Part shown: positions 1 through 64,000 of the stretch, in pieces
Layout of the letters: the number at the start of each line of letters is the position of its first letter
How positions within the stretch are numbered: position 1 is the stretch's first letter
Source of the DNA: Escherichia coli
GTDB lineage: Bacteria; Pseudomonadota; Gammaproteobacteria; Enterobacterales; Enterobacteriaceae
Reading direction: 5' to 3' (one strand)
Length of the DNA: 64,000 nucleotides
Assembly (NCBI RefSeq): GCF_051903065.1
Contig: NZ_CP178438.1
Translations under genes and position numbers: made by a program
Notes under the pieces: generated by a model
Databases searched by the model: none
What the model saw: the letters and a program-made list of their open reading frames with translations, nothing else
Told to the model about the DNA's origin: nothing

Positions 1-2611
1 CGCCGAGCGTTTGCGGTGCCTGCAGCATCTGGGTAATTACCGCCTGCTGGATTTGCGCAAACTCATCTGGCTTCATCGCTCGCAATTTTGCCTCTGCGGT
101 TGGGAAAAACGCCTTGTAACGCTCCCACAAGAATGAAGGCTGTTTATCATTGCTTTGCAAAAGGAAGCCCATGCCCCACTGACGCCCCACGCTCATTGGA
201 AACGCAAACACGGCATAGCCCAACTGTTCTTCGGTACGCAACTGATTGTAGAACCACGGCTGTACGATCTGCCCCAACAGAGAGCTATAGGCTGAGCTGG
301 TGTATTCATCGTAGCCAGTCGGTACAAATACCGCTGCCAGTGCGGAGTCGGTGCTGTTACCGGCTTTTTCAAAGATGACGGATTGTTTTTTATCGACCAC
401 TACATCTTTGTTTCGACACCACTCTGAACCATCAGCGCCCAACTGTTTTTGCACATCGCGTGCCAGCGTTGTTGCCTGGGCCTCGGTCATGTTGCCGATA
501 ACCATAAACTCTGGTCGAGCCCCTGATTTTAAGGCGTCGCGATAGGCCAGCACCTCTTTCAACGTAATGGAGGGCAAAATTTTACGCCGTTCATCTCGCG
601 AGAAGTACGGCACTTGCGAGAGCATCTGCGCGGGCATAATCGCCTGCTCAAACGCTTTACCCTTTTCTGCGGAATCCATCATCTGGTTATACCAGGACTT
701 CGCCTGCTCAAGCTGATCTTCCGTAGCGGTATAGCTAAAGTACCCCTCGAGCAATGCCTGGAACAGCTGCGGCAGACGCTGGGTGTAACCATTAGCATTA
801 ACCATAAGGCCGTTGTTAGCGTTGGTGGAAAAACTTATGCCACCAACCGACGCCTGGTTGCTTAACTGATCAAGCGCCAGCCCTGCGAGATAATCATTGA
901 GCGCAAACATCACCTGATTGCGGGCGCTGTCCATGGCTTTCGGATTACGCAAAATCAGGCTGACATCAGCTTTGGGTTCGCTGGAAAAATAACGGCTTGG
1001 CGCATACACCACGCGCAGATTCGACTCATCAACAATCAGCTCTGGATGGTCATATTTCTTCTCTGACTTAATCAGCGAGAAATCGTCAGGAATATAGGGG
1101 TTAAGCTCCGGTAAGGAGAGCGCAATATTGGCAGCTTTTTGCTGCCAGTCAGCGAAAGTTTGTTCGCTGATTTTATCGACCTGATACGGCGCATCGACAA
1201 AATAAGCCGTTTTATTGTGCGGCTCTTTCGGGCTGATATACCAGATACGCGCATTCTGCGGCGTCATCATCGCCAGACGTTCTTTTACTGCTTTAGCATC
1301 GTACCGATCGGCAATATTGACTGCATCCAGCGTATGCTCAACCGGAACGCGAATCATGGTATCTGCCAGCCATTCGACGTAATCCATATCACGGGTGATC
1401 GACGGATAACGGAAGTCGATATCCAGCACATTCGCCAGTTCATCGAAGTATTGTTTATCAATGCCTTTTTCACGTAACAGATTGAGATAGCTAAAAATTG
1501 CCGCCACAACCTGATCGCGATTAGCCAGGCCTTTATCGGTTAAAGACGCAGAGATCGCTAATACGCCGCTGTTGCCGTTGACGATAGGATCGGAGTTGGC
1601 GCTAATGCCCTCAACTAATCCCTGCTTTTGCAGCCAGTCAGAAAGTGTACCTGGGCTGCGATTGCCAATCAGATAGGTAATCAATTCATCGGTTTTACTA
1701 CGGAACTTCGCTGAGTTGTTATCGATGCGAAACTCAACGCGCAACACTTTACGCGGCAGCGCCGGGACGTAATGAATGATAATGCCCTTTTGCGCGTCGG
1801 TGACTACCGGCACGGTGATTTCCGGTTTTTTGCTCTCTTTGTTCGGCACGCGACCAAAGGTGTCCGCCGCCATTTTTGCCAACTCCGGCAGCGGTTTATT
1901 ACTGTAAATAACCGCCTTCATCAGATTGGCGGAATAGTACTTCTCGTGGAAATCTTTCAGCGCCTGCTGCACCGGATTACCAGGTTTGTCGCTTAAAGTT
2001 TCGAGGTTACCACCAGAAAACTTTGAACCGGGGTGTGCCGGGTTAATGGTTTCTGCGCTGACTTGTGCCATGCGCATCCCGTCACGCGTACGCGCCATGG
2101 TTAATTCGGCATTCACCGCATTACGCTCACGTTCGGCGTATTTCTTGTCGAGCAAGGGTTCTGCAATAGCGTCCGCCAGGCGGTCTACCGCACCGGGCAA
2201 GGCGTCGTTCTCAACTTCCAGATAGAAAGCCGTGCGATACGGTGCCGTGCTGGCATTGTGGCTGCCACCGTGCATTTTGAGATATTCGGCCAGACTGTCA
2301 GCCTGCGGGTACTTTTTCGACCCCATCAGACTCATATGTTCAAGGTAATGTGCCAGCCCCTGGTACGCCTCGGGATCTTCCAGCGACCCAACGGGCACCA
2401 CCAGCGCCGAGAGCGATTTAACTGCCTGCCGATCAGAAACCAGCAAGACCACCATACCGTTATCCAGACGTATAGCCTGATACTGGCGGTTATCTTTATC
2501 ACTTTTACGGATGGTTTCCTGAATCGGCTGCCATCCCGTTTCTGCCTGACTTAAGGGTGCCCAGAGGGCAACAAACAACAATAATGCTTTGAACCAGGTG
2601 CTGCGGGGCAT
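1..2611 (-). CDS. ptrA: Protease III (pitrilysin), C-terminal part runs off window start
   Basis: Minus-strand translation from about 2611 begins MPRSTWFKALLLFVALWAPLSQAETGWQPIQ (signal peptide). Absent from ORF track because the stop lies outside the window. Position upstream of recC matches the ptrA-recC arrangement. Confidence 0.85.
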   Translation of the reverse strand, partial: MPRSTWFKALLLFVALWAPLSQAETGWQPIQETIRKSDKDNRQYQAIRLDNGMVVLLVSDRQAVKSLSALVVPVGSLEDPEAYQGLAHYLEHMSLMGSKKYPQADSLAEYLKMHGGSHNASTAPYRTAFYLEVENDALPGAVDRLADAIAEPLLDKKYAERERNAVNAELTMARTRDGMRMAQVSAETINPAHPGSKFSGGNLETLSDKPGNPVQQALKDFHEKYYSANLMKAVIYSNKPLPELAKMAADTFGRVPNKESKKPEITVPVVTDAQKGIIIHYVPALPRKVLRVEFRIDNNSAKFRSKTDELITYLIGNRSPGTLSDWLQKQGLVEGISANSDPIVNGNSGVLAISASLTDKGLANRDQVVAAIFSYLNLLREKGIDKQYFDELANVLDIDFRYPSITRDMDYVEWLADTMIRVPVEHTLDAVNIADRYDAKAVKERLAMMTPQNARIWYISPKEPHNKTAYFVDAPYQVDKISEQTFADWQQKAANIALSLPELNPYIPDDFSLIKSEKKYDHPELIVDESNLRVVYAPSRYFSSEPKADVSLILRNPKAMDSARNQVMFALNDYLAGLALDQLSNQASVGGISFSTNANNGLMVNANGYTQRLPQLFQALLEGYFSYTATEDQLEQAKSWYNQMMDSAEKGKAFEQAIMPAQMLSQVPYFSRDERRKILPSITLKEVLAYRDALKSGARPEFMVIGNMTEAQATTLARDVQKQLGADGSEWCRNKDVVVDKKQSVIFEKAGNSTDSALAAVFVPTGYDEYTSSAYSSLLGQIVQPWFYNQLRTEEQLGYAVFAFPMSVGRQWGMGFLLQSNDKQPSFLWERYKAFFPTAEAKLRAMKPDEFAQIQQAVITQMLQAPQTLG

Positions 2612-2786
2612 TCACGGACCTCATAATCAACTTTATTTTCTGGCCAGATTCAACAGGTTAACGCAAATCATCTGCCAGAATTTAATCTTGTGCTGCACGA
2701 GTCAGCCTATGTTTATATAACCATCAGTCCGTGACTGGTGCGCATCATAAAGTAAGCGGATGGATTGCGCAATTTTTATACAACAC

Positions 2787-5700
2787 TCATGACTGATTAA
2801 AACGAAACAGCGGTAACAGGAAACGTTGCGACTGTTCAACGATGGCCTCCATTGTCTCTGGTGTTAATTGCCGCCAGAGCCGTTGATACCAGATATCATC
2901 ACCTTCGCCACGCACCATCATGTTGCCTTCGTAAGCCTGAAGGAATTTCGTACGGGCTTTTTGCAACGTGGAATCGTCATCCAGCATGGCATCGTTTTGC
3001 GCGTCATAACAGGTTTTTAGCCACGCGCCGCCACTTTCAGGTAACACCAGCAATGGCGCGGACATCCCTTCACGATACCCCTCAATCAGTTGTGAGAGGT
3101 AATGCAAAGCCTGTTCGGCTGCAAGCGGCGGAAAACGCCACTCGCCGTCTTTGCGTAGAAAAAGGCGACTTTCACCATTACCACCGCTGGCACAGTAGAC
3201 AAGGTGTTCCAGCCAAAGTTGCATTCCCTGCGCCACACTTAATAAAGAGGGACGCCAGCGCAACAAGCCATCCGGCTGCACCTGCGGCAACCAGCCAGTT
3301 ATCTGCACACCGTTGCAAGCGAGATCAATTTCCATACTCTGCCCCGGCTGGCGACAGGCAATGACTCTGTCGGCAAGCTGCTGCATCTCCTGGCACTGTG
3401 TTTCCCAGAAAATTTCACCAAAAGCGCCATACGGTAAATCCCCTGCCGCCCGGAAGCGGCGGAACAAGCGTTCGGCATCATCCTGCTCAACCAGTGCATT
3501 CAATAACTGCTGATTGATTTGATAACGGCTAAGTCCTTCCAGAATAAATGGCTCGGTGTCGGGGATTTCGCTGTCTTCGGTACGGAAGTTCACCTGCAAA
3601 CGCATCTGGAAAAATGCCCGCACCGGATGTGCCCAGAATCGTTGTAGCGTTTCCAGCGGCACGGTTTCCGGTAAGGTAAACGGCAGCGGCTGAACAAATT
3701 CAGAATGTGCTTTACCAGCCTGGCTGGCCGCAGGTAGCCATTCACGAGCATAGCTTTGTCGTTCGCCTGGCTGATAGTTTTGTGGATCAAACGGCATTCG
3801 GGTATGGAGGCAAGTAAGATGCGCTTTTACCCTTGCCTCGCTTTCATCACAGTTGAGCGCTTCATCGCCCGGTAGATAATGACTTTGCCCGATGTAGTCG
3901 ATCAGTTCCTGCACCAGTACCGACGGGAAACGTTCACTGTTATCCTGAATGGAACGCCCGATATAGCTGATATAGAGTTTTTGCTGCGCGGAAATTAACG
4001 CTTCCAGGAACAGATAGCGGTCGTCATCGCGACGGCTACGGTCGCCACGCTTCGGTTTCTGGCTCATCAGGTCAAAGCCCAATGGCGCAAGCTGACGTGG
4101 ATAAACGCCGTCGTTCATTCCCAGCAGGCAAACCACTTTGAACGGAATTGAACGCATTGGCATCAGAGTACAAATGTTAACCGGTCCGGCGAGAAAACGC
4201 TGGCTGATACGTTCTTGATCCAGGCGCTGTGCCAGTTCATCACGCAATAGTGACAACGGCACCGCGTCGCCATACTGCGCACCTAAACCTTCGGCGATAA
4301 TCGCCTGCCATTGTTGTTCGATCAGCGTCATCGCCGCTTCGGTTTCCGCATCCGGCAGGAAGAAGGCGTTGAGCATATCGCGACAAACCGGCAACCACTC
4401 TTCCAGCGGACGCTCCTGTGCCAGCCCGCGACGCCAGATGTTTAGCTGCATTAGCAGTGAAGCCAGATGCCCCACCAGTTCTGCAATTAAGCCGCTCGAT
4501 TCATCATAAGGTAGAACCGATTGCCACTCGCCCTGCGCGCTCTCCATCGCGTAGCCCAACAACATACGCGTCAGGCCAAATCGCCAGGTGTGTTGTCCGG
4601 TGGCGGGGAGTTCCAGCTCGCGAACGTTGTCGTCATCTATCCCCCAACGAATGCCGGATTCGTTGACCCACTGACGTAAATAACGCAGCCCTTCTTCGGT
4701 GATGTCAAACCGCGCCGCCAGCACCGGCACATCCAGTAATGCCAGCACGTCTTCCGACACAAAGCGGCTGTCTGGCAACGATAACAGGCTGATAAACGCT
4801 TCAAGTACAGGATGCGACTGCCGCGCCCGACGGTCGGAAATGGCGTAAGGCAGGTAACGATCCGCAGGTGCGCTACCAAACACAGCCTGAATAAACGGAC
4901 TGTAGCTGTCGATATCAGCCACCATCACGATGATGTCGCGCGGAGTAAGTGTCGGGTCTTCTTCCAGCATCGCCAGCAGGCGATCGTGTAAAACTTCAAC
5001 TTCACGCTGCGGGCTATGGCAAACGTGGAAGGTGATACTGCTATCCAGTGGATCAAGCGGACGTTTGTTATCGCTACGGGAAAACTCTTCGATGTTCACA
5101 CCAGCAACGGCGCGGTTTTCCAGTTCCAGAATGTCAGACTGAATGTTATGCAGCAGGTTATCTGGCGTCACATCGACAAAAGCATCCAGCTCCTGGCTGC
5201 TCTCCAGGTCAGAAAGGAGATAAATGTAGTCGCGCCCAAGCTTGCCCCATGAGGCCAGCAGCGGGTTGCCGACATCCTGTTCACCATCGCTGTTAAAGAG
5301 CTGCCCGGCATTTTCGCTGTCGCGAAATAGCGGTAATTCGCGATCTTCAAAACTGTGTCGGCGCTGGCGAGTCAGTAGTTTCGCCAGATAAGCAGGATCT
5401 TTAATGTCGCCCCAGTAATAACGGCAGGGGTTGGTAAACAGGAGATGGATTTCAATATGTTTACCCAGCGCCTGGAGCGCCTGGAGATAAACAGGCGGTA
5501 ACGCGGAAATACCGCATATAAAGACGCGCGAAGGTAACCCCGGCGGGCAGGTCGCCGCGGACTCCAGCGTTTCGATAAAGCGCTGATAGAGATTGGCGCG
5601 GTGCCAGCGCGGTTGTCCGAGTTGATGGGTATATTCCACCAGCGCCTTCCACAACGGCGCTTGCCAGGCCTGTGCCTCTCCCAGCCCTTCAACCAAATGT

Positions 5701-6155
5701 CCTGTTTCCCACTGTGCCAGCCAGTCCGGACGATAGACCAGATACTGGTCAAACAGGTCCGCCGCTTTTGAGGAAAGCTGGAACAGCTTTCGCTTGTCGC
5801 TATCGTCAGTCAGATAATGCCGCAACAGGGTAAAGTCTTCGCGCTCCAGCAATTGCGGCAGCAGAGTCATCAGTTTCCAGCTCATGCTCTGTTTGTTAAA
5901 GGCGCTCTCTTTGGGGATCTCCGGTAACACCCGGACGAACATATCCCAGATAAAGCTCGCAGGCAGCGGAAAATCAATGTTTGCCGCAATACCAAACTTT
6001 TGCGACAGGGTCATTTGCAGCCACTGTGCCATACCGGTACTTTGCACCAGAATCATCTCTGGTTCGAAAGGATCGTCCAGCCGTTCGCGTTCGACAATAA
6101 ACTCCATCAACGCTTCCAGCACGTCCAGACGATTGGAATGGTAGACCCTTAACAT
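2787..6155 (-). CDS. recC: Exodeoxyribonuclease V gamma subunit RecC
   Basis: 1122-aa ORF in track; length and N-terminus MLRVYHSNRLDVLEALM match RecC. Confidence 0.95.
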   Translation of the reverse strand: MLRVYHSNRLDVLEALMEFIVERERLDDPFEPEMILVQSTGMAQWLQMTLSQKFGIAANIDFPLPASFIWDMFVRVLPEIPKESAFNKQSMSWKLMTLLPQLLEREDFTLLRHYLTDDSDKRKLFQLSSKAADLFDQYLVYRPDWLAQWETGHLVEGLGEAQAWQAPLWKALVEYTHQLGQPRWHRANLYQRFIETLESAATCPPGLPSRVFICGISALPPVYLQALQALGKHIEIHLLFTNPCRYYWGDIKDPAYLAKLLTRQRRHSFEDRELPLFRDSENAGQLFNSDGEQDVGNPLLASWGKLGRDYIYLLSDLESSQELDAFVDVTPDNLLHNIQSDILELENRAVAGVNIEEFSRSDNKRPLDPLDSSITFHVCHSPQREVEVLHDRLLAMLEEDPTLTPRDIIVMVADIDSYSPFIQAVFGSAPADRYLPYAISDRRARQSHPVLEAFISLLSLPDSRFVSEDVLALLDVPVLAARFDITEEGLRYLRQWVNESGIRWGIDDDNVRELELPATGQHTWRFGLTRMLLGYAMESAQGEWQSVLPYDESSGLIAELVGHLASLLMQLNIWRRGLAQERPLEEWLPVCRDMLNAFFLPDAETEAAMTLIEQQWQAIIAEGLGAQYGDAVPLSLLRDELAQRLDQERISQRFLAGPVNICTLMPMRSIPFKVVCLLGMNDGVYPRQLAPLGFDLMSQKPKRGDRSRRDDDRYLFLEALISAQQKLYISYIGRSIQDNSERFPSVLVQELIDYIGQSHYLPGDEALNCDESEARVKAHLTCLHTRMPFDPQNYQPGERQSYAREWLPAASQAGKAHSEFVQPLPFTLPETVPLETLQRFWAHPVRAFFQMRLQVNFRTEDSEIPDTEPFILEGLSRYQINQQLLNALVEQDDAERLFRRFRAAGDLPYGAFGEIFWETQCQEMQQLADRVIACRQPGQSMEIDLACNGVQITGWLPQVQPDGLLRWRPSLLSVAQGMQLWLEHLVYCASGGNGESRLFLRKDGEWRFPPLAAEQALHYLSQLIEGYREGMSAPLLVLPESGGAWLKTCYDAQNDAMLDDDSTLQKARTKFLQAYEGNMMVRGEGDDIWYQRLWRQLTPETMEAIVEQSQRFLLPLFRFNQS

Positions 6156-6167
6156 AGCGGCTCCTGA

Positions 6168-6491
6168 CTACTGACGATTCGGGCAATGCAGGCGGGTCAT
6201 CTCGCCTGCTCTGCCCCCGGGTGAAACTAGCGTAACGCTGATGCTGACACATCCCGCCTGCGATGTCTGCATTCGGTTGACCTGCCAGTTGGCAGGTGGC
6301 GAAATCGCGCGCAGTTGCGTTTGCTGCCAGCCATGCCGCCAGAGCTGTTGGTACTGGTTTCTGCTGGCAAGACTGTTCATTAATGTTCGCTGGAAACCCG
6401 ATAACGCAGTGACAATCATCACCATCAACACCATCGCCAACATTACCTCCGGCAGGCTAAAGCCTTGTTGATTCTTCAGGGAAGCTGACAT
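6168..6491 (-). CDS. ppdC: Prepilin peptidase-dependent protein C
   Basis: Internal start [20 protein letters not shown] within listed 136-aa ORF gives 107 aa; prepilin-type N-terminus. Confidence 0.8.
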
Positions 6492-6883
6492 AACGCCCTC
6501 TCTTTCAGCGGACAAAAATCGCTCCAGCCGCGTGGCGAAAAAACAATGTTTCCATCGATGACTTCGCCTGTTCGCCACAACGAAACGCCTTCATAACCGG
6601 CAATCAATAAGGCTTCATTATCTGCCAATAAACGCAGACAAACCCGGGCACCGGTGGCAGCGTACAGTAAGCACTGAACTGCGGGCTGCGTCTGCCAGGA
6701 GTGCATTTTTCCCCACGCCAGCGCCGACTGAACGATGGCCTGGCGGCGCAATGACTGACTTTCCATGCTCACGCGAGAGGCAAAACTGCGATCCTGTTGG
6801 CTCATTCCTTGTAATAGCAAGCTACCCAAAACCAGCAGCATCAGGACCAGAGCCAGTGACGAAACACCCTTTTCGCGGTTCAC
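6476..6883 (-). CDS. ygdB: Putative pseudopilin-cluster protein YgdB
   Basis: 135-aa ORF with hydrophobic N-terminus, in the ppd cluster. Confidence 0.8.
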
Positions 6884-7443
6884 AGGTTGAATCCTGTCAC
6901 GCTATAGCTGGCATTCACCACGGTTTGCGGTTCAGACTTACTGGCAGCACGCATATTAACCGTCAACACCGGCGAGAAGCCGCTGACATCCTGACGTACG
7001 ACCTGAAAAGTGTCGATAATGATGGCATCCGGATTAGTGACTTTATCCCAGCCCTTACCTTCACAGGATGTCGCACCGCGTAGCGTTTCCAGCACATGCT
7101 CCTTCAGACGAAATCCAATCTGGTCGGACTCTTTTACCGGTTCGCGATCCCAGATACCGTTACTGTTCGCATCCCACTGCACAATGATACAGTCACCCTG
7201 TCCGACAATTTCCAGCCCTTCGCCGGTACAGATGCCATGACAATAACCCGCCCTCTGGATATGCTTCGCGACAGTAAATACCCGCAGCCAGATTTCATCT
7301 TCCAGTGCCAGCTTACGGGTGCTCGTTAAACTTTCACGCTGTAACGCAGGCAGAAAGCGTGCAGCCCCCAACAACAATACGCTACTGATCGCCATAGCAA
7401 TCAACACTTCCAGCAGAGAAAAACCTTGCTCTTTTACAGGCAT
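6880..7443 (-). CDS. ppdB: Prepilin peptidase-dependent protein B
   Basis: Internal start [17 protein letters not shown] gives 187 aa; listed 267-aa ORF is an alternative-start extension. Confidence 0.8.
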
Positions 7444-7904
7444 CCTTCTGTTTCTCCTTGCTGACAAAGCCGGAGTCTTCCCCACGGCGAAACCACCAGC
7501 CACCACTCGCCCGTTGAGTTTTTGAAGCGAATATGCCCGGCCCATGCGGTATTGCGTAGGCCAAAGAAAGCAAGCGAAGGTGTCAGGTCGCTCATTTCGA
7601 CTTCGGGCCAGCGTGGCACAAAGACCAATGGTGAACTGCCATGACAGGTATTCGCCCCAGCAACGGAACTCACAAGGCACCATAACGTCCCCTCCCTGAT
7701 AACACTGATACTGTGGTCGCGGTTATGCCAGTTGGCATCTTCACGTAAATAGAGCAAATAGTCCCGCGCCTGGCTGGCGGTTTGCCAAAGCCGTTGCGAC
7801 TGCTGCCAGTATTGCCAGCCATAGAGTCCACTTGCGCTTAGCATGACCAGAATCAGCATCGCGACCAGCGTTTCAATCAGCGTATAACCACGTTGTGTTT
7901 TCAT
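7434..7904 (-). CDS. ppdA: Prepilin peptidase-dependent protein A
   Basis: 156-aa ORF starting [17 protein letters not shown] (prepilin-like). Confidence 0.85.
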
Positions 7905-8038
7905 GCCGGCAGTATGGAGCGAGGAGAAAAAAAGACGAGGGCCAGTTTCTATTTCTTCGGCGCATCTTCCGGACTATTTACGCCGTTGCAGGAGGTTGCA
8001 AAATTTCGGGAAGGCGTCTCGAAGAATTTAACGGAGGG

Positions 8039-8068
8039 TAAAAAAAACCGACGCACACTGGCGTCGGC
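8039..8068 (-). terminator. Rho-independent terminator downstream of thyA
   Basis: Hairpin ccgacgc-acact-gcgtcgg followed by a U-run on the minus strand. Confidence 0.6.
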
Positions 8069-8088
8069 TCTGGCAGGATGTTTCGTAA

Positions 8089-8883
8089 TTAGATAGCCAC
8101 CGGCGCTTTAATGCCCGGATGTGGATCGTATCCTTCAATCTCAAAGTCTTCGAAACGGTAGTCGAAGATGGATTCGGGTTTACGTTTGATAATCAACTTC
8201 GGCAGCGGACGCGGTTCGCGGCTTAATTGCAGATGAGTTTGATCCATATGGTTGCTGTACAGGTGCGTGTCGCCACCGGTCCAGACAAAATCACCCACTT
8301 CCAGATCGCACTGCTGCGCCATCATATGCACCAGTAACGCGTAGCTGGCAATGTTAAACGGCAGGCCGAGGAAGACGTCACAGGAGCGCTGATAAAGCTG
8401 ACAAGAGAGTTTGCCGTCTGCCACATAGAACTGGAAGAATGCATGGCACGGTGCCAGCGCCATTTTATCCAGTTCGCCTACGTTCCACGCTGAAACAATA
8501 ATGCGGCGCGAATCCGGGTCGTTTTTCAGCTGGTTCAGTACCGTAGTGATCTGGTCAATATGACGACCATCTGGCGTTGGCCAGGCGCGCCACTGTTTAC
8601 CATACACTGGCCCGAGGTCGCCGTTTTCATCGGCCCATTCGTCCCAGATGGTGACATTGTTTTCGTGTAGATAAGCAATGTTAGTGTCGCCCTGCAGAAA
8701 CCACAGCAGTTCATGGATGATGGAACGCAGGTGGCAACGTTTAGTTGTCACCAGCGGGAATCCATCCTGCAGGTTAAAACGCATCTGATGACCAAAAATG
8801 GAAAGCGTTCCGGTTCCGGTACGGTCGTTTTTCTGTGTGCCTTCGTCGAGCACTTTTTGCATCAGTTCTAAATACTGTTTCAT
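8089..8883 (-). CDS. thyA: Thymidylate synthase
   Basis: 264-aa [29 protein letters not shown]; exact ThyA length. Confidence 0.95.
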
Positions 8884-8889
8884 GGTTCC

Positions 8890-9765
8890 TCAGGAAACGT
8901 GTTGCTGTGGGCTGCGACGATATGCCCAGACCATCATGATCACACCCGCGACAATCATCGGGATGGAAAGAATTTGCCCCATGCTGATGTACTGCACCCA
9001 GGCACCGGTAAACTGCGCGTCGGGCTGGCGGAAAAACTCAACAATGATGCGAAACGCGCCGTAGCCAATCAGGAACAAGCCAGACACGGCTCCCATCGGG
9101 CGCGGTTTACGAATATACAGGTTGAGGATAATAAACAGCACCACACCTTCCAGCAGCAGCTCGTACAACTGTGACGGGTGGCGAGGCAGCACGCCGTAAG
9201 TATCAAAAATGGATTGCCACTGCGGATTGTTTTGCAGCAACAGAATATCTTCGGTACGGGAGCCCGGGAACAGCATGGCAAACGGGAAGTTCGGGTCAAC
9301 GCGGCCCCACAGTTCACCGTTAATAAAGTTGCCCAGACGCCCGGCGCCAAGACCAAACGGAATGAGCGGTGCTATAAAATCAGATACCTGGAAGAAGGAA
9401 CGTTTGGTGCGGCGGGCGAAGATAATCATCACCACAATTACGCCAATCAGGCCGCCATGGAAGGACATGCCGCCGTCCCAGACGCGAAACAGATACAGCG
9501 GATCAGCCATAAACTGCGGGAAGTTGTAGAACAGAACATACCCAATACGTCCGCCAAGGAAAACGCCAAGGAAGCCCGCATAGAGTAAGTTTTCAACTTC
9601 ATTTTTGGTCCAGCCGCTGCCCGGACGATTCGCCCGACGTGTTGCCAGCCACATTGCAAAAATGAAACCCACCAGATACATCAGGCCGTACCAGTGAAGC
9701 GCCACGGGTCCTATTGAGAAAATGACCGGATCAAACTCCGGAAAATGCAGATAGCTACTGGTCAT
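8890..9765 (-). CDS. lgt: Prolipoprotein diacylglyceryl transferase
   Basis: 291-aa polytopic membrane ORF immediately upstream of thyA, as in the lgt-thyA operon. Confidence 0.95.
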
Positions 9766-9915
9766 CTGTCACCACAAGTTCTTGTTATTTCGCTGAAAGA
9801 GAACAGCGATTGAAATGCGCGCCGCAGGTTTCAGGCGCTCCAAAGGTGCGAATAATAGCACAAGGGGACCTGGCTGGTTGCCGGATACCGTTAAAAGATA
9901 TGTATATGATCCGCG

Positions 9916-12162
9916 CTATAACCCTCCGCGAATCAGCCCGCCCATGCCGCGACGCTCCATAAAGGCTGCAACCTGATGGCGAACTTCGGTCGCCAGTTGC
10001 GCTTCCAGACTACGCTGCGCAAGATTTTCTGCTTCGGCATAATCAATGCGCCGCAGCAGGTATTTTACCCGCGCTACAGAACGTCCGTTCATAGACAGAT
10101 GGCGATACCCAAGCCCAATGAGGATTGCCACGCACATGGGATCGCCCGCCATTTCACCGCACAAACGGAGATCGATTCCATGTATTTCCGCTTCCCGGGC
10201 GATCATCGCCAGAGCTCGTAACATTGCAGGATGAAGACTGTCATAAATGTTCGCCACCCGGGTATTGTTGCGATCAACGGCCAGAATGTATTGAGTCAGA
10301 TCGTTGGTGCCAACAGAGATGAAATCGACCCGCTTTGCCAGATGCGGCAGCATAAATACCATTGACGGCACTTCCAGCATGATGCCGATACGTGGTTTGG
10401 GAATTTCGTAACCGATCATCTCCTCGACTTCACGTCCGGCACGTTCAATCAGGCGGCGTGCTTCGTCAACTTCATCGAGGCTTGTGACCATCGGCAACAG
10501 AATATTCAGGTTGCCCGTAGCGGCATTAGCACGCAGCATCGCCCGCACCTGGATCAAGAAGATCTCCGGCTGATCGAGCGTAATGCGAATCCCACGCCAA
10601 CCCAGGCATGGATTCTCTTCGCTGATCGGCATGTAAGGCAGCTGCTTATCTGCTCCGACATCCAGCGTACGCAAGGTGACGGGTTTATCATTGAACATTT
10701 GCAGCATCCCCTGATACTGCGCCACCTGTTCTTCTTCCGACGGAAAACCACTTTGCAGCATGAATGGGATTTCAGTGCGATAAAGACCGATGCCATCAAT
10801 ACGGCTGCCCAGTTTTTCTTCATGTTCCGGGCTTAAACCAGCATTGAGCATGACTTTTATACGCTCACCGCTTTTTAACTGCGCGGGTAAATTGACGTCA
10901 TCTTCCGCCAGACGGCTAAGCTCAATCTCTTCACTAATTAGCCGCTGATATTCTTGCAGCAGTACCGGCTCCGGATCGACCAGCAATTCACCGCGATAGC
11001 CATCGACGATCAGCGTCCGACGATGCAGCACCGAAGGCTGAATATCCGCGCCCATCACGGTAGGGATCCCCAGCGCACGTACCATGATCGCAGCATGGGA
11101 GTTGGCTGCGCCATCTCGCACGACAACACCGACTAAGCGATCCTGGGGCAGCTCAGCAAGAGTTGTCGCTGACAGTTCATCTGCCACCAGAATGAAACGT
11201 TCCGGCCAGGCGTTCGGCCCTTGATTAGCGTCATCAAGATGAAACAGCAATCGCTGACCCAGCGCACGTAAATCGCCAGCCCGCTCTTTGAGATAGTTAT
11301 CGCTTAGCGCGGCAAACTGTTCGGCAAATTTTTCAATGACCGTTTTTACCGCCCATTCTGCCACCGAGCCTTTATCAACCTCGGCAAACAATTCGCGACG
11401 CAGCCGGGTGTCCGAAAGCAGGTGCGAGTAAAGATCGAAAATAGCCGCCGTTTCTTTTTGTGCACCGGCGGCAAAGCGTTTGCTGTAGCGGCGAAACTCG
11501 TTTGCCGCTTCTTCCAGCGCCCCGGTCAGTCGTTCGCGTTCCAGAGCCGGATCCAGCGTTGATGCCTGATACACCTGTTCCATTAAAGGTAACGTGGCAT
11601 CCTGCCAGCCTTCGGCAATCGCCACACCAGGTGCTGCCGGTAATGCGCGGATTCGCGTCTGGCGATATTGCCCAAACAAGGCAGTCAACTGCGACTGAGA
11701 AAGAATCGCTGCCATCTGGGTGGCAAGCGTCACCAGGAAGGATTCTTCACTTTCGTCATACTGGCGCAACTCTCGTTGCTGTACCACCAGTACACCAAGC
11801 AACTGGCGACGTTGAATAATTGGTACGCCTAAAAACGCGCGAAAACGTTCTTCTTTTACGGAGGGGATGTATTTGAAGCTGGGGTGCTTTTGCGCATCTG
11901 CAAGGTTTATCGGTTCCGCCAGCCTGCCAACCAGGCCGACGATCCCTTCATCAAACGCGAGCGTTACAGTGCGACCGCGTGGTTTTTTCAGCCCCCGGGT
12001 CGCCATCAGGTAGTAACAACGTCGATCATGATCGGCCAGGTAGACCGAACAGACCTCGGTATCCATCGCAAGACAGATGTCGGTAACCAGAATATTTAAC
12101 GCCTCATTCAGGCGTGGTGCGCTGGCTACCTTTTCGACTATTTCGCGCAGGCGAGTGAGCAT
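9916..12162 (-). CDS. ptsP: PTS-Ntr enzyme I (PEP-protein phosphotransferase with GAF domain)
   Basis: 748-aa ORF; enzyme I-like C-terminal region. Confidence 0.95.
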   Translation of the reverse strand: MLTRLREIVEKVASAPRLNEALNILVTDICLAMDTEVCSVYLADHDRRCYYLMATRGLKKPRGRTVTLAFDEGIVGLVGRLAEPINLADAQKHPSFKYIPSVKEERFRAFLGVPIIQRRQLLGVLVVQQRELRQYDESEESFLVTLATQMAAILSQSQLTALFGQYRQTRIRALPAAPGVAIAEGWQDATLPLMEQVYQASTLDPALERERLTGALEEAANEFRRYSKRFAAGAQKETAAIFDLYSHLLSDTRLRRELFAEVDKGSVAEWAVKTVIEKFAEQFAALSDNYLKERAGDLRALGQRLLFHLDDANQGPNAWPERFILVADELSATTLAELPQDRLVGVVVRDGAANSHAAIMVRALGIPTVMGADIQPSVLHRRTLIVDGYRGELLVDPEPVLLQEYQRLISEEIELSRLAEDDVNLPAQLKSGERIKVMLNAGLSPEHEEKLGSRIDGIGLYRTEIPFMLQSGFPSEEEQVAQYQGMLQMFNDKPVTLRTLDVGADKQLPYMPISEENPCLGWRGIRITLDQPEIFLIQVRAMLRANAATGNLNILLPMVTSLDEVDEARRLIERAGREVEEMIGYEIPKPRIGIMLEVPSMVFMLPHLAKRVDFISVGTNDLTQYILAVDRNNTRVANIYDSLHPAMLRALAMIAREAEIHGIDLRLCGEMAGDPMCVAILIGLGYRHLSMNGRSVARVKYLLRRIDYAEAENLAQRSLEAQLATEVRHQVAAFMERRGMGGLIRGGL

Positions 12163-12174
12163 AATTGGCGTGAC

Positions 12175-12705
12175 TTAACCTCTTTTACGTCGATAAGCAG
12201 ATGCGTTTTGTGGTTTTGGCGTATTTTCCTGCAGTGACATCACCACGCTCGCGAACTCTTTCATTACCCTACGGTAGACATCACGTTTAAATGACACCAC
12301 CTGTCTGACCGGATACCAGTAACTTACCCATCGCCAGCCGTCAAACTCTGGTGTACTGCTGGTTTGCATATTGATTTCTGCATCGCCGCTCACCAGCTGC
12401 AAGAGAAACCATTTTTGTTTTTGGCCGATACAAACCGGCTTCGTGTCCCAACGCACCAAACGTTTCGGTAATTTGTAGCGCAACCAGTTACGCGTTGAAG
12501 CAAGGATTCGAACGTCTTTGCGGCTTAATCCTACTTCTTCAAACAATTCACGGTACATCGCCTGCTCTGCGGATTCTCCGGGGTTAATTCCGCCTTGCGG
12601 AAATTGCCAGGAGTGCTGACCAAATCGCCGGGCCCACATTACCTGCCCCTGGCGATTACAAATCACGATACCTACGTTTGGGCGGTAGCCATCGTCATCA
12701 ATCAC
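12175..12705 (-). CDS. rppH: RNA pyrophosphohydrolase (Nudix)
   Basis: 176-aa ORF with Nudix box [22 protein letters not shown]. Confidence 0.95.
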
Positions 12706-12779
12706 CGGACTACCTCAATATAAAGCTTTATATACGAATGATTGTTTCATACTCCAGGAAGACGGTAAACCACTCTCTG

Positions 12780-13230
12780 CAGGGCATTACACACTAATAA
12801 CAATTGAATAACTCACAGTTATGTGCAGAGTTATAAACAGAGGAAGGGGTGGATAGCCGTTTTTATTCACCTTTTCTGTGGATAGAGTTGTGAAGAACTA
12901 CGGAATTACTACGGGAAAACCCGGAGCATTCTGAATAAGCCCGATATAGACATTTTAAAATATTCATTATCAGTCAATGCATTACATGTAATTTAAGTAA
13001 TGAAAAAGAGTAATTCGTGACCCAGGTCACACCTCTCATTTACGGGTTGGCGAAAGATCAACCAATGCCGTATTTATCCACAGAATGTGCCACTAAGTTA
13101 AGCACTGAACCACTAAAAACTGGAGTTTCGTCGCACGTCAAGGCTGTAAATGGAAACAGTAGTGGAGGTTTTTCACAGTTATCCCAGCTTTCTGTGGATA
13201 ACATGGTGTAAGATCCTGTTTATTTTCAGT
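12780..13230. promoter_or_regulatory. DARS2: DARS2 (DnaA-reactivating sequence 2) with DnaA boxes
   Basis: Long rppH-mutH intergenic region. Perfect DnaA boxes TTATCCACA (about 13074-13082) and TGTGGATAA (about 13193-13201), plus near-consensus TGTGGATAG (about 12877-12885) and GGTGGATAG (about 12849-12857). Location matches the reported DARS2 site between ygdP/rppH and mutH. Confidence 0.6.
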
Positions 13231-13389
13231 GACCAGATTTGGAAAACCCGTTGCAGTGTTGCGCAACTCGATTACCGGCAACCTAAAAAGCAATATAAAT
13301 CAGAGAATTGAACAACGCATGTGGAAAAAGTTACACTGCGAATATTCGGCACATAATTGCTGTTTGTTTTTTAACCAAGGTATCATGAC

Positions 13390-14079
13390 ATGTCCCAACC
13401 TCGCCCACTGCTCTCTCCTCCCGAAACTGAAGAACAGTTGTTAGCGCAAGCACAGCAACTTTCTGGTTATACATTGGGAGAACTGGCGGCACTTGCCGGG
13501 CTGGTTACGCCAGAGAATTTAAAACGCGATAAGGGCTGGATTGGCGTGTTACTGGAGATCTGGCTAGGTGCCAGCGCAGGGAGTAAACCTGAGCAAGATT
13601 TTGCTGCTCTGGGCGTGGAACTTAAAACTATCCCTGTGGATAGTCTTGGTCGTCCGCTGGAAACAACATTCGTTTGTGTTGCCCCGTTAACGGGCAATAG
13701 CGGGGTGACCTGGGAAACCAGCCACGTGCGCCACAAACTCAAACGCGTACTGTGGATACCGGTTGAAGGCGAGCGCAGCATCCCGCTGGCGCAGCGTCGC
13801 GTTGGATCACCGTTGCTGTGGAGCCCGAATGAAGAGGAAGACCGGCAGCTACGCGAAGACTGGGAAGAATTAATGGATATGATTGTTCTCGGTCAGGTTG
13901 AGCGGATTACCGCTCGTCACGGGGAGTATTTACAGATACGACCGAAAGCAGCGAATGCGAAAGCGCTTACCGAAGCCATTGGTGCCCGGGGCGAACGGAT
14001 TCTGACGCTGCCGCGCGGCTTTTATTTGAAGAAAAATTTCACCAGTGCGCTGCTGGCCCGTCATTTTCTGATCCAGTAG
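13390..14079 (+). CDS. mutH: Methyl-directed mismatch repair endonuclease MutH
   Basis: 229-aa [36 protein letters not shown]. Confidence 0.95.
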
Positions 14080-14147
14080 CCATCGCTTTGACCTGCCGCT
14101 TTCCGGGCATATAATTACCGCTTCATTTTTTTGGCAGGGCTTTTTAG

Positions 14148-14861
14148 ATGTTATTTGCATGGATAACCGATCCTAACGCCTGGCTTGCGCTCGGTACGCT
14201 GACGCTGCTGGAGATCGTTCTTGGGATCGACAATATTATTTTCCTTTCTCTGGTGGTGGCAAAGCTTCCCACAGCACAACGTGCTCATGCGCGCCGTCTG
14301 GGGTTGGCGGGAGCCATGGTTATGCGTCTGGCGCTGCTGGCATCAATCGCCTGGGTTACGCGCCTGACAAATCCGCTTTTTACAATATTCAGTCAGGAAA
14401 TTTCTGCCCGTGACTTGATTCTGCTTCTGGGTGGCTTGTTCCTTATCTGGAAAGCCAGCAAGGAAATCCACGAATCCATTGAAGGTGAAGAAGAAGGGCT
14501 GAAAACACGCGTTTCATCATTCCTCGGCGCTATCGTGCAGATTATGCTGCTGGATATTATCTTCAGCCTCGATTCAGTGATTACCGCTGTGGGTCTGTCA
14601 GATCACCTGTTTATTATGATGGCAGCCGTGGTGATTGCCGTAGGCGTGATGATGTTCGCCGCGCGCTCGATTGGTGATTTTGTCGAACGCCATCCTTCGG
14701 TAAAAATGCTGGCTCTCTCTTTCCTGATTCTGGTGGGCTTTACCCTGATTCTGGAAAGTTTCGACATCCACGTACCGAAAGGTTACATCTACTTCGCGAT
14801 GTTCTTCTCTATTGCGGTTGAAAGCCTCAACCTGATTCGCAACAAAAAGAATCCGCTCTGA
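14148..14861 (+). CDS. ygdQ: TerC-family inner membrane protein
   Basis: 237-aa polytopic membrane ORF following mutH. Confidence 0.85.
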
Positions 14862-14998
14862 TACTCCGTACGCTCTCCTGCGGGAGGGCGTACTCACTCC
14901 TGTTACCCTCACAGTTTAAGATTTTCCTGCTTTCAAGATATATAACGTCGGTTTATAAACAGACTATTATCATAGGTGGGCCAAATGAGGATAACCGG

Positions 14999-15217
14999 AT
15001 GAAAAAATGGGCAGTAATAATTTCTGCAGTCGGACTGGCGTTTGCTGTTTCCGGGTGTTCCAGTGATTACGTCATGGCGACCAAAGATGGCCGTATGATT
15101 TTGACCGATGGAAAACCTGAAATTGATGATGATACCGGGCTGGTGAGTTATCACGATCAGCAAGGTAACGCGATGCAAATTAACCGTGATGATGTTTCGC
15201 AAATAATTGAACGTTAA
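14999..15217 (+). CDS. ygdR: Small lipoprotein YgdR
   Basis: 72-aa ORF with lipoprotein signal [23 protein letters not shown]. Confidence 0.85.
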
Positions 15218-15324
15218 CAAATAAGGTCAGCATCCGGCTGGCCTTAAGATTTTTCTCTTTCCCTTTTCCCTTCCCTCTGCCATTTTTATATTCCTTATGT
15301 CGTGATTATAAAAAGGAAACGGCT

Positions 15325-16365
15325 ATGCAATATCACCGTATACCCCACAGTTCGCTGGAAGTCAGCACGCTGGGGCTTGGCACGATGACGTTTGGTGAAC
15401 AGAACAGCGAAGCCGACGCCCACGCACAACTCGACTATGCCGTCGCTCAGGGCATTAACCTTATCGACGTTGCCGAAATGTACCCAGTACCTCCGCGCCC
15501 CGAAACGCAAGGGTTAACCGAAACCTACGTCGGCAACTGGCTGGCGAAACATGGCAGCCGCGAAAAGTTAATTATCGCCTCCAAAGTGAGCGGACCGTCG
15601 CGCAATAATGACAAGGGCATCCGCCCGGATCAGGCGCTGGATCGGAAGAATATCCGCGAAGCGCTGCATGACAGCCTCAAGCGTCTGCAGACTGATTACC
15701 TCGATCTTTATCAGGTGCACTGGCCGCAGCGCCCAACCAACTGCTTCGGCAAACTCGGTTATAGCTGGACAGATTCTGCGCCTGCGGTTTCGCTGCTGGA
15801 TACGCTGGACGCACTGGCAGAGTACCAACGAGCGGGAAAAATTCGTTATATCGGCGTGTCGAACGAAACTGCATTTGGCGTAATGCGCTACCTGCATCTG
15901 GCGGACAAACACGATCTGCCGCGTATTGTCACCATTCAGAACCCTTACAGTCTGTTAAACCGCAGTTTTGAAGTAGGTCTGGCAGAAGTCAGCCAGTATG
16001 AAGGGGTCGAACTGCTGGCCTATTCGTGCCTGGGTTTCGGCACGCTGACCGGGAAATATCTCAATGGTGCAAAACCCGCTGGCGCACGTAATACGCTCTT
16101 TAGTCGGTTCACCCGCTATAGCGGTGAGCAAACGCAAAAAGCCGTCGCGGCGTATGTTGATATCGCCAGACGTCATGGCCTGGATCCTGCTCAGATGGCG
16201 CTCGCTTTTGTACGTCGTCAACCGTTTGTTGCCAGCACTCTGCTGGGCGCAACCACGATGGAGCAGCTGAAAACTAACGTCGAAAGTTTGCATCTGGAGT
16301 TGAGCGAAGACGTATTAGCTGAAATTGAAGCGGTGCATCAGGTTTATACGTATCCTGCACCATAA
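15325..16365 (+). CDS. tas: Aldo-keto reductase Tas
   Basis: 346-aa ORF; aldo-keto reductase family. Confidence 0.9.
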   Translation: MQYHRIPHSSLEVSTLGLGTMTFGEQNSEADAHAQLDYAVAQGINLIDVAEMYPVPPRPETQGLTETYVGNWLAKHGSREKLIIASKVSGPSRNNDKGIRPDQALDRKNIREALHDSLKRLQTDYLDLYQVHWPQRPTNCFGKLGYSWTDSAPAVSLLDTLDALAEYQRAGKIRYIGVSNETAFGVMRYLHLADKHDLPRIVTIQNPYSLLNRSFEVGLAEVSQYEGVELLAYSCLGFGTLTGKYLNGAKPAGARNTLFSRFTRYSGEQTQKAVAAYVDIARRHGLDPAQMALAFVRRQPFVASTLLGATTMEQLKTNVESLHLELSEDVLAEIEAVHQVYTYPAP

Positions 16366-16396
16366 GATTAACGCCGGTTAAAACCGGCGTTAAATA

Positions 16397-19763
<3,367 letters not shown>

Positions 19764-19829
19764 TCAGTAAAAGCGAATGGAGGGAGATTACACGAGATAA
19801 AGAACGCGAGCGACAGTAAATTAGGTGCG

Positions 19830-19917
19830 AAAAAAAACCTGCGCATCCGCGCAGGTTGGTGCAAGAGACAGGGTACGAAGAGCGTACCGAATAATCTCAC
19901 CAATCAATACCTCTGGG
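19830..19917 (-). ncRNA. omrA: OmrA small regulatory RNA
   Basis: Minus-strand sequence CCCAGAGGTATTGATTGGTGAGATTATTCGG...CTGCGCGGATGCGCAGG followed by a U-run (terminator hairpin); matches OmrA in the aas-galR intergenic region. Confidence 0.9.
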
Positions 19918-20031
19918 ATCTTGATTGTGGTCTGCACGACGACTCTTCGCCAGCGAGAAAACGCAAAGGAATGAAGGGAAATGCAACGAGGTGTGTAAAT
20001 TGTCGGTTACTGTTACAGATTGATGACCGGC

Positions 20032-20114
20032 AAAAAAAAACCTGCGCATCTGCGCAGGCTGGTGTAATTCATGTGCTCAACCCGAAGTTGACTTCACCTA
20101 TCAATACCTCTGGG
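20032..20114 (-). ncRNA. omrB: OmrB small regulatory RNA
   Basis: Minus-strand CCCAGAGGTATTGATAGGTGAAGTCAACTTCGGGTTGAGCACATGAATTACACCAGCCTGCGCAGATGCGCAGG plus U-run; tandem paralogue of omrA sharing 5' and 3' ends. Confidence 0.9.
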
Positions 20115-20327
20115 ATCACCACTTTAGCAACCTGAAGCCAAACGCCACCAGCGGTCAATCGCAACAGCGTTTCGCAAAGTGTAACCAAAGGTTTGCAATC
20201 TCTTTTTTTGTCTTACTTATTTGCGTTTGGCTCACATTCCCACGATGAAAACACGCCGCCCCTTGAACCAACGGGCGTTTTCCGTAACACTGAAAGAATG
20301 TAAGCGTTTACCCACTAAGGTATTTTC

Positions 20328-21359
20328 ATGGCGACCATAAAGGATGTAGCCCGACTGGCAGGCGTTTCAGTCGCCACCGTTTCCCGCGTCATTAATAATT
20401 CACCCAAAGCCAGCGAAGCGTCCCGGCTGGCTGTGCATAGTGCAATGGAGTCTCTTAGCTATCACCCGAACGCCAACGCCCGTGCGCTGGCGCAGCAGAC
20501 CACTGAAACGGTCGGTCTGGTCGTTGGTGATGTTTCCGATCCGTTTTTCGGTGCAATGGTGAAAGCGGTCGAACAGGTGGCTTATCACACCGGTAATTTC
20601 TTATTGATTGGCAACGGTTACCACAACGAACAAAAAGAGCGTCAGGCTATTGAGCAACTGATCCGCCATCGCTGTGCTGCGTTGGTCGTCCATGCCAAAA
20701 TGATCCCAGATGCTGATTTAGCCTCATTAATGAAACAAATGCCCGGTATGGTGCTGATCAACCGTATCCTGCCTGGCTTTGAAAACCGTTGTATTGCTCT
20801 GGACGATCGTTACGGTGCCTGGCTGGCAACGCGTCATTTAATTCAGCAAGGTCATACCCGCATTGGTTATCTGTGCTCTAACCACTCTATTTCTGACGCC
20901 GAAGATCGTCTGCAAGGGTATTACGATGCCCTTGCTGAAAGTGGTATTCCGGCCAATGACCGGCTGGTGACATTTGGCGAACCAGACGAAAGCGGCGGCG
21001 AACAGGCAATGACCGAGCTTTTGGGACGAGGAAGAAATTTCACTGCGGTAGCCTGTTATAACGATTCAATGGCGGCGGGTGCGATGGGCGTTCTCAATGA
21101 TAATGGTATTGATGTACCGGGCGAAATTTCGTTAATTGGCTTTGATGATGTGCTGGTGTCACGCTATGTGCGACCGCGCCTGACCACCGTGCGTTATCCA
21201 ATCGTGACGATGGCGACCCAGGCTGCCGAACTGGCTTTGGCGCTGGCGGATAATCGCCCTCTCCCGGAAATCACTAATGTCTTTAGTCCGACGCTGGTAC
21301 GTCGCCATTCAGTGTCAACTCCGTCGCTGGAGGCAAGTCATCATGCAACCAGCGACTAA
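20328..21359 (+). CDS. galR: Galactose operon repressor (LacI family)
   Basis: 343-aa ORF, MATIKDVARLAGVSVATVSRVINN HTH. Confidence 0.95.
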   Translation: MATIKDVARLAGVSVATVSRVINNSPKASEASRLAVHSAMESLSYHPNANARALAQQTTETVGLVVGDVSDPFFGAMVKAVEQVAYHTGNFLLIGNGYHNEQKERQAIEQLIRHRCAALVVHAKMIPDADLASLMKQMPGMVLINRILPGFENRCIALDDRYGAWLATRHLIQQGHTRIGYLCSNHSISDAEDRLQGYYDALAESGIPANDRLVTFGEPDESGGEQAMTELLGRGRNFTAVACYNDSMAAGAMGVLNDNGIDVPGEISLIGFDDVLVSRYVRPRLTTVRYPIVTMATQAAELALALADNRPLPEITNVFSPTLVRRHSVSTPSLEASHHATSD

Positions 21360-21365
21360 CCGCAG

Positions 21366-22628
21366 TTAAAGCAATTCCAGCGCCAGTAATTCTTCGATGG
21401 TCTGGCGACGGCGAATCAACCGCGCCTGACCATTATCAAACAGAACTTCTGGTAACAGCGGACGGCTGTTGTAGTTGGATGACATTGATGCGCCATATGC
21501 CCCTGTATCATGCAGTACCAGATAATCACCCGCCTTCACTTCCGGCAAGGCGCGGGTTTCGACATTTCCCCCTTCCTGCTGGGTAAAGACATCGCCCGAT
21601 TCACATAACGGCCCGGCGACGACGGTTTCCACCGTTGGCGCGTGTTCCAGAGAACGACCATCAGCGGCCAGGGCACTGATATGGTGGTAACTACCGTACA
21701 TTGCCGGGCGCATCAGATCGTTGAACCCGGCATCAACCAGCACAAAGTGGCGGCTACCCATTTGTTTGACGCTCCGCACCTGAGTAATTAACACGCCAGA
21801 CTGCGCTACCAGAAAGCGACCCGGTTCAATTTCCAGTTTCACAGGGTGGCCCAAATGGCTGGCGATTTGCTGACGCGCGGCATTCCACAGACCATAATAA
21901 TGCTCGGTATCAACCGCCTCTTCACCCTGTTGATAAGGAATAGAAAGCCCACCGCCTGCAGAAATAGCCTGTAAATCCTGACCGAATTCGATGACCTGAC
22001 GTACCATAGCACCACACACCTGTTCCAGATGGGCATAATCAACGCCAGAACCAATGTGCATGTGAATGCCGACCAGCTGCAGATGATGACGTTGTATCAC
22101 GTCCAGTGCGGCGGGCAGATCGGTGTACCAGATACCGTGCTTGCTGTTTTCGCCACCGGTATTGGTTTTTTGGCTATGTCCGTGACCAAACCCCGGGTTA
22201 ACGCGCAGCCATACCCGATGCCCTGGCGAAACCTGGCCCAGTTGGTCGAGCATATCAACAGAACCCGCATTCACCGGAATTTGCAATTCACTGACGCGTT
22301 CAAGCGTCGCCTGATCGATAACATCTGCCGTAAAAACAATATCATCGGGGTGCGTTTGCGGATTGTAACCCGCCGCCAACGCACGCTCTATTTCGCCTAA
22401 CGAGACGGAATCCACTTTCACGCCCTGCTCACGCATTAAGCGCAAAATATGAATATTGGAACAGGCTTTCTGTGCAAAGCGCACCACATCAAACTGTTTC
22501 AGCGCTGCAATCTGCCGACGAATAATTTGCGCATCGTAGACCCACACCGGGCAGCCAAATTCTGCGGGCAAACGCAGCAGATTTTCGGCGGTGAGATCTG
22601 TATCGGTGCTGAACAGTGAATGTGGCAT
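21366..22628 (-). CDS. lysA: Diaminopimelate decarboxylase
   Basis: 420-aa ORF; divergent from lysR. Confidence 0.95.
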   Translation of the reverse strand: MPHSLFSTDTDLTAENLLRLPAEFGCPVWVYDAQIIRRQIAALKQFDVVRFAQKACSNIHILRLMREQGVKVDSVSLGEIERALAAGYNPQTHPDDIVFTADVIDQATLERVSELQIPVNAGSVDMLDQLGQVSPGHRVWLRVNPGFGHGHSQKTNTGGENSKHGIWYTDLPAALDVIQRHHLQLVGIHMHIGSGVDYAHLEQVCGAMVRQVIEFGQDLQAISAGGGLSIPYQQGEEAVDTEHYYGLWNAARQQIASHLGHPVKLEIEPGRFLVAQSGVLITQVRSVKQMGSRHFVLVDAGFNDLMRPAMYGSYHHISALAADGRSLEHAPTVETVVAGPLCESGDVFTQQEGGNVETRALPEVKAGDYLVLHDTGAYGASMSSNYNSRPLLPEVLFDNGQARLIRRRQTIEELLALELL

Positions 22629-22749
22629 AGCAAACTCCAGATAAGTGCTTTTTTATGATTACGCCACATCATAAAAAGAATAAAAAATATCGATTTATGT
22701 CGAGTCTATGCAAAAATGATATGGATTACCGGATTGCGAGAGAGCGCTC

Positions 22750-23685
22750 ATGGCCGCCGTTAACTTACGTCATATTGAAATTTTTCATGCGGTAATGACC
22801 GCCGGAAGCCTGACTGAGGCAGCACACCTGCTACACACCTCACAGCCAACCGTCAGCCGCGAACTGGCGCGCTTTGAGAAGGTGATCGGGCTGAAATTGT
22901 TTGAGCGCGTACGTGGACGATTACATCCTACCGTGCAAGGACTGCGTCTGTTTGAAGAAGTGCAACGATCCTGGTACGGACTGGATCGCATTGTCAGCGC
23001 CGCAGAAAGTCTGCGCGAGTTTCGCCAGGGAGAACTGTCTATTGCCTGCCTGCCGGTCTTTTCGCAATCTTTTTTACCGCAGCTCCTGCAACCCTTTCTG
23101 GCACGTTATCCCGATGTCAGCTTAAATATCGTGCCCCAGGAATCACCGCTACTTGAAGAGTGGCTTTCGGCCCAGCGTCATGATTTAGGACTCACTGAGA
23201 CACTCCATACGCCTGCGGGAACAGAACGTACCGAATTACTCTCTTTAGATGAAGTGTGTGTGTTACCTCCGGGCCATCCACTGGCGGTAAAAAAGGTATT
23301 AACGCCGGATGATTTTCAGGGTGAGAACTACATCAGCCTTTCCCGTACTGACAGCTATCGCCAGTTGCTGGATCAGCTATTTACTGAACATCAGGTTAAA
23401 CGACGCATGATCGTAGAAACCCACAGCGCCGCGTCAGTCTGCGCAATGGTACGGGCGGGGGTAGGTGTTTCGGTGGTTAACCCGCTCACCGCACTGGATT
23501 ATGCGGCAAGCGGTTTAGTGGTGCGGCGGTTCAGTATTGCGGTTCCGTTCACCGTCAGCCTGATCCGCCCCCTGCACCGCCCGTCATCAGCGCTGGTGCA
23601 GGCGTTTAGTGAGCATTTACAAGCGGGTTTACCGAAACTGGTCACTTCTCTTGACGCTATTTTGTCGTCAGCTACGACAGCATAA
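22750..23685 (+). CDS. lysR: LysR transcriptional activator of lysA
   Basis: 311-aa LTTR with N-terminal HTH, divergent from lysA. Confidence 0.95.
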
Positions 23686-24364
23686 AAGCGACAGCATCCT
23701 CGGCATGGATCGCCGCAGTATCAAACACAGGCAAAACACTGCGCTCTTCTGGCACCAGTAAACCAATTTCTGTGCAGCCAAAAATGACGCCCTGTGCGCC
23801 CTGTTCTGCAAGGCGAGCAATCACTTGCGCATAATAAGCGCGTGACGCTTCGGTAAATTGCCCCAGACACAGTTCTTCAAAAATAATCTGATTAATTTTC
23901 GCCCGTTCATCCGCTTCAGGAATAAGACAATTGATGGAAAATTGTTCCGTCAGCCGCCCGCGATAAAAATCCTGTTCCATGGTGTAACGCGTACCCAGCA
24001 GCGCCACACGAGTCATTCCGGCCCCGGTAATTGCACGTCCGGTGGCATCCGCAATGTGTAAGAAAGGCAGAGAGCAACGAGACTCTATAGCATCCGCCAC
24101 TTTGTGCATCGTATTGGTACATAACACAATGCCTTCTGCGCCCGCCCGCTGTAAGCCAAGCGCCGCCTCAGCCAGAATATCCCCGGTTTTGTCCCACTCG
24201 CCGCGACGCTGGCACTCTTCTATTTCATGAAAATCGACGCTATGTAGCAGCACTTGCGCAGAGTGAAGCCCACCAAGCCGCTGTTTAATGCCATCATTTA
24301 TCAGACGATAGTAAGGAATAGTGGATTCCCAGCTCATTCCTCCCAGCAAACCAATTGTTTTCAT
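23672..24364 (-). CDS. ygeA: Asp/Glu-racemase family protein YgeA
   Basis: Internal start [19 protein letters not shown] gives 230 aa; listed 355-aa ORF is an alternative-start extension. Confidence 0.85.
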
Positions 24365-24492
24365 TCCTCTCTCCTGATGTGTGTTACCGCAACAAGGCTG
24401 AATAAGGAACGAGACAAACGCCTCAACGGCCAGGTGCCCAATCTCTATTAACGAAAAAAGGGCCGGATGTACAGCACATCCGGCCCGTGAAA

Positions 24493-25911
24493 TCAGACGC
24501 CGATATTTCTCAACTTCTCGCCTGCCATCAGTTTGCGTTCGATATGTTCCAGGGTGACATTTTTGGTTTCCGGAATGAGCCAGAAAGTGATGCCCACAAA
24601 CGCAATGTTCAGCGCAGTGTAGAGCCAGAACGTACCGGCAGCGCCAATGCTGTCGAGCAGCGTCAGGAAGGTCGCGCCGATAATCATATTCGACACCCAG
24701 TTCGTGGTGGTCGAACAGGTAATACCGAAATCGCGGCATTTCAGCGGCTGAATTTCAGAGCACAGGATCCACACCACTGGCGCGGCGCTCATCGCATAAC
24801 CGGCAATACACATCATCGTCATGCCAACAGAGAGCCAGGACAAGCCACTGGAAGCCGTACCGTTATCAAACTGCATCAGGCAATAGCCCAGCACCAGAGT
24901 GCCTAACGCCATCACGCTGAAACCAATTTTCAGAGCCGGTTTACGACCTGCTTTATCTACCGTAAAGACCGCAATGAAGGTCGCGAACATAAAGGTCAGT
25001 CCCACGACCAGAGTCGCAATCATCTGTTGTTCTGTGGTCGTAAAGCCCGCCATTTTGAAGATACGCGGCGCGTAGTACATGATGATGTTCATACCGGTAA
25101 ACTGCTGCATCGCCTGCAACAACATACCGAGAAACACAGCACGACGGACGTTACGGTTGATCTTAAACAGTGCCCAACCGCCCTGTTTTAACTTCAGGCT
25201 TTCACGAATTTCGTTGAGTTCTTCTCGCGCTTTTTCCGACGTATCGCGCAGCATACGCAATACTTCTTCCGCCTCAATATGACGCCCCTTTTCCGCTAGC
25301 CAGCGCGGGCTATTTGGCAGGAAGACCACCAGAATAATCAGCAGGACTGCTGGTAAAGCAAGAACCCCCAACATTGCGCGCCAGTTACCGCTATAACTGA
25401 ACGCTGTATCGGATAAAAACGCCAGCACAATGCCGAGTGTGACCATCAACTGGTACATACTGATCATCTTACCGCGAACGTTTTCACTTGCCATTTCAGA
25501 AAGATACAGAGGAGCGGTGTAAGAGGCGATCCCGACAGCAATGCCCAGCACCACACGAGCGGCGATTAACATCTCTACGCTGGTCGCAAAAGCGGACCCT
25601 ATCGAGCCGAGCACAAACAGGATGGCCCCCGCCATCAGGCTGTATTTACGCCCCAGGCGGAACGACAGCCAACCATTAAACAGCGCACCAATTGCTGCGC
25701 CGAGCATCATGCTACTAACCACCCATTCCTGCAAACGACTGGTCAGCACAAAGTGATCGGTAATGAACGGCAACGCTCCGGCGATTACGCCGATATCAAG
25801 ACCAAATAACAATCCTGCGACCGCAGCAGCTACCGAAACAAACATATTCATACGCCGCGTATCCCGCAAAGAACGTGGCGTTAAAGCAGATTCCGTATTG
25901 ATAGTAACCAT
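24493..25911 (-). CDS. araE: Arabinose:H+ symporter (MFS)
   Basis: Internal start [30 protein letters not shown] gives 472 aa. Confidence 0.95.
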
Positions 25912-26177
25912 TTTTTCCTGCCAGCAGAGAGTAAGACATAGTGAAAAAATACGTGAACAACTCACACAGGTGTCAGGTCGGAAACAGCATAAATATGGAT
26001 TAAATTGCTGCGACATGTCGTTATGTGATGGATATTCCAATTTTCAAATTAAGTTGAATTATTGAGATTATTATTAACCACCTAATTTTACAGCAGATAA
26101 AATTCATAAAGTTCATTAATTGATAATTGATATGGATTATTTCATAACCATGATATGGATTATGATGATCTACAGAT

Positions 26178-26206
26178 ATAAAAAACCCTGCCATGCGGCA
26201 GGGTCA
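26178..26206 (-). terminator. Rho-independent terminator downstream of kduD
   Basis: Hairpin accctgcc-gcat-ggcagggt followed by a U-run on the minus strand. Confidence 0.6.
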
Positions 26207-26225
26207 TAAAAGTAAGAAGAATGAA

Positions 26226-26987
26226 TTAACGCGCCAGCCAACCGCCATCCACGGCAATGGTATAACCATTCACATAATCTGAAGCGCTGGAGGCAAGGAA
26301 CACTACCGGCCCCATCAGGTCACTCGGCAGTCCCCAACGGCCAGCTGGAATGCGGTCGAGGATTTCCGCGCTACGTTGTTCATCTGCCCGTAGTTGTTGA
26401 GTATTGTTGGTCGCCATGTAACCCGGGGCTATCGCATTAACATTAATGTTGTGTTTAGCCCATTCGTTCGCCATCAATCGCGTCACGCCCATAACACCGC
26501 TTTTTGATGCGGTATAAGAAGGCACACGGATCCCGCCCTGGAAGGAGAGCATTGACGCGATATTGATAATCTTGCCGCCATTGCCTTGCGCGATAAAGTG
26601 TTTCGCCGCTGCCTGAGACATGAAGAATACGCTCTTGATATTCAGGTTCATGACATCGTCCCAGTCTTTTTCGCTGAACTCGAGAGCATCTTCGCGGCGA
26701 ATCAATCCGGCGTTATTCACCAGGATATCAATATGACCAAACTCAGCTACCGCGCGATCCAGCAGTGCTGGAATGCCATCAATCTTTCGCAGATCGGCGG
26801 TCAGGCTTAAAAAACGACGCCCCAGCACCGTGACCTGCTTGATGGTTTCAGTCGGTTCAACGATGTTAATGCCAACAATGTCACAGCCCGCTTGCGCCAG
26901 CCCCAACGCCATCCCCTGGCCCAGTCCAGTATCACAACCAGTGACGACCGCAACTTTACCTTCGAGAGAAAATGCACTTAAAATCAT
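26226..26987 (-). CDS. kduD: 2-dehydro-3-deoxy-D-gluconate 5-dehydrogenase (SDR)
   Basis: 253-aa SDR ORF with TGCDTGLG Rossmann motif. Confidence 0.95.
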   Translation of the reverse strand: MILSAFSLEGKVAVVTGCDTGLGQGMALGLAQAGCDIVGINIVEPTETIKQVTVLGRRFLSLTADLRKIDGIPALLDRAVAEFGHIDILVNNAGLIRREDALEFSEKDWDDVMNLNIKSVFFMSQAAAKHFIAQGNGGKIINIASMLSFQGGIRVPSYTASKSGVMGVTRLMANEWAKHNINVNAIAPGYMATNNTQQLRADEQRSAEILDRIPAGRWGLPSDLMGPVVFLASSASDYVNGYTIAVDGGWLAR

Positions 26988-27016
26988 AACAATACCTTAT
27001 TCGTTTATGCCCACAA

Positions 27017-27853
27017 CTAGCGCAAATCTTTAACGGCCACATGGTCCATATCATCAAAGACCTGGTTTTCACCGACCATGCCCCAGATAAAGGTATAAGC
27101 TTTGGTTCCGACGCCGGAATGGATCGACCAGCTCGGGGAGATCACCGCCTGCTCGTTATGCATTACAATGTGACGCGTTTCTTGCGGCTGCCCCATCATG
27201 TGGAAAACGCAGGCGTCATCATCCATATTGAAATAGAAATAAACTTCCATCCGGCGCTCGTGGGTGTGACACGGCATGGTGTTCCACAAATTACCTGGAG
27301 CCAGCTCCGTCAGCCCCATACTCAATTGGCAGGTTTCCAGCACATCCGGGACAAAATATTTGTTAATTGTGCGACGGTTACTGGTGAGGTTATCGCCTAA
27401 CGTGACTGGAGATACTTCGTCCGGTGTGACTTTTTTGGTGGGATACGTCGTATGCGCGGGTGCGCAATTGTAATAAAACTTTGCCGGAGTGGCGGTATCA
27501 ATACTGGCAAAGACAACTTCTTTTGCACCTTTACCCACATACAGGGCGTCGCGGTGACCGATTTCATAGCATTGACCATCGACAGTAATCGTACCGGCAC
27601 CGCCAATATTGATAACACCTAACTCGCGACGTTCAAGGAAATAACTTACGCCGAGTTGTTTACCAACTTCCCCGCCAACGGAAACCGTTTTAGTTACCGG
27701 CATAATGCCGCCAACAATAATTCGGTCAATGTGGCTGTAAACCATGGTGTACTCATCGGCGACAAATACCTTTTCAACCAAAAATTCATTGCGCAGCCCT
27801 TGGGTATCCAGTGTTTTTGCGTGCGCACTGTGGATGCTCTGTCTTACGTCCAC
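27017..27853 (-). CDS. kduI: 4-deoxy-L-threo-5-hexosulose-uronate ketol-isomerase
   Basis: 278-aa ORF upstream of kduD. Confidence 0.95.
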
Positions 27854-28139
27854 ATCAACCTCCGATAATCAGTGAAGCGTGAAAATAGAAAACGATAGTG
27901 AAACACTGTTTCGTTTTCTCTATAAGGGGATGATATGCCCATGGGATAGGGTTTTCAATTAAAAATAAAACAATGTTTCATTTTTAAGTTAAGGATTAAA
28001 AAAAGTGCAGTGTCGATCACGAATATGTCATGAGAATGGAAAAATCAGGGAGTCCTGAAAAGGTATGTCGACTCACCAGCCATCATTATTCAACAGATTA
28101 ATGACGGCAGATATTTATCGGTAAGGAGGAAATGCAGAG

Positions 28140-29321
28140 CTACTCGTCACGTTCAATGGTCAATGCTACGCCCTGGCCCCCGCCGATACAAAGCGTTGCC
28201 AGTCCTTTGCGGGCATTACGTTTCACCATTTCATGAACCAGAGAAACCAGGATTCGGCAACCGGAAGCGCCTATCGGGTGACCGAGTGCGATCGCGCCAC
28301 CATTGACATTGACCCGACGCTCATCCCATTCAAGCATCTTGCCAACCGAAAGCGCCTGTGCAGCAAACGCTTCATTAGCCTCGATAAGATCGACATCAGC
28401 CAACTGCCAGCCCACACGCTCCAGGCAACGGCGGGTCGCATACACCGGCGCAATTCCCATCAATGCTGGATCTACACCAACGCTGGCAAATGCGCGGATG
28501 CGGGCCAGCACGGGTAAATTCAACGCTCGTGCTTTGGCTTCGCTCATCATCATTACCGCAGCTGCGCCATCGTTTATGGATGATGCATTACCCGCTGTCA
28601 CAGAACCGAGACTATCAAATGAAGGATTTAAACGGGCTAAGCCTTCTGCACTGGCGTCAGTGCGTGGCTGTTCATCGGTATCAATAACCAACGTCTGACC
28701 ATTACTTTGGGTCATTACCGGGACGATCTCATCTTTAAATCGTCCGGCGTCAATCGCCGCTCGCGCTTTTTGTTGCGAGCTAAGTGCGTAAGCATCCTGC
28801 AACTGACGGCTGATGCCATATTCGCGAGCCAGATTTTCGGCGGTGACACCAATATGATAATCATTGAAGGCATCCCACAACCCATCATGCACCAGACTGT
28901 CAACCAACTGGCTATTGCCAAGCTGTGCACCGGTGCGGCTATCAGTCAGAACATGTGGTGCGCGGCTCATGTTTTCCTGGCCACCGGCGATGACAATATC
29001 AGCCTCGCCACACTGTATCGCCTGAGTAGCCAGATGCAGTGCCTTAAGCCCGGAACCGCAAACGTCATTAATCGTGATTGCAGAAACGCTATTAGGAAGA
29101 CCACCTTTAATAGCCGATTGCCTTGCCGGATTCTGCCCTGCCCCTGCAGTCAACACCTGGCCAAGAATCACTTCATCCACCGCATATGCAGGCACGCCGG
29201 TACGTTCTATTAACGCTTTCACGACCAGGCTACCAAGTTCCACGGCGGAATGACCCGCTAACGCACCACGAAAGCAGCCGATAGGTGTCCGTAACGCCCC
29301 GACAATCACAACGTCTTTCAT
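28140..29321 (-). CDS. yqeF: Acetyl-CoA acetyltransferase (thiolase) family protein
   Basis: 393/394-aa thiolase-family ORF. Confidence 0.9.
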   Translation of the reverse strand: MKDVVIVGALRTPIGCFRGALAGHSAVELGSLVVKALIERTGVPAYAVDEVILGQVLTAGAGQNPARQSAIKGGLPNSVSAITINDVCGSGLKALHLATQAIQCGEADIVIAGGQENMSRAPHVLTDSRTGAQLGNSQLVDSLVHDGLWDAFNDYHIGVTAENLAREYGISRQLQDAYALSSQQKARAAIDAGRFKDEIVPVMTQSNGQTLVIDTDEQPRTDASAEGLARLNPSFDSLGSVTAGNASSINDGAAAVMMMSEAKARALNLPVLARIRAFASVGVDPALMGIAPVYATRRCLERVGWQLADVDLIEANEAFAAQALSVGKMLEWDERRVNVNGGAIALGHPIGASGCRILVSLVHEMVKRNARKGLATLCIGGGQGVALTIERDE

Positions 29322-29575
29322 CACAACCTCGCACCAATTAACAGTGCAATAGTAAATGATTGTTAATTACAGTTATCTTAATTGTTTAAAAAAAGTGATT
29401 TTTATCACAAAGGAAATATGCCTGAGTAGCAGTCAGAGACATAACTGGCACGTAAGGTTTGCAACCACTAACCCACCAATAGAGAGGTAGATAGGGCGTT
29501 AATCTCCCATACTTAACCTGGTTTATGGTAAATTGCCCTCCATTTTGTTTAATTTGTAGATGATACGTTCAGATA

Positions 29576-30805
29576 ATGTCTAATATTTGGTCAAAAGAAG
29601 AAACTCTGTGGAGTTTCGCGCTCTACGGCACAGCCGTTGGTGCAGGCACGCTCTTCCTTCCTATTCAGTTAGGTTCGGCAGGGGCAGTGGTCCTGTTTAT
29701 TACTGCTCTGGTCGCCTGGCCTTTAACATATTGGCCACATAAAGCCTTATGCCAGTTCATCCTCTCATCGAAAACATCAGCAGGTGAAGGGATAACGGGC
29801 GCAGTAACACACTACTATGGCAAGAAGATTGGTAATCTGATTACCACGCTGTACTTCATCGCCTTTTTTGTCGTCGTGTTGATATACGCAGTGGCAATTA
29901 CCAACTCACTTACAGAACAGCTGGCAAAGCATATGGTGATTGATCTTCGCATCCGTATGTTGGTGAGTCTGGGTGTTGTATTAATCCTGAATCTCATTTT
30001 TCTGATGGGACGTCATGCCACTATTCGGGTAATGGGATTTTTGGTATTCCCATTGATTGCCTATTTCTTATTTCTTTCCATTTACCTTGTCGGTAGTTGG
30101 CAACCTGATCTATTAACAACCCAGGTAGAGTTCAATCAGAATACCCTTCACCAGATATGGATATCGATTCCCGTGATGGTTTTCGCCTTTAGCCATACGC
30201 CCATTATTTCTACGTTTGCCATAGACAGACGTGAAAAATATGGCGAACACGCTATGGATAAATGCAAAAAAATTATGAAAGTCGCTTATCTCATCATCTG
30301 CATAAGTGTACTGTTCTTTGTCTTTAGCTGCCTGCTTTCTATTCCACCTTCGTATATTGAAGCGGCTAAAGAAGAAGGGGTCACCATTTTATCGGCGCTT
30401 TCTATGCTGCCGAACGCCCCAGCATGGTTGTCAATTTCCGGGATTATTGTCGCAGTAGTTGCCATGTCGAAATCATTCCTGGGTACGTACTTTGGCGTTA
30501 TTGAAGGTGCCACAGAGGTCGTCAAAACAACACTACAGCAGGTTGGTATAAAGAAAAGTCGTGCATTTAACCGCGCACTATCAATTATGTTGGTATCGCT
30601 GATTACCTTCATTGTTTGTTGCATTAACCCGAACGCGATTTCGATGATTTATGCGATCAGCGGCCCGCTCATTGCCATGATACTTTTCATCATGCCTACG
30701 CTATCAACATATCTCATCCCGGCGCTTAAACCCTGGCGTTCCATCGGAAATCTGATTACGCTGATCGTGGGTATCCTGTGCGTATCGGTAATGTTCTTTA
30801 GCTAA
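29576..30805 (+). CDS. yqeG: Amino-acid transporter family inner membrane protein
   Basis: 409-aa polytopic membrane ORF; last backbone gene before the AT-rich island. Confidence 0.85.
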   Translation: MSNIWSKEETLWSFALYGTAVGAGTLFLPIQLGSAGAVVLFITALVAWPLTYWPHKALCQFILSSKTSAGEGITGAVTHYYGKKIGNLITTLYFIAFFVVVLIYAVAITNSLTEQLAKHMVIDLRIRMLVSLGVVLILNLIFLMGRHATIRVMGFLVFPLIAYFLFLSIYLVGSWQPDLLTTQVEFNQNTLHQIWISIPVMVFAFSHTPIISTFAIDRREKYGEHAMDKCKKIMKVAYLIICISVLFFVFSCLLSIPPSYIEAAKEEGVTILSALSMLPNAPAWLSISGIIVAVVAMSKSFLGTYFGVIEGATEVVKTTLQQVGIKKSRAFNRALSIMLVSLITFIVCCINPNAISMIYAISGPLIAMILFIMPTLSTYLIPALKPWRSIGNLITLIVGILCVSVMFFS

Positions 30806-31264
30806 TATCCATTGTGAATGGTTCAAAATTGCTACAATTTTGAACCATTCCATTTTTCATAATGTTCATTTGTTATTATTCCGCCCTATCACTTCTCTCG
30901 TCATATCCTAGAATTATCAGTTAGTTAAACACACAAAGAGATCTGAACATCTTAAATAAGACTATTTAAGATGCATAACTTAGATTCGCAAGATATCTTC
31001 TGGTCATTCAAAAACAATTTGCGATATAGATATTCTCATACTATGAGATAGTTATCTGGACCACTCTCAACCATACAAGATTAAATCAGTGAAACATAAT
31101 CATATTTAATAACGAGAAATGCATTTTTAAATGTCTTAATCAGAATTATAGCAAATACAGATTAATCACAATTTTTCCCAGCAAAATTACAAAATCATGG
31201 TGTATTGACATCATCAATAACCGATGAAATTATGCAATTATATACGGATAGGGAGGTTCTTAAC

Positions 31265-31897
31265 ATGGGGCTTTGTAGTCGTTATAAAAGTCTTACATGC
31301 AATAGTTGCTCAATGCATTGCCAAATAATGCCAGAAGAGTCACCGCGTTTGCAGTATTGCGCAAACTCGTGTTTTTGTATGTGGCCCGAAGAAAGTTCAT
31401 ATTTTAATCGTGGTGTGGTAGAAGGTATCTTAACAAAAAACCACAATGCGAGATTAAGCGGATATATTTTTGTCGATTTTTCAGTAAGTTTTTTACGTCT
31501 ATTCCTTGAAAAAGACTGGATTGACTATCTTGCAAGTACTGACATGGGGATTGTTTTAGTCAGCGACCGCAATATGCAATCGTTAGCTAATTACTGGCGA
31601 AAACACAACTCTGCAATATCTGCTGTCATATATAATGATGATGGTCTTGATGTTGCCAATGAAAAGATCAGACAACTATTTATTGGTCGTTATTTATCAT
31701 TTACCAGAGGTAACACATTAACTCAGATGGAATTCACCATAATGGGGTATATGGTTTCTGGTTATAATCCATATCAGATTGCTGAAGTTCTGGATATGGA
31801 TATCCGTAGCATCTACGCGTACAAGCAACGAATCGAAAAGAGAATGGGTGGTAAAATAAACGAATTATTTATTCGTTCACATTCGGTCCAACATTGA
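31265..31897 (+). CDS. yqeH: LuxR-type HTH transcriptional regulator (ETT2-associated)
   Basis: Start MGLCSRYKSL preceded by GGAGG gives 210 aa; C-terminal LuxR-type HTH (GYNPYQIAEVLDMDIRSIYAYKQRIEKRMG). Confidence 0.75.
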   Translation: MGLCSRYKSLTCNSCSMHCQIMPEESPRLQYCANSCFCMWPEESSYFNRGVVEGILTKNHNARLSGYIFVDFSVSFLRLFLEKDWIDYLASTDMGIVLVSDRNMQSLANYWRKHNSAISAVIYNDDGLDVANEKIRQLFIGRYLSFTRGNTLTQMEFTIMGYMVSGYNPYQIAEVLDMDIRSIYAYKQRIEKRMGGKINELFIRSHSVQH

Positions 31898-32230
31898 TAC
31901 TCAAAAATCTGCCAGAATCATACTCTGTTTATACGGGCATTTATTGAAATGCCCGTATTTTATAAATAGGCCGTCCCCTCAAGAGTAAACATCATAGTAT
32001 TTAAAACCATCACACGAAAAATTCAGAAGCATTACGTAATATGAATTTACAAACAATAGTGGCATAAATGTTAACCATGTTAATTTACATAAAGTTTTAC
32101 GTTGCGACATTAAAGCCTCATTTCAATCATCATGATAAATATAAAATTAATATATATTTATGCCGTAAATACCAATATACTTAGCAAACTATGTGATTTC
32201 CATTTCGATTGATTTAGTGTTTATTGACGT

Positions 32231-33040
32231 ATGTACTGGATTATTAACGATAATATCGAGTTCTGGCCTGAGCACCGAAAATTAATATCGGTACATAACG
32301 CCGATCTTAACGTCGTTCTGACAACGCCAGCCAGTCGTTGTTTATCACTTCTACTTGAAGCTTTTCCTGATGTGGTTGCACAACAAGATTTTTTCACCAG
32401 AGTCTGGGAAGAAGAAGGTATGCGTGTGCCTACTAACACGTTATATCAGAACATATCCATTATCAGACGCGGATTTCGCGCTGTTGGTGATACTACCCAC
32501 TCGCTTATTGCAACCGTGCCGAGAAGAGGATTCAAGATCCATAATGACATTAACATACAAAATCATGTAATAAACTCGTCAACAGACGCACATACACACA
32601 ATGCCCCACCTGCCATAAAAGTTAATGCGGGATACAAAGAGAGCATTGGTGGCGCAAAGAATTTCAATAACAAAATCCTCAAACATATAAAAAGTTATCT
32701 AATTATGTTGAGCGCATTTGTCATAGGCGCATATTCTGCATATTGGCTATGGAATAATAATCAACCGAAGCCATTTTTCAAGGATTACAAGACTGTTGCG
32801 GAAATTAATGGCTGCCATTTTAATGTAACAGAAGATACAATTGATGGGTTGAAAGAGTTCGATAAATATAAAACACGGATACTGGATTCGGGGATTAACT
32901 GTAAAAAATATCCGTGGTTATACTTCCCTCTTGCAAAATCCTCACCGGGGATGATTGTTATGGCATGCAATAAAAACTATAACCAACATGAAGTGGCAGG
33001 CTGTTTAACCCTGTCTTACCGTGAGGTTAATCGTGATTGA
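32231..33040 (+). CDS. yqeI: ToxR/CadC-like membrane-anchored winged-helix regulator (ETT2-associated)
   Basis: 269-aa ORF: N-terminal winged-helix-like region, one TM segment (ILKHIKSYLIMLSAFVIGAYSAYWLW), periplasmic C-terminus. Confidence 0.75.
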   Translation: MYWIINDNIEFWPEHRKLISVHNADLNVVLTTPASRCLSLLLEAFPDVVAQQDFFTRVWEEEGMRVPTNTLYQNISIIRRGFRAVGDTTHSLIATVPRRGFKIHNDINIQNHVINSSTDAHTHNAPPAIKVNAGYKESIGGAKNFNNKILKHIKSYLIMLSAFVIGAYSAYWLWNNNQPKPFFKDYKTVAEINGCHFNVTEDTIDGLKEFDKYKTRILDSGINCKKYPWLYFPLAKSSPGMIVMACNKNYNQHEVAGCLTLSYREVNRD

Positions 33041-33515
33041 TTATAAAAAAAACTTATTATTTATTGTAGTTTTTATCAGTGGGTTTATTCTCTTCACTGT
33101 CTATTCTTACACTGCAGAAAAAATGATATATAACGAAACATGCACTGCAAATTGGGTGATTTTTAATGACCAGGGGCGAGCAAATCTTACTATCGACTTT
33201 ATGTATAACCAAAAAAATAAAACAGGAACTGTTGCGTTGAGTGGGACCTGGCAACAAGGTAATAGAGAAAGTAAATCAATACGGCGAAATATTGAATACA
33301 CATGGGTTGAAAACTATGACACAGCCCATTTAACTTCAAAAAAAGTTAATAAGTTTGAGATTATGGATCAAGTCGATGATGATAGACTTGCTGAACTTAT
33401 TCCTGATTTTTATGTCTTTCCAGAAAAAAGTGTAAGCTATAATATACTAAAGCAAGGTAAACATGCTTTTATTTTGAGTATTGGTAACAGAGCAATAATG
33501 CATTGTGCAAGGTAG
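33033..33515 (+). CDS. yqeJ: Hypothetical protein YqeJ (N-terminal TM helix)
   Basis: Probable GTG start with GAGG 7 nt upstream gives 160 aa; listed ORF starts 12 nt earlier. Confidence 0.65.
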   Translation: MIDYKKNLLFIVVFISGFILFTVYSYTAEKMIYNETCTANWVIFNDQGRANLTIDFMYNQKNKTGTVALSGTWQQGNRESKSIRRNIEYTWVENYDTAHLTSKKVNKFEIMDQVDDDRLAELIPDFYVFPEKSVSYNILKQGKHAFILSIGNRAIMHCAR

Positions 33516-33663
33516 ACTAAAATAGATAACAAAAAGATGGAACCTCGTTAATCATAAAATAATAAAATTAAATATGCTTGCAGTATATGCCAGTATAAAG
33601 CATCAAAGTTTTGATCAACATCTTTCATTTTAGACATCACCTTGCAATGTAAAATATCATGTA

Positions 33664-34089
33664 TCAACAACATCTGGTGCATATCCATGAGTCGAACTCA
33701 ACATTCATCTTAGCTCGATTATTATTCCTTCGTACAGTCGATGTAAACAATACAGAAAGAGGATTATTAAGAACCAGTTTACTCAGTGAATCAATAGAGG
33801 AAAGGATTAACGTTTCTTTAAAAGAATTAATTTCATCATCTGTTAAACTAAACTCATCATTGACAGATCGTGAGATATAACTGTTTTTAACTTTACTCTT
33901 TACGTTGACTTTACTGACAGAATTAACATTCACATATCTTGAATTTAATGCCCATGATGTTGTTTGCGTGAGAACCTTCTCAGCATTAAGGAATTTTTTT
34001 AACGGAATCCTTGGTTTCTTTTTCGAGTCCGAATTAACTATATCATGCATATAGACCATTTCATGAATCTGCGAAAACTCAATGTCCAT
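33664..34089 (-). CDS. yqeK: Hypothetical protein YqeK
   Basis: Listed 145-aa ORF in AT-rich island; probable start at [10 protein letters not shown] (141 aa). Confidence 0.6.
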
Positions 34090-34518
34090 TATATACCTCA
34101 CATTTTTACCGTGACTCGATGTTACTGTTCAATAATCACCATCCATCAATACTAAAATTAATACCCCAAATGTGCCGATAACAAATATAGTCATTCTACG
34201 TAACGTCTCCATAAGGTGATAACCTTGATCAAATGAATTTTGAATATAATAAAGGAAATCTTTTGAGATGTTTATCACGAATAACGCTATTTATGTTACC
34301 AATATCATTTCGAGTGCGCACACTATCCATCTGTTTTTTAAGGATATAAAAAACAACATGTAAGTTATGTAAATTGCCGATGCTACTAAGTAACATTATG
34401 GTAAAAAAAGTAAAAATGAGCGATTTTTGATAGAATAAAGCAAGAGAAAAGGTGATATTTGACATTATCAGAAGCTGCGAATTCGGATTTTGCTCTAATC
34501 AAATGAGAGAAATGTAAA

Positions 34519-35010
34519 ATGAAGCCACGAAATATTAATAATAGCCTACCACTGCAACCATTAGTTCCTGATCAGGAGAACAAAAATAAGAAAAATGAAG
34601 AGAAATTCGTTAATTCAGTTAAAATTACCATGGGGTCTGGTTTAAATTATATTGAACAAGAATCTCTTGGAGGAAAATACCTAACACATGATTTGTCAAT
34701 AAAGATAGCGGATATTTCTGAAGAGATAATTCAGCAAGCAATATTATCTGCTATGTGCATATATAAATTACCGATTACAGATGATTTAATGAGTATGGCT
34801 ACAAATGAACTCATAAAACTGACCAAAATAGAGAATAATTTAGACCTGAATAAATTCGCTACTATATGCACAGACGTTCTATCCCCCCTCGTCACCAGAC
34901 ATAATAAACAAAAAAACCAAAACGACATTCTACCCTTCGCAAAAATCCCCTTTTTAATTTTCATTGAAAAAAAGGAAATTGATAATATGAATCCAGGTCA
35001 TGCACATTAG
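34519..35010 (+). CDS. ygeF: Hypothetical ETT2 protein YgeF
   Basis: 163-aa ORF upstream of ygeG; low-complexity N-terminus. Confidence 0.55.
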   Translation: MKPRNINNSLPLQPLVPDQENKNKKNEEKFVNSVKITMGSGLNYIEQESLGGKYLTHDLSIKIADISEEIIQQAILSAMCIYKLPITDDLMSMATNELIKLTKIENNLDLNKFATICTDVLSPLVTRHNKQKNQNDILPFAKIPFLIFIEKKEIDNMNPGHAH

Positions 35011-35235
35011 GGCATTTTGAAATGTCGTAATTAAGATAACTAATAAGGTGAATATTAGCAAAACAACTAATGATGTTATTATTTTGTAGCGGCAAGTATT
35101 TTTACTAATAACGAAGAAATATACTCATAAGCAATGCAAGCTTAAAACCAATAATTTAAAAAAGATAAATGTAATAATATTAATGAGTCAATCAATAATA
35201 ATTGAGCATCACGAGACACATCACAGAGGAATATT

Positions 35236-35727
35236 ATGAACAAAGAAACAATTGAAATATTCAATAATAGTGATGAATGGGCAAATCAACTAAAACACGC
35301 ATTATCGAAAGGAGAAAACCTGGCATTACTGCATGGTTTAACTCCTGATATCCTTGATGGAATATATGCATATGCATTCGACTACCATGAAAAGGGTAAT
35401 ATAACGGACGCAGAAATTTATTATAAATTATTGTGCATTTATGCGTTCGAAAATCATGAATATCTAAAAGGTTTTGCATCAGTATGTCAGTCAAAAAAGA
35501 AATATCAACAAGCATATGACCTTTACAAACTAAGTTACAATTACTCCCCATATGATGACTATTCAGTTATTTATCGTATGGGTCAATGTCAAATTGGCGC
35601 AAAAAATATCGATAACGCAATGCAATGTTTCTTTCATATAATTAACAATTGTGAGGATGATAGTGTTAAGAGTAAAGCGCAGGCATATGTCGAACTCTTA
35701 ACCGATAATTCAGAAGATAATGATTAA
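35236..35727 (+). CDS. ygeG: TPR-type class II T3SS chaperone-like protein (SycD/LcrH/SicA family)
   Basis: 163-aa ORF with TPR-like YY/YK repeats; start preceded by AGAGGA. Confidence 0.75.
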   Translation: MNKETIEIFNNSDEWANQLKHALSKGENLALLHGLTPDILDGIYAYAFDYHEKGNITDAEIYYKLLCIYAFENHEYLKGFASVCQSKKKYQQAYDLYKLSYNYSPYDDYSVIYRMGQCQIGAKNIDNAMQCFFHIINNCEDDSVKSKAQAYVELLTDNSEDND

Positions 35728-36061
35728 GCATTACAATCATTTGGTTAAAATTGCTGGTTATAGTGCAGTTAACCACTATAACCAGTACCTCTTATCTTTT
35801 CTTAAACCAACATCTTAAAACAGTTAAGAGCACACTATAAATCATTATTTTTCAATGCGTTAGAGAACAATCTATTTTATCAAAATTGAATAAGGCTATT
35901 TCAGATTACATCACTGAATTCCTAAGATAAATTAGTGAACACAACCATAGATATGTCGAATGTAATTTCCTGTAGCGTTAATGACACATAAATATGAATA
36001 GCCATAATTTCTATTGCTTATGCAGGATGCAAGAAACCAATTTTTTCATAGAGGTTAACTA

Positions 36062-45934: not shown

Positions 45935-47545
45935 CTATTTAATTCCCTCATCATTGATAAGGTTGGACATCTCTTTCAACATGAGAGTCATTGAAGCTTT
46001 CGACCAATTTAGCGGAATGATAGGGCTTGGCGCTTCATGCAAAGTTCCCGACTTGTGGATATAGTTATAGCTTTCGGGAAGTGCCATTTCTGGTACGCTC
46101 CTGCCATTTGCACCAATCATATTCTCGCCTGTTATTTGGGCCAATGATCTATTCATAAATTGCACTGAGTCATTCAAATACTCTTCTTTTCTTGATTCTT
46201 TATAAACAATTGCTGCTGATTTTGCATACCATGAGTCAAAAAACCATTCTGCTTCTGTTGATGGAATGAAGCTCTTTTCTCTTTTTGCATGCGAATTTTG
46301 ATCGGTATCAGTTTTAATATCATTGAACCAAAAATTTGCCGACTGATAATTATCCTTCTCGTATCTTTTTATACCATACGGACCTGCTAGTTTTTTAACT
46401 ATTTTTAGAACTTGCTCTTTTCTTCTGGTGTTTATCTTTGAAAGATTTGCAGGATAAATAACATTAAGTAAAGCCGCATCGCCTTCTCTGTAATGTTTAT
46501 CTTTTTCCAGATAACCTGGGGATTCTCCCCCTAAATCAAGCTGTAACGTTATTCTTTCATAACCTTTATCTATGAGGTGGTTCAACCTCGTTGTTGAAAG
46601 AGTTTCATCCAGTTCATTGACTTTAGCTTCGCGTAGTAAATCAGAGACAAAAACAGAGTCTTTCTTCGAGAGTAGGTTTGACAAACGTTCCAGTCCAGAG
46701 GTCACCAGTGCAACGGAAGATGTGTTTAATCGGGCATCTTCCTCCCACGCTCCGGAATCTTCCATAACATAGAAATTGGCTTTATCCAGATAAGCAATCA
46801 GCAGCGCAACCGATTTTAGTCGGTCACCTTTTTGCCAATCTTCAGCGTTAATAGTACCAGTATTGATTGCTTGTATAAGGAGATCAAGATAAAGACCTAA
46901 CGCATCATTTTGTTTATGGTTCCACAGCTGCGGCTTGCCTTCTTCCTGCACATCTGCCATCACGGGGGAGTTGCTGTCAAATCGGATATGCACAGCATTC
47001 ATTTGCCCGGGAATACCATCCAGTCGTTTTGGGTTGCTAATGATGTCCTGCATCCGCTTAATCTGGTCGGGCGTAGACATATAATCCCACAGGGTGAGCA
47101 GAACCTTTTTTGCGGCTACACTATTTCCCTGGTCTGATACTAATGCCATATAGCCCCATAAACTATCCCTCAGCCAGACAGCATCATAGTGGGTTTCTGC
47201 CGCTGTTTTGTCATCTTCGAAAGTAGAAGCAAGAATAAACGTTCCCCAGGGTTTCTCCGTCAACGTTAACTTTCGTGTGTTTTCTGTTAATGTTAGCAAT
47301 CCTTGAATTTCGTCTTTGGTATAGTGGCTCTTTATTTCATTTTGTAATTTGGCTGAGTGAATCAGAAGACGATAATTAGGATACTTATCTGGATTTAACG
47401 ATAAATAACTTTTATCTGTTGCTGCCCCCGTGGAATTAAGAATGTTAAATACAGATTCACTCGTCACTTCTGCCCCTGTCGCCTGGCATGTGCCGCACGA
47501 AAATATACCAGCGAGCAGAAGAGTTAATGCAGATTTCCCTTTCAT
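45935..47545 (-). CDS. Putative exported glycoside hydrolase family 15-like protein (YgeQ-like), apparently intact
   Basis: About 536-aa ORF from MKGKSALTLLLAGIFSCGTCQA (signal or lipoprotein-like); contains AVWLRDSLWGY, reminiscent of the glucoamylase-type fold. Family assignment is from memory, not a search. Confidence 0.5.
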   Translation of the reverse strand: MKGKSALTLLLAGIFSCGTCQATGAEVTSESVFNILNSTGAATDKSYLSLNPDKYPNYRLLIHSAKLQNEIKSHYTKDEIQGLLTLTENTRKLTLTEKPWGTFILASTFEDDKTAAETHYDAVWLRDSLWGYMALVSDQGNSVAAKKVLLTLWDYMSTPDQIKRMQDIISNPKRLDGIPGQMNAVHIRFDSNSPVMADVQEEGKPQLWNHKQNDALGLYLDLLIQAINTGTINAEDWQKGDRLKSVALLIAYLDKANFYVMEDSGAWEEDARLNTSSVALVTSGLERLSNLLSKKDSVFVSDLLREAKVNELDETLSTTRLNHLIDKGYERITLQLDLGGESPGYLEKDKHYREGDAALLNVIYPANLSKINTRRKEQVLKIVKKLAGPYGIKRYEKDNYQSANFWFNDIKTDTDQNSHAKREKSFIPSTEAEWFFDSWYAKSAAIVYKESRKEEYLNDSVQFMNRSLAQITGENMIGANGRSVPEMALPESYNYIHKSGTLHEAPSPIIPLNWSKASMTLMLKEMSNLINDEGIK

Positions 47546-47778
47546 AAAATATTCCATCAATCGTTTGTTAAAAGCGTAGATAACCACTTATTTAACAACT
47601 TGAAAATAAGGTATTTTACCTGGGTTGTTATAAAAGGATTGCATTGCGTAAACGCTTTTTATTTACAAAAAAATGGGGAAGTGTTACGGCGATTGCGAAA
47701 AGTCTGAAGCGATTGAATTAAGATAATATAGAAAATCAGATACAACAAAAATGGCAGGTTGATGAGGTGAAGATAAAT

Positions 47779-47852
47779 TGGAGCGGGCGAAGGGAATCGA
47801 ACCCTCGTATAGAGCTTGGGAAGCTCTCGTTCTACCATTGAACTACGCCCGC
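47779..47852 (-). tRNA. glyU: tRNA-Gly (anticodon CCC)
   Basis: Reverse complement reads GCGGGCGTAGTTCAATGGTAGAACGAGAGCTTCCCAAGCTCTATACGAGGGTTCGATTCCCTTCGCCCGCTCCA; cloverleaf with CCA end. Confidence 0.95.
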
Positions 47853-47931
47853 TTCGAGATGCGTAAGGCATTATAAACCTTACGCTCTCCTTAGCAAGTG
47901 CCGCGCTGCTGACTGCTGATTAATTCGCCAT

Positions 47932-48686
47932 CAGCATTTTGGCTTGCTGCCCTGCGGCGGCAAGTAACGTAGCGGATCAATTGCCGTTGCACGGTAACGA
48001 ATCTGGAAATGCAGGCGAACAGATGCCGCATCCGTGCTCCCCATGGTGGCGATTTTTTACCCAGCCTTCACGCTTTGCCCATTATTTACCAGCATCGTGT
48101 CATTATGGGCGTAAGCCGTAATGTAATCTTCACTGTGTTTAATCATGATGAGATTACCGTAGCCACGCAGCTGGTTGCCCACATACACCACCTTTCCTGC
48201 ACCCGCGGCGTAAATAGGTGTACCCCGTGGAGCTGAGATATCAATCCCTTTATTGCCGCCATCTGCTGTCGAATACGGCATGATAACTTTCCCTGTCGTT
48301 GGCCATAACCAACAACGTTGCCCTACTGGCGGCCAGGAAGATTTCGGTACCGCTGATGACGGTGTAACCGATGCGGTTTTGGTCGTTGATTTGGCGGTTG
48401 ATTTACGTGTACTACTGCTACTTTTCGCCCCACCCAGTTTTAGTTTCTGACCAACTTCAATGGTGTAAGGGGGGGAAATGCCGTTCAGTCGCGCCAGCTC
48501 TTTTACGCTGGTTCCCGTGGTGCGCGAAATACGATATACCGTATCCCCCCGTTTCACGGTGTAAACGGAGCCGGAATACGTTCCTGTATCGGATGATTTG
48601 CTACCCGAACAGCCCACCAAAAGCAGTCCAACCGATAACAACATCACGATACCCAGAGATTTTTTATTCAGGCGTCCCGCACTCAA
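47932..48686 (-). pseudogene. ygeR: LysM/M23-peptidase lipoprotein YgeR interrupted by an in-frame TAA
   Basis: Probable TTG start (AGGAAAG upstream) giving MSAGRLNKKSLGIVMLLSVGLLLVGCSG. Frame stops at 48057-48059 after ...NNGQSVKAG. The next 34 in-frame codons encode [41 protein letters not shown], the conserved M23 C-terminus. Confidence 0.75.
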
Positions 48687-49140
48687 AATCTTTCCTCGCT
48701 TAAAAAACAAGACGCCATATCATAGCAGCCAGCCTCTTGATACCCAATCTCTTGCTTCTGGAAAAACGCGGTAATAGAGAAAGAGGTTAATTTCATTTGG
48801 CAAAGGGAAGTATCATCAGCAAAATATTCACTGTAGAGGTATCGAATTTCCTGACTTTTTTACCCTATTTCCCATCCTGATGCGTAATAATCCCAATTTA
48901 TCACATTGATTTTATCGCCACTCATATTGATACGTATCACTGCCCCTATTCAGAGTCCTGTTTCGTATCATATCTGTGTTTTTTTAACGTCATCACACTT
49001 CCTTCCTCCCCTAACGCTTATCGTCGTTTCTGGCGTAAATCTTGCCTGCTTAGACTAAATCTTTGCCATAAGAACCAAATGTTCAAATCGAGGGGATTTC
49101 TATGGAAGCGCGGGAAGCAACCGCTACGGGTGAATCATGC

Positions 49141-51399
49141 ATGCGCGTTGATGCCATTGCTAAGGTCACCGGGCGGGCACGATATACTGACGATTATGTT
49201 ATGGCGGGCATGTGTTATGCGAAATATGTACGTAGCCCTATCGCACATGGTTATGCCGTAAGTATTAATGATGAACAAGCCAGAAGTTTACCAGGCGTAC
49301 TGGCGATTTTTACCTGGGAAGATGTGCCTGATATCCCATTCGCTACAGCTGGGCATGCATGGACACTTGACGAAAACAAGCGCGATACCGCCGATCGCGC
49401 ACTGCTAACTCGCCATGTTCGTCATCATGGTGACGCCGTTGCCATCGTCGTGGCCCGCGATGAACTCACGGCAGAAAAAGCGGCGCAATTGGTCAGCATT
49501 GAGTGGCAAGAATTACCCGTTATCACCACGCCAGAAGCGGCGCTGGCAGAGGACGCTGCACCAATCCATAACGGCGGCAATTTACTGAAACAAAGCACGA
49601 TGTCGACGGGCAATGTCCAACAAACAATCGATGCCGCCGACTACCAGGTACAGGGGCACTATCAGACTCCCGTTATTCAACATTGTCACATGGAAAGCGT
49701 AACATCGCTGGCGTGGATGGAGGATGACTCGCGAATTACCATCGTTTCCAGCACCCAGATCCCGCACATTGTTCGCCGCGTGGTTGGTCAGGCGCTGGAT
49801 ATTCCCTGGTCATGCGTACGAGTCATCAAACCATTTGTCGGTGGCGGTTTTGGTAATAAACAGGATGTACTGGAAGAGCCAATGGCGGCATTCCTGACCA
49901 GCAAGCTTGGCGGCATTCCGGTGAAAGTTTCCCTTAGCCGTGAAGAGTGTTTCCTCGCAACCCGTACCCGCCACGCTTTTACTATTGACGGGCAAATGGG
50001 CGTGAGCCGCGACGGAACATTGAAAGGTTATAGTCTGGATGTTCTGTCTAACACCGGCGCTTATGCATCTCACGGGCACTCCATCGCTTCTGCGGGGGGG
50101 AATAAAGTCGCTTACCTTTATCCTCGTTGTGCCTACGCTTACAGTTCAAAGACCTGCTATACCAACCTCCCCTCGGCTGGTGCGATGCGTGGTTATGGCG
50201 CGCCACAAGTCGTATTTGCCGTTGAGTCTATGCTTGATGACGCCGCGACAGCGTTAGGTATTGATCCTGTTGAAATTCGTTTACGCAACGCCGCCCGCGA
50301 AGGAGATGCTAATCCGCTCACGGGCAAACGTATTTACAGCGCAGGGTTGCCGGAGTGTCTTGAAAAAGGCCGGAAAATCTTTGAATGGGAAAAACGCCGT
50401 GCAGAATGCCAGAACCAGCAAGGCAATTTACGCCGCGGCGTTGGCGTCGCCTGTTTTAGCTACACCTCTAATACCTGGCCTGTCGGCGTAGAAATAGCAG
50501 GCGCGCGCCTTCTGATGAATCAGGATGGAACCATCAACGTGCAAAGCGGCGCGACGGAAATCGGTCAGGGTGCCGACACCGTCTTCTCGCAAATGGTGGC
50601 AGAAACCGTGGGGGTTCCGGTCAGCGACGTTCGCGTTATTTCAACACAAGATACCGACGTTACGCCGTTCGATCCCGGCGCATTTGCCTCACGCCAGAGC
50701 TATGTTGCCGCGCCTGCGCTGCGCAGTGCGGCACTGTTATTAAAAGAGAAAATCATCGCTCACGCCGCAGTCATGCTACATCAGTCAGCGATGAATCTGA
50801 CCCTGATAAAAGGCCATATCGTGCTGGTTGAACGACCGGAAGAGCCGTTAATGTCGTTAAAAGATTTGGCGATGGACGCTTTCTACCACCCTGAACGCGG
50901 CGGGCAGCTCTCTGCTGAAAGCTCCATCAAAACCACCACTAACCCACCGGCGTTCGGCTGTACCTTTGTTGATCTGACGGTCGATATTGCGCTGTGCAAA
51001 GTCACCATCAACCGCATCCTCAACGTTCATGATTCGGGGCATATTCTAAATCCGCTGCTGGCAGAAGGTCAGGTACACGGCGGAATGGGAATGGGCATTG
51101 GCTGGGCGCTATTTGAAGAGATGATCATCGATGCGAAAAGCGGCGTGGTCCGTAACCCCAATCTGCTGGATTACAAAATGCCGACCATGCCGGATCTGCC
51201 ACAACTGGAAAGCGCGTTCGTCGAAATCAATGAGCCGCAATCCGCATACGGACATAAGTCACTGGGTGAGCCACCAATAATTCCTGTTGCCGCAGCTATT
51301 CGTAACGCGGTGAAGATGGCTACCGGTGTTGCAATCAATACACTGCCGCTGACGCCAAAACGGTTATATGAAGAGTTCCATCTGGCAGGATTGATTTGA
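49141..51399 (+). CDS. xdhA: Xanthine dehydrogenase molybdopterin-binding subunit
   Basis: Start MRVDAIAKVTGRARYTDDY gives 752 aa; listed ORF starts 13 codons earlier. Confidence 0.9.
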   Translation: MRVDAIAKVTGRARYTDDYVMAGMCYAKYVRSPIAHGYAVSINDEQARSLPGVLAIFTWEDVPDIPFATAGHAWTLDENKRDTADRALLTRHVRHHGDAVAIVVARDELTAEKAAQLVSIEWQELPVITTPEAALAEDAAPIHNGGNLLKQSTMSTGNVQQTIDAADYQVQGHYQTPVIQHCHMESVTSLAWMEDDSRITIVSSTQIPHIVRRVVGQALDIPWSCVRVIKPFVGGGFGNKQDVLEEPMAAFLTSKLGGIPVKVSLSREECFLATRTRHAFTIDGQMGVSRDGTLKGYSLDVLSNTGAYASHGHSIASAGGNKVAYLYPRCAYAYSSKTCYTNLPSAGAMRGYGAPQVVFAVESMLDDAATALGIDPVEIRLRNAAREGDANPLTGKRIYSAGLPECLEKGRKIFEWEKRRAECQNQQGNLRRGVGVACFSYTSNTWPVGVEIAGARLLMNQDGTINVQSGATEIGQGADTVFSQMVAETVGVPVSDVRVISTQDTDVTPFDPGAFASRQSYVAAPALRSAALLLKEKIIAHAAVMLHQSAMNLTLIKGHIVLVERPEEPLMSLKDLAMDAFYHPERGGQLSAESSIKTTTNPPAFGCTFVDLTVDIALCKVTINRILNVHDSGHILNPLLAEGQVHGGMGMGIGWALFEEMIIDAKSGVVRNPNLLDYKMPTMPDLPQLESAFVEINEPQSAYGHKSLGEPPIIPVAAAIRNAVKMATGVAINTLPLTPKRLYEEFHLAGLI

Positions 51400-51409
51400 G
51401 GATAACATC

Positions 51410-52288
51410 ATGTTTGATTTTGCTTCTTACCATCGCGCAGCAACCCTTGCCGATGCCATCAACCTGCTGGTTGACAACCCGCAGGCCAAACTGCTCGCCG
51501 GTGGCACTGACGTGCTGATTCAGCTCCACCATCACAATGACCGTTATCGCCATATTGTTGATATTCATAATCTGGCGGAGCTGCGGGGAATTACGCTGGC
51601 GGAAGATGGCTCACTACGTATCGGCTCTGCAACGACATTTACCCAGCTCATTGAAGATCCTGTAACTCAACGTCATCTCCCGGCGTTATGTGCTGCGGCC
51701 TCATCCATTGCCGGACCGCAGATCCGTAACGTCGCTACCTACGGTGGAAATATTTGCAACGGTGCCACCAGCGCAGATTCTGCCACGCCAACGCTAATTT
51801 ATGACGCAAAGCTGGAGATCCACTCCCCACGCGGTGTTCGTTTCGTCCCGATTAATGGCTTTCACACTGGGCCAGGCAAAGTGTCTCTTGAGCATGACGA
51901 AATCCTTGTCGCCTTTCATTTTCCGCCCCAGCCGAAAGAACACGTGGGCAGCGCGCATTTTAAATATGCCATGCGCGACGCAATGGATATTTCAACGATT
52001 GGCTGTGCCGCACATTGCCGACTGGATAACGGCAATTTCAGCGAATTACGCCTGGCATTTGGTGTTGCCGCGCCAACGCCGATTCGCTGCCAACATGCCG
52101 AACAGACTGCACAAAATGCGCCATTAAACCTGCAAACGCTGGAAGCTATCAGCGAATCTGTCCTGCAAGATGTCGCCCCGCGTTCTTCATGGCGGGCCAG
52201 TAAAGAGTTTCGTCTGCATCTCATCCAGACGATGACCAAAAAAGTGATTAGCGAAGCCGTCGCCGCGGCGGGGGGAAAATTGCAATGA
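51410..52288 (+). CDS. xdhB: Xanthine dehydrogenase FAD-binding subunit
   Basis: 292-aa [23 protein letters not shown]. Confidence 0.9.
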
Positions 52289-52764
52289 ATCACAGCGAAA
52301 CAATTACCATCGAATGCACCATTAACGGGATGCCTTTTCAGCTTCATGCCGCACCAGGCACGCCGCTCTCGGAATTACTCCGCGAACAAGGACTGCTAAG
52401 TGTCAAACAAGGGTGCTGCGTGGGTGAATGTGGTGCCTGTACGGTGCTGGTCGACGGCACAGCAATAGACAGTTGCTTATACCTTGCCGCCTGGGCTGAA
52501 GGAAAAGAGATCCGCACGCTTGAAGGTGAAGCGAAAGGCGGAAAACTTTCTCATGTTCAGCAGGCTTATGCGAAATCCGGCGCAGTGCAGTGCGGGTTTT
52601 GTACGCCTGGCCTGATTATGGCTACCACGGCAATGCTGGCGAAACCACGCGAGAAGCCATTAACCATTACGGAAATTCGTCGCGGACTGGCGGGAAATCT
52701 TTGTCGCTGCACGGGGTATCAGATGATTGTAAATACAGTTCTGGATTGCGAGAAAACGAAGTAA
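52285..52764 (+). CDS. xdhC: Xanthine dehydrogenase Fe-S subunit
   Basis: 159-aa ORF with 2Fe-2S cysteine motifs ([24 protein letters not shown]); 4-nt overlap with xdhB. Confidence 0.9.
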
Positions 52765-52770
52765 AAGGAT

Positions 52771-52794
52771 ATCCGGCCTGAATTCAGGCCGGAT
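52771..52794. terminator. Bidirectional hairpin terminator between convergent xdhC and ygeV
   Basis: Palindrome atccggcctgaattcaggccggat. Confidence 0.55.
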
Positions 52795-52803
52795 TCACTG
52801 AGG

Positions 52804-54582
52804 TTATGTGTTTAACAACTCATATTTCTTAATCTTGCGATAGAGCGTAGCAATGCCGATGCCCAGTTCATCAGCAACTTGCTTCTTGCTGTTATGACGT
52901 GAAAGCGCCTCGCGGATCATTTGCTTTTCCATCTCCTCCAGCGCCGTGCCGCCCGCATCATCGAGTGACAGGTGTGCCTCAGTGACCTCTGTTACATCAC
53001 TTTGCTCCGTTGTGCCATTATTCAGCAGATTTGGCGGCAATAGCGTGCTGTCGATAACTTCACCTGAAGGAACAACGTTAACCAGATATTCCATCAAATT
53101 GCTTAACTCGCGCAGGTTTCCGGGCCAACGATGCTTACGCAATATTTCGACGACATCGGGAGCAATGCCAGGATAAACCGATCCCAGACGACGGGTATGC
53201 AGATGTAAAAAGTAATGCACCAGTAGTTCAATATCTTCCTGACGTTCACGCAGCGGTGGCAGAGTTATCGGGATAACATTAAGTCGGTAGAAGAGATCTT
53301 CGCGGAATTTACCTTCGGCAATGAACTGGGCCAAATTCTGGTTAGTTGCAGAAATGATGCGAATGTCGACTTGTATTGGGCTACTGGCACCAATCGGCAG
53401 AATTTCACGTGCCTCAATAGCGCGCAGTAATTTAGCCTGCAACATTAATGGCATATCACCTATTTCATCGAGAAACAGCGTGCCCGTATTCGCCGCCTGA
53501 ATCAACCCTGTTTTACCGTTGGCAGAAGCGCCAGTAAATGCGCCTTTAACATAACCGAACAGTTCGCTCTCCAGAAGCTGCTCCGGAATCGCGGCACAGT
53601 TGATAGCAATAAAGGGTTTATTCCGTCTTCCGCTCAACTTATGGATTGCACGGGCGACAACTTCTTTACCCGTGCCGCTTTCACCAACCACCATAACGCT
53701 GGATGGGCTGGGTGCAATACGGCTAATGAGTCGTTTTAATTGCCGCATAACACGGCACTCGCCAACCAATTGTTCAATATGCGGTTCATCAGGTGCATTT
53801 GCTACAGAAAAACTGGTATGCGATTGGTGAAACGCCATTAAAAATAATTGTCGGCCCTGAATGTTATGCAATTGACCAATGATTAATTCACTTTTATCGT
53901 CCCACGAAACAATATGCTGCATATGTCCATGGGTAAAATTACTCTCAAATGTTAATGGTCTGAAACGGATAGGTTTCCCAATAATATTATTTTGCACAAC
54001 ACCAAGTGTTTTTAAGGCAGTCTGATTAACAAACTGAACCCGATTTTCGTCATCTACAACTAATACGCCCTGATCCATATTATCGATCATGGTCGCGAAT
54101 ATTTTACTGATGTTATCTCCTGGCCCCTGATCCTCCAGAAGTTTCGAAACAAAAATGGTGGATATATGACGAACATAATCAGAAAATTCGCGTAAATTAT
54201 CACTGATATGCTCTTGTTGCTCGTGGGTAACGGCAATCAAACTTATCACCCCAACACAACGATCCTGTAAAATGACAGGCGTACCCAGAAATGCTTTTTC
54301 GCGGCAATTTTCTTTACTATCGCAACCTTCGCAAAGGGGATCGAAGCGAGACTGTGTCACAACTTTTTCAGTTTTCGTTTCCAGGACGTGGCGGAGCAGG
54401 CGTGAGTTGCCGCTCAACTGGCGACCAAGAAACTTCCCATACGCGCCAGTTCCGGCGACGCGACACAAGTTTTCATCAACGATCTCAACCTCAAGCTGCA
54501 AAACGCTGGCAAGCATTCTGGCAAAACGCTGAATTGTCGGTTGAATTTGCATCAATACTGACTGCGTAGTAGCAAGCTCCAT
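52804..54582 (-). CDS. ygeV: Sigma-54-dependent transcriptional activator (bacterial enhancer-binding protein)
   Basis: 592-aa ORF with AAA+ sigma-54 interaction domain (Walker A GESGTGKE; GAFTGA motif) and C-terminal HTH. Confidence 0.9.
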   Translation of the reverse strand: MELATTQSVLMQIQPTIQRFARMLASVLQLEVEIVDENLCRVAGTGAYGKFLGRQLSGNSRLLRHVLETKTEKVVTQSRFDPLCEGCDSKENCREKAFLGTPVILQDRCVGVISLIAVTHEQQEHISDNLREFSDYVRHISTIFVSKLLEDQGPGDNISKIFATMIDNMDQGVLVVDDENRVQFVNQTALKTLGVVQNNIIGKPIRFRPLTFESNFTHGHMQHIVSWDDKSELIIGQLHNIQGRQLFLMAFHQSHTSFSVANAPDEPHIEQLVGECRVMRQLKRLISRIAPSPSSVMVVGESGTGKEVVARAIHKLSGRRNKPFIAINCAAIPEQLLESELFGYVKGAFTGASANGKTGLIQAANTGTLFLDEIGDMPLMLQAKLLRAIEAREILPIGASSPIQVDIRIISATNQNLAQFIAEGKFREDLFYRLNVIPITLPPLRERQEDIELLVHYFLHLHTRRLGSVYPGIAPDVVEILRKHRWPGNLRELSNLMEYLVNVVPSGEVIDSTLLPPNLLNNGTTEQSDVTEVTEAHLSLDDAGGTALEEMEKQMIREALSRHNSKKQVADELGIGIATLYRKIKKYELLNT

Positions 54583-54951
54583 AGCTTTACCTTCCAGACT
54601 TACTTAAAAGTCGATCATTGAAGACGTTGATGGTTCACAGATCATGATGATATTAACTCAGGCGAAATTGGCTTTGATAAAAACATAAGATTTTTATCAC
54701 TTTCTAATGAAATTATGGAAGAGATATCACATTTCTATATCAATATGAGAATTACGGCGGTGAGTTTATCAAACTGACGAGGGATAGCCTGCCCCTTTAT
54801 CTTATTTCTGATACTTAGCAGCAAATAAATAACGCAATAAAAAAAGCCAAACGTTTTCGTATTTTACAAACAACCGGAAGCTAGCATCAATTTGTGATCA
54901 ACCCCACACATTATCCGTCAAATTAGTCTTTTGCAGCCCCGTGGATAATTC

Positions 54952-54967
54952 TGGCACACTTATTGTT
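54952..54967 (+). promoter_or_regulatory. Candidate sigma-54 (-24/-12) promoter upstream of ygeW
   Basis: TGGCACACTTATTGTT resembles TGGCAC-N5-TTGC with GT in place of GC at -12, about 90 bp upstream of the ygeW start and divergent from ygeV. Confidence 0.3.
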
Positions 54968-55057
54968 AGTCCCAGGTATAGCTGTGAAAACACCAATCAC
55001 TTTGGCAAGTCACAGTGAAATAAACCACTTTGCCTGTCATTCCACTACCGGGACTTT

Positions 55058-56248
55058 ATGATGAAAACTGTTAATGAGCTGATTAAGGATATCAATTCGC
55101 TGACCTCTCACCTTCACGAGAAAGATTTTTTGTTAACGTGGGAACAGACGCCAGATGAACTGAAACAAGTACTGGACGTTGCCGCAGCATTAAAAGCACT
55201 GCGTGCTGAAAACATCTCAACCAAAGTCTTTAATAGTGGATTAGGTATTTCCGTATTCCGCGACAACTCCACCCGTACCCGCTTCTCTTATGCTTCCGCG
55301 CTTAACCTGCTCGGCCTTGCACAGCAAGATCTCGACGAAGGCAAATCACAAATCGCTCACGGCGAAACCGTGCGTGAAACCGCCAATATGATCTCCTTCT
55401 GCGCCGACGCTATTGGTATTCGCGACGATATGTATCTGGGCGCAGGCAACGCCTATATGCGTGAAGTTGGCGCTGCACTTGATGACGGTTACAAGCAGGG
55501 TGTGCTGCCGCAACGTCCGGCTTTAGTGAACCTGCAATGTGATATTGACCACCCGACTCAGTCAATGGCTGACCTGGCATGGTTACGTGAACACTTTGGT
55601 TCATTGGAAAACCTGAAAGGTAAAAAAATCGCCATGACCTGGGCCTACTCCCCAAGCTATGGCAAACCGCTCTCTGTACCACAAGGCATCATCGGTCTGA
55701 TGACTCGCTTCGGTATGGATGTCACCCTGGCCCATCCGGAAGGCTACGACCTGATCCCGGATGTCGTTGAAGTCGCTAAAAACAATGCTAAAGCCTCCGG
55801 CGGTAGCTTCCGTCAGGTCACCAGCATGGAAGAAGCCTTCAAAGACGCAGACATCGTTTATCCGAAGTCATGGGCACCTTACAAAGTGATGGAAGAGCGT
55901 ACTGAATTGCTGCGTGCGAACGATCACGAAGGCTTAAAAGCACTGGAAAAACAGTGTCTGGCACAGAACGCGCAACACAAAGACTGGCATTGTACTGAAG
56001 AGATGATGGAACTGACCCGTGATGGCGAAGCCCTGTACATGCACTGCCTGCCAGCTGATATCAGCGGTGTATCCTGTAAAGAAGGTGAAGTGACTGAAGG
56101 CGTATTCGAAAAATACCGTATCGCTACCTACAAAGAAGCCAGCTGGAAGCCTTATATCATCGCCGCGATGATCCTGTCCCGTAAATACGCCAAACCAGGT
56201 GCACTGCTCGAGCAACTGCTGAAAGAAGCGCAAGAACGCGTGAAATAA
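55058..56248 (+). CDS. ygeW: Carbamoyltransferase family protein (OTC/ATC-like)
   Basis: 396-aa ORF with carbamoyltransferase motifs (STRTR; HCLP). Confidence 0.85.
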   Translation: MMKTVNELIKDINSLTSHLHEKDFLLTWEQTPDELKQVLDVAAALKALRAENISTKVFNSGLGISVFRDNSTRTRFSYASALNLLGLAQQDLDEGKSQIAHGETVRETANMISFCADAIGIRDDMYLGAGNAYMREVGAALDDGYKQGVLPQRPALVNLQCDIDHPTQSMADLAWLREHFGSLENLKGKKIAMTWAYSPSYGKPLSVPQGIIGLMTRFGMDVTLAHPEGYDLIPDVVEVAKNNAKASGGSFRQVTSMEEAFKDADIVYPKSWAPYKVMEERTELLRANDHEGLKALEKQCLAQNAQHKDWHCTEEMMELTRDGEALYMHCLPADISGVSCKEGEVTEGVFEKYRIATYKEASWKPYIIAAMILSRKYAKPGALLEQLLKEAQERVK

Positions 56249-56252
56249 CCCC

Positions 56253-56285
56253 TCGGGCCGATCAGCTGGTCGGCCCTCTATTTCC
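56253..56285 (+). terminator. Hairpin downstream of ygeW (terminator or attenuator)
   Basis: gggccgatcagctggtcggccc followed by a T-rich tract. Confidence 0.45.
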
Positions 56286-56305
56286 AGAGGCCAAAAGGAT
56301 AGGAT

Positions 56306-64000: not shown

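Follow-up and report, generated by a model that had tools for sequence, protein, structure and literature searches.

Introduction

The closest described counterpart of the locus reported here is comNOPQ (HI0938-HI0941) of Haemophilus influenzae, in which, as in Escherichia coli, four prepilin-type genes stand in the same order and orientation directly before recC. Both clusters are induced by Sxy and are treated as orthologues (PMC1635313, PMC12616744, PMC5809987), with ppdA as the orthologue of H. influenzae comN (PMC12616744); the similarity between comNOPQ and the E. coli genes is nevertheless too low to be detected by BLAST (PMC1635313). The hosts also differ, in that H. influenzae is naturally transformable and cannot take up DNA without comNOPQ, but E. 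coli hardly transforms at all. Pilin genes beside recC were described in 2006 as a conserved arrangement of the Enterobacteriaceae and the Pasteurellaceae (comNOPQ-recC), and were judged orthologous to the H. influenzae genes pulG-HI0941 of the Sxy-dependent CRP-S competence regulon (PMC1635313). A study of 2025 reports comNOPQ ahead of recC and oriented like it throughout the Pasteurellaceae, with a gene order as in E. coli (PMC12616744). The pairing has been read as a linkage of DNA uptake with recombination within the Sxy/CRP-S competence regulon (PMC1635313, PMC12616744). The original prediction for this DNA, which had been made from the sequence, called the neighbourhood of a pilus module and recombination machinery an odd pairing; that view does not hold, as the pairing has been described and explained since 2006 (PMC1635313, PMC12616744).

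Four adjacent minor (pseudo)pilin genes that encode an assembly-priming complex are likewise found in GspH-I-J-K (PulHIJK), the minor pseudopilins of type II secretion, and in FimU-PilV-PilW-PilX, the core minor pilins of type IVa pili. The E. coli proteins PpdAB-YgdB-PpdC prime assembly of the PulG pseudopilus, and their interchange with PulHIJK is functional (PMC5131608); for the assembly-priming role that paper cites Cisneros 2012. The same proteins have served as the minor pilins when E. coli type IV pili were reconstituted (bioRxiv 10.1101/856302). Like YgdB, GspK has no Glu5. The E. coli proteins differ from the type II secretion (T2SS) set in being much smaller (YgdB has 135 residues, the GspK chain of the structure 280), and they show no significant sequence match beyond the N-terminal helix. 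The ppd cluster, joined to recC, sits apart from the remaining pilus machinery.

It is likely, with a probability of roughly 0.85, that ppdA-ppdB-ygdB-ppdC-recC is one E. coli transcription unit that combines the minor pilins of a type IV pilus with recC. The feature is already known as the ppdAB-ygdB-ppdC-recC operon of the competence/type IV pilus system, and is real but ordinary. It resembles any tight operon in its stop/start overlaps, in a 12-nt spacer that carries a Shine-Dalgarno sequence and in having no internal terminator. It differs from such an operon in that its last gene is of unrelated function and probably has a promoter embedded in the preceding gene. The cluster illustrates a silent yet selectively maintained DNA-uptake pilus module wired to the recombination machinery in enteric bacteria, and its importance beyond good annotation is slight.

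Organization of the locus

Positions are those of the window, the whole stretch of 64,000 nucleotides of E. coli DNA that was analysed. The genes lie on the minus strand in the order thyA, ppdA, ppdB, ygdB, ppdC, recC, ptrA. The first of the minor pilin genes, ppdA (7904..7434), encodes 156 residues from an ATG start and is followed by ppdB (7443..6880; 187 residues, ATG), also a minor pilin gene. The third gene, ygdB (6883..6476; 135 residues), begins with GTG and encodes a non-canonical minor pilin, and the fourth, ppdC (6491..6168; 107 residues, ATG), again encodes a minor pilin. The gene for the RecBCD gamma subunit, recC (6155..2787; 1122 residues), is identified by the Pfam families Exonuc_V_gamma and RecC_C and by its RefSeq annotation. 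The starts of the genes were set from the listing of open reading frames, the in-frame start candidates, the Shine-Dalgarno context and the N-terminal motifs.

Neighbouring genes overlap by 10 nt at ppdA/ppdB (7434-7443), by 4 nt at ppdB/ygdB (GTGA, 6880-6883) and by 16 nt at ygdB/ppdC (6476-6491), and the frame shift is identical at all three junctions. A spacer of 12 nt (6156..6167, TCAGGAGCCGCT) separates ppdC from recC and contains the Shine-Dalgarno sequence of the latter. Overlaps of 4-16 nt and an end of ppdC 12 nt ahead of the recC start, as originally predicted, are confirmed by these values. RefSeq gives the same coordinates as those found here, in a record with 3 nt of difference from the window over 64 kb. 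Of 5426 complete E. coli genomes, 5425 match bases 6000-8100 at an identity of at least 95%. Gene overlap by itself is common, being seen at 8 of the 39 same-strand junctions in the window. Overlaps of 4-8 nt occur in other operons within the window too.

The five genes are tightly packed into a single unit on one strand, with short or negative spacings and no convincing internal terminator. Terminator-like matches inside the unit are at chance level (7 found, 7.4 expected), and a consensus promoter scan of its minus strand gave no matches. In a study of mRNA stability ppdAB-ygdB-ppdC-recC is named as a polycistronic operon whose cistrons share their stability behaviour (PMC3936743). The proposal that the pilin genes are co-transcribed with recC is supported by this packing, by the lack of a convincing terminator and by the operon named in that study, with the qualification that recC probably has a promoter of its own as well.

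The four proteins as minor pilins

Three of the four proteins carry the canonical prepilin N-terminus (class III signal peptide), in which a short basic leader ends in Gly and a hydrophobic helix of approximately 20 residues comes next. PpdA, PpdB and PpdC score 30, 35.5 and 28.6 bits against the Pfam N_methyl family (PF07963; cut-off 21.2 bits), and all three match TIGR02532 and the NCBIfam equivalogs named 'prepilin peptidase-dependent protein'. More specifically, PpdA matches NCBIfam PRK10506, PpdB matches PRK10557 at 326 bits together with weak N-terminal matches to GspJ/PilV, and PpdC matches Pfam PF12528 (T2SSppdC) besides N_methyl. Gly-1 and Glu+5 are present in each (YTLIE in PpdA, FSLLE in PpdB and FSLPE in PpdC), and the N-termini that are most frequent among the orthologues of each protein have Glu+5 as well. 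In PpdB the residues G7, F8 and E12 are invariant, as are the cysteines C68, C72 and C85, plus C127. Cleavage and N-methylation by a prepilin peptidase (GspO/PppA) are putative, the name 'prepilin peptidase-dependent protein' being an annotation.

YgdB departs from this pattern. It has no match to Pfam N_methyl or to TIGR02532, and in Pfam it is assigned to DUF2509 only. Its N-terminus retains the basic leader, the hydrophobic stretch and a Gly6 that is invariant, with Ala in place of Glu at +5 (VSSLA). The predicted model of YgdB is a pilin fold of high confidence, with a long N-terminal helix that packs against an antiparallel beta-sheet, and it aligns best with minor (pseudo)pilins, GspK and GspI among them. 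The suggestion of prepilin-type N-termini in all four proteins is therefore upheld for PpdA, PpdB and PpdC through N_methyl, and not for YgdB, which is without Glu5 and without the motif. A phmmer search of PpdA, PpdB and YgdB against the PDB sequences returned nothing useful. The best 120 matches of a profile search with the PpdB alignment were close relatives from the Enterobacteriaceae, with no Pasteurellaceae among them.

Four adjacent genes, one of them without Glu5, correspond to a core minor-pilin set, to which published work ascribes the priming function. Where a pilus or T2SS-like module had been proposed, the evidence favours minor pilins of a type IV pilus; a T2SS is not favoured, although the proteins can prime one heterologously (PMC5131608).

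Conservation and selection

One genome per species was scanned with the RecC N-terminus, which gave 80 loci from the Enterobacteriaceae, 79 of them with upstream sequence. In all 79 usable species loci recC is immediately preceded by the four genes, whose order does not change. The junctions themselves are nearly constant: ppdA/ppdB is at -10 in 56 and -7 in 20 of the 79 species, ppdB/ygdB is at -4 in 76, ygdB/ppdC at -16 in 74 and ppdC/recC at +12 in 68. The overlaps are thus kept across the Enterobacteriaceae, a point that the original prediction had offered as a check on itself. It is this conservation of the junctions, not overlap itself, that exceeds chance.

Across genera the four pilin proteins are only approximately 50-60% identical, against 76-80% for RecC. 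The ppd genes have dN/dS ratios of 0.09-0.24, compared with 0.04-0.06 in recC and 0.02 in thyA. These values argue that the ppd genes are living genes, fast-evolving but under purifying selection, and not decaying remnants. Of the 79 species, 78 have undisrupted reading frames of conserved length, the one exception being a ygdB shortened to 79 residues (species L003).

Six recC contexts from outside the Enterobacteriaceae were compared, comprising marine and other gammaproteobacterial metagenome contigs (L085, L087, L088/L089 and L090) and two insect endosymbionts (L091 and L092), none of which is assigned to the Pasteurellaceae, Vibrionaceae or Yersiniaceae. Pilin genes are missing ahead of recC in all six, four of which have recC as the first gene of a recC-recB-recD run instead. 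Hence the pairing is confined to certain lineages and is not needed by recC. The linkage of the pilin genes to recC is an inherited gene order restricted to the Enterobacteriaceae and, from published work, the Pasteurellaceae.

Translation signals at the gene junctions

Pairing to the anti-Shine-Dalgarno sequence is strong for ppdB (-8.5 kcal/mol), ppdC (-8.3 kcal/mol) and recC (-6.6 kcal/mol) and weak for ygdB (-4.1 kcal/mol). The value of -6.6 kcal/mol for recC is found in nearly all species, and the motif AGGAG is conserved in the alignments. The stop/start overlaps fit translational coupling, for which the step from ppdB to ygdB would be the best candidate, by termination and reinitiation, because a GTGA overlap is combined there with a weak Shine-Dalgarno sequence. 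Coupling at the other pairs is plausible but not required, as ppdB, ppdC and recC have good Shine-Dalgarno sequences and could initiate independently.

The start of ppdA is of a different kind. It has no Shine-Dalgarno sequence, the pairing being -1.7 kcal/mol here with a median of -1.6 kcal/mol in 78 species. This agrees with the reconstitution of the pilus, in which the ribosome-binding site of ppdA needed improving (bioRxiv 10.1101/856302). A conserved CAyACT hexamer ends 7 nt ahead of the ppdA ATG. Given this hexamer and the missing Shine-Dalgarno sequence in 78 species, a leaderless mRNA is conceivable for ppdA, though unlikely.

The region upstream of ppdA

The 5' boundary of the ppd unit is formed by the intrinsic terminator of thyA (8040..8071, minus strand), which consists of the stem CCGACGC/GCGTCGG followed by a run of 8 T. 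This terminator was overlooked by the consensus scan and was therefore checked by folding and covariation. The hairpin has a minimum free energy of -16.6 kcal/mol. Across 60 orthologous sequences the 7 bp of its core remain paired in 95-100%, G-C and A-T pairs replacing each other by compensatory changes, and in 55 of the 60 the 8 bases that follow include no fewer than 7 T. As the terminator is conserved, the ppd unit has to be served by a separate promoter within the 184-nt spacer between thyA and ppdA.

Phylogenetic footprinting of this spacer shows two conserved blocks on the minus strand. The first is a candidate CRP-S-like site (8008..8023, TTCGAGACGCCTTCCC) of the form TTCGA-N6-TTCCC, in which the left half TTCGA is conserved and the right half is degenerate, with a mean of approximately 5.7 of 10 core positions matched. 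The left half is the TTTTTCGA half-site of the CRP-S sites of Pasteurellaceae, that of comN included (PMC5809987), and it is from this resemblance that the site is putatively assigned to the CRP-S class. The second block is the direct repeat TGCAAC-N4-TGCAAC (7985..8000), which is better conserved than any other non-coding block upstream of ppdA. The TG.AA of the repeat is invariant or nearly so in the 60 sequences, and the repeat has no other match within the window. Its first copy could act as a -35-like TTGCAA.

Each of the two blocks has a CRP-S-like left half only, and neither is a good full CRP site. Allowing up to 2 mismatches, no match to TGCGA-N6-TCGCA, the pattern of a CRP-S site with C at position 6, lies upstream of ppdA, and the 35 matches in the window are at chance level. 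Similarly, a sliding core-match score gave no site above approximately 6/10 in the 60 orthologous spacers. Induction of the E. coli ppd operon by Sxy in dependence on CRP-cAMP, with ppdA as the most induced gene, is summarized in PMC12616744, which cites Sinha 2009 and Jaskolska 2015 for it.

A candidate recC promoter inside ppdC

A codon-invariant element within ppdC (6240..6269, minus strand) is a candidate for an internal promoter of recC, of the sigma-70 class with an extended -10. It is written in full as CAGACA-N12-TGTGTCAGCATC and sits 85-115 nt upstream of the recC ATG. A -35-like CAGACA (6269..6264) is followed after 17 nt by CAGCAT (6246..6241), which is preceded by TG (TG-n-cAgcAT). 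Codons 75-76 of ppdC (CAGACA) and codons 81-84 (TGTGTCAGCATC, 6251..6240) are identical in 78-79 of the 79 species. Among invariant degenerate columns, by comparison, none of 84 in ppdA, ppdB and ygdB and 2 of 173 in recC are codon-invariant. The match to consensus is weak (4/6 for the -35 and 3/6 plus TG for the -10) and falls below the threshold of the promoter scan. Upstream of recC in the distant lineages there is no remnant of the element. A reading of the same bases as an RNA structure was rejected, as its folding energy is -6.3 kcal/mol and it has 0 compensated pairs and no support from covariation.

A CRISPRi guide designated 'recC promoter' maps to 6232..6213, just downstream of the element (PMC10443043 supplement). 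RecC is present at approximately 5 molecules per cell, and recC is stated to have its own promoter, separate from that of recB (PMC6536506); we found no direct literature on the recC promoter or its transcription start. Judged by its conservation and geometry, the element in ppdC is probably a weak promoter of recC itself that operates besides read-through from the pilin genes, so expression of recC would not depend solely on co-transcription. Independent promoters between the genes had been named in advance as the finding that would speak against a single operon. The candidate in ppdC would in part be such a promoter, and it does not abolish the operon.

Transcription and possible function of the unit

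The most probable course of events is as follows. Transcription would begin in the 184-nt spacer, downstream of the thyA terminator, at a ppdA promoter that, according to the literature, requires active Sxy (TfoX) and cAMP-CRP and is otherwise silent. A ribosome that ends one pilin gene would already sit on the start of the next, which would favour coupled and roughly stoichiometric synthesis. As core minor pilins, the four products would belong to the chromosomal type IVa pilus or competence pseudopilus, together with PpdD, HofBC, HofMNOPQ and a prepilin peptidase, and would act jointly as a complex that primes assembly of the filament. Since nothing terminator-like stands before recC, the ppd transcripts are expected to continue into it. 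RecC would have to be made constitutively at a few molecules per cell, and with the pilin genes silent recC most likely also uses the weak promoter in ppdC (CAGACA-17 nt-TGt-CAGCAT), to judge from the conservation of these bases. The linkage would thereby join genes for DNA uptake to a gene whose product processes incoming linear DNA.

The adjacency could instead be historical only, with recC transcribed solely from the promoter in ppdC and the ppd transcripts processed, attenuated or too rare to contribute. The promoter-like element and the adjoining 'recC promoter' guide would suit such an arrangement, as would constitutive RecC (PMC6536506) beside ppd genes that are reported silent without Sxy (PMC1635313) and the fact that recC works without upstream pilin genes in other lineages. 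Nevertheless a mere neighbourhood is very unlikely in view of the 12-nt spacer with nothing terminator-like in it, the +12 junction shared by 68 of 79 species, the treatment of the unit as one polycistronic mRNA with shared stability behaviour (PMC3936743) and the identical order kept in the Pasteurellaceae (PMC12616744).

What the four proteins are has also been weighed. Their identification as T2SS pseudopilins, rather than as minor pilins of a type IV pilus or competence system, is highly unlikely: the NCBIfam matches to GspH and GspJ fall far under the thresholds of those models and extend no further than the shared N-terminal helix, the literature places the proteins in the PpdD type IV pilus system and the Sxy competence regulon, and their Haemophilus orthologues are reported to be required for DNA uptake. 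Against this stand the name 'T2SSppdC' of PF12528, those weak N-terminal GspH and GspJ matches, the resemblance of the YgdB model to GspK and GspI, and the heterologous priming of PulG (PMC5131608). That the genes are decaying cryptic pseudogenes, kept only for expression signals of recC, is almost certainly wrong. They do evolve several-fold faster than their neighbours (approximately 50-60% identity against 76-80% for RecC), they are reported silent in laboratory culture (PMC1635313), and ygdB is cut to 79 residues in one species. However, 78 of 79 species have undisrupted frames, lengths, Gly-1/Glu5 and invariant cysteines are conserved, dN/dS is 0.09-0.24, the fold of YgdB is predicted with high confidence, and the proteins function in reconstituted pilus assembly (PMC5131608, bioRxiv 10.1101/856302).

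The promoter-like element in ppdC, the TGCAAC repeat and the start of ppdA without a Shine-Dalgarno sequence are minor leads. It is a speculative and unlikely idea that CAGACA-N12-TGTGTCAGCATC and the TGCAAC repeat might let an unassigned regulator, or Sxy/CRP, tie the dosage of RecC to DNA uptake, with the ppdA mRNA perhaps leaderless. If so, RecC might rise over RecB and RecD in competent cells, altering the fate of incoming linear DNA. The locus would in any event be a case of an essential downstream gene that keeps its own promoter within a conditionally expressed upstream gene. In practical terms, the embedded element is a warning that recoding or deleting ppdC could affect the expression of recC.

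Sequence elements within and upstream of the minor-pilin genes

The ppdC gene contains a block, CAGACA-N12-TGTGTCAGCATC, at 6240–6269 on the minus strand that stands out by codon invariance. The same codons are used in 78–79 of the 79 Enterobacteriaceae species, while the rest of ppdC is variable. The geometry of this block fits that of a candidate extended −10 promoter for recC.

At the other end of the unit, no Shine–Dalgarno sequence is found upstream of ppdA in the window (7905–7925, minus strand) or in the 78 other species (approximately −1.6 kcal/mol). A conserved CAyACT hexamer is present upstream of the gene, its end lying 7 nt from the ATG. A start that combines this hexamer with the lack of a Shine–Dalgarno sequence is compatible, at the sequence level, with a leaderless mRNA.

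The spacer between thyA and ppdA contains a direct repeat, TGCAAC-N4-TGCAAC (7985–8000, minus strand), with a 10-bp period. The repeat is nearly invariant and is the most highly conserved of the non-coding blocks upstream of ppdA. The element does not form a palindromic CRP site. A clear thyA terminator is located at 8040–8071, consisting of a 7-bp GC-rich stem, a 6-nt loop and 8 T residues. The consensus terminator scan missed this structure and its negatives are therefore unreliable when taken alone.

Disruption and absence of the pilin genes at other recC loci

Across the 79 species the sole disrupted ppd gene is ygdB of Escherichia sp. MOD1-EC7003, which is cut to 79 aa and leaves a 152-nt gap ahead of ppdC. 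Outside this set, the reduced genomes of two insect endosymbionts, a Sodalis-like symbiont and Serratia symbiotica, retain recC but carry none of the four pilin genes in the extremely AT-rich region upstream of it.

One ppd–recC locus of the Enterobacteriaceae type is found in a record titled Chryseobacterium sp. 18061. Its RecC N-terminus shares 80% identity with that of E. coli, and its gene junctions are those of ‘Citrobacter sp. 18056’, which comes from the same project. This assembly is probably mislabelled or contaminated.

Other features of the window

Positions 36062–45343 are occupied by what is left of the ETT2 type III secretion island. It includes a truncated ygeH beside an IS903B transposase (37396–38364) and an internal stop in sctN, whereas the annotation lists four of its genes as intact: escV, sctC, eivF and the gatekeeper gene. 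The amidase activator gene actS (47931–48686) is a pseudogene with an internal stop according to a near-identical RefSeq record. Finally, lysR (plus strand) and ygeA (minus strand) are annotated as convergent, and their 3′ ends share 14 nt (23672–23685).

What the first reader, a model, noticed from the sequence alone, without database searches (positions are those of the whole stretch)
12780..13230. DnaA-box cluster in the rppH-mutH intergenic region (DARS2)
An unusually long (about 680 bp) non-coding gap contains two perfect DnaA boxes in opposite orientation and further near-consensus boxes. This matches the reported position of DARS2, a chromosomal element that regenerates ATP-DnaA with IHF and Fis. 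Small ORFs listed here by the track (13017-13211, 13229-13444) are probably not genes.
Basis: partly seen in the sequence, partly recalled or inferred. Interest (0 to 1): 0.4.

Follow-up and report, generated by a model that had tools for sequence, protein, structure and literature searches.

The report
DARS2, the known DnaA-reactivating sequence
The DnaA-box cluster between rppH and mutH is DARS2, the already well-studied E. coli DNA element that recharges the replication initiator DnaA with ATP, so the finding is correct but not new.

Summary
Observation and interpretation both hold. The window is E. coli. The rppH-mutH gap (12706-13389, 684 bp) is 681/684 identical to MG1655. Published primers place the 455-bp DARS2 at 12840-13294, with one SNP in a spacer. 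The gap has 10 DnaA boxes (at most 1 mismatch) against 2.5 expected and 4 perfect against 0.14; no shuffle of 1000 reached either count.

One correction. They lie in the regulatory or dispensable part. The catalytic core is the three one-mismatch boxes I-III (12863-12897), with I and II head-to-head across 5 bp. IBS1-2, FBS1, FBS2-5 and FBS6 all map exactly.

No small ORF here, including RefSeq's ygdT, stays intact across 79 Enterobacteriaceae species. There is no RNA signal.

A side result: the best-conserved stretch is a roughly 125-bp block (13126-13249) in the "dispensable" right half, not the minimal DARS2. It holds a LexA-type box 228 bp before mutH, the position reported for Salmonella. 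It also holds box VI flanked by two weak boxes in DARS-core geometry, at the strongest published DnaA ChIP peak. Its role is unassigned.

Verdict: already known; low interest.

The parts
12706..13389 (.). rppH-mutH intergenic gap, 684 bp
   Evidence: ORF list and MG1655 annotation. It is 681/684 identical to MG1655. It covers at least 80% of the query at 95% identity or more in 5421 of 5426 complete E. coli genomes. Gap length is 678-688 bp in 78 of 79 Enterobacteriaceae species.
12840..13294 (.). Published full-length DARS2 (455 bp)
   Evidence: Exact matches of primers MutH-4 (12840-12858) and MutH-2 (13276-13294) from Kasho 2014 suppl. Table S1. One SNP against MG1655, at 12995.
12840..13072 (.). 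Minimal DARS2 (delta-Right construct)
   Evidence: Primer MutH-11 maps to 13052-13072. Kasho 2014 defines delta-Right as the minimal active DARS2.
12863..12871 (+). Core DnaA box I, TTATTCACC (1 mismatch)
   Evidence: Motif scan. It lies inside the delta-Core deletion 12863-12897. It varies only at base 9 across species.
12877..12885 (-). Core DnaA box II, CTATCCACA (1 mismatch), head-to-head with box I across a 5-bp spacer
   Evidence: This matches the published description: 5-bp space, and one mismatch in DARS2 box II.
12889..12897 (-). Core DnaA box III, TTCTTCACA, 3 bp after box II, same orientation
   Evidence: The geometry is the same 9-5-9-3-9 as the DARS1 core in MG1655 (L002 1608-1642).
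12930..12938 (-). DnaA box IV, TTATTCAGA
   Evidence: Scan. The substitution primers Ksh-30 and Ksh-31 flank it.
12956..12984 (.). IHF sites IBS1 (12956-12968) and IBS2 (12972-12984), 3 bp apart, beside the PciI site at 12984-12989
   Evidence: Exact match of the IBS1-2 unit in oligo insIBS-10U. These are the only two matches (at most 1 mismatch) to WATCAANNNNTTR in DARS2. The PciI overlap is stated in PMC11724364.
13008..13022 (.). Fis site FBS1, GAGTAATTCGTGACC (perfect Fis consensus)
   Evidence: Scan. The FIS-1U oligo maps to 13000-13030.
13044..13095 (.). FBS2-5 cluster, including the crucial 21-mer (about 13052-13073, FBS2-3), low-affinity boxes V-a/b/c and an invariant GATC at 13056
   Evidence: Exact match of the FBS2-5-f oligo. 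The 21-mer is bounded by MutH-17/MutH-11 and MutH-24/MutH-25. GATC is kept in 79/79 species.
13074..13082 (+).
   Evidence: The subDnaA box V oligos identify it. Identical in 79/79 species. Its role is described in PMC8682772.
13142..13161 (.). LexA (SOS) box-like 20-mer GGCTGTAAATGGAAACAGTA (CTGT-N8-ACAG), 228 bp before the mutH ATG
   Evidence: Approximate heterology index 11.2, third lowest in the window. CTG and CAG are kept in 79/79 species. Salmonella mutH has an SOS box 228 bp from its ATG with HI 12.99 and 3.6-fold induction. LexA binds the mutH promoter in V. parahaemolyticus.
13179..13213 (.).
   Evidence: It matches the DARS1 core at 25/35 and the DARS2 core at 23/35 positions. I' is identical in 78/79 species, VI in 79/79 and III' in 76/79. 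VI plus III' is the 'double DnaA box' under the strongest DARS2 ChIP-seq peak (213x) in PMC11317965.
13126..13249 (.). Near-invariant block of about 125 bp in the right half of DARS2
   Evidence: Per-base conservation over 79 species. It is also kept in the more distant metagenome locus L175. The neutral baseline, 4-fold sites of mutH, is about 40% identical.
13250..13264 (.). Fis site FBS6, GTTGCAGTGTTGCGC
   Evidence: Exact match. Poorly conserved across species, 0.44.
13058..13204 (-). ygdT (b4610), a 48-codon ORF annotated in RefSeq; probably not a gene
   Evidence: Annotation. It is intact in only 22 of 79 species; the rest have in-frame stops or a lost start codon.
13330..13357 (+). Sigma-70-like promoter match upstream of mutH (GTTACA-16-CATAAT)
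   Evidence: Consensus scan only. One match was found against 1.9 expected, so this is weak evidence.

Best explanation
This is DARS2, a non-coding chromosomal element of E. coli that converts inactive ADP-DnaA back to ATP-DnaA before each round of replication initiation. The mechanism below comes from the literature for a sequence that differs by one base, in a spacer; it was not tested here. ADP-DnaA binds core boxes I-III. The protomers on the oppositely oriented boxes I and II meet head-to-head through their AAA+ domains, and the protomer on box III stabilises them head-to-tail. This releases ADP. Apo-DnaA leaves and binds ATP. At DARS2 the reaction needs IHF on IBS1-2, which bends the DNA sharply, and Fis on FBS2-3. 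This ties activity to the pre-initiation stage and to exponential growth. When ATP-DnaA peaks, it oligomerises from the perfect box V over low-affinity boxes V-a to V-c and displaces Fis, which is a negative feedback. From the sequence and comparisons made here, the right half of the 455-bp element appears to be a second module. It is more strongly conserved than the IHF/Fis region. It contains a LexA-type operator for mutH and a box VI-centred DnaA site with core-like geometry. Its function is inferred, not shown.
For: Locus and identity: the genes are ptsP, rppH, mutH, ygdQ. The gap is 681/684 identical to MG1655, with one SNP inside DARS2, in a spacer. Exact mapping of published primers and oligos defines the 455-bp element, the delta-Core deletion, the 21-mer, IBS1-2, FBS1, FBS2-5, FBS6 and boxes IV, V and VI. 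Core architecture: I(+)-5 bp-II(-)-3 bp-III(-), the same as DARS1 in MG1655, 24/35 identical, as described in PMC6868365 and PMC8682772. The box enrichment is far beyond chance. Conservation: core, box V and box VI are near-invariant in 79 Enterobacteriaceae species while 4-fold sites of mutH are about 40% identical. The element is present in 5421/5426 complete E. coli genomes. In vivo DnaA occupancy at three DARS2 peaks is published. The mechanism is taken from PMC4245941, PMC6868365, PMC8682772 and PMC11724364.
Against: Nothing contradicts the identification. Caveats: function was not and cannot be assayed here. IBS1-2 (0.5-0.6) and the FBS2-3 21-mer (0.73) are only moderately conserved at the base level across genera, although their consensus-defining bases largely persist. 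The Fis consensus is too degenerate for its matches to carry statistical weight (11 per 455 bp expected at 1 mismatch).
Confidence: 0.97

Rival explanations
1. The right half (about 13126-13249) is mainly the regulatory region of mutH, with a LexA operator and DnaA sites controlling a DNA-damage-inducible mutH promoter. This would parallel the uvrB promoter region that houses DARS1. On this reading it is not part of the DnaA-reactivation machinery. It complements rather than replaces DARS2.
For: A CTGT-N8-ACAG box lies at 13142-13161, with CTG and CAG kept in 79/79 species. The variation falls only at the centre and at the base before CAG. It has the same 228-bp distance to the ATG as the Salmonella mutH SOS box (HI 12.99, 3.6-fold induction by nalidixic acid). 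LexA binds the mutH promoter in V. parahaemolyticus by EMSA. The right half and boxes IV-VI are dispensable for DARS2 activity in plasmid assays. DARS1 likewise lies 290 bp upstream of the uvrB LexA box, in the same orientation.
Against: My approximate HI of about 11 is marginal, and four other 20-mers in the 64-kb window score 12.0 or lower by chance. No convincing promoter overlaps the box. I found no evidence of LexA binding here in E. coli in the papers I could read. A LexA box explains 20 bp, not 125 bp of invariance.
Confidence: 0.35
2. The region encodes a small protein: ygdT on the - strand, or one of the + strand ORFs at 13017-13211 or 13229-13444.
For: RefSeq annotates ygdT. The ORFs exist in this strain.
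Against: ORFs intact in only 22/79 (ygdT), 28/79 and 1/79 species, with in-frame stops and lost start codons. Conservation is blockwise at all three codon positions and runs past the ORF ends. The conserved 'peptide' motifs are simply DnaA boxes V and VI read in frame.
Confidence: 0.03
3. The conserved block is a small RNA or a structured 5' leader.
For: High conservation of a non-coding stretch. An inverted repeat at 13178-13202 can form a hairpin.
Against: No Rfam match at E<=1 in the intergenic gap; the one hit in 11500-14500 (E=0.96) lies inside mutH. Folding z-scores are -0.29 (+) and -1.29 (-). None of 28 and none of 18 predicted pairs show compensatory changes in 26 species. The hairpin arms are the head-to-head DnaA boxes themselves.
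Confidence: 0.03
4. A chance cluster of DnaA-box-like words in AT-rich intergenic DNA.
For: Single boxes with one mismatch are common: 130 in 64 kb.
Against: No shuffle of 1000 reached the observed counts. The match to the published element is exact. The boxes are invariant across genera.
Confidence: 0.005

Closest known systems
DARS2 of E. coli K-12 MG1655 (Fujimitsu 2009; Kasho 2014; Miyoshi 2021; Kasho 2025)
   Same: Same locus, and 454/455 bases identical. Every published site (boxes I-VI, IBS1-2, FBS1-6, the 21-mer) maps by exact match.
   Different: One SNP, A for T at window 12995, in the spacer between IBS2 and FBS1. No functional site is touched.
DARS1 (bioD-uvrB intergenic region)
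   Same: The same three-box core geometry, I(+)-5-II(-)-3-III(-), 24/35 identical. It lies upstream of a DNA-repair gene with a LexA box downstream of the core, in the same orientation.
   Different: DARS1 box II is a perfect consensus. DARS1 needs no IHF or Fis and is about 100 bp long. It is a different locus and is not in this window.
datA
   Same: A DnaA-box cluster with an IHF site that modulates the nucleotide state of DnaA, with comparable DnaA ChIP occupancy.
   Different: The reaction is the opposite one (it stimulates DnaA-ATP hydrolysis). The boxes are arranged head-to-tail, there is no Fis requirement, and the locus differs.
oriC DnaA-oligomerisation region
   Same: High- and low-affinity DnaA boxes together with IHF and Fis sites.
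   Different: There is no duplex-unwinding element here. oriC boxes are arranged head-to-tail within each half. DARS2 does not initiate replication.
LexA (SOS) operators, e.g. the uvrB box and the Salmonella mutH box
   Same: The CTGT-N8-ACAG core at 13142-13161, at the same distance to mutH as the reported Salmonella box.
   Different: The score is marginal, the site lies far (228 bp) from the start codon, and LexA binding in E. coli is not shown.

Membership tests
DARS2 | Lies in the rppH (ygpD/nudH)-mutH intergenic region | tested here: met
   ORFs and MG1655 annotation. PMC11317965 places DARS2 upstream of mutH.
DARS2 | Sequence equals the 455-bp fragment amplified with primers MutH-4 and MutH-2 | tested here: met
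   The two primers match exactly, 455 bp apart (12840-13294). The interval is 454/455 identical to MG1655.
DARS2 | Core of three DnaA boxes; I and II in opposite orientation with a 5-bp spacer; II with one mismatch; III in the same orientation as II | tested here: met
   Boxes at 12863-12871 (+), 12877-12885 (-) and 12889-12897 (-). The description is in PMC6868365. They lie inside the delta-Core deletion.
DARS2 | Two 13-mer IHF consensus sites (IBS1-2) 3 bp apart, next to a PciI site | tested here: met
   Sites at 12956-12968 and 12972-12984, each with 1 mismatch; PciI at 12984-12989.
DARS2 | Fis sites FBS2-3 within a crucial 21-mer, adjoining a perfect DnaA box V | tested here: met
   Exact match of the FBS2-5 oligo at 13044-13095. 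The 21-mer is at about 13052-13073 and box V at 13074-13082.
DARS2 | Promotes IHF- and Fis-dependent ADP release from DnaA and raises ATP-DnaA in vivo | not testable with these tools
   Published for MG1655 DARS2, which differs from this sequence by one spacer base.
DARS2 | Core and regulatory sites conserved in related gamma-proteobacteria at the same genomic position | tested here: met
   79 Enterobacteriaceae species keep rppH-gap-mutH synteny. Core conservation is 0.94-1.0, box V 1.0, IBS 0.5-0.6 and the 21-mer 0.73. Taxa beyond the family were not reached, apart from locus L175.
DARS2 | Conserved relative distance from oriC | not testable with these tools
   Only 64 kb of the chromosome is available.
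LexA (SOS) box | CTGT-N8-ACAG palindrome (20-mer TACTG(TA)5CAGTA) | tested here: met
   GGCTGTAAATGGAAACAGTA at 13142-13161. CTG and CAG are invariant in 79/79 species.
LexA (SOS) box | Heterology index in the range of LexA-binding sites | tested here: inconclusive
   HI is about 11.2 with a matrix built from 24 boxes recalled from memory; only the uvrB box was checked against sequence. It ranks third in the window, but four other 20-mers score 12.0 or lower. The published HI of the Salmonella orthologue is 12.99.
LexA (SOS) box | Bound by LexA, and the adjacent gene is induced by DNA damage | not testable with these tools
   Reported for Salmonella (induction) and V. parahaemolyticus (EMSA). 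I found no E. coli data.

The most novel reading that the evidence does not exclude
The roughly 125-bp near-invariant block in the 'dispensable' right half of DARS2 (13126-13249) is a separate functional module. It would combine a LexA operator with a second DnaA-box triplet (I'-VI-III') that has the exact 9-5-9-3-9 geometry of the DARS core and carries the strongest DnaA occupancy of the locus. It could couple mutH expression or the SOS response to the DnaA cycle. Alternatively it could act as a second, conditionally active reactivation or titration core that survives in the standard delta-Core 'DARS2 deletion' strains.
Probability: 0.3. Interest if true: 0.5.

Novelty: already known. Interest (0 to 1): 0.18.

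Why it matters
DARS2 is the main element that regenerates ATP-DnaA and so sets the timing of chromosome replication in E. coli. Recognising it in raw sequence shows that the scan can recover a real regulatory DNA element that is neither a gene nor an RNA. It adds no new biology. The side result deserves a specialist's look. The part of the locus under the strongest purifying selection across Enterobacteriaceae is not the published minimal DARS2. It is a block that published assays called dispensable. That block combines a LexA-type box, invariant GATC sites and a core-like DnaA triplet, and it remains in the delta-Core strains commonly used as 'DARS2 deletions'.

Tried and rejected
(1) Coding explanation. 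I tested five ORFs across 79 species, and all are broken in most of them.

(2) RNA explanation. Rfam at E<=1, single-sequence folding with shuffles, and consensus folding on both strands all gave nothing.

(3) Reaching taxa beyond Enterobacteriaceae. The genome scan returned only the 80 closest MutH loci, at 81-98% identity. The word-index protein search listed only close relatives. Three MutH representatives at 54-59% identity were either on contigs under 1 kb or not next to rppH.

(4) Metagenome scan with the generic core pattern TTATNCAC-N6-TGTGGATA-N4-TGTG. Most hits were unrelated contigs carrying perfect head-to-head box pairs. It also returned about ten DARS1 loci and one useful DARS2 locus, L175.

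(5) Fis consensus statistics. The motif is too degenerate to be informative.

(6) Promoter search for mutH near the LexA-like box. The only match is a weak one at 13330-13357.

(7) Papers. Fujimitsu 2009 and Wade 2005 are not held. The 2025 paper's supplement is not held either.

(8) Similarity of the second triplet to the core. At 23/35 it is the best non-self match in the window, but only one position above the next best (22), so the sequence score alone is weak. The argument rests on geometry and conservation.

Full report
What is there. The window is E. coli chromosome. ptsP (9916-12162, -), rppH (12175-12705, -), mutH (13390-14079, +), ygdQ, ygdR and tas follow in the MG1655 order and at the same relative positions. 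The rppH-mutH gap is 684 bp. It is 681/684 identical to MG1655. At least 80% of it, at 95% identity or more, is present in 5421 of 5426 complete E. coli genomes. Apart from the annotated mini-ORF ygdT, it is the longest gap between genes in the first 50 kb.

The observation. Perfect TTATCCACA boxes sit at 13074-13082 (+) and 13193-13201 (-). Against TTWTNCACA, the gap has 10 boxes with at most one mismatch and 4 perfect ones. In 1000 dinucleotide-preserving shuffles of the gap the means were 2.46 and 0.14, and no shuffle reached either observed count. The densest 455-bp stretch for DnaA boxes in the whole 64 kb is this cluster.

Identification. I mapped primers and oligonucleotides printed in the DARS2 papers onto the window by exact match.
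- MutH-4 and MutH-2 bound 12840-13294, which is exactly the published 455 bp.
- The delta-Core primers leave out 12863-12897.
- The minimal delta-Right construct ends at 13072.
- The crucial 21-mer is at about 13052-13073.
- The IBS1-2 unit is at 12956-12984, touching the PciI site at 12984-12989 that the 2025 paper uses as a probe for IHF binding.
- The FBS1 oligo is at 13000-13030, with a perfect Fis consensus at 13008-13022.
- The FBS2-5 oligo is at 13044-13095, and FBS6 is at 13250-13264.
- The substitution primers identify box IV (12930-12938, -), box V (13074-13082, +) and box VI (13193-13201, -).
The only difference from MG1655 inside DARS2 is one base, at 12995, in a spacer.

Core anatomy. 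Box I is TTATTCACC (12863-12871, +). A 5-bp spacer follows, then box II CTATCCACA (12877-12885, -), a 3-bp spacer, and box III TTCTTCACA (12889-12897, -). This is the arrangement described in the literature: I and II opposed, 5 bp apart, with DARS2 box II carrying one mismatch. It has the same geometry as the DARS1 core, which I read from the MG1655 bioD-uvrB gap (L002 1608-1642; 24 of 35 positions identical). Box V is the published negative-feedback site. Boxes IV-VI were dispensable for stimulating initiation from a plasmid. The catalytic core consists of the three one-mismatch boxes at the left end.

Mechanism (from the papers, not tested here). ADP-DnaA assembles on boxes I-III. The head-to-head contact of the AAA+ domains on I and II, which depends on Gln208, releases ADP. 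Box III supports the complex head-to-tail through Leu290. Apo-DnaA then rebinds ATP. DARS2 needs IHF at IBS1-2 and Fis at FBS2-3, and negative supercoiling stabilises IHF binding. IHF binding is cell-cycle dependent and Fis binding is growth-phase dependent. ATP-DnaA oligomerises from box V over boxes V-a to V-c and evicts Fis.

Conservation. A genome scan with MutH returned 80 Enterobacteriaceae species loci at 81-98% MutH identity. Of these, 79 keep rppH divergently upstream, and the gap is 678-688 bp in 78 of them. Four-fold degenerate sites of mutH are a median 40% identical to E. coli. The gap averages 0.68. Core boxes score 0.94-0.97, with an invariant I-II spacer. Boxes V and VI are identical in 79/79 species. 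IBS1 and IBS2 score 0.50 and 0.59, the 21-mer 0.73, and FBS1 and FBS6 about 0.45.

Small ORFs and RNA. No ORF is conserved as an ORF. The counts of species with an intact ORF are 28/79 for 13017-13211 (+), 1/79 for 13229-13444 (+) and 22/79 for ygdT (-). In-frame stops and lost start codons are common. The apparent peptide conservation of ygdT is boxes V and VI read in frame. Rfam gives no match in the intergenic gap at E<=1; the one hit in 11500-14500 (E=0.96) lies inside mutH. Folding z-scores are -0.29 and -1.29. Consensus folds over 26 species show no compensatory pair.

What stood out beyond the finding. The longest near-invariant stretch of the gap is 13126-13249, in the right half that published assays found dispensable. 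It persists in a more distant metagenome locus with MutH 78% identical. It has three sub-blocks.
- B1 (13134-13162) contains GGCTGTAAATGGAAACAGTA, a CTGT-N8-ACAG LexA-type box. Its CTG and CAG are invariant in 79/79 species. Variation falls only at the centre and at the base before CAG. Its end lies 228 bp before the mutH ATG. That is the distance given for the single SOS box of Salmonella mutH, which has HI 12.99 and 3.6-fold induction by nalidixic acid. LexA binds the mutH promoter of V. parahaemolyticus in EMSA. My approximate heterology index is 11.2, which is marginal: four other 20-mers in the window score 12.0 or lower.
- B2-B3 (13176-13236) reads TTATCCCAG-CTTTC-TGTGGATAA-CAT-GGTGTAAGA. 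That is a weak box, 5 bp, perfect box VI, 3 bp, and a weak box, which is the geometry of the DARS cores. It is 25/35 identical to the DARS1 core and 23/35 to the DARS2 core. The three boxes are kept in 78, 79 and 76 of 79 species.
- A published DnaA ChIP-seq study lists three DARS2 peaks. The strongest (213-fold, on a par with oriC and datA) lies at a coordinate that maps to about window 13229. That study assigns it the "double DnaA box" formed by box VI and the weak box after it.
So DnaA binding there is documented. What the block does is not. Two GATC sites (13056 in FBS2-3, 13212 in B3) are invariant in 79/79 species.

Parallel with DARS1. In MG1655 the DARS1 core lies 290 bp upstream of the uvrB LexA box. 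The DARS2 core lies 244 bp upstream of the mutH LexA-type box. Both have the same orientation relative to the repair gene. This is an observation and carries no tested meaning.

Verdict. The finding is a correct recognition of a well-characterised element, so it is already known and of low interest in itself. The most novel reading left open is that the right-half block is a distinct LexA/DnaA module. I give that about 0.3.

Noticed in passing
window 13126-13249: This is the most conserved stretch of the rppH-mutH gap, about 125 bp and near-invariant in 79 Enterobacteriaceae species. It lies in the right half of DARS2, which published assays found dispensable. It is more conserved than IBS1-2 and FBS2-3.
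   Followed up: partly
window 13142-13161: A LexA-type SOS box (CTGT-N8-ACAG) lies inside DARS2, 228 bp before the mutH ATG. This is the same distance as the SOS box reported for Salmonella mutH. I found no E. coli binding data.
   Followed up: partly
window 13179-13213: A weak box, 5 bp, perfect box VI, 3 bp, and a weak box reproduce the 9-5-9-3-9 geometry of the DARS1 and DARS2 cores. The non-consensus bases are themselves invariant across genera. The site stays intact in delta-Core 'DARS2 deletion' strains.
   Followed up: partly
window 13058-13204 (-): RefSeq gene ygdT (b4610, 48 aa) runs from box VI to box V. It is interrupted by stops or lacks a start codon in 57 of 79 species, so it is probably a spurious annotation.
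   Followed up: yes
window 12717-12752 (-), with conserved DNA at 12740-12775: A mini-ORF with a Shine-Dalgarno sequence lies upstream of rppH (MKQSFVYKALY* in this strain). The start codon plus KQS is kept in all 79 species, while the tail varies over 5-14 codons. Its stop overlaps the rppH ribosome-binding site. It may be a leader ORF or just a conserved promoter/UTR element.
   Followed up: partly
window 13056-13059 and 13212-13215: The only two GATC (Dam) sites of the gap are invariant in 79/79 species. One lies inside FBS2-3 and the other inside the conserved right-half block.
   Followed up: no
window 12914-12922 and 13241-13249; L002 1648-1656: GGAAAACCC recurs 51 bp after the start of box I and 62 bp after the start of box I'. 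DARS1 has AGAAAACAC at 40 bp. The offsets step by 11 bp. The first copy is fairly conserved (52/79), the second less so (16/79). This may be coincidence.
   Followed up: no
window 13016-13030: Inverted repeat GTGAC...GTCAC overlapping FBS1. The arms are invariant across genera and the centre is variable. It also scores as a terminator-like hairpin on the - strand.
   Followed up: no
window 12796-12842: Conserved blocks (AATAACAATTGAATAACTCACAG and GTTATAAACAGAG) lie just left of the published DARS2 boundary. They may be rppH promoter elements.
   Followed up: no
Most carry perfect TTATCCACA-N5-TGTGGATAA pairs followed by TGTG and lie in contexts without mutH, rppH, bioD or uvrB. Head-to-head DnaA-box triplets therefore seem widespread outside Enterobacteriaceae. 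Their contexts were not examined.
   Followed up: no
window 19830-19917, 20033-20114, 47782-47852: OmrA and OmrB sRNAs and a tRNA were found by Rfam. The tRNA lies about 5 kb further along than glyU does in MG1655, so this strain carries extra DNA in the ygeF-ygeQ (ETT2) region relative to K-12.
   Followed up: no
PMC11317965 Table 1: The DARS2 ChIP-seq peak coordinates are labelled NC_000913.2. They fit the locus only in NC_000913.3 numbering, where 2969124, 2969306 and 2969501 map to window 12852, 13034 and 13229.
   Followed up: partly

What the first reader, a model, noticed from the sequence alone, without database searches (positions are those of the whole stretch)
19830..20114. Tandem paralogous sRNAs OmrA and OmrB between aas and galR
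Two roughly 85-nt minus-strand RNAs share a 5' end (CCCAGAGGTATTGAT) and an identical terminator hairpin while differing in the middle. They are not in the ORF track and account for most of the conserved sequence in this 585-bp gap. Their OmpR-dependent promoters should lie just upstream, at higher coordinates.
Basis: partly seen in the sequence, partly recalled or inferred. Interest (0 to 1): 0.3.

Follow-up and report, generated by a model that had tools for sequence, protein, structure and literature searches.

The report
Known E. coli sRNA genes omrA/omrB

Summary
Confirmed and already known. Rfam OmrA-B (RF00079) matches window 19830-19917(-) at 96.6 bits and 20033-20114(-) at 86.1 bits (gathering score 40), both full length. 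The two RNAs (88 and 82 nt) are 100% identical to the annotated K-12 MG1655 genes omrA (b4444) and omrB (b4445). They lie in the same 585-bp aas-galR gap, which differs from K-12 at two bases. The locus is in 5423 of 5426 complete E. coli genomes.

In 29 homologues from about 13 genera the first 15 nt never vary. The terminator stem is always paired and shows compensatory changes. The middle keeps a hairpin while its sequence changes.

Both promoters lie upstream at higher coordinates. omrA has a CACAAT -10 element (-12C, reported as sigma-S dependent). omrB has TGcTAAAGT. Both carry conserved GTTxCA boxes around -70, inside the region shown in the literature to be needed for OmpR activation.

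Two small corrections. The terminator hairpins are not strictly identical: the loop and the closing pair each differ by one base. The RNAs hold only 54% of the invariant columns in the gap; the promoters hold about 30%.

The predicted pairing of the 5' end with ompT and ompR leaders reproduces published sites. Nothing here is new.

The parts
19830..19917 (-). omrA gene (OmrA sRNA, 88 nt; +1 = 19917)
   Evidence: RF00079 96.6 bits, model 1-87/87; 100% identical to K-12 b4444
20033..20114 (-). omrB gene (OmrB sRNA, 82 nt; +1 = 20114). The T-run continues one base further, to 20032, than in K-12
   Evidence: RF00079 86.1 bits, model 1-87/87; 100% identical to K-12 b4445; extra T at 20032
19897..19917 (-). 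OmrA 5' target-pairing region (nt 1-21). Nt 1-15 are invariant in 29 homologues
   Evidence: All 15 nt are unpaired in the MFE fold. Predicted duplexes with ompT and ompR leaders beat shuffles
20094..20114 (-). OmrB 5' target-pairing region (nt 1-21), 20 of 21 identical to OmrA
19872..19888 (-). OmrA central hairpin GGTACG-CTCTT-CGTACC (paralogue-specific middle)
   Evidence: The GTACG/CGTAC stem is kept in all A-type homologues
20077..20091 (-). OmrB central hairpin TCAACT-TCG-GGTTGA (paralogue-specific middle)
19830..19857 (-). OmrA intrinsic terminator (stem 19836-19857) with U-tail. This module is expected to bind Hfq
   Evidence: Terminator scan. Helix 100% paired in 26 distinct sequences, 3 pairs with compensatory changes
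20032..20060 (-). OmrB intrinsic terminator (stem 20039-20060) with U-tail
19918..20031 (-). omrA promoter PomrA (-1..-114). Elements: -10 CACAAT 19924-19929 (-12C); CGCTGG 19950-19955; TTTGCG 19962-19967; GTTGCA 19982-19987 (-70..-65); TTTACA 19994-19999; invariant TGTAACAG box starting 20017 (-100)
   Evidence: Positions, conservation in 7 species. -114..+50 is sufficient and -60 insufficient for OmpR activation (PMC5175337). -12C confers sigma-S dependence (PMC12692685)
20115..20193 (-). omrB promoter PomrB (-1..-79). Elements: extended -10 TGcTAAAGT (hexamer 20121-20126, -12T); CGCTGG 20148-20153; GTTGCG 20160-20165; GAAAC 20169-20173; GTTACA 20180-20185 (-71..-66); the conserved block AACCTTTGGTTACACTTTGCG reaches 20193
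   Evidence: OmpR-P activates it in vitro (PMC5175337). An RstA consensus lies in conserved box B2 (PMC13425233)

Best explanation
These are the tandem paralogous genes omrA (19830-19917, minus strand) and omrB (20033-20114, minus strand) of Escherichia coli. Each is an independent transcription unit with its own promoter and its own intrinsic terminator. EnvZ-OmpR activates both promoters through upstream sites between about -114 and -60. omrA also depends on sigma-S through a -12C in its -10 element. omrB uses an extended -10 sigma-70 promoter and carries OmrB-specific boxes. The RNAs bind Hfq. Their single-stranded, invariant 5' end (CCCAGAGGUAUUGAU) pairs near the translation start of many mRNAs, including ompT, cirA, fecA, fepA, csgD, flhDC, flgM and ompR itself. 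Pairing blocks translation and triggers RNase E decay. Because ompR is one of the targets, the circuit is a negative feedback loop. The divergent central hairpins give each paralogue some targets of its own, such as btuB for OmrA. Shown here: identity, structure, conservation, promoter anatomy, and pairing potential with ompT and ompR. Taken from the literature on the identical K-12 sequence: expression, Hfq and RNase E dependence, and OmpR, sigma-S and RstA control.
For: Rfam RF00079 hits at 96.6 and 86.1 bits against a gathering score of 40. Both RNAs are 100% identical to K-12 omrA and omrB, and the gap differs from K-12 at 2 of 585 positions. The flanking genes are aas and galR. The locus is present in 5423 of 5426 complete E. 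coli genomes. Both terminators are detected. Both RNAs fold better than shuffles, z = -2.7 and -2.9. Across 29 homologues nt 1-15 are invariant; the terminator helix is 100% paired with 3 compensatory pairs, and 0 of 500 shuffles reach the observed covariation score. Every homologue has a central hairpin even though the sequences cannot be aligned. The -10 elements and upstream boxes are conserved in 7 species. The two promoters are 47% identical, against 30.5 +/- 8.6% for shuffles (maximum 43.6%), so the duplication included the promoter. The duplex of nt 1-9 with ompT at about +12..+21 has dG -19.3 (OmrA) and -17.8 (OmrB), reached by 0.4% and 1.6% of shuffled seeds, and matches the published, compensatory-mutation-tested site. 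The ompR 5'UTR duplex has dG -16.9 (OmrA) and -19.0 (OmrB), reached by 4.6% and 1.0% of shuffled seeds (PMC2588501). Literature: PMC5175337, PMC2588501, PMC12692685, PMC13425233.
Against: Nothing substantive. The cirA duplex lies over the RBS region but is not better than shuffled seeds on energy alone (15-18% of shuffles do as well). The OmrB MFE fold pairs part of the 5' end, leaving 8 of 15 nt unpaired. OmpR half-sites were assigned from sequence pattern and conservation, not from a binding assay. Expression in this particular strain was not observed.
Confidence: 0.98

Rival explanations
1. The two elements are cis-acting leader or attenuator structures of the downstream, same-strand gene aas, not independent trans-acting RNAs.
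For: omrB, omrA and aas all lie on the minus strand in series. Sub-threshold Leu_leader matches (27.8 and 23.2 bits, gathering score 50) overlap both RNAs.
Against: The Leu_leader scores are far below the gathering score and reflect only the hairpin plus U-run. Each element has its own conserved -10 and upstream boxes and a strong terminator. A conserved aas RBS and control region follows separately. The 5' end does not pair with the aas translation start better than shuffles. In Pantoea a PBP gene separates the copies, and in Serratia the RNAs lie several kb from galR. K-12 annotates them as ncRNA genes.
Confidence: 0.01
2. The repeats belong to small protein-coding ORFs that overlap the region: 50 aa at 19897-20049(-), 54 aa at 19971-20135(+), 49 aa at 19825-19974(+), 78 aa at 19667-19903(-).
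For: The mechanical ORF list shows these frames.
Against: The ATG of the 50-aa ORF is the terminator loop (GATG), which is absent in E. cloacae. The cross-species alignment has indels that are not multiples of three in the spacers. Conservation follows RNA and promoter blocks, with compensatory stem changes rather than codon periodicity.
Confidence: 0.01
3. The shared 15-mer and hairpins are a chance or generic repeat, such as a REP-like or terminator repeat with no specific function.
For: The 15-mer alone also hits unrelated phyla in a 298-Gb collection, as expected by chance.
Against: There are 2 copies in the window against 0.1 expected. The full-length covariance-model E-values are 6e-18 and 2e-15. 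The family and its position next to aas are conserved across Enterobacterales.
Confidence: 0

Closest known systems
E. coli K-12 omrA (b4444, formerly rygA/sraE) and omrB (b4445, formerly rygB); Rfam RF00079 OmrA-B
   Same: Identical RNA sequences, order, strand, spacing and flanking genes. The gap differs at 2 of 585 bases.
   Different: One extra T in the OmrB terminator tail (20032) and G instead of A at 20258, far upstream of omrB. Neither touches a conserved block.
Other tandem paralogous Hfq-dependent sRNA pairs (e.g. Vibrio Qrr; cited as comparators in bioRxiv 10.64898/2026.06.26.734639)
   Same: Duplicated sRNAs that share a seed and a terminator but have divergent promoters, so different signals feed one regulon.
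   Different: Unrelated sequences and regulators. This is an analogy only, and membership was not tested.
RybB / MicA-type 5'-end-seed envelope sRNAs (established knowledge; RybB parallel noted in PMC2588501)
   Same: A single-stranded, conserved 5' end acts as the seed against many outer-membrane protein mRNAs, followed by a terminator/Hfq module.
   Different: Controlled by sigma-E rather than OmpR, with a different seed sequence. No Rfam match to them here.

Membership tests
OmrA-B sRNA family (Rfam RF00079) | Covariance-model score at or above the curated gathering score (40 bits), full length | tested here: met
   96.6 bits (19830-19917) and 86.1 bits (20033-20114), model positions 1-87 of 87
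OmrA-B sRNA family (Rfam RF00079) | Invariant 5' end CCCAGAGGUAUUGAU starting at +1 | tested here: met
   Present in both copies. Columns 1-15 are invariant in 29 homologues
OmrA-B sRNA family (Rfam RF00079) | 3' GC-rich intrinsic terminator with a U-tail, supported by covariation | tested here: met
   Terminator scan. 8-bp helix 100% paired, 3 pairs with changes on both sides; slid controls give 18-52% paired for the whole tested structure
OmrA-B sRNA family (Rfam RF00079) | Variable central region that still forms a hairpin, enclosed by the GGUG/CACC stem | tested here: met
   A central hairpin is predicted in all 29 homologues, though it is marginal in two Erwiniaceae copies at -0.4 and -1.1 kcal/mol. 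The GGUG/CACC pairs are invariant, so they say nothing about covariation
E. coli omrA/omrB locus | [quoted passage not shown] | tested here: met
   The position next to aas is conserved in other genera
E. coli omrA/omrB locus | Sequence identity to the experimentally characterised K-12 genes | tested here: met
   88 of 88 and 82 of 82 identical
OmrA/B functional class (Hfq-dependent, OmpR-activated, 5'-seed repressors) | 5' end complementary to validated target sites (ompT early coding region, ompR 5'UTR, cirA RBS) | tested here: met
   The ompT site is reproduced (0.4% and 1.6% of shuffled seeds do as well for OmrA and OmrB). ompR: 4.6% and 1.0%. cirA is in the right place but inconclusive on energy, 15-18% (PMC2588501)
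OmrA/B functional class (Hfq-dependent, OmpR-activated, 5'-seed repressors) | OmpR-dependent transcription from promoters immediately upstream | not testable with these tools
   The sequence shows weak -35 elements, conserved -10 elements and GTTxCA boxes at about -70 in both promoters. Direct activation was shown in vitro on identical K-12 DNA (PMC5175337)
OmrA/B functional class (Hfq-dependent, OmpR-activated, 5'-seed repressors) | Hfq binding and RNase E-dependent target decay | not testable with these tools
   Literature only (PMC2588501)

The most novel reading that the evidence does not exclude
The promoter boxes that are conserved but have no assigned regulator may bind copy-specific regulators that are still unidentified. 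The candidates are the invariant TGTAACAG at -100 of PomrA, which abuts the OmrB terminator, the CATTCCTTTGCGTTTTC block of PomrA, and the AACCTTTGG part of the PomrB block. If so, the two near-redundant RNAs would integrate more signals than OmpR, sigma-S and RstA. The authors of PMC13425233 already raise this idea, so even if it is true the window adds no new evidence beyond conservation.
Probability: 0.3. Interest if true: 0.2.

Novelty: already known. Interest (0 to 1): 0.05.

Why it matters
It matters only as a correct annotation. PGAP-annotated E. coli genomes leave this gap empty, although it encodes two regulators of outer-membrane composition, iron uptake, motility, biofilm formation and EnvZ-OmpR feedback. 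No open question becomes testable because of this window.

Tried and rejected
(1) A permissive Rfam scan of the gap for other RNA families gave only sub-threshold Leu_leader, SgrS and TeloSII matches that overlap the Omr hairpins or promoter. I judged them chance matches.

(2) The generic sigma-70 scan found no promoter for either sRNA. This fits activator-dependent promoters with poor -35 elements. The -10 elements were read from the known +1 and from conservation instead.

(3) I tested whether the 5' seed pairs with the translation starts of the neighbouring genes aas, galR, lysA, lysR and lplT. None beat shuffled seeds. The preprint 10.64898/2026.06.26.734639 mentions aas only for its synteny, not as a target.

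(4) The genome-collection scan with the bare 15-mer returned many chance hits in unrelated phyla. Only the Enterobacterales loci were used, after confirmation with Rfam.

(5) The MAFFT alignment of the central region is unreliable, so pair counts were restricted to the outer stem and the terminator. The central hairpin was assessed by folding each sequence on its own.

(6) The overlapping mechanical ORFs were considered and rejected as coding.

Full report
**Observation.** The minus strand of window 19500-20500 shows two units that each begin CCCAGAGGTATTGAT and end in a GC-rich hairpin followed by a T-run.
- The 15-mer occurs exactly twice in the 64-kb window, at 19903-19917 and 20100-20114 on the minus strand. 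Only 0.10 matches are expected even with two mismatches allowed, and 0 of 100 shuffles gave two.
- The repeat finder extends the 5' block to 24 nt at 96% identity and the 3' block to 38 nt at 89% identity. Start-to-start spacings are 197 and 203 nt, and the middles are unrelated.
- The terminator scan finds both hairpins: 9 pairs, a 4-nt loop and a T-tail.
- The flanking ORFs are 719 aa (17583-19742, minus) and 343 aa (20328-21359, plus), which leaves a 585-bp gap.
One caveat: the two terminator hairpins differ in the first loop base (G vs A) and in the closing pair (A-U vs G-U).

**Identity.**
- A gathering-threshold Rfam scan of the whole window gives three hits. Two are OmrA-B (RF00079) at 19830-19917(-) with 96.6 bits and at 20033-20114(-) with 86.1 bits. 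Both are full length, and the gathering score is 40.
- A megablast of 19700-20400 finds the locus in 5423 of 5426 complete E. coli genomes, at 99% identity or more in 5387 of them, between aas and galR.
- K-12 MG1655 annotates ncRNA omrA (b4444, 88 nt, next to aas) and omrB (b4445, 82 nt, next to galR) in this gap.
- Direct comparison shows both window RNAs are 100% identical to K-12. The whole gap differs at two positions: an extra T in the OmrB terminator tail (20032) and G instead of A at 20258.
- The PGAP annotation of the best-matching strain lists no feature in the gap.

**Structure and conservation.**
- Both RNAs fold better than dinucleotide shuffles, with z = -2.7 and -2.9. OmrA leaves its first 15 nt unpaired.
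- I collected Enterobacterales loci with a genome-collection scan and confirmed 27 further family members in 19 loci with Rfam.
- In the 29-sequence alignment nt 1-15 are invariant.
- The terminator helix is paired in 100% of cells. Three of its pairs show changes on both sides (G-C to A-U, U-A to C-G, C-G to U-A). The covariation score for the tested structure is reached by 0 of 500 shuffles and collapses when partners are slid. The GGUG/CACC stem never varies, so it says nothing either way.
- Each homologue's central segment forms a hairpin although the sequences differ by lineage.

**Promoters.**
- Counting from the annotated +1, omrA has CACAAT at -12..-7 (19924-19929) and omrB has TGcTAAAGT (hexamer 20121-20126).
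- These match the published -12C (sigma-S dependent) for omrA and -12T (sigma-70) for omrB (PMC12692685).
- Both promoters have poor -35 hexamers. Both have CGCTGG near -38 and a GTT(G/A)CA box at -70/-71. PomrA also has TTTACA at -82 and an invariant TGTAACAG at -100.
- These blocks are conserved in seven two-copy species.
- The two promoters are 47% identical, against 30.5 +/- 8.6% for shuffles (maximum 43.6%). The ancestral duplication therefore included the promoter.
- Published experiments on identical DNA show that OmpR-P activates -114..+50 templates of both promoters in vitro and that a -60 truncation of PomrA is not OmpR-activated (PMC5175337). This places the OmpR-responsive region at window 19977-20031, where the conserved boxes lie.
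- A 2026 paper reports RstA-dependent, OmrB-specific activation through conserved PomrB boxes (PMC13425233).
- My assignment of OmpR half-sites is inference from sequence pattern and conservation, not a binding test.

**Share of conserved sequence.** In the seven-species alignment the two RNAs hold 113 of 209 invariant columns (54%) on 29% of the length. The promoter segments hold 62 (30%). The rest lies in the galR and aas control regions.

**Mechanism.**
- Published work shows Hfq- and RNase E-dependent repression through the 5' end, with compensatory mutations for ompT, cirA and ompR (PMC2588501).
- I tested pairing potential using the window's RNAs and the K-12 target leaders.
- For ompT, nt 1-9 pair at about +12..+21, with dG -19.3 (OmrA) and -17.8 (OmrB). 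Only 0.4% and 1.6% of shuffled seeds do as well.
- For ompR, the duplex lies at -39..-10 of the leader, with dG -16.9 and -19.0. Here 4.6% and 1.0% of shuffled seeds do as well.
- For cirA, the duplex overlaps the RBS region but is not distinguishable from shuffles (15-18%).
- The neighbouring genes show no signal.

**Rivals.** I considered leader or attenuator structures for aas, overlapping small ORFs, and chance repeats. The evidence above rejects all three.

**Verdict.** This is the textbook omrA-omrB locus of E. coli.

Noticed in passing
L081 3958-4445 (Siccibacter colletis aas-galR gap): There is a single Omr gene (4050-4132, minus) with an OmrA-type body and a PomrA-type promoter (TGTAACAG, GTTGCAC, CATTCCTTTGC, CCACAATCAA). 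The PomrB block and the omrB body are missing or replaced by unrelated sequence. This looks like an exception to the published statement that the omrB promoter is always the one retained in single-copy species (PMC13425233). It rests on one draft genome only.
   Followed up: partly
L038 6815-6900 (Lelliottia) and L029 5418-5504 (Superficieibacter): In these single-copy loci an OmrA-type body sits behind a PomrB-type promoter. The Lelliottia promoter is 81% identical to E. cloacae PomrB and 53% to PomrA. This is the product expected from a deletion by recombination between the identical 5' 24-mers of the tandem copies, and it agrees with the chimeras described in PMC13425233.
   Followed up: partly
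L031 130-5010 (Pantoea stewartii): The two Omr copies are 2 kb apart, separated by a 579-aa penicillin-binding-protein gene (PBP_dimer plus Transpeptidase domains). An 843-aa molybdopterin oxidoreductase gene lies between galR and the first copy. So the tandem arrangement is interrupted in Erwiniaceae.
   Followed up: partly
window 20261-20315 (+), galR side of the gap: Conserved TTGAAC, a 16-nt spacer, then TAACAC look like a promoter, followed by ATGTAAGCGTTTACCCAC (20298-20315). The last resembles a gal operator, which would fit galR autoregulation; that reading rests on my recollection of the operator consensus. The block is conserved in Citrobacter and Siccibacter, and it accounts for part of the non-sRNA conservation in the gap.
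   Followed up: no
window 19786-19800 (-) and 19746-19757 (-): A conserved CTCGTGTAATCT block and a conserved GGGAGTTG ribosome-binding region lie between the OmrA terminator and the aas start. They are probably the aas promoter -10 and RBS.
   Followed up: no
window 47779-47852 (-): A tRNA-Gly gene with anticodon CCC, the only tRNA in the window.
   Followed up: no
window 20032: There is one more T after the OmrB terminator than in K-12 (9 vs 8), which could lengthen the OmrB 3' U-tail by one nucleotide.
   Followed up: no
L001 (NZ_CP062811.1) 3044-3628: The RefSeq/PGAP annotation of this 100%-identical E. coli strain lists no ncRNA in the aas-galR gap, whereas the K-12 record does. omrA and omrB may therefore be missed routinely in automated annotations, though only this one record was inspected.
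   Followed up: no
H12 NZ_CP025903.1 (E. coli strain 300709): A small minority of complete E. coli genomes (18 of 5423) do not carry the region as one contiguous match. H12 covers only query positions 281-701 in one place and has a second place elsewhere, which suggests an insertion or rearrangement inside the locus.
   Followed up: no

What the first reader, a model, noticed from the sequence alone, without database searches (positions are those of the whole stretch)
26100..26175. Direct repeats ATATGGATTAT upstream of araE resemble AraC half-sites
The araE upstream region contains gatatggattatttcataaccatgatatggattatgatg, two direct repeats spaced about 21 bp apart. This is the geometry expected for AraC binding at an araI-like site (the AraC half-site core contains TATGGATAA-like sequence).
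Basis: partly seen in the sequence, partly recalled or inferred. Interest (0 to 1): 0.25.

Follow-up and report, generated by a model that had tools for sequence, protein, structure and literature searches.

The report
Conserved distal AraC-type boxes upstream of araE
The repeat is real and is kept across most enterobacterial genera, but it is not the arabinose activation site of araE; it most likely is a pair of distal, araO2-like AraC contact points about 140-160 bp upstream of the true site, suggesting araE is also controlled by DNA looping.

Summary
The window is E. coli. The repeat lies in the 314-bp gap between the kduD terminator and araE, both on the minus strand.

**Observation.** TGATATGGATTAT occurs twice, at 26128-26140 and 26151-26163. 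The period is 23 bp, not 21. Read in the araE direction each copy is ATAATCCATATCA and carries TCCATA, the AraC "B-box", in the same orientation as araI1.

**The canonical site is elsewhere.** The regulatory module sits next to the promoter:
- CRP site, 26021-26042
- I1, 25994-26010
- I2, 25973-25989, overlapping the -35 hexamer

The repeats lie 137 and 160 bp upstream of I1, so they are not the araI-like site.

**They are not chance.**
- A TCCATA pair exactly 23 bp apart sits at this position in 57 of 70 anchored Enterobacteriaceae araE loci.
- Only the ~7-bp cores are conserved; flanks and inter-box spacer are not.
- No TAGC A-box is conserved.
- Distance to I1 is 137-139 bp or 127-129 bp, about one helical turn apart.

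**Calibration.** araO2, checked in 8 araC-araB loci, shows the same signature: conserved TCCATAT core, same orientation as I1, and a fixed 211-212 bp distance.

**Best reading.** Auxiliary O2-like AraC half-sites, probably looping to I1. Binding is untested here, and I could not access the primary mapping papers.

The parts
26151..26163 (-). Distal box. The 13-mer is ATAATCCATATCA on the araE strand, with core TCCATA at 26159-26154. The 17-bp half-site frame 26170-26154 reads GATCATCATAATCCATA.
   Evidence: Exact repeat. Coordinates verified. The TCCATAT core is conserved in 55 of 55 unique orthologous sequences, with non-conserved flanks. It lies 160 bp upstream of the I1 TCCATA.
26128..26140 (-). 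Proximal box. The 13-mer is ATAATCCATATCA, with core TCCATA at 26136-26131. The 17-bp frame 26147-26131 reads TTATGAAATAATCCATA.
   Evidence: The ATCCATA core is conserved and preceded by an A-rich run. It lies 23 bp from the distal box in all 57 loci that have the pair, and 137 bp upstream of the I1 TCCATA.
26175..26205 (-). kduD intrinsic terminator (GACCCTGCCGCATGGCAGGGTT plus T-tract), immediately upstream of the distal box.
   Evidence: Terminator scan. The hairpin and T-tract are conserved across genera and stay attached to the boxes even where extra DNA follows kduD, as in Salmonella arizonae L003.
26075..26087 (-). Tentative IHF-like element AATTAGGTGGTTA (relaxed WAT[CT]AR-N4-TTR), roughly midway between the distal box and I1.
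   Evidence: The relaxed motif sits at the same position, -88 from the I1 T, in 26 of 57 loci (-87 in one more). The strict WATCAR form is there in 8. In E. coli it is only a relaxed match. This is inference only.
26021..26042 (-). CRP site AATTGGAATATCCATCACATAA. The right half TCACA is conserved; the left half is TGGAA, or TGTAA in most genera.
   Evidence: Read from the sequence. It is among the most conserved blocks of the intergenic region.
25994..26010 (-). Canonical araE I1 half-site CAGCAATTTAATCCATA, matching TAGC-N7-TCCATA at 9 of 10 positions.
   Evidence: Both AGC and TCCATA are conserved in all anchored loci.
25973..25989 (-). Canonical araE I2 half-site TGCTGTTTCCGACCTGA, 21 bp after I1. 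Its ACCTGA end matches araBAD I2 and overlaps the -35 hexamer.
   Evidence: CCTGA is conserved. For araBAD I2, TAGCGGATCCTACCTGA.
25946..25976 (-). Inferred araE core promoter: -35 CTGACA (25976-25971) and -10 TATTTT (25951-25946). The transcription start is inferred near 25941.
   Evidence: Sequence reading. CTGACA and GTAnnTT are conserved. The start site itself was not verified.
25909..25911 (-). araE start codon.
   Evidence: Translation gives [11 protein letters not shown]..., 472 aa. RefSeq annotation of identical DNA names araE and kduD.

Best explanation
The two repeats are a conserved pair of distal, araO2-like AraC half-sites serving the araE promoter. Each has a perfect B-box (TCCATA followed by T) but no TAGC A-box.

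Proposed mechanism:
1. Without arabinose, one DNA-binding domain of an AraC dimer sits on I1 (25994-26010). The other reaches back to one of the distal boxes, 137 or 160 bp upstream.
2. This forms a short loop across the AT-rich spacer and the CRP site. It keeps AraC off I2 and keeps basal araE expression low.
3. With arabinose, the dimer shifts to I1-I2, touches the -35 region and, with CRP, activates transcription.

Shown here: the sequence anatomy, orientation, spacing and deep conservation, and the parallel with araO2.

Inferred: AraC occupancy of the boxes, the loop, and its repressive effect.
For: 1. Each box is TCCATA plus T, in the same orientation as I1. O2, araE-I1 and both boxes share TCCATAT.

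2. Match to TAGC-N7-TCCATA is 8/10 (distal) and 7/10 (proximal). That is the same as or better than araBAD O2 (7/10) and, as I read them in the K-12 sequence, I2 (7/10), O1R (7/10) and O1L (8/10).

3. In the 140 bp upstream of the CRP site, TCCATA is the most widespread 6-mer. It is present in 62 of 70 loci and twice in 50 of 70.

4. The pair occurs with exactly 23-bp spacing in 57 loci. These span Escherichia, Salmonella, Citrobacter, Klebsiella, Raoultella, Kluyvera, Enterobacter, Kosakonia, Lelliottia, Leclercia, Siccibacter, Pseudescherichia and Phytobacter.

5. Only the cores are conserved, at about 2 bits per position. This matches I1 and the CRP half-site, while flanks and the inter-box spacer are near 0 bits.

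6. The distance from the proximal box to I1 is 137-139 bp or 127-129 bp, a difference of 8-12 bp or roughly one helical turn. Intermediate values appear only in single outliers (132 bp in MAG L061; 130 bp in one E. coli strain).

7. In 8 araC-araB loci (two are E. coli or near-identical), the proven looping operator O2 shows the same signature. Its TTGTCCATAT core is conserved, it has the same orientation as I1, and it sits a fixed 211-212 bp away across poorly conserved DNA. In many genera the distal araE box reads TTGTCCATAT, identical to the O2 core.

8. The boxes are present in 5423 of 5426 complete E. coli genomes. The common polymorphism lies just outside the core.

9. Published mechanism: apo-AraC prefers well-separated half-sites (O2 and I1), and arabinose shifts it to adjacent I1-I2 (PMC2241862; PMC11983282).
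Against: - No AraC binding data for this position were available to me. From memory, the classical footprints (Stoner & Schleif 1983) report one AraC site at araE, next to the promoter.
- The A-box is missing and not conserved. Only an A at position -10 is enriched, in 45 of 55 distal and 33 of 52 proximal sequences. Intrinsic affinity should therefore be low.
- O2 conserves more of its 17 bp (GAAACCAATTGTCCATAT) than these boxes do.
- There are two boxes with an invariant 23-bp spacing, whereas every established AraC dimer site uses 21 bp. A pure O2 analogy does not explain why the pair and its spacing are conserved.
- Helical phasing with I1 is near-integral only at 10.5 bp per turn (137/10.5 = 13.0). 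It is not integral at the 11.1 bp per turn I recall for ara loops in vivo.
- TCCATA alone is not specific: there are 45 copies in the 64-kb window.
Confidence: 0.55

Rival explanations
1. The pair is a second full AraC dimer site. One dimer would bind both boxes side by side, as at the upstream araFGH sites. It would act without looping, for example by raising local AraC concentration, speeding induction, or cooperating with the I1-I2 dimer.
For: - There are two boxes in direct repeat with strictly invariant spacing. This implies both are read together in a fixed geometry.
- AraC tolerates altered half-site arrangements in vitro: direct, inverted, or with 11 bp added (PMC2241862).
Against: - The spacing is 23 bp, never 21 bp, in 57 loci. 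Established direct-repeat sites have a 4-bp gap, which is 21 bp (PMC11983282).
- Both A-boxes are missing.
- The bimodal distance to I1, differing by about one turn, points to face-of-helix communication with the promoter-proximal site.
Confidence: 0.2
2. The boxes are bound by a different, unidentified regulator that recognises ATCCATAT direct repeats 23 bp apart. AraC is not involved.
For: - The non-canonical 23-bp spacing and the absence of the A-box.
- No experimental link to AraC.
Against: - The conserved core is exactly the AraC B-box with the same 3' T as O2 and araE-I1, in the same orientation as I1, upstream of an AraC-dependent promoter.
- It resembles a DnaA box (TTATCCACA), but the invariant T in TCCATA replaces the C of that box.
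- No promoter or RNA family signal was found.
Confidence: 0.15
3. One reading: the repeats are the araI-like AraC activation site of araE.
For: TCCATA cores in direct repeat, about two helical turns apart.
Against: - A complete CRP-I1-I2/-35 module, with 21-bp spacing and both A- and B-boxes, lies 137 bp downstream and is conserved.
- The repeats lie about 190-220 bp upstream of the inferred transcription start. That is too far to contact RNA polymerase as araI2 does.
Confidence: 0.03
4. Chance repeat or neutral local duplication with no function.
For: - The region is AT-rich (32% GC).
- The 13-bp identity of the two copies is specific to Escherichia. Other genera share only the ~7-bp core.
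Against: - Shuffle tests: 2 of 5000 and 6 of 5000.
- The cores and their spacing are conserved across more than 15 genera, while surrounding DNA is unalignable.
Confidence: 0.02

Closest known systems
araO2, the distal operator half-site of araBAD/araC in E. coli
   Same: - Perfect TCCATAT B-box with a poor A-box (GAAA for O2; GATC and TTAT here).
- Same orientation as I1.
- Lies more than 100 bp upstream of I1.
- Core and distance to I1 are conserved across genera while the intervening DNA diverges.
   Different: - O2 is single; araE has two boxes, 23 bp apart.
- O2 is 211 bp from I1; here the distances are 137 and 160 bp (127-129 and 150-152 bp in some genera).
- O2 conserves about 18 bp; these boxes conserve about 7 bp.
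- O2 lies in the araC leader and also helps control pC; no divergent gene exists here.
- Looping and repression are proven for O2 and untested here.
araI (I1-I2) of araBAD, and the canonical I1-I2 of araE
   Same: TCCATA core, direct-repeat arrangement, and orientation toward the regulated gene.
   Different: - araI half-sites are 21 bp apart, carry the TAGC A-box, and I2 overlaps the -35 hexamer.
- The repeats are 23 bp apart, lack A-boxes, and lie about 190-220 bp upstream of the inferred start.
Auxiliary operators of other looping systems (lac O2/O3; gal OE/OI with HU)
   Same: Weak distal sites that act only through cooperativity with a promoter-proximal site. Possibly an architectural bend site lies between them (IHF-like motif).
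   Different: The proteins and symmetry differ. The bend-site idea here rests on a relaxed motif present in only about half of the loci.

Membership tests
AraC 17-bp half-site (TAGC-N7-TCCATA) | B-box TCCATA | tested here: met
   Both boxes are 6/6. They are conserved in 57 loci.
AraC 17-bp half-site (TAGC-N7-TCCATA) | A-box TAGC located 7 bp upstream of the B-box | tested here: not met
   E. coli has GATC (2/4) and TTAT (1/4). Across genera only the A at -10 is enriched; there is no conserved AGC. The same weakness is seen in the bona fide O2 (GAAA, 1/4).
araI-type activating dimer site | Two direct-repeat half-sites 21 bp apart (4-bp gap) | tested here: not met
   The spacing is 23 bp in the window and in all 57 loci with the pair. 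I1-I2 and O1L-O1R are 21 bp apart (PMC11983282).
araI-type activating dimer site | Promoter-proximal half-site overlaps the -35 hexamer | tested here: not met
   The boxes lie 137 and 160 bp upstream of I1. The real I2 (25973-25989) overlaps CTGACA.
araO2-type distal looping half-site | Isolated strong B-box with a weak A-box, in the same orientation as I1, more than 100 bp upstream | tested here: met
   The exception is that there are two boxes rather than one.
araO2-type distal looping half-site | Distance to I1 conserved, or changed by whole helical turns, while intervening DNA diverges | tested here: met
   araE: 137-139 bp or 127-129 bp. O2: 211-212 bp in 8 araC-araB loci. The number of independent indel events is small (about 2-3), so the phasing argument is suggestive only.
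araO2-type distal looping half-site | AraC occupancy dependent on I1, and repression of the promoter without arabinose | not testable with these tools
   Needs footprinting or ChIP-exo and reporter genetics.

The most novel reading that the evidence does not exclude
araE carries a previously unannotated double distal operator: two O2-like AraC boxes locked at 23 bp. It is conserved throughout core Enterobacteriaceae and forms a short 137-160 bp AraC loop with I1, perhaps helped by a mid-loop bend site. That would make araE a second looping-controlled promoter of the ara regulon. Its two-box geometry differs from araBAD and could allow alternative loops or a dimer-of-dimers bridge to I1-I2.
Probability: 0.35. 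Interest if true: 0.55.

Novelty: new member of a known kind. Interest (0 to 1): 0.42.

Why it matters
AraC and araBAD are the textbook case of regulation by DNA looping. As far as I recall, the other ara promoters are drawn without distal operators.

A deeply conserved O2-like pair at araE would mean the transporter gene is also held off by a loop. Transporter expression sets the all-or-none induction behaviour of arabinose systems.

The invariant 23-bp two-box geometry and the short loop length would give new constraints on how apo-AraC positions its DNA-binding domains.

It is also directly testable with a few promoter mutants. It matters to people who engineer araE or pBAD expression hosts, because replacing or truncating the native araE upstream region removes these boxes.

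Tried and rejected
1. **Literature.** Eight full-text searches and several direct look-ups were run. The look-ups covered Stringer 2014, Schleif 2010, Gallegos 1997, Johnson & Schleif 1995, Lee & Schleif 1989 and Carra & Schleif 1993. None gave access to mapped AraC sites at araE. Searching the library for the repeat or I1 sequence strings found nothing relevant. Whether the boxes have been described before therefore remains unverified.

2. **A second promoter or small RNA at the repeats.** The sigma-70 scan found no more sites than in shuffles, and Rfam found nothing meaningful.

3. **A dispersed repeat family.** Other near-copies of the 13-mer in the window (1379, 22717, 31764, 27041) are mostly inside ORFs with unrelated flanks. 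They are treated as chance.

4. **Boxes tied to kduD rather than araE.** In Salmonella arizonae extra DNA separates kduD from the terminator, yet the terminator-box-promoter block stays intact.

5. **Strict helical-phase test.** Distances are compatible with integral turns at 10.5 bp per turn but not at 11.1 bp per turn. This is left as inconclusive.

6. **IHF bend site.** It is only a relaxed match in E. coli and is absent in the Klebsiella, Raoultella and Kluyvera class. It is kept as a side note, not as part of the claim.

Full report
**Context.** The window is E. coli. The 361 bp around the finding match 5423 of 5426 complete E. coli genomes at 95-100% identity, and RefSeq annotates araE and kduD on either side. 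araE is on the minus strand, with its ATG at 25911-25909 and a 472-aa product. kduD, also on the minus strand, ends at 26226. It is followed by an intrinsic terminator at 26205-26184 plus a T-tract. The finding lies in the 314-bp kduD-araE intergenic region, which is 32% GC.

**Observation.** The quoted sequence is there.
- The exact repeat is 13 bp, TGATATGGATTAT, at 26128-26140 and 26151-26163. The period is 23 bp, not about 21.
- Read on the araE strand each copy is ATAATCCATATCA.
- A third copy of the 10-mer TAATCCATAT lies at 26002-25993.
- In 5000 dinucleotide-preserving shuffles of the intergenic region, an exact close repeat of 13 bp or more arose twice. Three TCCATA on one strand arose six times.
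- Other near-copies of the 13-mer in the window (1379, 22717, 31764, 27041) have unrelated flanks, and most are inside ORFs. I treat them as chance.

**Where the canonical araE control region is.** Reading the minus strand, the elements are:

| Element | Window coordinates | Sequence |
|---|---|---|
| CRP site | 26042-26021 | AATTGGAATATCCATCACATAA |
| I1 | 26010-25994 | CAGCAATTTAATCCATA (9/10 to TAGC-N7-TCCATA) |
| I2 | 25989-25973 | TGCTGTTTCCGACCTGA, 21 bp after I1 |
| -35 | 25976-25971 | CTGACA, overlapped by I2 |
| -10 (likely) | 25951-25946 | TATTTT |

- This is the same arrangement as araBAD, which I read from E. coli K-12. There I1 is TAGCATTTTTATCCATA, I2 (TAGCGGATCCTACCTGA) is 21 bp downstream, and O2 (GAAACCAATTGTCCATA) is 211 bp upstream in the same orientation.
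- All these araE elements are strongly conserved in orthologous loci.
Their TCCATA cores lie 137 and 160 bp upstream of the I1 TCCATA. That is roughly -190 to -218 relative to a transcription start inferred near 25941 (the start site is an inference).
- From memory, Stoner & Schleif (J Mol Biol 1983) footprinted AraC and CRP next to the promoter. I could not retrieve that paper.

**Phylogenetic footprint.** A scan of one genome per species with AraE returned 80 loci.
- *Position.* In 64 loci with a clear start codon, TCCATA occurs near -248 and -225 from the ATG, as well as at I1, across most genera.
- *Pair and spacing.* Anchoring on the CRP/I1 module, 57 of 70 anchored araE loci carry a pair of [T/G]CCAT[A/G] boxes exactly 23 bp apart at this position.
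- *Distance to I1.* The proximal box is 137-139 bp from I1 in Escherichia, Salmonella, Citrobacter, Enterobacter, Kosakonia, Lelliottia, Leclercia, Siccibacter, Pseudescherichia and others. It is 127-129 bp away in Klebsiella, Raoultella, Kluyvera and Phytobacter.
- *More distant genera.* Buttiauxella, Cedecea and Rosenbergiella have a single box at -147 to -154. Erwinia, Mixta and Pluralibacter have none.
- *Anchor-independent check.* A MAFFT alignment shows the two ~7-bp cores as islands of at least 90% identity in otherwise unalignable DNA.
- *Information content.* It is about 2 bits at the cores and near 0 in the flanks and the inter-box spacer.
- *Unbiased k-mer count.* In the 140 bp upstream of the CRP site, TCCATA is the most widespread 6-mer (62 of 70 loci; twice in 50 of 70). 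It ranks ahead of the terminator T-tract.
- *A-box.* No TAGC A-box is conserved. Only an A at -10 is enriched, in 45 of 55 distal and 33 of 52 proximal sequences.

**Within E. coli.**
- The 50-bp box region is found in 5423 of 5426 genomes, and 3581 copies are identical.
- The common variant is a C-to-T change just 3' of the proximal core.
- Three rare variants are informative:
  - A 7-bp deletion after the proximal box in O113:H21 FWSEC0010, which leaves TCCATA intact.
  - An IS5 insertion between the boxes and the CRP site in strain EC6.
  - A 26-bp box spacing in strain P276M.

**Calibration with a proven distal operator.** I retrieved araC-araB intergenic regions through AraC homologues. 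They come from Klebsiella, Enterobacter, Cronobacter, Buttiauxella, a Dryocola/Cedecea genome and two ~90%-identity AraC relatives, one of which is E. coli or near-identical. E. coli K-12 was added.
- In all 8, the O2 core (GAAAC[C/A]A[A/T]TTGTCCATAT) is conserved, in the same orientation as I1.
- It is 211-212 bp from I1 in every case, although much of the DNA between is not conserved.
- The araE boxes show the same three signatures.
- In many genera the distal box reads TTGTCCATAT, identical to the O2 core.
- Scored against TAGC-N7-TCCATA, the araE boxes reach 8/10 and 7/10. O2 reaches 7/10, and I2 (7/10), O1L (8/10) and O1R (7/10) are in the same range. The O1 half-sites are as I read them from the sequence.

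**Mechanism.**
- *Published work.* Apo-AraC prefers two well-separated half-sites (O2 and I1) and so loops the DNA. [quoted passage not shown] Activating half-sites are direct repeats separated by 4 bp, and O2-I1 are about 210 bp apart (PMC11983282).
- *Best-supported reading.* The araE boxes are O2-like auxiliary half-sites. Apo-AraC bound at I1 captures one of them, giving a short loop that keeps AraC off I2.
- *Face-of-helix constraint.* Natural length changes between the boxes and I1 are 8-12 bp, about one helical turn. That fits such a constraint. However, only about 2-3 independent events are involved, and the phase is integral only at 10.5 bp per turn.
- *What the O2 analogy does not explain.* It does not explain why there are two boxes or why their 23-bp spacing is invariant. 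This keeps open a second-dimer model or a non-AraC factor.
- *Excluded.* No promoter or RNA-family signal explains the boxes.

**Known or new.** I found no description of distal AraC boxes at araE in the accessible library. This covers eight text searches, including sequence-string searches. The key primary papers and the AraC ChIP study were not held. I therefore rate it as a probable new member of a known kind, a second O2-type operator in the ara regulon, with the caveat that prior description cannot be excluded.

**Verdict.**
- The feature is functional by conservation.
- The mechanism is inferred, not shown.

Noticed in passing
window 26075-26087 (minus strand): A relaxed IHF-like motif (WAT[CT]AR-N4-TTR; E. 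coli AATTAGGTGGTTA) sits at -88 from the I1 TCCATA in 26 of 57 araE loci with the box pair (-87 in one more). The strict WATCAR form is at that position in 8 loci: six Citrobacter, Kosakonia arachidis and Leclercia. It is absent in Klebsiella, Raoultella and Kluyvera. It lies about midway between the distal box and I1 and could be a bend site.
   Followed up: partly
L085 (E. coli EC6, NZ_CP182398.1), locus ~606-1006: An IS5-family element is inserted in the araE upstream region, between the CRP site and the distal boxes. This natural variant separates the boxes from the promoter.
   Followed up: partly
L082 (O113:H21 FWSEC0010) and L096 (strain P276M): Two rare E. coli length variants were seen. 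One is a 7-bp deletion of one TATCAAT tandem copy right after the proximal box, giving a 130-bp distance to I1. The other is a divergent inter-box spacer that makes the box spacing 26 bp instead of 23 bp. The TCCATA cores are intact in both.
   Followed up: partly
window 22717-22729 (+): A near-copy of the 13-mer (TGATATGGATTAC) lies about 20 bp upstream of the lysR start codon (ORF 22750-23685), in the lysA-lysR control region. It is probably chance, but it was not examined.
   Followed up: no
window 26167-26170: In E. coli the A-box position of the distal half-site frame reads GATC, a Dam methylation site. It is not conserved in other genera; Salmonella, for example, has CATT.
   Followed up: no
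L003 (Salmonella enterica subsp. arizonae) ~2031-2210: About 180 bp of extra DNA with REP-like palindromes (gcctgatgacgcc...atcaggcc) lies between the kduD stop and the terminator. The terminator-box-promoter block downstream is unchanged.
   Followed up: no
window 24493-26040 (minus strand): The mechanical ORF list extends araE to a TTG at 26040 (515 aa), running through the promoter, I1-I2 and the CRP site. The real start is the ATG at 25911, matching the RefSeq AraE of 472 aa.
   Followed up: yes

Follow-up and report, generated by a model that had tools for sequence, protein, structure and literature searches.

An intact pkgA gene at the glyU end of a degraded ETT2 island in Escherichia coli encodes a predicted exported protein of glycoside hydrolase family 15

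The pkgA gene lies at one end of the ETT2 island of E. coli, and its position raises the question of what the gene product does and whether that function belongs to type III secretion. In a review of ETT2 (PMC3977695, Table 1), ECs3736/pkgA, the homologue of b2863, is given as "phosphorylase kinase and glucoamylase", and ECs3737, the homologue of b2862, is placed where the cluster meets glyU. For EC042-3075, the paper describing the EAEC 042 genome (PMC2808357) says likewise, citing Pallen 2003. The putative glucoamylase encoded by pkgA has been speculated to be an ETT2 effector (Pallen 2003, relayed by PMC2808357 and PMC3977695). Here, we analysed a window of 64 000 nt of E. coli chromosome that, over pkgA, is 100% identical to strain 23CRST027 (NZ_AP045789.1). 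[quoted passage not shown]

The locus contains an uninterrupted ORF on the minus strand (45935..47587), which is 550 aa in length if started at GTG 47587, and which has in-frame ATGs at 47557 (giving 540 aa) and 47545 (giving 536 aa). ATG 47545 is likely to be the start of pkgA, as it is the RefSeq start and agrees with the N-termini of the orthologues: the 536 aa form begins MKGKS..., lining up with MKRKS... in Escherichia albertii and MKGKY... in an enterobacterial contig, L010. The 540 aa start is used in one RefSeq record. The ORF is divided as follows:

45935..47545, minus strand: pkgA CDS, 536 aa plus TAG stop (ORF; 100% identical to the RefSeq CDS WP_001625848.1).
47546..47587, minus strand: upstream in-frame extension (GTG 47587, ATG 47557), probably 5' UTR rather than coding, given that orthologue N-termini start at MKGK/MKRK.

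PkgA residue numbers throughout are those of the 536 aa form, the C-terminus of which is ...NDEGIK. The 536 codons and hundreds of full-length homologues far exclude a chance ORF. The ORF is intact pkgA, the counterpart of K-12 ygeQ/ygeP (b2863/b2862) and of Sakai ECs3736/ECs3737, and the RefSeq product name of WP_001625848.1 is "glycoside hydrolase family 15 protein". The gene is, therefore, already known, being named in the literature and annotated in RefSeq, and is a real but ordinary accessory gene.

The position of pkgA relative to the island edge was defined by the tRNA gene and by comparison with genomes that do not carry ETT2:

47779..47852, minus strand: glyU, tRNA-Gly(CCC), at which the ETT2 island is anchored in the chromosome (ARAGORN, Rfam).
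47637..47778, no strand assigned: core sequence from glyU to the island boundary (ETT2-less genomes match from query position 92 of 47546-47800).

Measured from ATG 47545, glyU is 234 nt upstream of pkgA. In ETT2-less genomes, yqeG directly adjoins glyU. Since these genomes align to the window only from approximately 47637 onward, pkgA is the outermost gene of the low-GC island on this side; GC is ~0.32-0.49 in pkgA and ~0.52 past glyU. The original prediction, of an intact ORF of 536-550 aa next to glyU and just inside the island edge, is thus borne out, as is its interpretation as a full-length GH15-like gene of which K-12 has a disrupted copy. An Rfam scan near pkgA gave glyU as its sole match, and a promoter and terminator scan at pkgA found sites no more numerous than in shuffled sequence. 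The remainder of the island is heavily degraded. IS903B stands in place of everything from a truncated ygeH to sctN, sctN itself carries an internal stop, and the needle, inner-ring and export-apparatus genes are absent, so the ETT2 of this window cannot function.

The family placement of PkgA was addressed with profile, sequence and structure comparisons. The protein was expected to be GH15-like, and the Pfam profile PF00723 (GH15) matches it significantly at 24.1 bits against a gathering cut-off of 22 (E 2e-5), although the match is marginal and partial, extending over residues 108-317 of the 550 aa form and positions 16-207 of the 427 in the profile. More distant members of the PkgA family score 28-56 bits against the same profile, and an NCBIfam search with PkgA returned nothing useful. 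A single-sequence search of the PDB gave PhK beta as the sole match. With a 54-sequence family profile, PhK alpha was reached at E 2.6e-12 and PhK beta at E 1.8e-5, whereas true GH15 enzymes (KfIG and glucodextranase) were reached only at ~1e-3. An AlphaFold2 model built from the 54-sequence alignment (pLDDT 93.5, pTM 0.92) has a GH15-type fold, with which a Foldseek search agrees. PkgA therefore adopts the (alpha/alpha)6 barrel of GH15, and its clade stands on the PhK-like branch of the family. A phmmer search among 1.8 billion proteins returned only 454 cluster representatives at E <= 1e-3, from which we take the clade to be small and distinct; by sequence comparison it is the closest bacterial relative of the PhK alpha/beta D1 domain. 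A tblastn search of PLSDB for plasmid carriage matched mislabelled chromosomes of E. coli and, distantly, a homologue in Embleya, and nothing else. This Embleya protein was considered as a bridge to canonical GH15 and was rejected, being another member of the PkgA family.

GH15 enzymes are inverting alpha-glucoside hydrolases in which the general acid Glu lies in region S3 and the general base Glu in region S5, in the alpha11 to alpha12 loop, and in which a conserved Asp (Asp56 in KfIG) binds O4 and O6 of the glucose in subsite -1 (PMC12446779). To place these residues in PkgA, we used a reference sequence for Aspergillus niger glucoamylase that is an exact match to residues 1-442 of 3EQA. HMMER profile alignments to PDB chains end near residue 400, and hhalign against the A. 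niger glucoamylase was run with forced global or local alignment. The predicted active site comprises the following features:

47165..47176, minus strand: W124-L-R126-D127, GH15 region 1, predicted to bind the subsite -1 glucose (aligns with W52/R54/D55 and with KfIG 'AWLRD').
46739..46747, minus strand: W267-E268-E269, with E268 the predicted general acid, corresponding to W-E-E of GH15 region S3 in the alpha5 to alpha6 loop (HMMER and hhalign; invariant).
46361..46366, minus strand: R394-Y395, predicted subsite -1 (glucoamylase R305-Y306 by global hhalign; invariant).
46073..46078, minus strand: P490-E491, with E491 the predicted general base (weak local hhalign match, E 0.07; invariant).

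The WLRD motif that the original prediction had picked out is present, at residues 124-127 (47176-47165), and its R126 and D127 align with the Arg/Asp pair (glucoamylase R54/D55) by which GH15 enzymes bind O4 and O6 of glucose in subsite -1. Profile alignments pair Y120, W124, R126, D127 and W208 of PkgA with Y48, W52, R54, D55 and W120 of glucoamylase, and W267, E268, E269 and R394 with W178, E179, E180 and R305. HMMER also pairs E268 with the catalytic Glu185 of PhK alpha and with KfIG 'WWEE'. At the C-terminal end, the weak local hhalign match (E 0.07) pairs LPE491SYN with MSE400QYD and PLNW514SKA with DLTW417SYA, and in the AlphaFold2 model E491 lies in the loop joining the last two helices, the site of the base in GH15 (PMC12446779). 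Across 54 homologues of 24-76% identity, the mapped active-site residues, including E491 and W514, vary little or not at all; WLRD, W267-E268-E269, R394-Y395 and E491 are invariant in this alignment. As read from the alignment, such conservation marks a functioning enzyme whose -1 subsite is specific for glucose, and we infer catalytic activity and glucose specificity for PkgA.

This pattern also bears on whether PkgA, like the D1 domains of PhK alpha and beta, could be a non-catalytic carbohydrate-binding or scaffolding protein that keeps the GH15 fold without hydrolysis. The best sequence matches of PkgA are the PhK D1 domains themselves, and PhK D1 alpha keeps both catalytic Glu residues, yet is inactive on maltose, isomaltose and glycogen (PMC10978961). 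However, all GH15 -1 subsite residues and both predicted catalytic Glu residues of PkgA are invariant down to 24% identity; such invariance is typical of active enzymes, whereas in PhK beta some of them are no longer present (PMC10978961). PkgA is, moreover, a single-domain protein without partner domains or conserved neighbours, and we regard a non-catalytic role as improbable. The inertness of PhK D1 alpha on three alpha-glucans suggests that the substrate of the PhK-like branch may differ from that of classical GH15.

Export of PkgA was likewise part of the original prediction, which described an N-terminal signal or lipoprotein-like sequence. The N-terminus, MKGKSALTLLLAGIFSCGTCQATGAE, has a basic n-region (K2, K4) and a 10-residue hydrophobic core, with a Kyte-Doolittle maximum of 2.5 in a 10-residue window, and LTLLLAGIFS-C17 fits the PROSITE PS51257-type lipobox rule. 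The signal was assessed by pattern and hydrophobicity:

47495..47545, minus strand: predicted signal peptide with lipobox, MKGKSALTLLLAGIFS-C17 (Cys17 codon 47497-47495; pattern and hydrophobicity test).

With its Sec-type signal and the lipobox at Cys17, PkgA looks like a lipoprotein of the periplasm or the outer membrane. At position -2 the lipobox, I-F-S-C, is atypical, and cleavage by signal peptidase I at CQA|TG, six residues past Cys17, is a possible alternative. All of nine intact E. coli alleles have Cys17, which is also conserved in E. albertii; the orthologue there has a more canonical lipobox, VLAC, at the equivalent position. The orthologues from L010 and Yersinia have signal peptidase I-type signals instead of a lipobox. 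Among full-length close homologues, 73 of 112 have a hydrophobic N-terminus and 19 of 112 a lipobox; those without a signal are mostly from Clostridiales, Bifidobacterium and Elusimicrobiota. As residue +2 of PkgA is Gly rather than Asp, the Lol sorting rule of E. coli predicts outer-membrane anchoring. We infer both the lipidation and the localization of PkgA from these sequence signals.

Part of the genomic context favours a link to the T3SS. In E. albertii, as in E. coli, the gene order is actS, glyU, pkgA, an ortT-like gene, eivF and sctC, so that in both species pkgA lies within the ETT2 island near eivF and sctC. The L010 homologue, of 65% identity, adjoins prgH-prgI-prgJ-prgK-orgA, and the same locus also contains genes for a PipB/SopD-like pentapeptide protein, an ankyrin-repeat protein and ParA/SopB. 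This proximity to effector-like genes, together with the fact that the nearest solved sequence relatives of PkgA are the eukaryotic PhK alpha and beta, favours the published view that PkgA is an ETT2 effector injected into host cells, where it would imitate the glucoamylase-like domain of PhK, or act as that domain does, and so alter glycogen metabolism.

However, among the homologous loci compared, the association does not extend beyond these genomes. A genome-wide scan identified ~80-85 loci with pkgA homologues from other lineages, outside Enterobacterales, namely Commensalibacter, Bdellovibrionales/Oligoflexia, Endozoicomonas, termite-gut Elusimicrobiota, Planctomycetota, Synergistaceae, Mycoplasmataceae, cyanobacteria, planctomycetes and Nitrospira, and no T3SS genes were found within 10 kb of any of them. 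When all ORFs of the window were compared by tblastn with 88 homologous loci, T3SS genes were found only in E. albertii, plus one regulator in L010. Clustering of the ORFs within 6 kb of pkgA homologues at the 88 loci gave no recurrent neighbour family. The homologue is a singleton in Commensalibacter and Bifidobacterium. A GH32 gene lies near the Commensalibacter homologue, an arrangement that is not general, and a 75 nt 'gene' called beside the Yersinia homologue is not a tRNA.

A T3SS effector would be encoded with a functional T3SS and have an N-terminus without a Sec-type signal; in this window, PkgA has neither property. A Sec-type signal with lipobox would send PkgA to the periplasm and not into a T3SS, its orthologues likewise have Sec signals, and Gram-positive lineages contain signal-less cytoplasmic homologues. 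In this strain and in many others, pkgA is also intact although ETT2 is unable to build an injectisome. The Sec signal, the lack of T3SS genes at the other loci and the non-functional ETT2 of the window make the published effector idea unlikely, and we would now give it little credence.

The position of pkgA near the eivF end of the cluster, eivF being the invF homologue, recalls the invH-invF arrangement of SPI-1, where the lipoprotein gene invH adjoins invF. A pilotin role for PkgA was considered for this reason and rejected, as PkgA looks like a complete, conserved enzyme and is widespread without secretins.

The distribution of pkgA in E. coli is patchy. Among 5426 complete genomes, 3988 have a match, 2981 have a match to at least 80% of the gene and 1438 have none; DNA identity is 97-100% across the species. 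In a K-12-type genome, a 264 aa YgeQ is followed by a 92 aa ORF and then by IS2. As stated for ygeP/ygeQ in the original prediction, the K-12 locus is disrupted: alignment revealed a nonsense codon at position 265 and loss of all sequence after nt 1137 (codon 379) by IS2 truncation, which removes the predicted catalytic base. In O157:H7 (Sakai and TW14359) there is a 5 nt deletion at codon 187, and TW14359 is flagged as frameshifted. The codon-265 stop also occurs in strain 2452, whose copy is not truncated, and strain LA3 has a frameshift and an internal stop. Short pkgA fragments of 90-100% identity are numerous among protein clusters. The repeated inactivation of pkgA across E. coli lineages indicates that the gene is dispensable.

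The surviving coding sequence is nevertheless under purifying selection. When further full-length copies were sampled at even steps down the match ranking, 9 of 10 were intact. In four of these nine, pkgA abuts only a SpaN/EivJ remnant, and a large ETT2 deletion ends ~12 nt beyond the stop codon of pkgA. Among nine intact E. coli alleles pN/pS is 0.15, with Cys17 and all key residues unchanged, and dN/dS of pkgA against E. albertii is 0.076, with dS saturated. That pkgA is a functionless remnant, unbroken here by chance within the general attrition of ETT2, as the independent lesions, the many short fragments and the 1438 matchless genomes might suggest, is improbable, given the low pN/pS and dN/dS, the conserved catalytic residues and lipobox Cys, and the deletions that stop just short of the gene.

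Taken together, our favoured reading is as follows. PkgA would be an enzyme with one domain, belonging to the phosphorylase-kinase-like branch of GH15 and exported by the Sec pathway by means of its N-terminal signal peptide. Lipidation on Cys17 is most likely in E. coli and E. albertii, and the +2 Gly would then direct the protein to the outer membrane. As a predicted inverting exo-alpha-glucosidase, it would hold the non-reducing-end alpha-glucosyl residue in subsite -1 with Y120, W124, R126, D127, W208, W267 and R394; E268 would serve as proton donor to the glycosidic oxygen, water would be activated by E491, and the product released would be beta-glucose. The gene would have arrived with the ETT2 island, yet its product apparently works apart from the type III machinery.

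We also entertain, as a doubtful extension of the favoured reading, the idea that PkgA and its ~450 cluster-level relatives could represent an active bacterial form of the PhK glucoamylase-like domain with an alpha-glucoside specificity unlike that of any characterized GH15 enzyme, PkgA itself being an outer-membrane lipoprotein. If this were true, such a specificity would account for the inertness of PhK D1 alpha, despite its intact active site, towards maltose, isomaltose and glycogen, and the substrate of PkgA would hint at the ligand bound by the PhK D1 domains. As a member of the bacterial clade closest to PhK D1, E. coli PkgA, which is easily expressed, could shed light on the eukaryotic domain. 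The value of the locus as a discovery is small, as the GH15/PhK similarity, the glyU-end location and the decay in K-12 and O157 are already in the literature or RefSeq. The label "putative ETT2 effector" fits poorly with the Sec signal, the T3SS-free relatives and an intact pkgA beside a gutted ETT2.

Compared with known systems, pkgA occupies the same locus as ECs3736-ECs3737 of Sakai, EC042_3075 of EAEC 042 and ygeQ-ygeP of K-12, between eivF/ECs3735 and glyU; the window allele is intact at 536 aa, whereas the Sakai/TW14359 and K-12 alleles are broken. The PhK alpha and beta subunits (PDB 8JFK) are eukaryotic, cytosolic proteins of ~1100-1200 aa with five domains and CaaX farnesylation, for which no hydrolase activity was detected (PMC10978961). 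PkgA, in contrast, is bacterial, 536 aa in length and single-domain, with a predicted Sec/lipoprotein signal. It does not have the D1-D5 architecture, the ~1100-1200 aa length or the CaaX motif of a PhK regulatory subunit, and its matches on the PhK chains span chain residues 40-340, inside the N-terminal D1. The Kribbella flavida isomaltose glucohydrolase KfIG (GH15, PDB 5Z3A) shares 15% identity with PkgA and is cytoplasmic, whereas PkgA has ~90 additional N-terminal residues and several insertions. Classical GH15 glucoamylases and glucodextranase (A. niger 3EQA, Thermoanaerobacterium 1LF6 and Arthrobacter 1ULV) share 12-15% identity with PkgA, which differs from them in having neither starch-binding nor beta-sandwich domains and in being covered by the Pfam GH15 profile over its first half only.

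The ETT2 type III secretion island is gutted in the window strain, as seen in the region from 37396 to 39659, where two features were identified:
37396-38364, IS903B, in place of the C-terminal end of ygeH and all that followed up to sctN
38382-39659, sctN, carrying an internal stop

The genes lost to the IS903B replacement are pbl, etrA, org, epr, epa and eivJ/eivI. A large ETT2 deletion was also observed in four other E. coli strains (Eco_24-2013, VTB96777v, STEC435 and C2; loci L094-L097), in each of which it ends approximately 12 nt downstream of the stop codon of pkgA, the GH15-like gene that is the last gene of the island before glyU. In these strains pkgA is intact, with a SpaN/EivJ fragment abutting it. 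The end point is shared across all four loci, which suggests that they represent one common type of deletion that spares pkgA.

Comparison of the window gene (45935-47545) with its E. albertii counterpart (locus L009, 8001-9617) revealed 76% amino acid identity, with a dS of approximately 2.1, a value that is saturated. Divergence between the two species is much higher at pkgA than at its neighbours, as the corresponding identities were 88% for eivF, 85% for sctC, 95% for sctV, and 95-97% for actS and xdh. The excess divergence of pkgA suggests either an old allelic lineage or recombination affecting pkgA alone.

Between eivF and pkgA, inside the secretion island, lies a short ORF:
45689-45868, minus strand, 59-aa ORF with the annotation GhoT/OrtT family toxin (a ydcX homologue; ECs3735 in Sakai)

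The ORF is retained at the equivalent position in E. albertii (Pfam PF10753), and no antitoxin is annotated near the window copy. The locus is an orphan gene encoding a membrane-toxin-like protein.

On the glyU side of pkgA lie two further features:
47693-47770, 78-bp segment directly 3' of glyU, present in the window
47931-48686, minus strand, actS (ygeR), the core gene across glyU from pkgA, flagged as a pseudogene by RefSeq with an internal stop

The region 47546-47800 is covered to at least 80% in 3845 of the 5426 E. coli genomes. The 78-bp segment is shared by the window and most E. coli, whereas K-12-type genomes lack it, which means that K-12 has lost a short stretch separating glyU from ygeQ. 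The longest ORF of the window actS is cut off early, at 48057.

Elsewhere in the window, one pair of sRNA genes represents ordinary features of the core genome:
19830-20114, minus strand, tandem OmrA and OmrB sRNA genes (Rfam, 96.6 and 86.1 bits)

Homologues of pkgA were found in other settings. At a Yersinia enterocolitica locus (L003, 3748-7458), the homologue lies near an invasin-like gene and is adjoined by two large proteins of 848 and 332 aa, for which no signal peptide and no Pfam or NCBIfam match was detected. A metagenomic protein of 849 aa (P0201) combines, in one fused chain, Effector-associated domain 1 (EAD1, PF19955) at its N-terminus with a distant PkgA-family domain at residues 409-841; EAD1 is typical of conflict and signalling systems. 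Finally, an enterobacterial Logan contig (DRR526056; L010, 1-16659) encodes a 65% identical homologue flanked by a prgHIJK-orgA secretion block and sopA/parB-type plasmid partition genes, followed by genes for an ankyrin-repeat protein and for a pentapeptide protein resembling PipB/SopD. This contig may represent a plasmid-borne type III secretion system of the SPI-1 family, together with candidate effectors.

Follow-up and report, generated by a model that had tools for sequence, protein, structure and literature searches.

The outer-membrane lipoprotein ActS of Escherichia coli K-12 (YgeR, b2865) has LysM and LytM domains and activates the amidases AmiC, AmiA and AmiB. In the stretch of E. 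coli DNA analysed here (64,000 bases, hereafter the window), the gene at the same locus is interrupted by an in-frame TAA. The locus thus raises the question of whether this stop codon is a genuine, inherited lesion and, if so, how much of ActS function would be left in the strains that carry it.

The actS locus and its reading frame

In K-12, actS (formerly ygeR, b2865) lies between xdhA and glyU. The arrangement in the window is identical: transfer of the annotation of the genome 23CRST027, together with the K-12 map, places a single gene between xdhA and glyU. The initial assignment of ygeR to the chromosomal backbone, made from the sequence before any comparison, is supported by this position. 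Of 5,426 complete E. coli genomes, 5,413 contain a match to the actS stretch, annotated there as "amidase activator ActS". The full 756-nt frame is located on the minus strand at 47931..48686 and runs from a TTG start (48686..48684) to the original TGA (47933..47931), so that the coding sequence ends at 47931 and not at 47932, as first given. The frame has the same length as K-12 b2865 (756 nt, no indels), and sequence comparison revealed eight substitutions between the two. Apart from the stop, the window gene differs from that of K-12 by seven nucleotides and three amino acids (A24V, L50V and I92S).

The part that is still translated comprises 209 codons (48060..48686, minus strand) and ends with ...NNGQSVKAG. 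It takes in the signal peptide with its lipobox, LysM and the linker, and it ends two thirds of the way through the LytM/M23 domain. As read from the sequence, the lipoprotein signal peptide (...LLLVGC(26)SG) lies 5′ of the stop; its lipobox cysteine, Cys26 of the L-V-G-C motif (48609..48611, minus strand), is intact in the translation. ActS itself has been assigned as a lipoprotein (PMC8360153). The LysM peptidoglycan-binding domain (residues 42-84; 48435..48563, minus strand) is intact except for L50V; Pfam PF01476 matched it with E = 6e-16 and was recovered on the same N-terminal residues of the 209-aa product with E = 4.5e-16. The Peptidase_M23 (LytM) coding region corresponds to residues 145-238 of the read-through product (PF01551; 47973..48254, minus strand) and is broken by the stop. 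Both Pfam assignments, LysM at 42-84 and Peptidase_M23 at 145-238, agree with the earlier description of YgeR as a LysM-M23 lipoprotein.

Downstream of the stop, an orphaned 3′ segment of 41 codons (residues 211-251; 47934..48056, minus strand) continues in the same frame. Its 123 nt are open up to the TGA at 47933..47931 and hold no further lesion, and at the protein level it equals the intact alleles. The number of codons that follow the stop, previously counted as 34, is 41 (48056..47934).

The premature stop codon and its ancestral state

The premature TAA occupies codon 210 on the minus strand (48057..48059, read as 48059..48057), exactly where the sequence-only reading had placed the interruption of the ygeR frame. 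Its minus-strand context is ...GTG AAG GCT GGG TAA AAA ATC GCC ACC ATG.... The nonsense change is a C>T transition at nucleotide 628 of actS, which converts Gln210 into a stop (CAA>TAA, Q210*). A CAA-to-TAA substitution had been suggested at the outset, and alignment confirmed it: codon 210 is CAA (Gln) in K-12 MG1655, XH990 and O157:H16 Santai. The closest intact alleles, those of XH990 and O157:H16 Santai, differ from the window actS at two sites only, codon 210 and codon 50. The idea that reference YgeR proteins might naturally end at ...SVKAG did not hold, as these proteins have 251 aa and a different end.

The 415 nt upstream of actS are identical to those of XH990, which carries an intact allele. 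Because of this identity, and because the gene is otherwise near-identical to intact alleles, the nonsense codon is the only plausible inactivating lesion in the actS sequence. Promoter or start-site damage as an added cause of inactivation was ruled out by the same upstream identity.

Compared to K-12, the upstream stretch (window 48687-49101) has substitutions at five sites and an A-run that is longer by one A. GGAAGTT>GGAAATT and CAGCG>CAGTG, two of these changes, are located ~140-170 nt 5′ of the TTG, near the putative sigma-E promoter (PMC8360153). The upstream changes are common to XH990 with its intact actS, which indicates natural variation.

Distribution and origin of the Q210* allele

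In three complete genomes, the PGAP annotation of RefSeq records an "internal stop" in actS and calls the gene a pseudogene. Two of these genomes, 23CRST027 and 23CRST031, come from human faeces in Ecuador, and the third, ECNB21-M121, from meat in China. The TAA allele is therefore rare, being present in 3 of 5,426 complete E. coli genomes, all of one lineage. Along its whole 64,000 bases, the window is collinear with 23CRST027 and departs from it at three SNPs; it differs from 23CRST031 at 57486 and by a 1-bp indel in IS903B. Since it is identical to neither of the Ecuadorian genomes, the window is an additional assembly from the same clone group, independent of these two.

The three SNPs that separate the window from 23CRST027 are at 32595, 54879 and 57486, one each in yqeI, the ygeV-ygeW intergenic region and dpaL. 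The yqeI and dpaL proteins of both Ecuadorian genomes have very recent accessions (WP_497751829.1 and WP_497751830.1). Both genomes also share alleles that are absent from the window, at least at 57486.

Beyond the complete genomes, the exact 209-aa product (protein P0002) was found on 165 contigs in NCBI, ENA and Logan assemblies, of which 142 encode the form with Leu50 and 23 the form with Val50, which is that of the window. All of the fetched carrier loci (12 of 12) had TAA at codon 210 on the same local haplotype, and no other change in actS was observed in these 12 loci besides codon 50. The sense codon that resequencing might have restored did not appear; TAA is present in many independent assemblies. 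The literature on the names of the carrier strains yielded only incidental mentions of ECNB21-M121, with no sequence type or phenotype.

A 61-mer centred on the TAA gave three exact matches in the complete genomes, compared to 411 for the same 61-mer with CAA. In the K-12-type background, marked by ACT at codon 214, the TAA 61-mer had no exact match and the CAA version had 2,811; independent recurrence of the same stop was thus not found in that background. Among 4,797 flanking bases, the L50V site is the single difference between ECNB21-M121 and the window, whereas XH990 and Santai show 16-17 flanking differences before their sequences part at a different island. In a comparison over 8.4 kb, the best complete genome besides the three carriers reached only 99.7% identity, and the carriers were separated by no more than one private SNP in about 3.4 kb. 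Because the flanks are near-identical among carriers and the TAA 61-mer is confined to its own background, the sequences indicate that Q210* arose once and was inherited vertically within one E. coli lineage.

Codon 50 (48537..48539, minus strand) is GTA (Val) in the window and CTA (Leu) in all other alleles. The change lies inside the LysM domain and is restricted to the sub-branch that includes the window. As carriers of TAA with Leu50 (142 contigs) outnumber those of TAA with Val50 (23), L50V is later than the stop, an order that weakly (n = 1) fits relaxed constraint. Moreover, the carriers vary beyond glyU: some have the full ygeQ/ETT2 arrangement, others a deletion associated with IS903B, and others again an island that encodes a 404-aa integrase. 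Given these differences, the lineage has had time to diversify while keeping the stop.

RefSeq already flags the gene as a pseudogene. Ordinary lineage-specific E. coli pseudogenes, labelled "internal stop" by PGAP, combine a nonsense substitution in a redundant gene with clonal distribution and an otherwise intact frame, and Q210* actS does not differ from them.

Consequences for the LytM domain

Compared to K-12 ActS, the product of the window gene, a PGAP pseudogene, stops at codon 210 and lacks residues 210-251, i.e. 42 of 251 residues. PF01551 matched the read-through product with E = 1.1e-32 over model positions 3-96 of 96, and the truncated product over positions 3-66, the last 30 of the 96 positions being gone. 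The loss of the M23 C-terminus proposed in the sequence-only reading is therefore substantiated by Pfam, with the C-terminal third of the domain cut off. A similar picture was given by the NCBIfam ActS equivalog NF040883, whose curated cut-off for membership is a minimum whole-protein score of 375 bits. The read-through product scored 451.2 bits, whereas the truncated product scored 349 bits, below the cut-off, and covered profile positions 3-200 of 242. By sequence comparison, the locus is actS by descent, and its predicted product is not a complete ActS.

In alignments with solved LytM domains, among them those of DipM, EnvC and LytM, the ActS residues covered are about 120-246. We used an AlphaFold model only to place the secondary structure in the better-scoring LytM region; the model was built from a 5-sequence alignment and had a mean pLDDT of 60.8, with values of about 70-85 in LytM (residues 151-240). 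In this model, the strands 211-214, 223-231 and 234-236, as well as the helix 238-241, are all predicted after the stop.

The structural model for amidase activation is the LytM domain of EnvC (PDB 4BH5, 6TPI and 8C0J), which has a degenerate LytM fold, as does ActS. EnvC is a periplasmic coiled-coil protein under FtsEX control and, unlike ActS, is not a lipoprotein. The groove of its LytM domain binds the amidase interaction helix (PMC10268282). Six EnvC residues, Lys321, Val324, Tyr350, Val353, Tyr401 and Arg405, are required for amidase activation (PMC10214136), and the groove that receives the amidase is formed by a large β-sheet to which Tyr401 and Arg405 belong (PMC10336132, PMC10268282). 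Lys321, Tyr350 and Arg405 are conserved in ActS as Lys146, Tyr176 and Arg230, whereas Tyr401 corresponds to His226. In the alignment with EnvC, ActS His226 (48011..48009) and Arg230 (47999..47997) lie opposite Tyr401 and Arg405, on the "HFQIR" strand (47997..48011, minus strand), which follows the stop. Hence, two of the six mapped EnvC activation positions fall in the untranslated tail of the Q210* allele, and the truncated product has no complete LytM domain with counterparts of EnvC Tyr401 and Arg405.

His226 is also one of the three active-site residues kept in ActS (Asp149, His194 and His226; PMC8360153). The domain had been introduced as an M23 peptidase domain. Its truncation stands, but the ActS domain is catalytically degenerate (PMC8360153), so the part lost would be an activator surface and not a peptidase. 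Even intact ActS lacks the motif set of active M23/LytM metallopeptidases (HxxxD, the catalytic His and HxH), as it has NKGID in place of HxxxD and RLH in place of HxH, and no hydrolase activity of ActS was detected (PMC8360153).

NlpD, the main AmiC activator, is a paralogous LysM-LytM lipoprotein with the same domain architecture. The LytM domains of ActS and NlpD are 65% identical (PMC8360153), and the ActS segment removed by the stop (KIATMGST...RLHFQIRY...PLRYLP) is almost identical in NlpD.

Predicted loss of ActS function

Sequence comparison and the structure model lead us to propose that a genuine inherited nonsense mutation has, very probably, made actS a pseudogene in one E. coli lineage, with likely loss of ActS function. 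The promoter region, the TTG start, the lipoprotein signal and the LysM domain (except L50V) match those of strains with an intact gene, which suggests that a 209-residue lipoprotein precursor is probably still made. This product would be devoid of the last 42 residues, and with them of three predicted β-strands of the LytM core, His226 and Arg230. Such a fragment should be unable to build the groove for amidase binding; misfolding or degradation is its probable fate, and the ActS-dependent activation of AmiC, AmiA and AmiB would be lost. Loss of the amidase-activator function of ActS is likely in terms of both the sequence and the model. Published activation assays cover full-length ActS and LysM-deleted or D149A variants only (PMC8360153, PMC9238320).

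As for the phenotype, single ΔygeR cells were reported to separate normally, even at pH 5.2, and defects were observed only when nlpD and envC were also deleted (bioRxiv 10.1101/2020.10.19.344754). In 23CRST027, which is near-identical to the window, envC is annotated as full length and the nlpD DNA encodes the full 379-aa protein, identical to that of K-12; NlpD is intact there and would be able to cover for the lost ActS. Because the single ΔygeR mutant is normal and both nlpD and envC are intact in 23CRST027, an overt phenotype is not expected. Cells should divide normally, and a silent or conditionally weak loss of function is the most likely outcome. The initial suggestion that the truncation could matter for cell separation must be toned down in view of the normal separation of the single ygeR deletion mutant (bioRxiv 10.1101/2020.10.19.344754).

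ActS was described as poorly expressed or non-functional in unstressed cells (PMC8360153), and its main importance seems to lie in envelope stress (PMC8360153, PMC9238320). Effects of the loss are likely to be confined to outer-membrane or acid stress in combination with other defects. That the allele persists in far more than a hundred assemblies is consistent with a loss that is neutral or nearly so.

We also considered a second lesion, in nlpD, since PGAP calls a 362-aa protein in 23CRST027 (WP_237161028.1) with its start inside the signal peptide. This is a start-site call only, and the candidate was rejected. The annotation artefact, at 14456-15595 of the fetched 23CRST027 locus, could be mistaken for a lesion. 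The 23CRST027 nlpD has 12 base differences from K-12 (11 in the gene and one upstream), and the protein is unchanged.

Alternative explanations

The 209-residue fragment might keep or gain a function, either as a LysM lipoprotein that binds septal peptidoglycan and competes with NlpD, or in a role independent of AmiC. Such a function would draw on the intact signal peptide, lipobox and LysM domain and on the unchanged promoter region, and it would be consistent with the persistence of the allele in many isolates. ActS does have a second, AmiC-independent role, the suppression of mepS defects, for which LytM is needed and Asp149 and LysM are not (PMC9238320). This second function, however, maps to LytM alone, as seen with the actS-lytM construct (PMC9238320), and LytM is the broken domain. 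About one third of it is missing, including the long central strand, a loss that normally prevents folding. The L50V substitution within LysM, which followed the stop, also speaks weakly (n = 1) for relaxed constraint on the fragment, and neutrality explains the persistence equally well, given that the single knockout is without phenotype (bioRxiv 10.1101/2020.10.19.344754). Judged by sequence alone, the undamaged tail would look the same after recent neutral decay as under a retained role. On balance, we regard a functional fragment as improbable.

A related proposal accepts the loss of actS but takes it to have been selected, and not neutral, in a lineage that met antibiotics or other conditions damaging to the envelope. 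When LPS transport or Lpp detachment is impaired, e.g. in LPS-transport/ldtF mutants, deletion of actS spares the cells from lysis by the amidases (PMC8360153). If true, a selected loss would help explain how the allele reached far more than a hundred assemblies from two or more continents. Specific support was not found, and in the 61-mer search the same stop was not recurrent in the K-12-type background; we consider selection a decidedly improbable cause.

Full-length ActS could, in principle, still be made by read-through of the stop codon or by an ochre suppressor tRNA, since the reading frame stays open and without damage through the 41 downstream codons. Against such a route, E. coli terminates more efficiently at UAA than at the other stop codons, and natural isolates seldom carry ochre suppressors. 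Moreover, no recoding signal is evident around the site, and the only nearby tRNA is an ordinary tRNA-Gly(CCC). An intact tail is also what is expected for a young pseudogene, in agreement with the few private SNPs among the carriers (at most one in about 3.4 kb). Read-through thus appears very unlikely.

Finally, a sequencing or assembly error in a really intact actS can draw only on the general experience that a lone internal stop in a conserved gene is at times a base-calling mistake, with nothing specific to this site, and it is excluded for practical purposes and effectively refuted by the TAA in the three complete genomes from Ecuador and China, the window itself, the 165 contigs and every fetched locus, as a substitution (not a homopolymer-length error) on one consistent haplotype.

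The preferred explanation therefore remains a genuine, inherited nonsense mutation with likely loss of ActS function.

Genomic neighbourhood of actS

The glyU gene for tRNA-Gly(CCC) is located immediately downstream of actS (47779..47852, minus strand; ARAGORN and annotation). Between the actS stop and glyU we found a promoter-like site, TTGCTA-16-TATAAT (47870..47897, minus strand), which matches the consensus at 10 of 12 positions. The 152-nt stretch between the actS stop and the tRNA differs from K-12 by one base. The putative promoter suggests that glyU is not reliant on read-through transcription from actS. A polar effect of the premature stop on glyU was considered unlikely in view of this promoter-like site and the near-identity of the stretch to K-12.

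glyU also appears to be an integration site. In some TAA carriers it is followed, from about position 3410 of the fetched loci, by an island with a 404-aa phage-type integrase, and not by ygeQ/ETT2. XH990 and Santai, with intact actS, carry a different integrase of roughly 647 aa after glyU. Carriers of the integrase island occur in both the Leu50 and Val50 sub-branches, which points to repeated gain and loss or to recombination.

In the window, the ygeQ position (45689-47545) holds a full-length gene for a 536-aa glycoside hydrolase of family 15, whereas the K-12 ygeQ is shortened (795 nt). A gene for a 59-aa toxin of the GhoT/OrtT family adjoins the hydrolase gene. The ETT2 type III secretion island is degraded (window 36062-39659): ygeH is shortened by IS903B (transposase at 37396-38364), and the annotation of 23CRST027 lists the adjacent gene for the ATPase SctN (sctN, 38382-39659) as a pseudogene that has an internal stop of its own. 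In ECNB21-M121 (fetched locus 4216-5923; cf. window 45935-47545), IS903B lies directly after a truncated ygeQ and the ETT2 genes are absent. This arrangement looks like an IS-associated deletion, and the lineage would thus contain at least two different IS903B-linked rearrangements in this region.

Significance

The Q210* allele would make one E. coli lineage a natural actS null or near-null, which matters little and opens no new question. A possible use is that of a natural strain with NlpD and EnvC carrying all activation, for studies of amidase regulation, and Q210* could also serve as a clonal typing marker. For the biology of E. coli, the allele suggests that strains outside the laboratory can do without ActS, which agrees with the absence of a phenotype published for single mutants.
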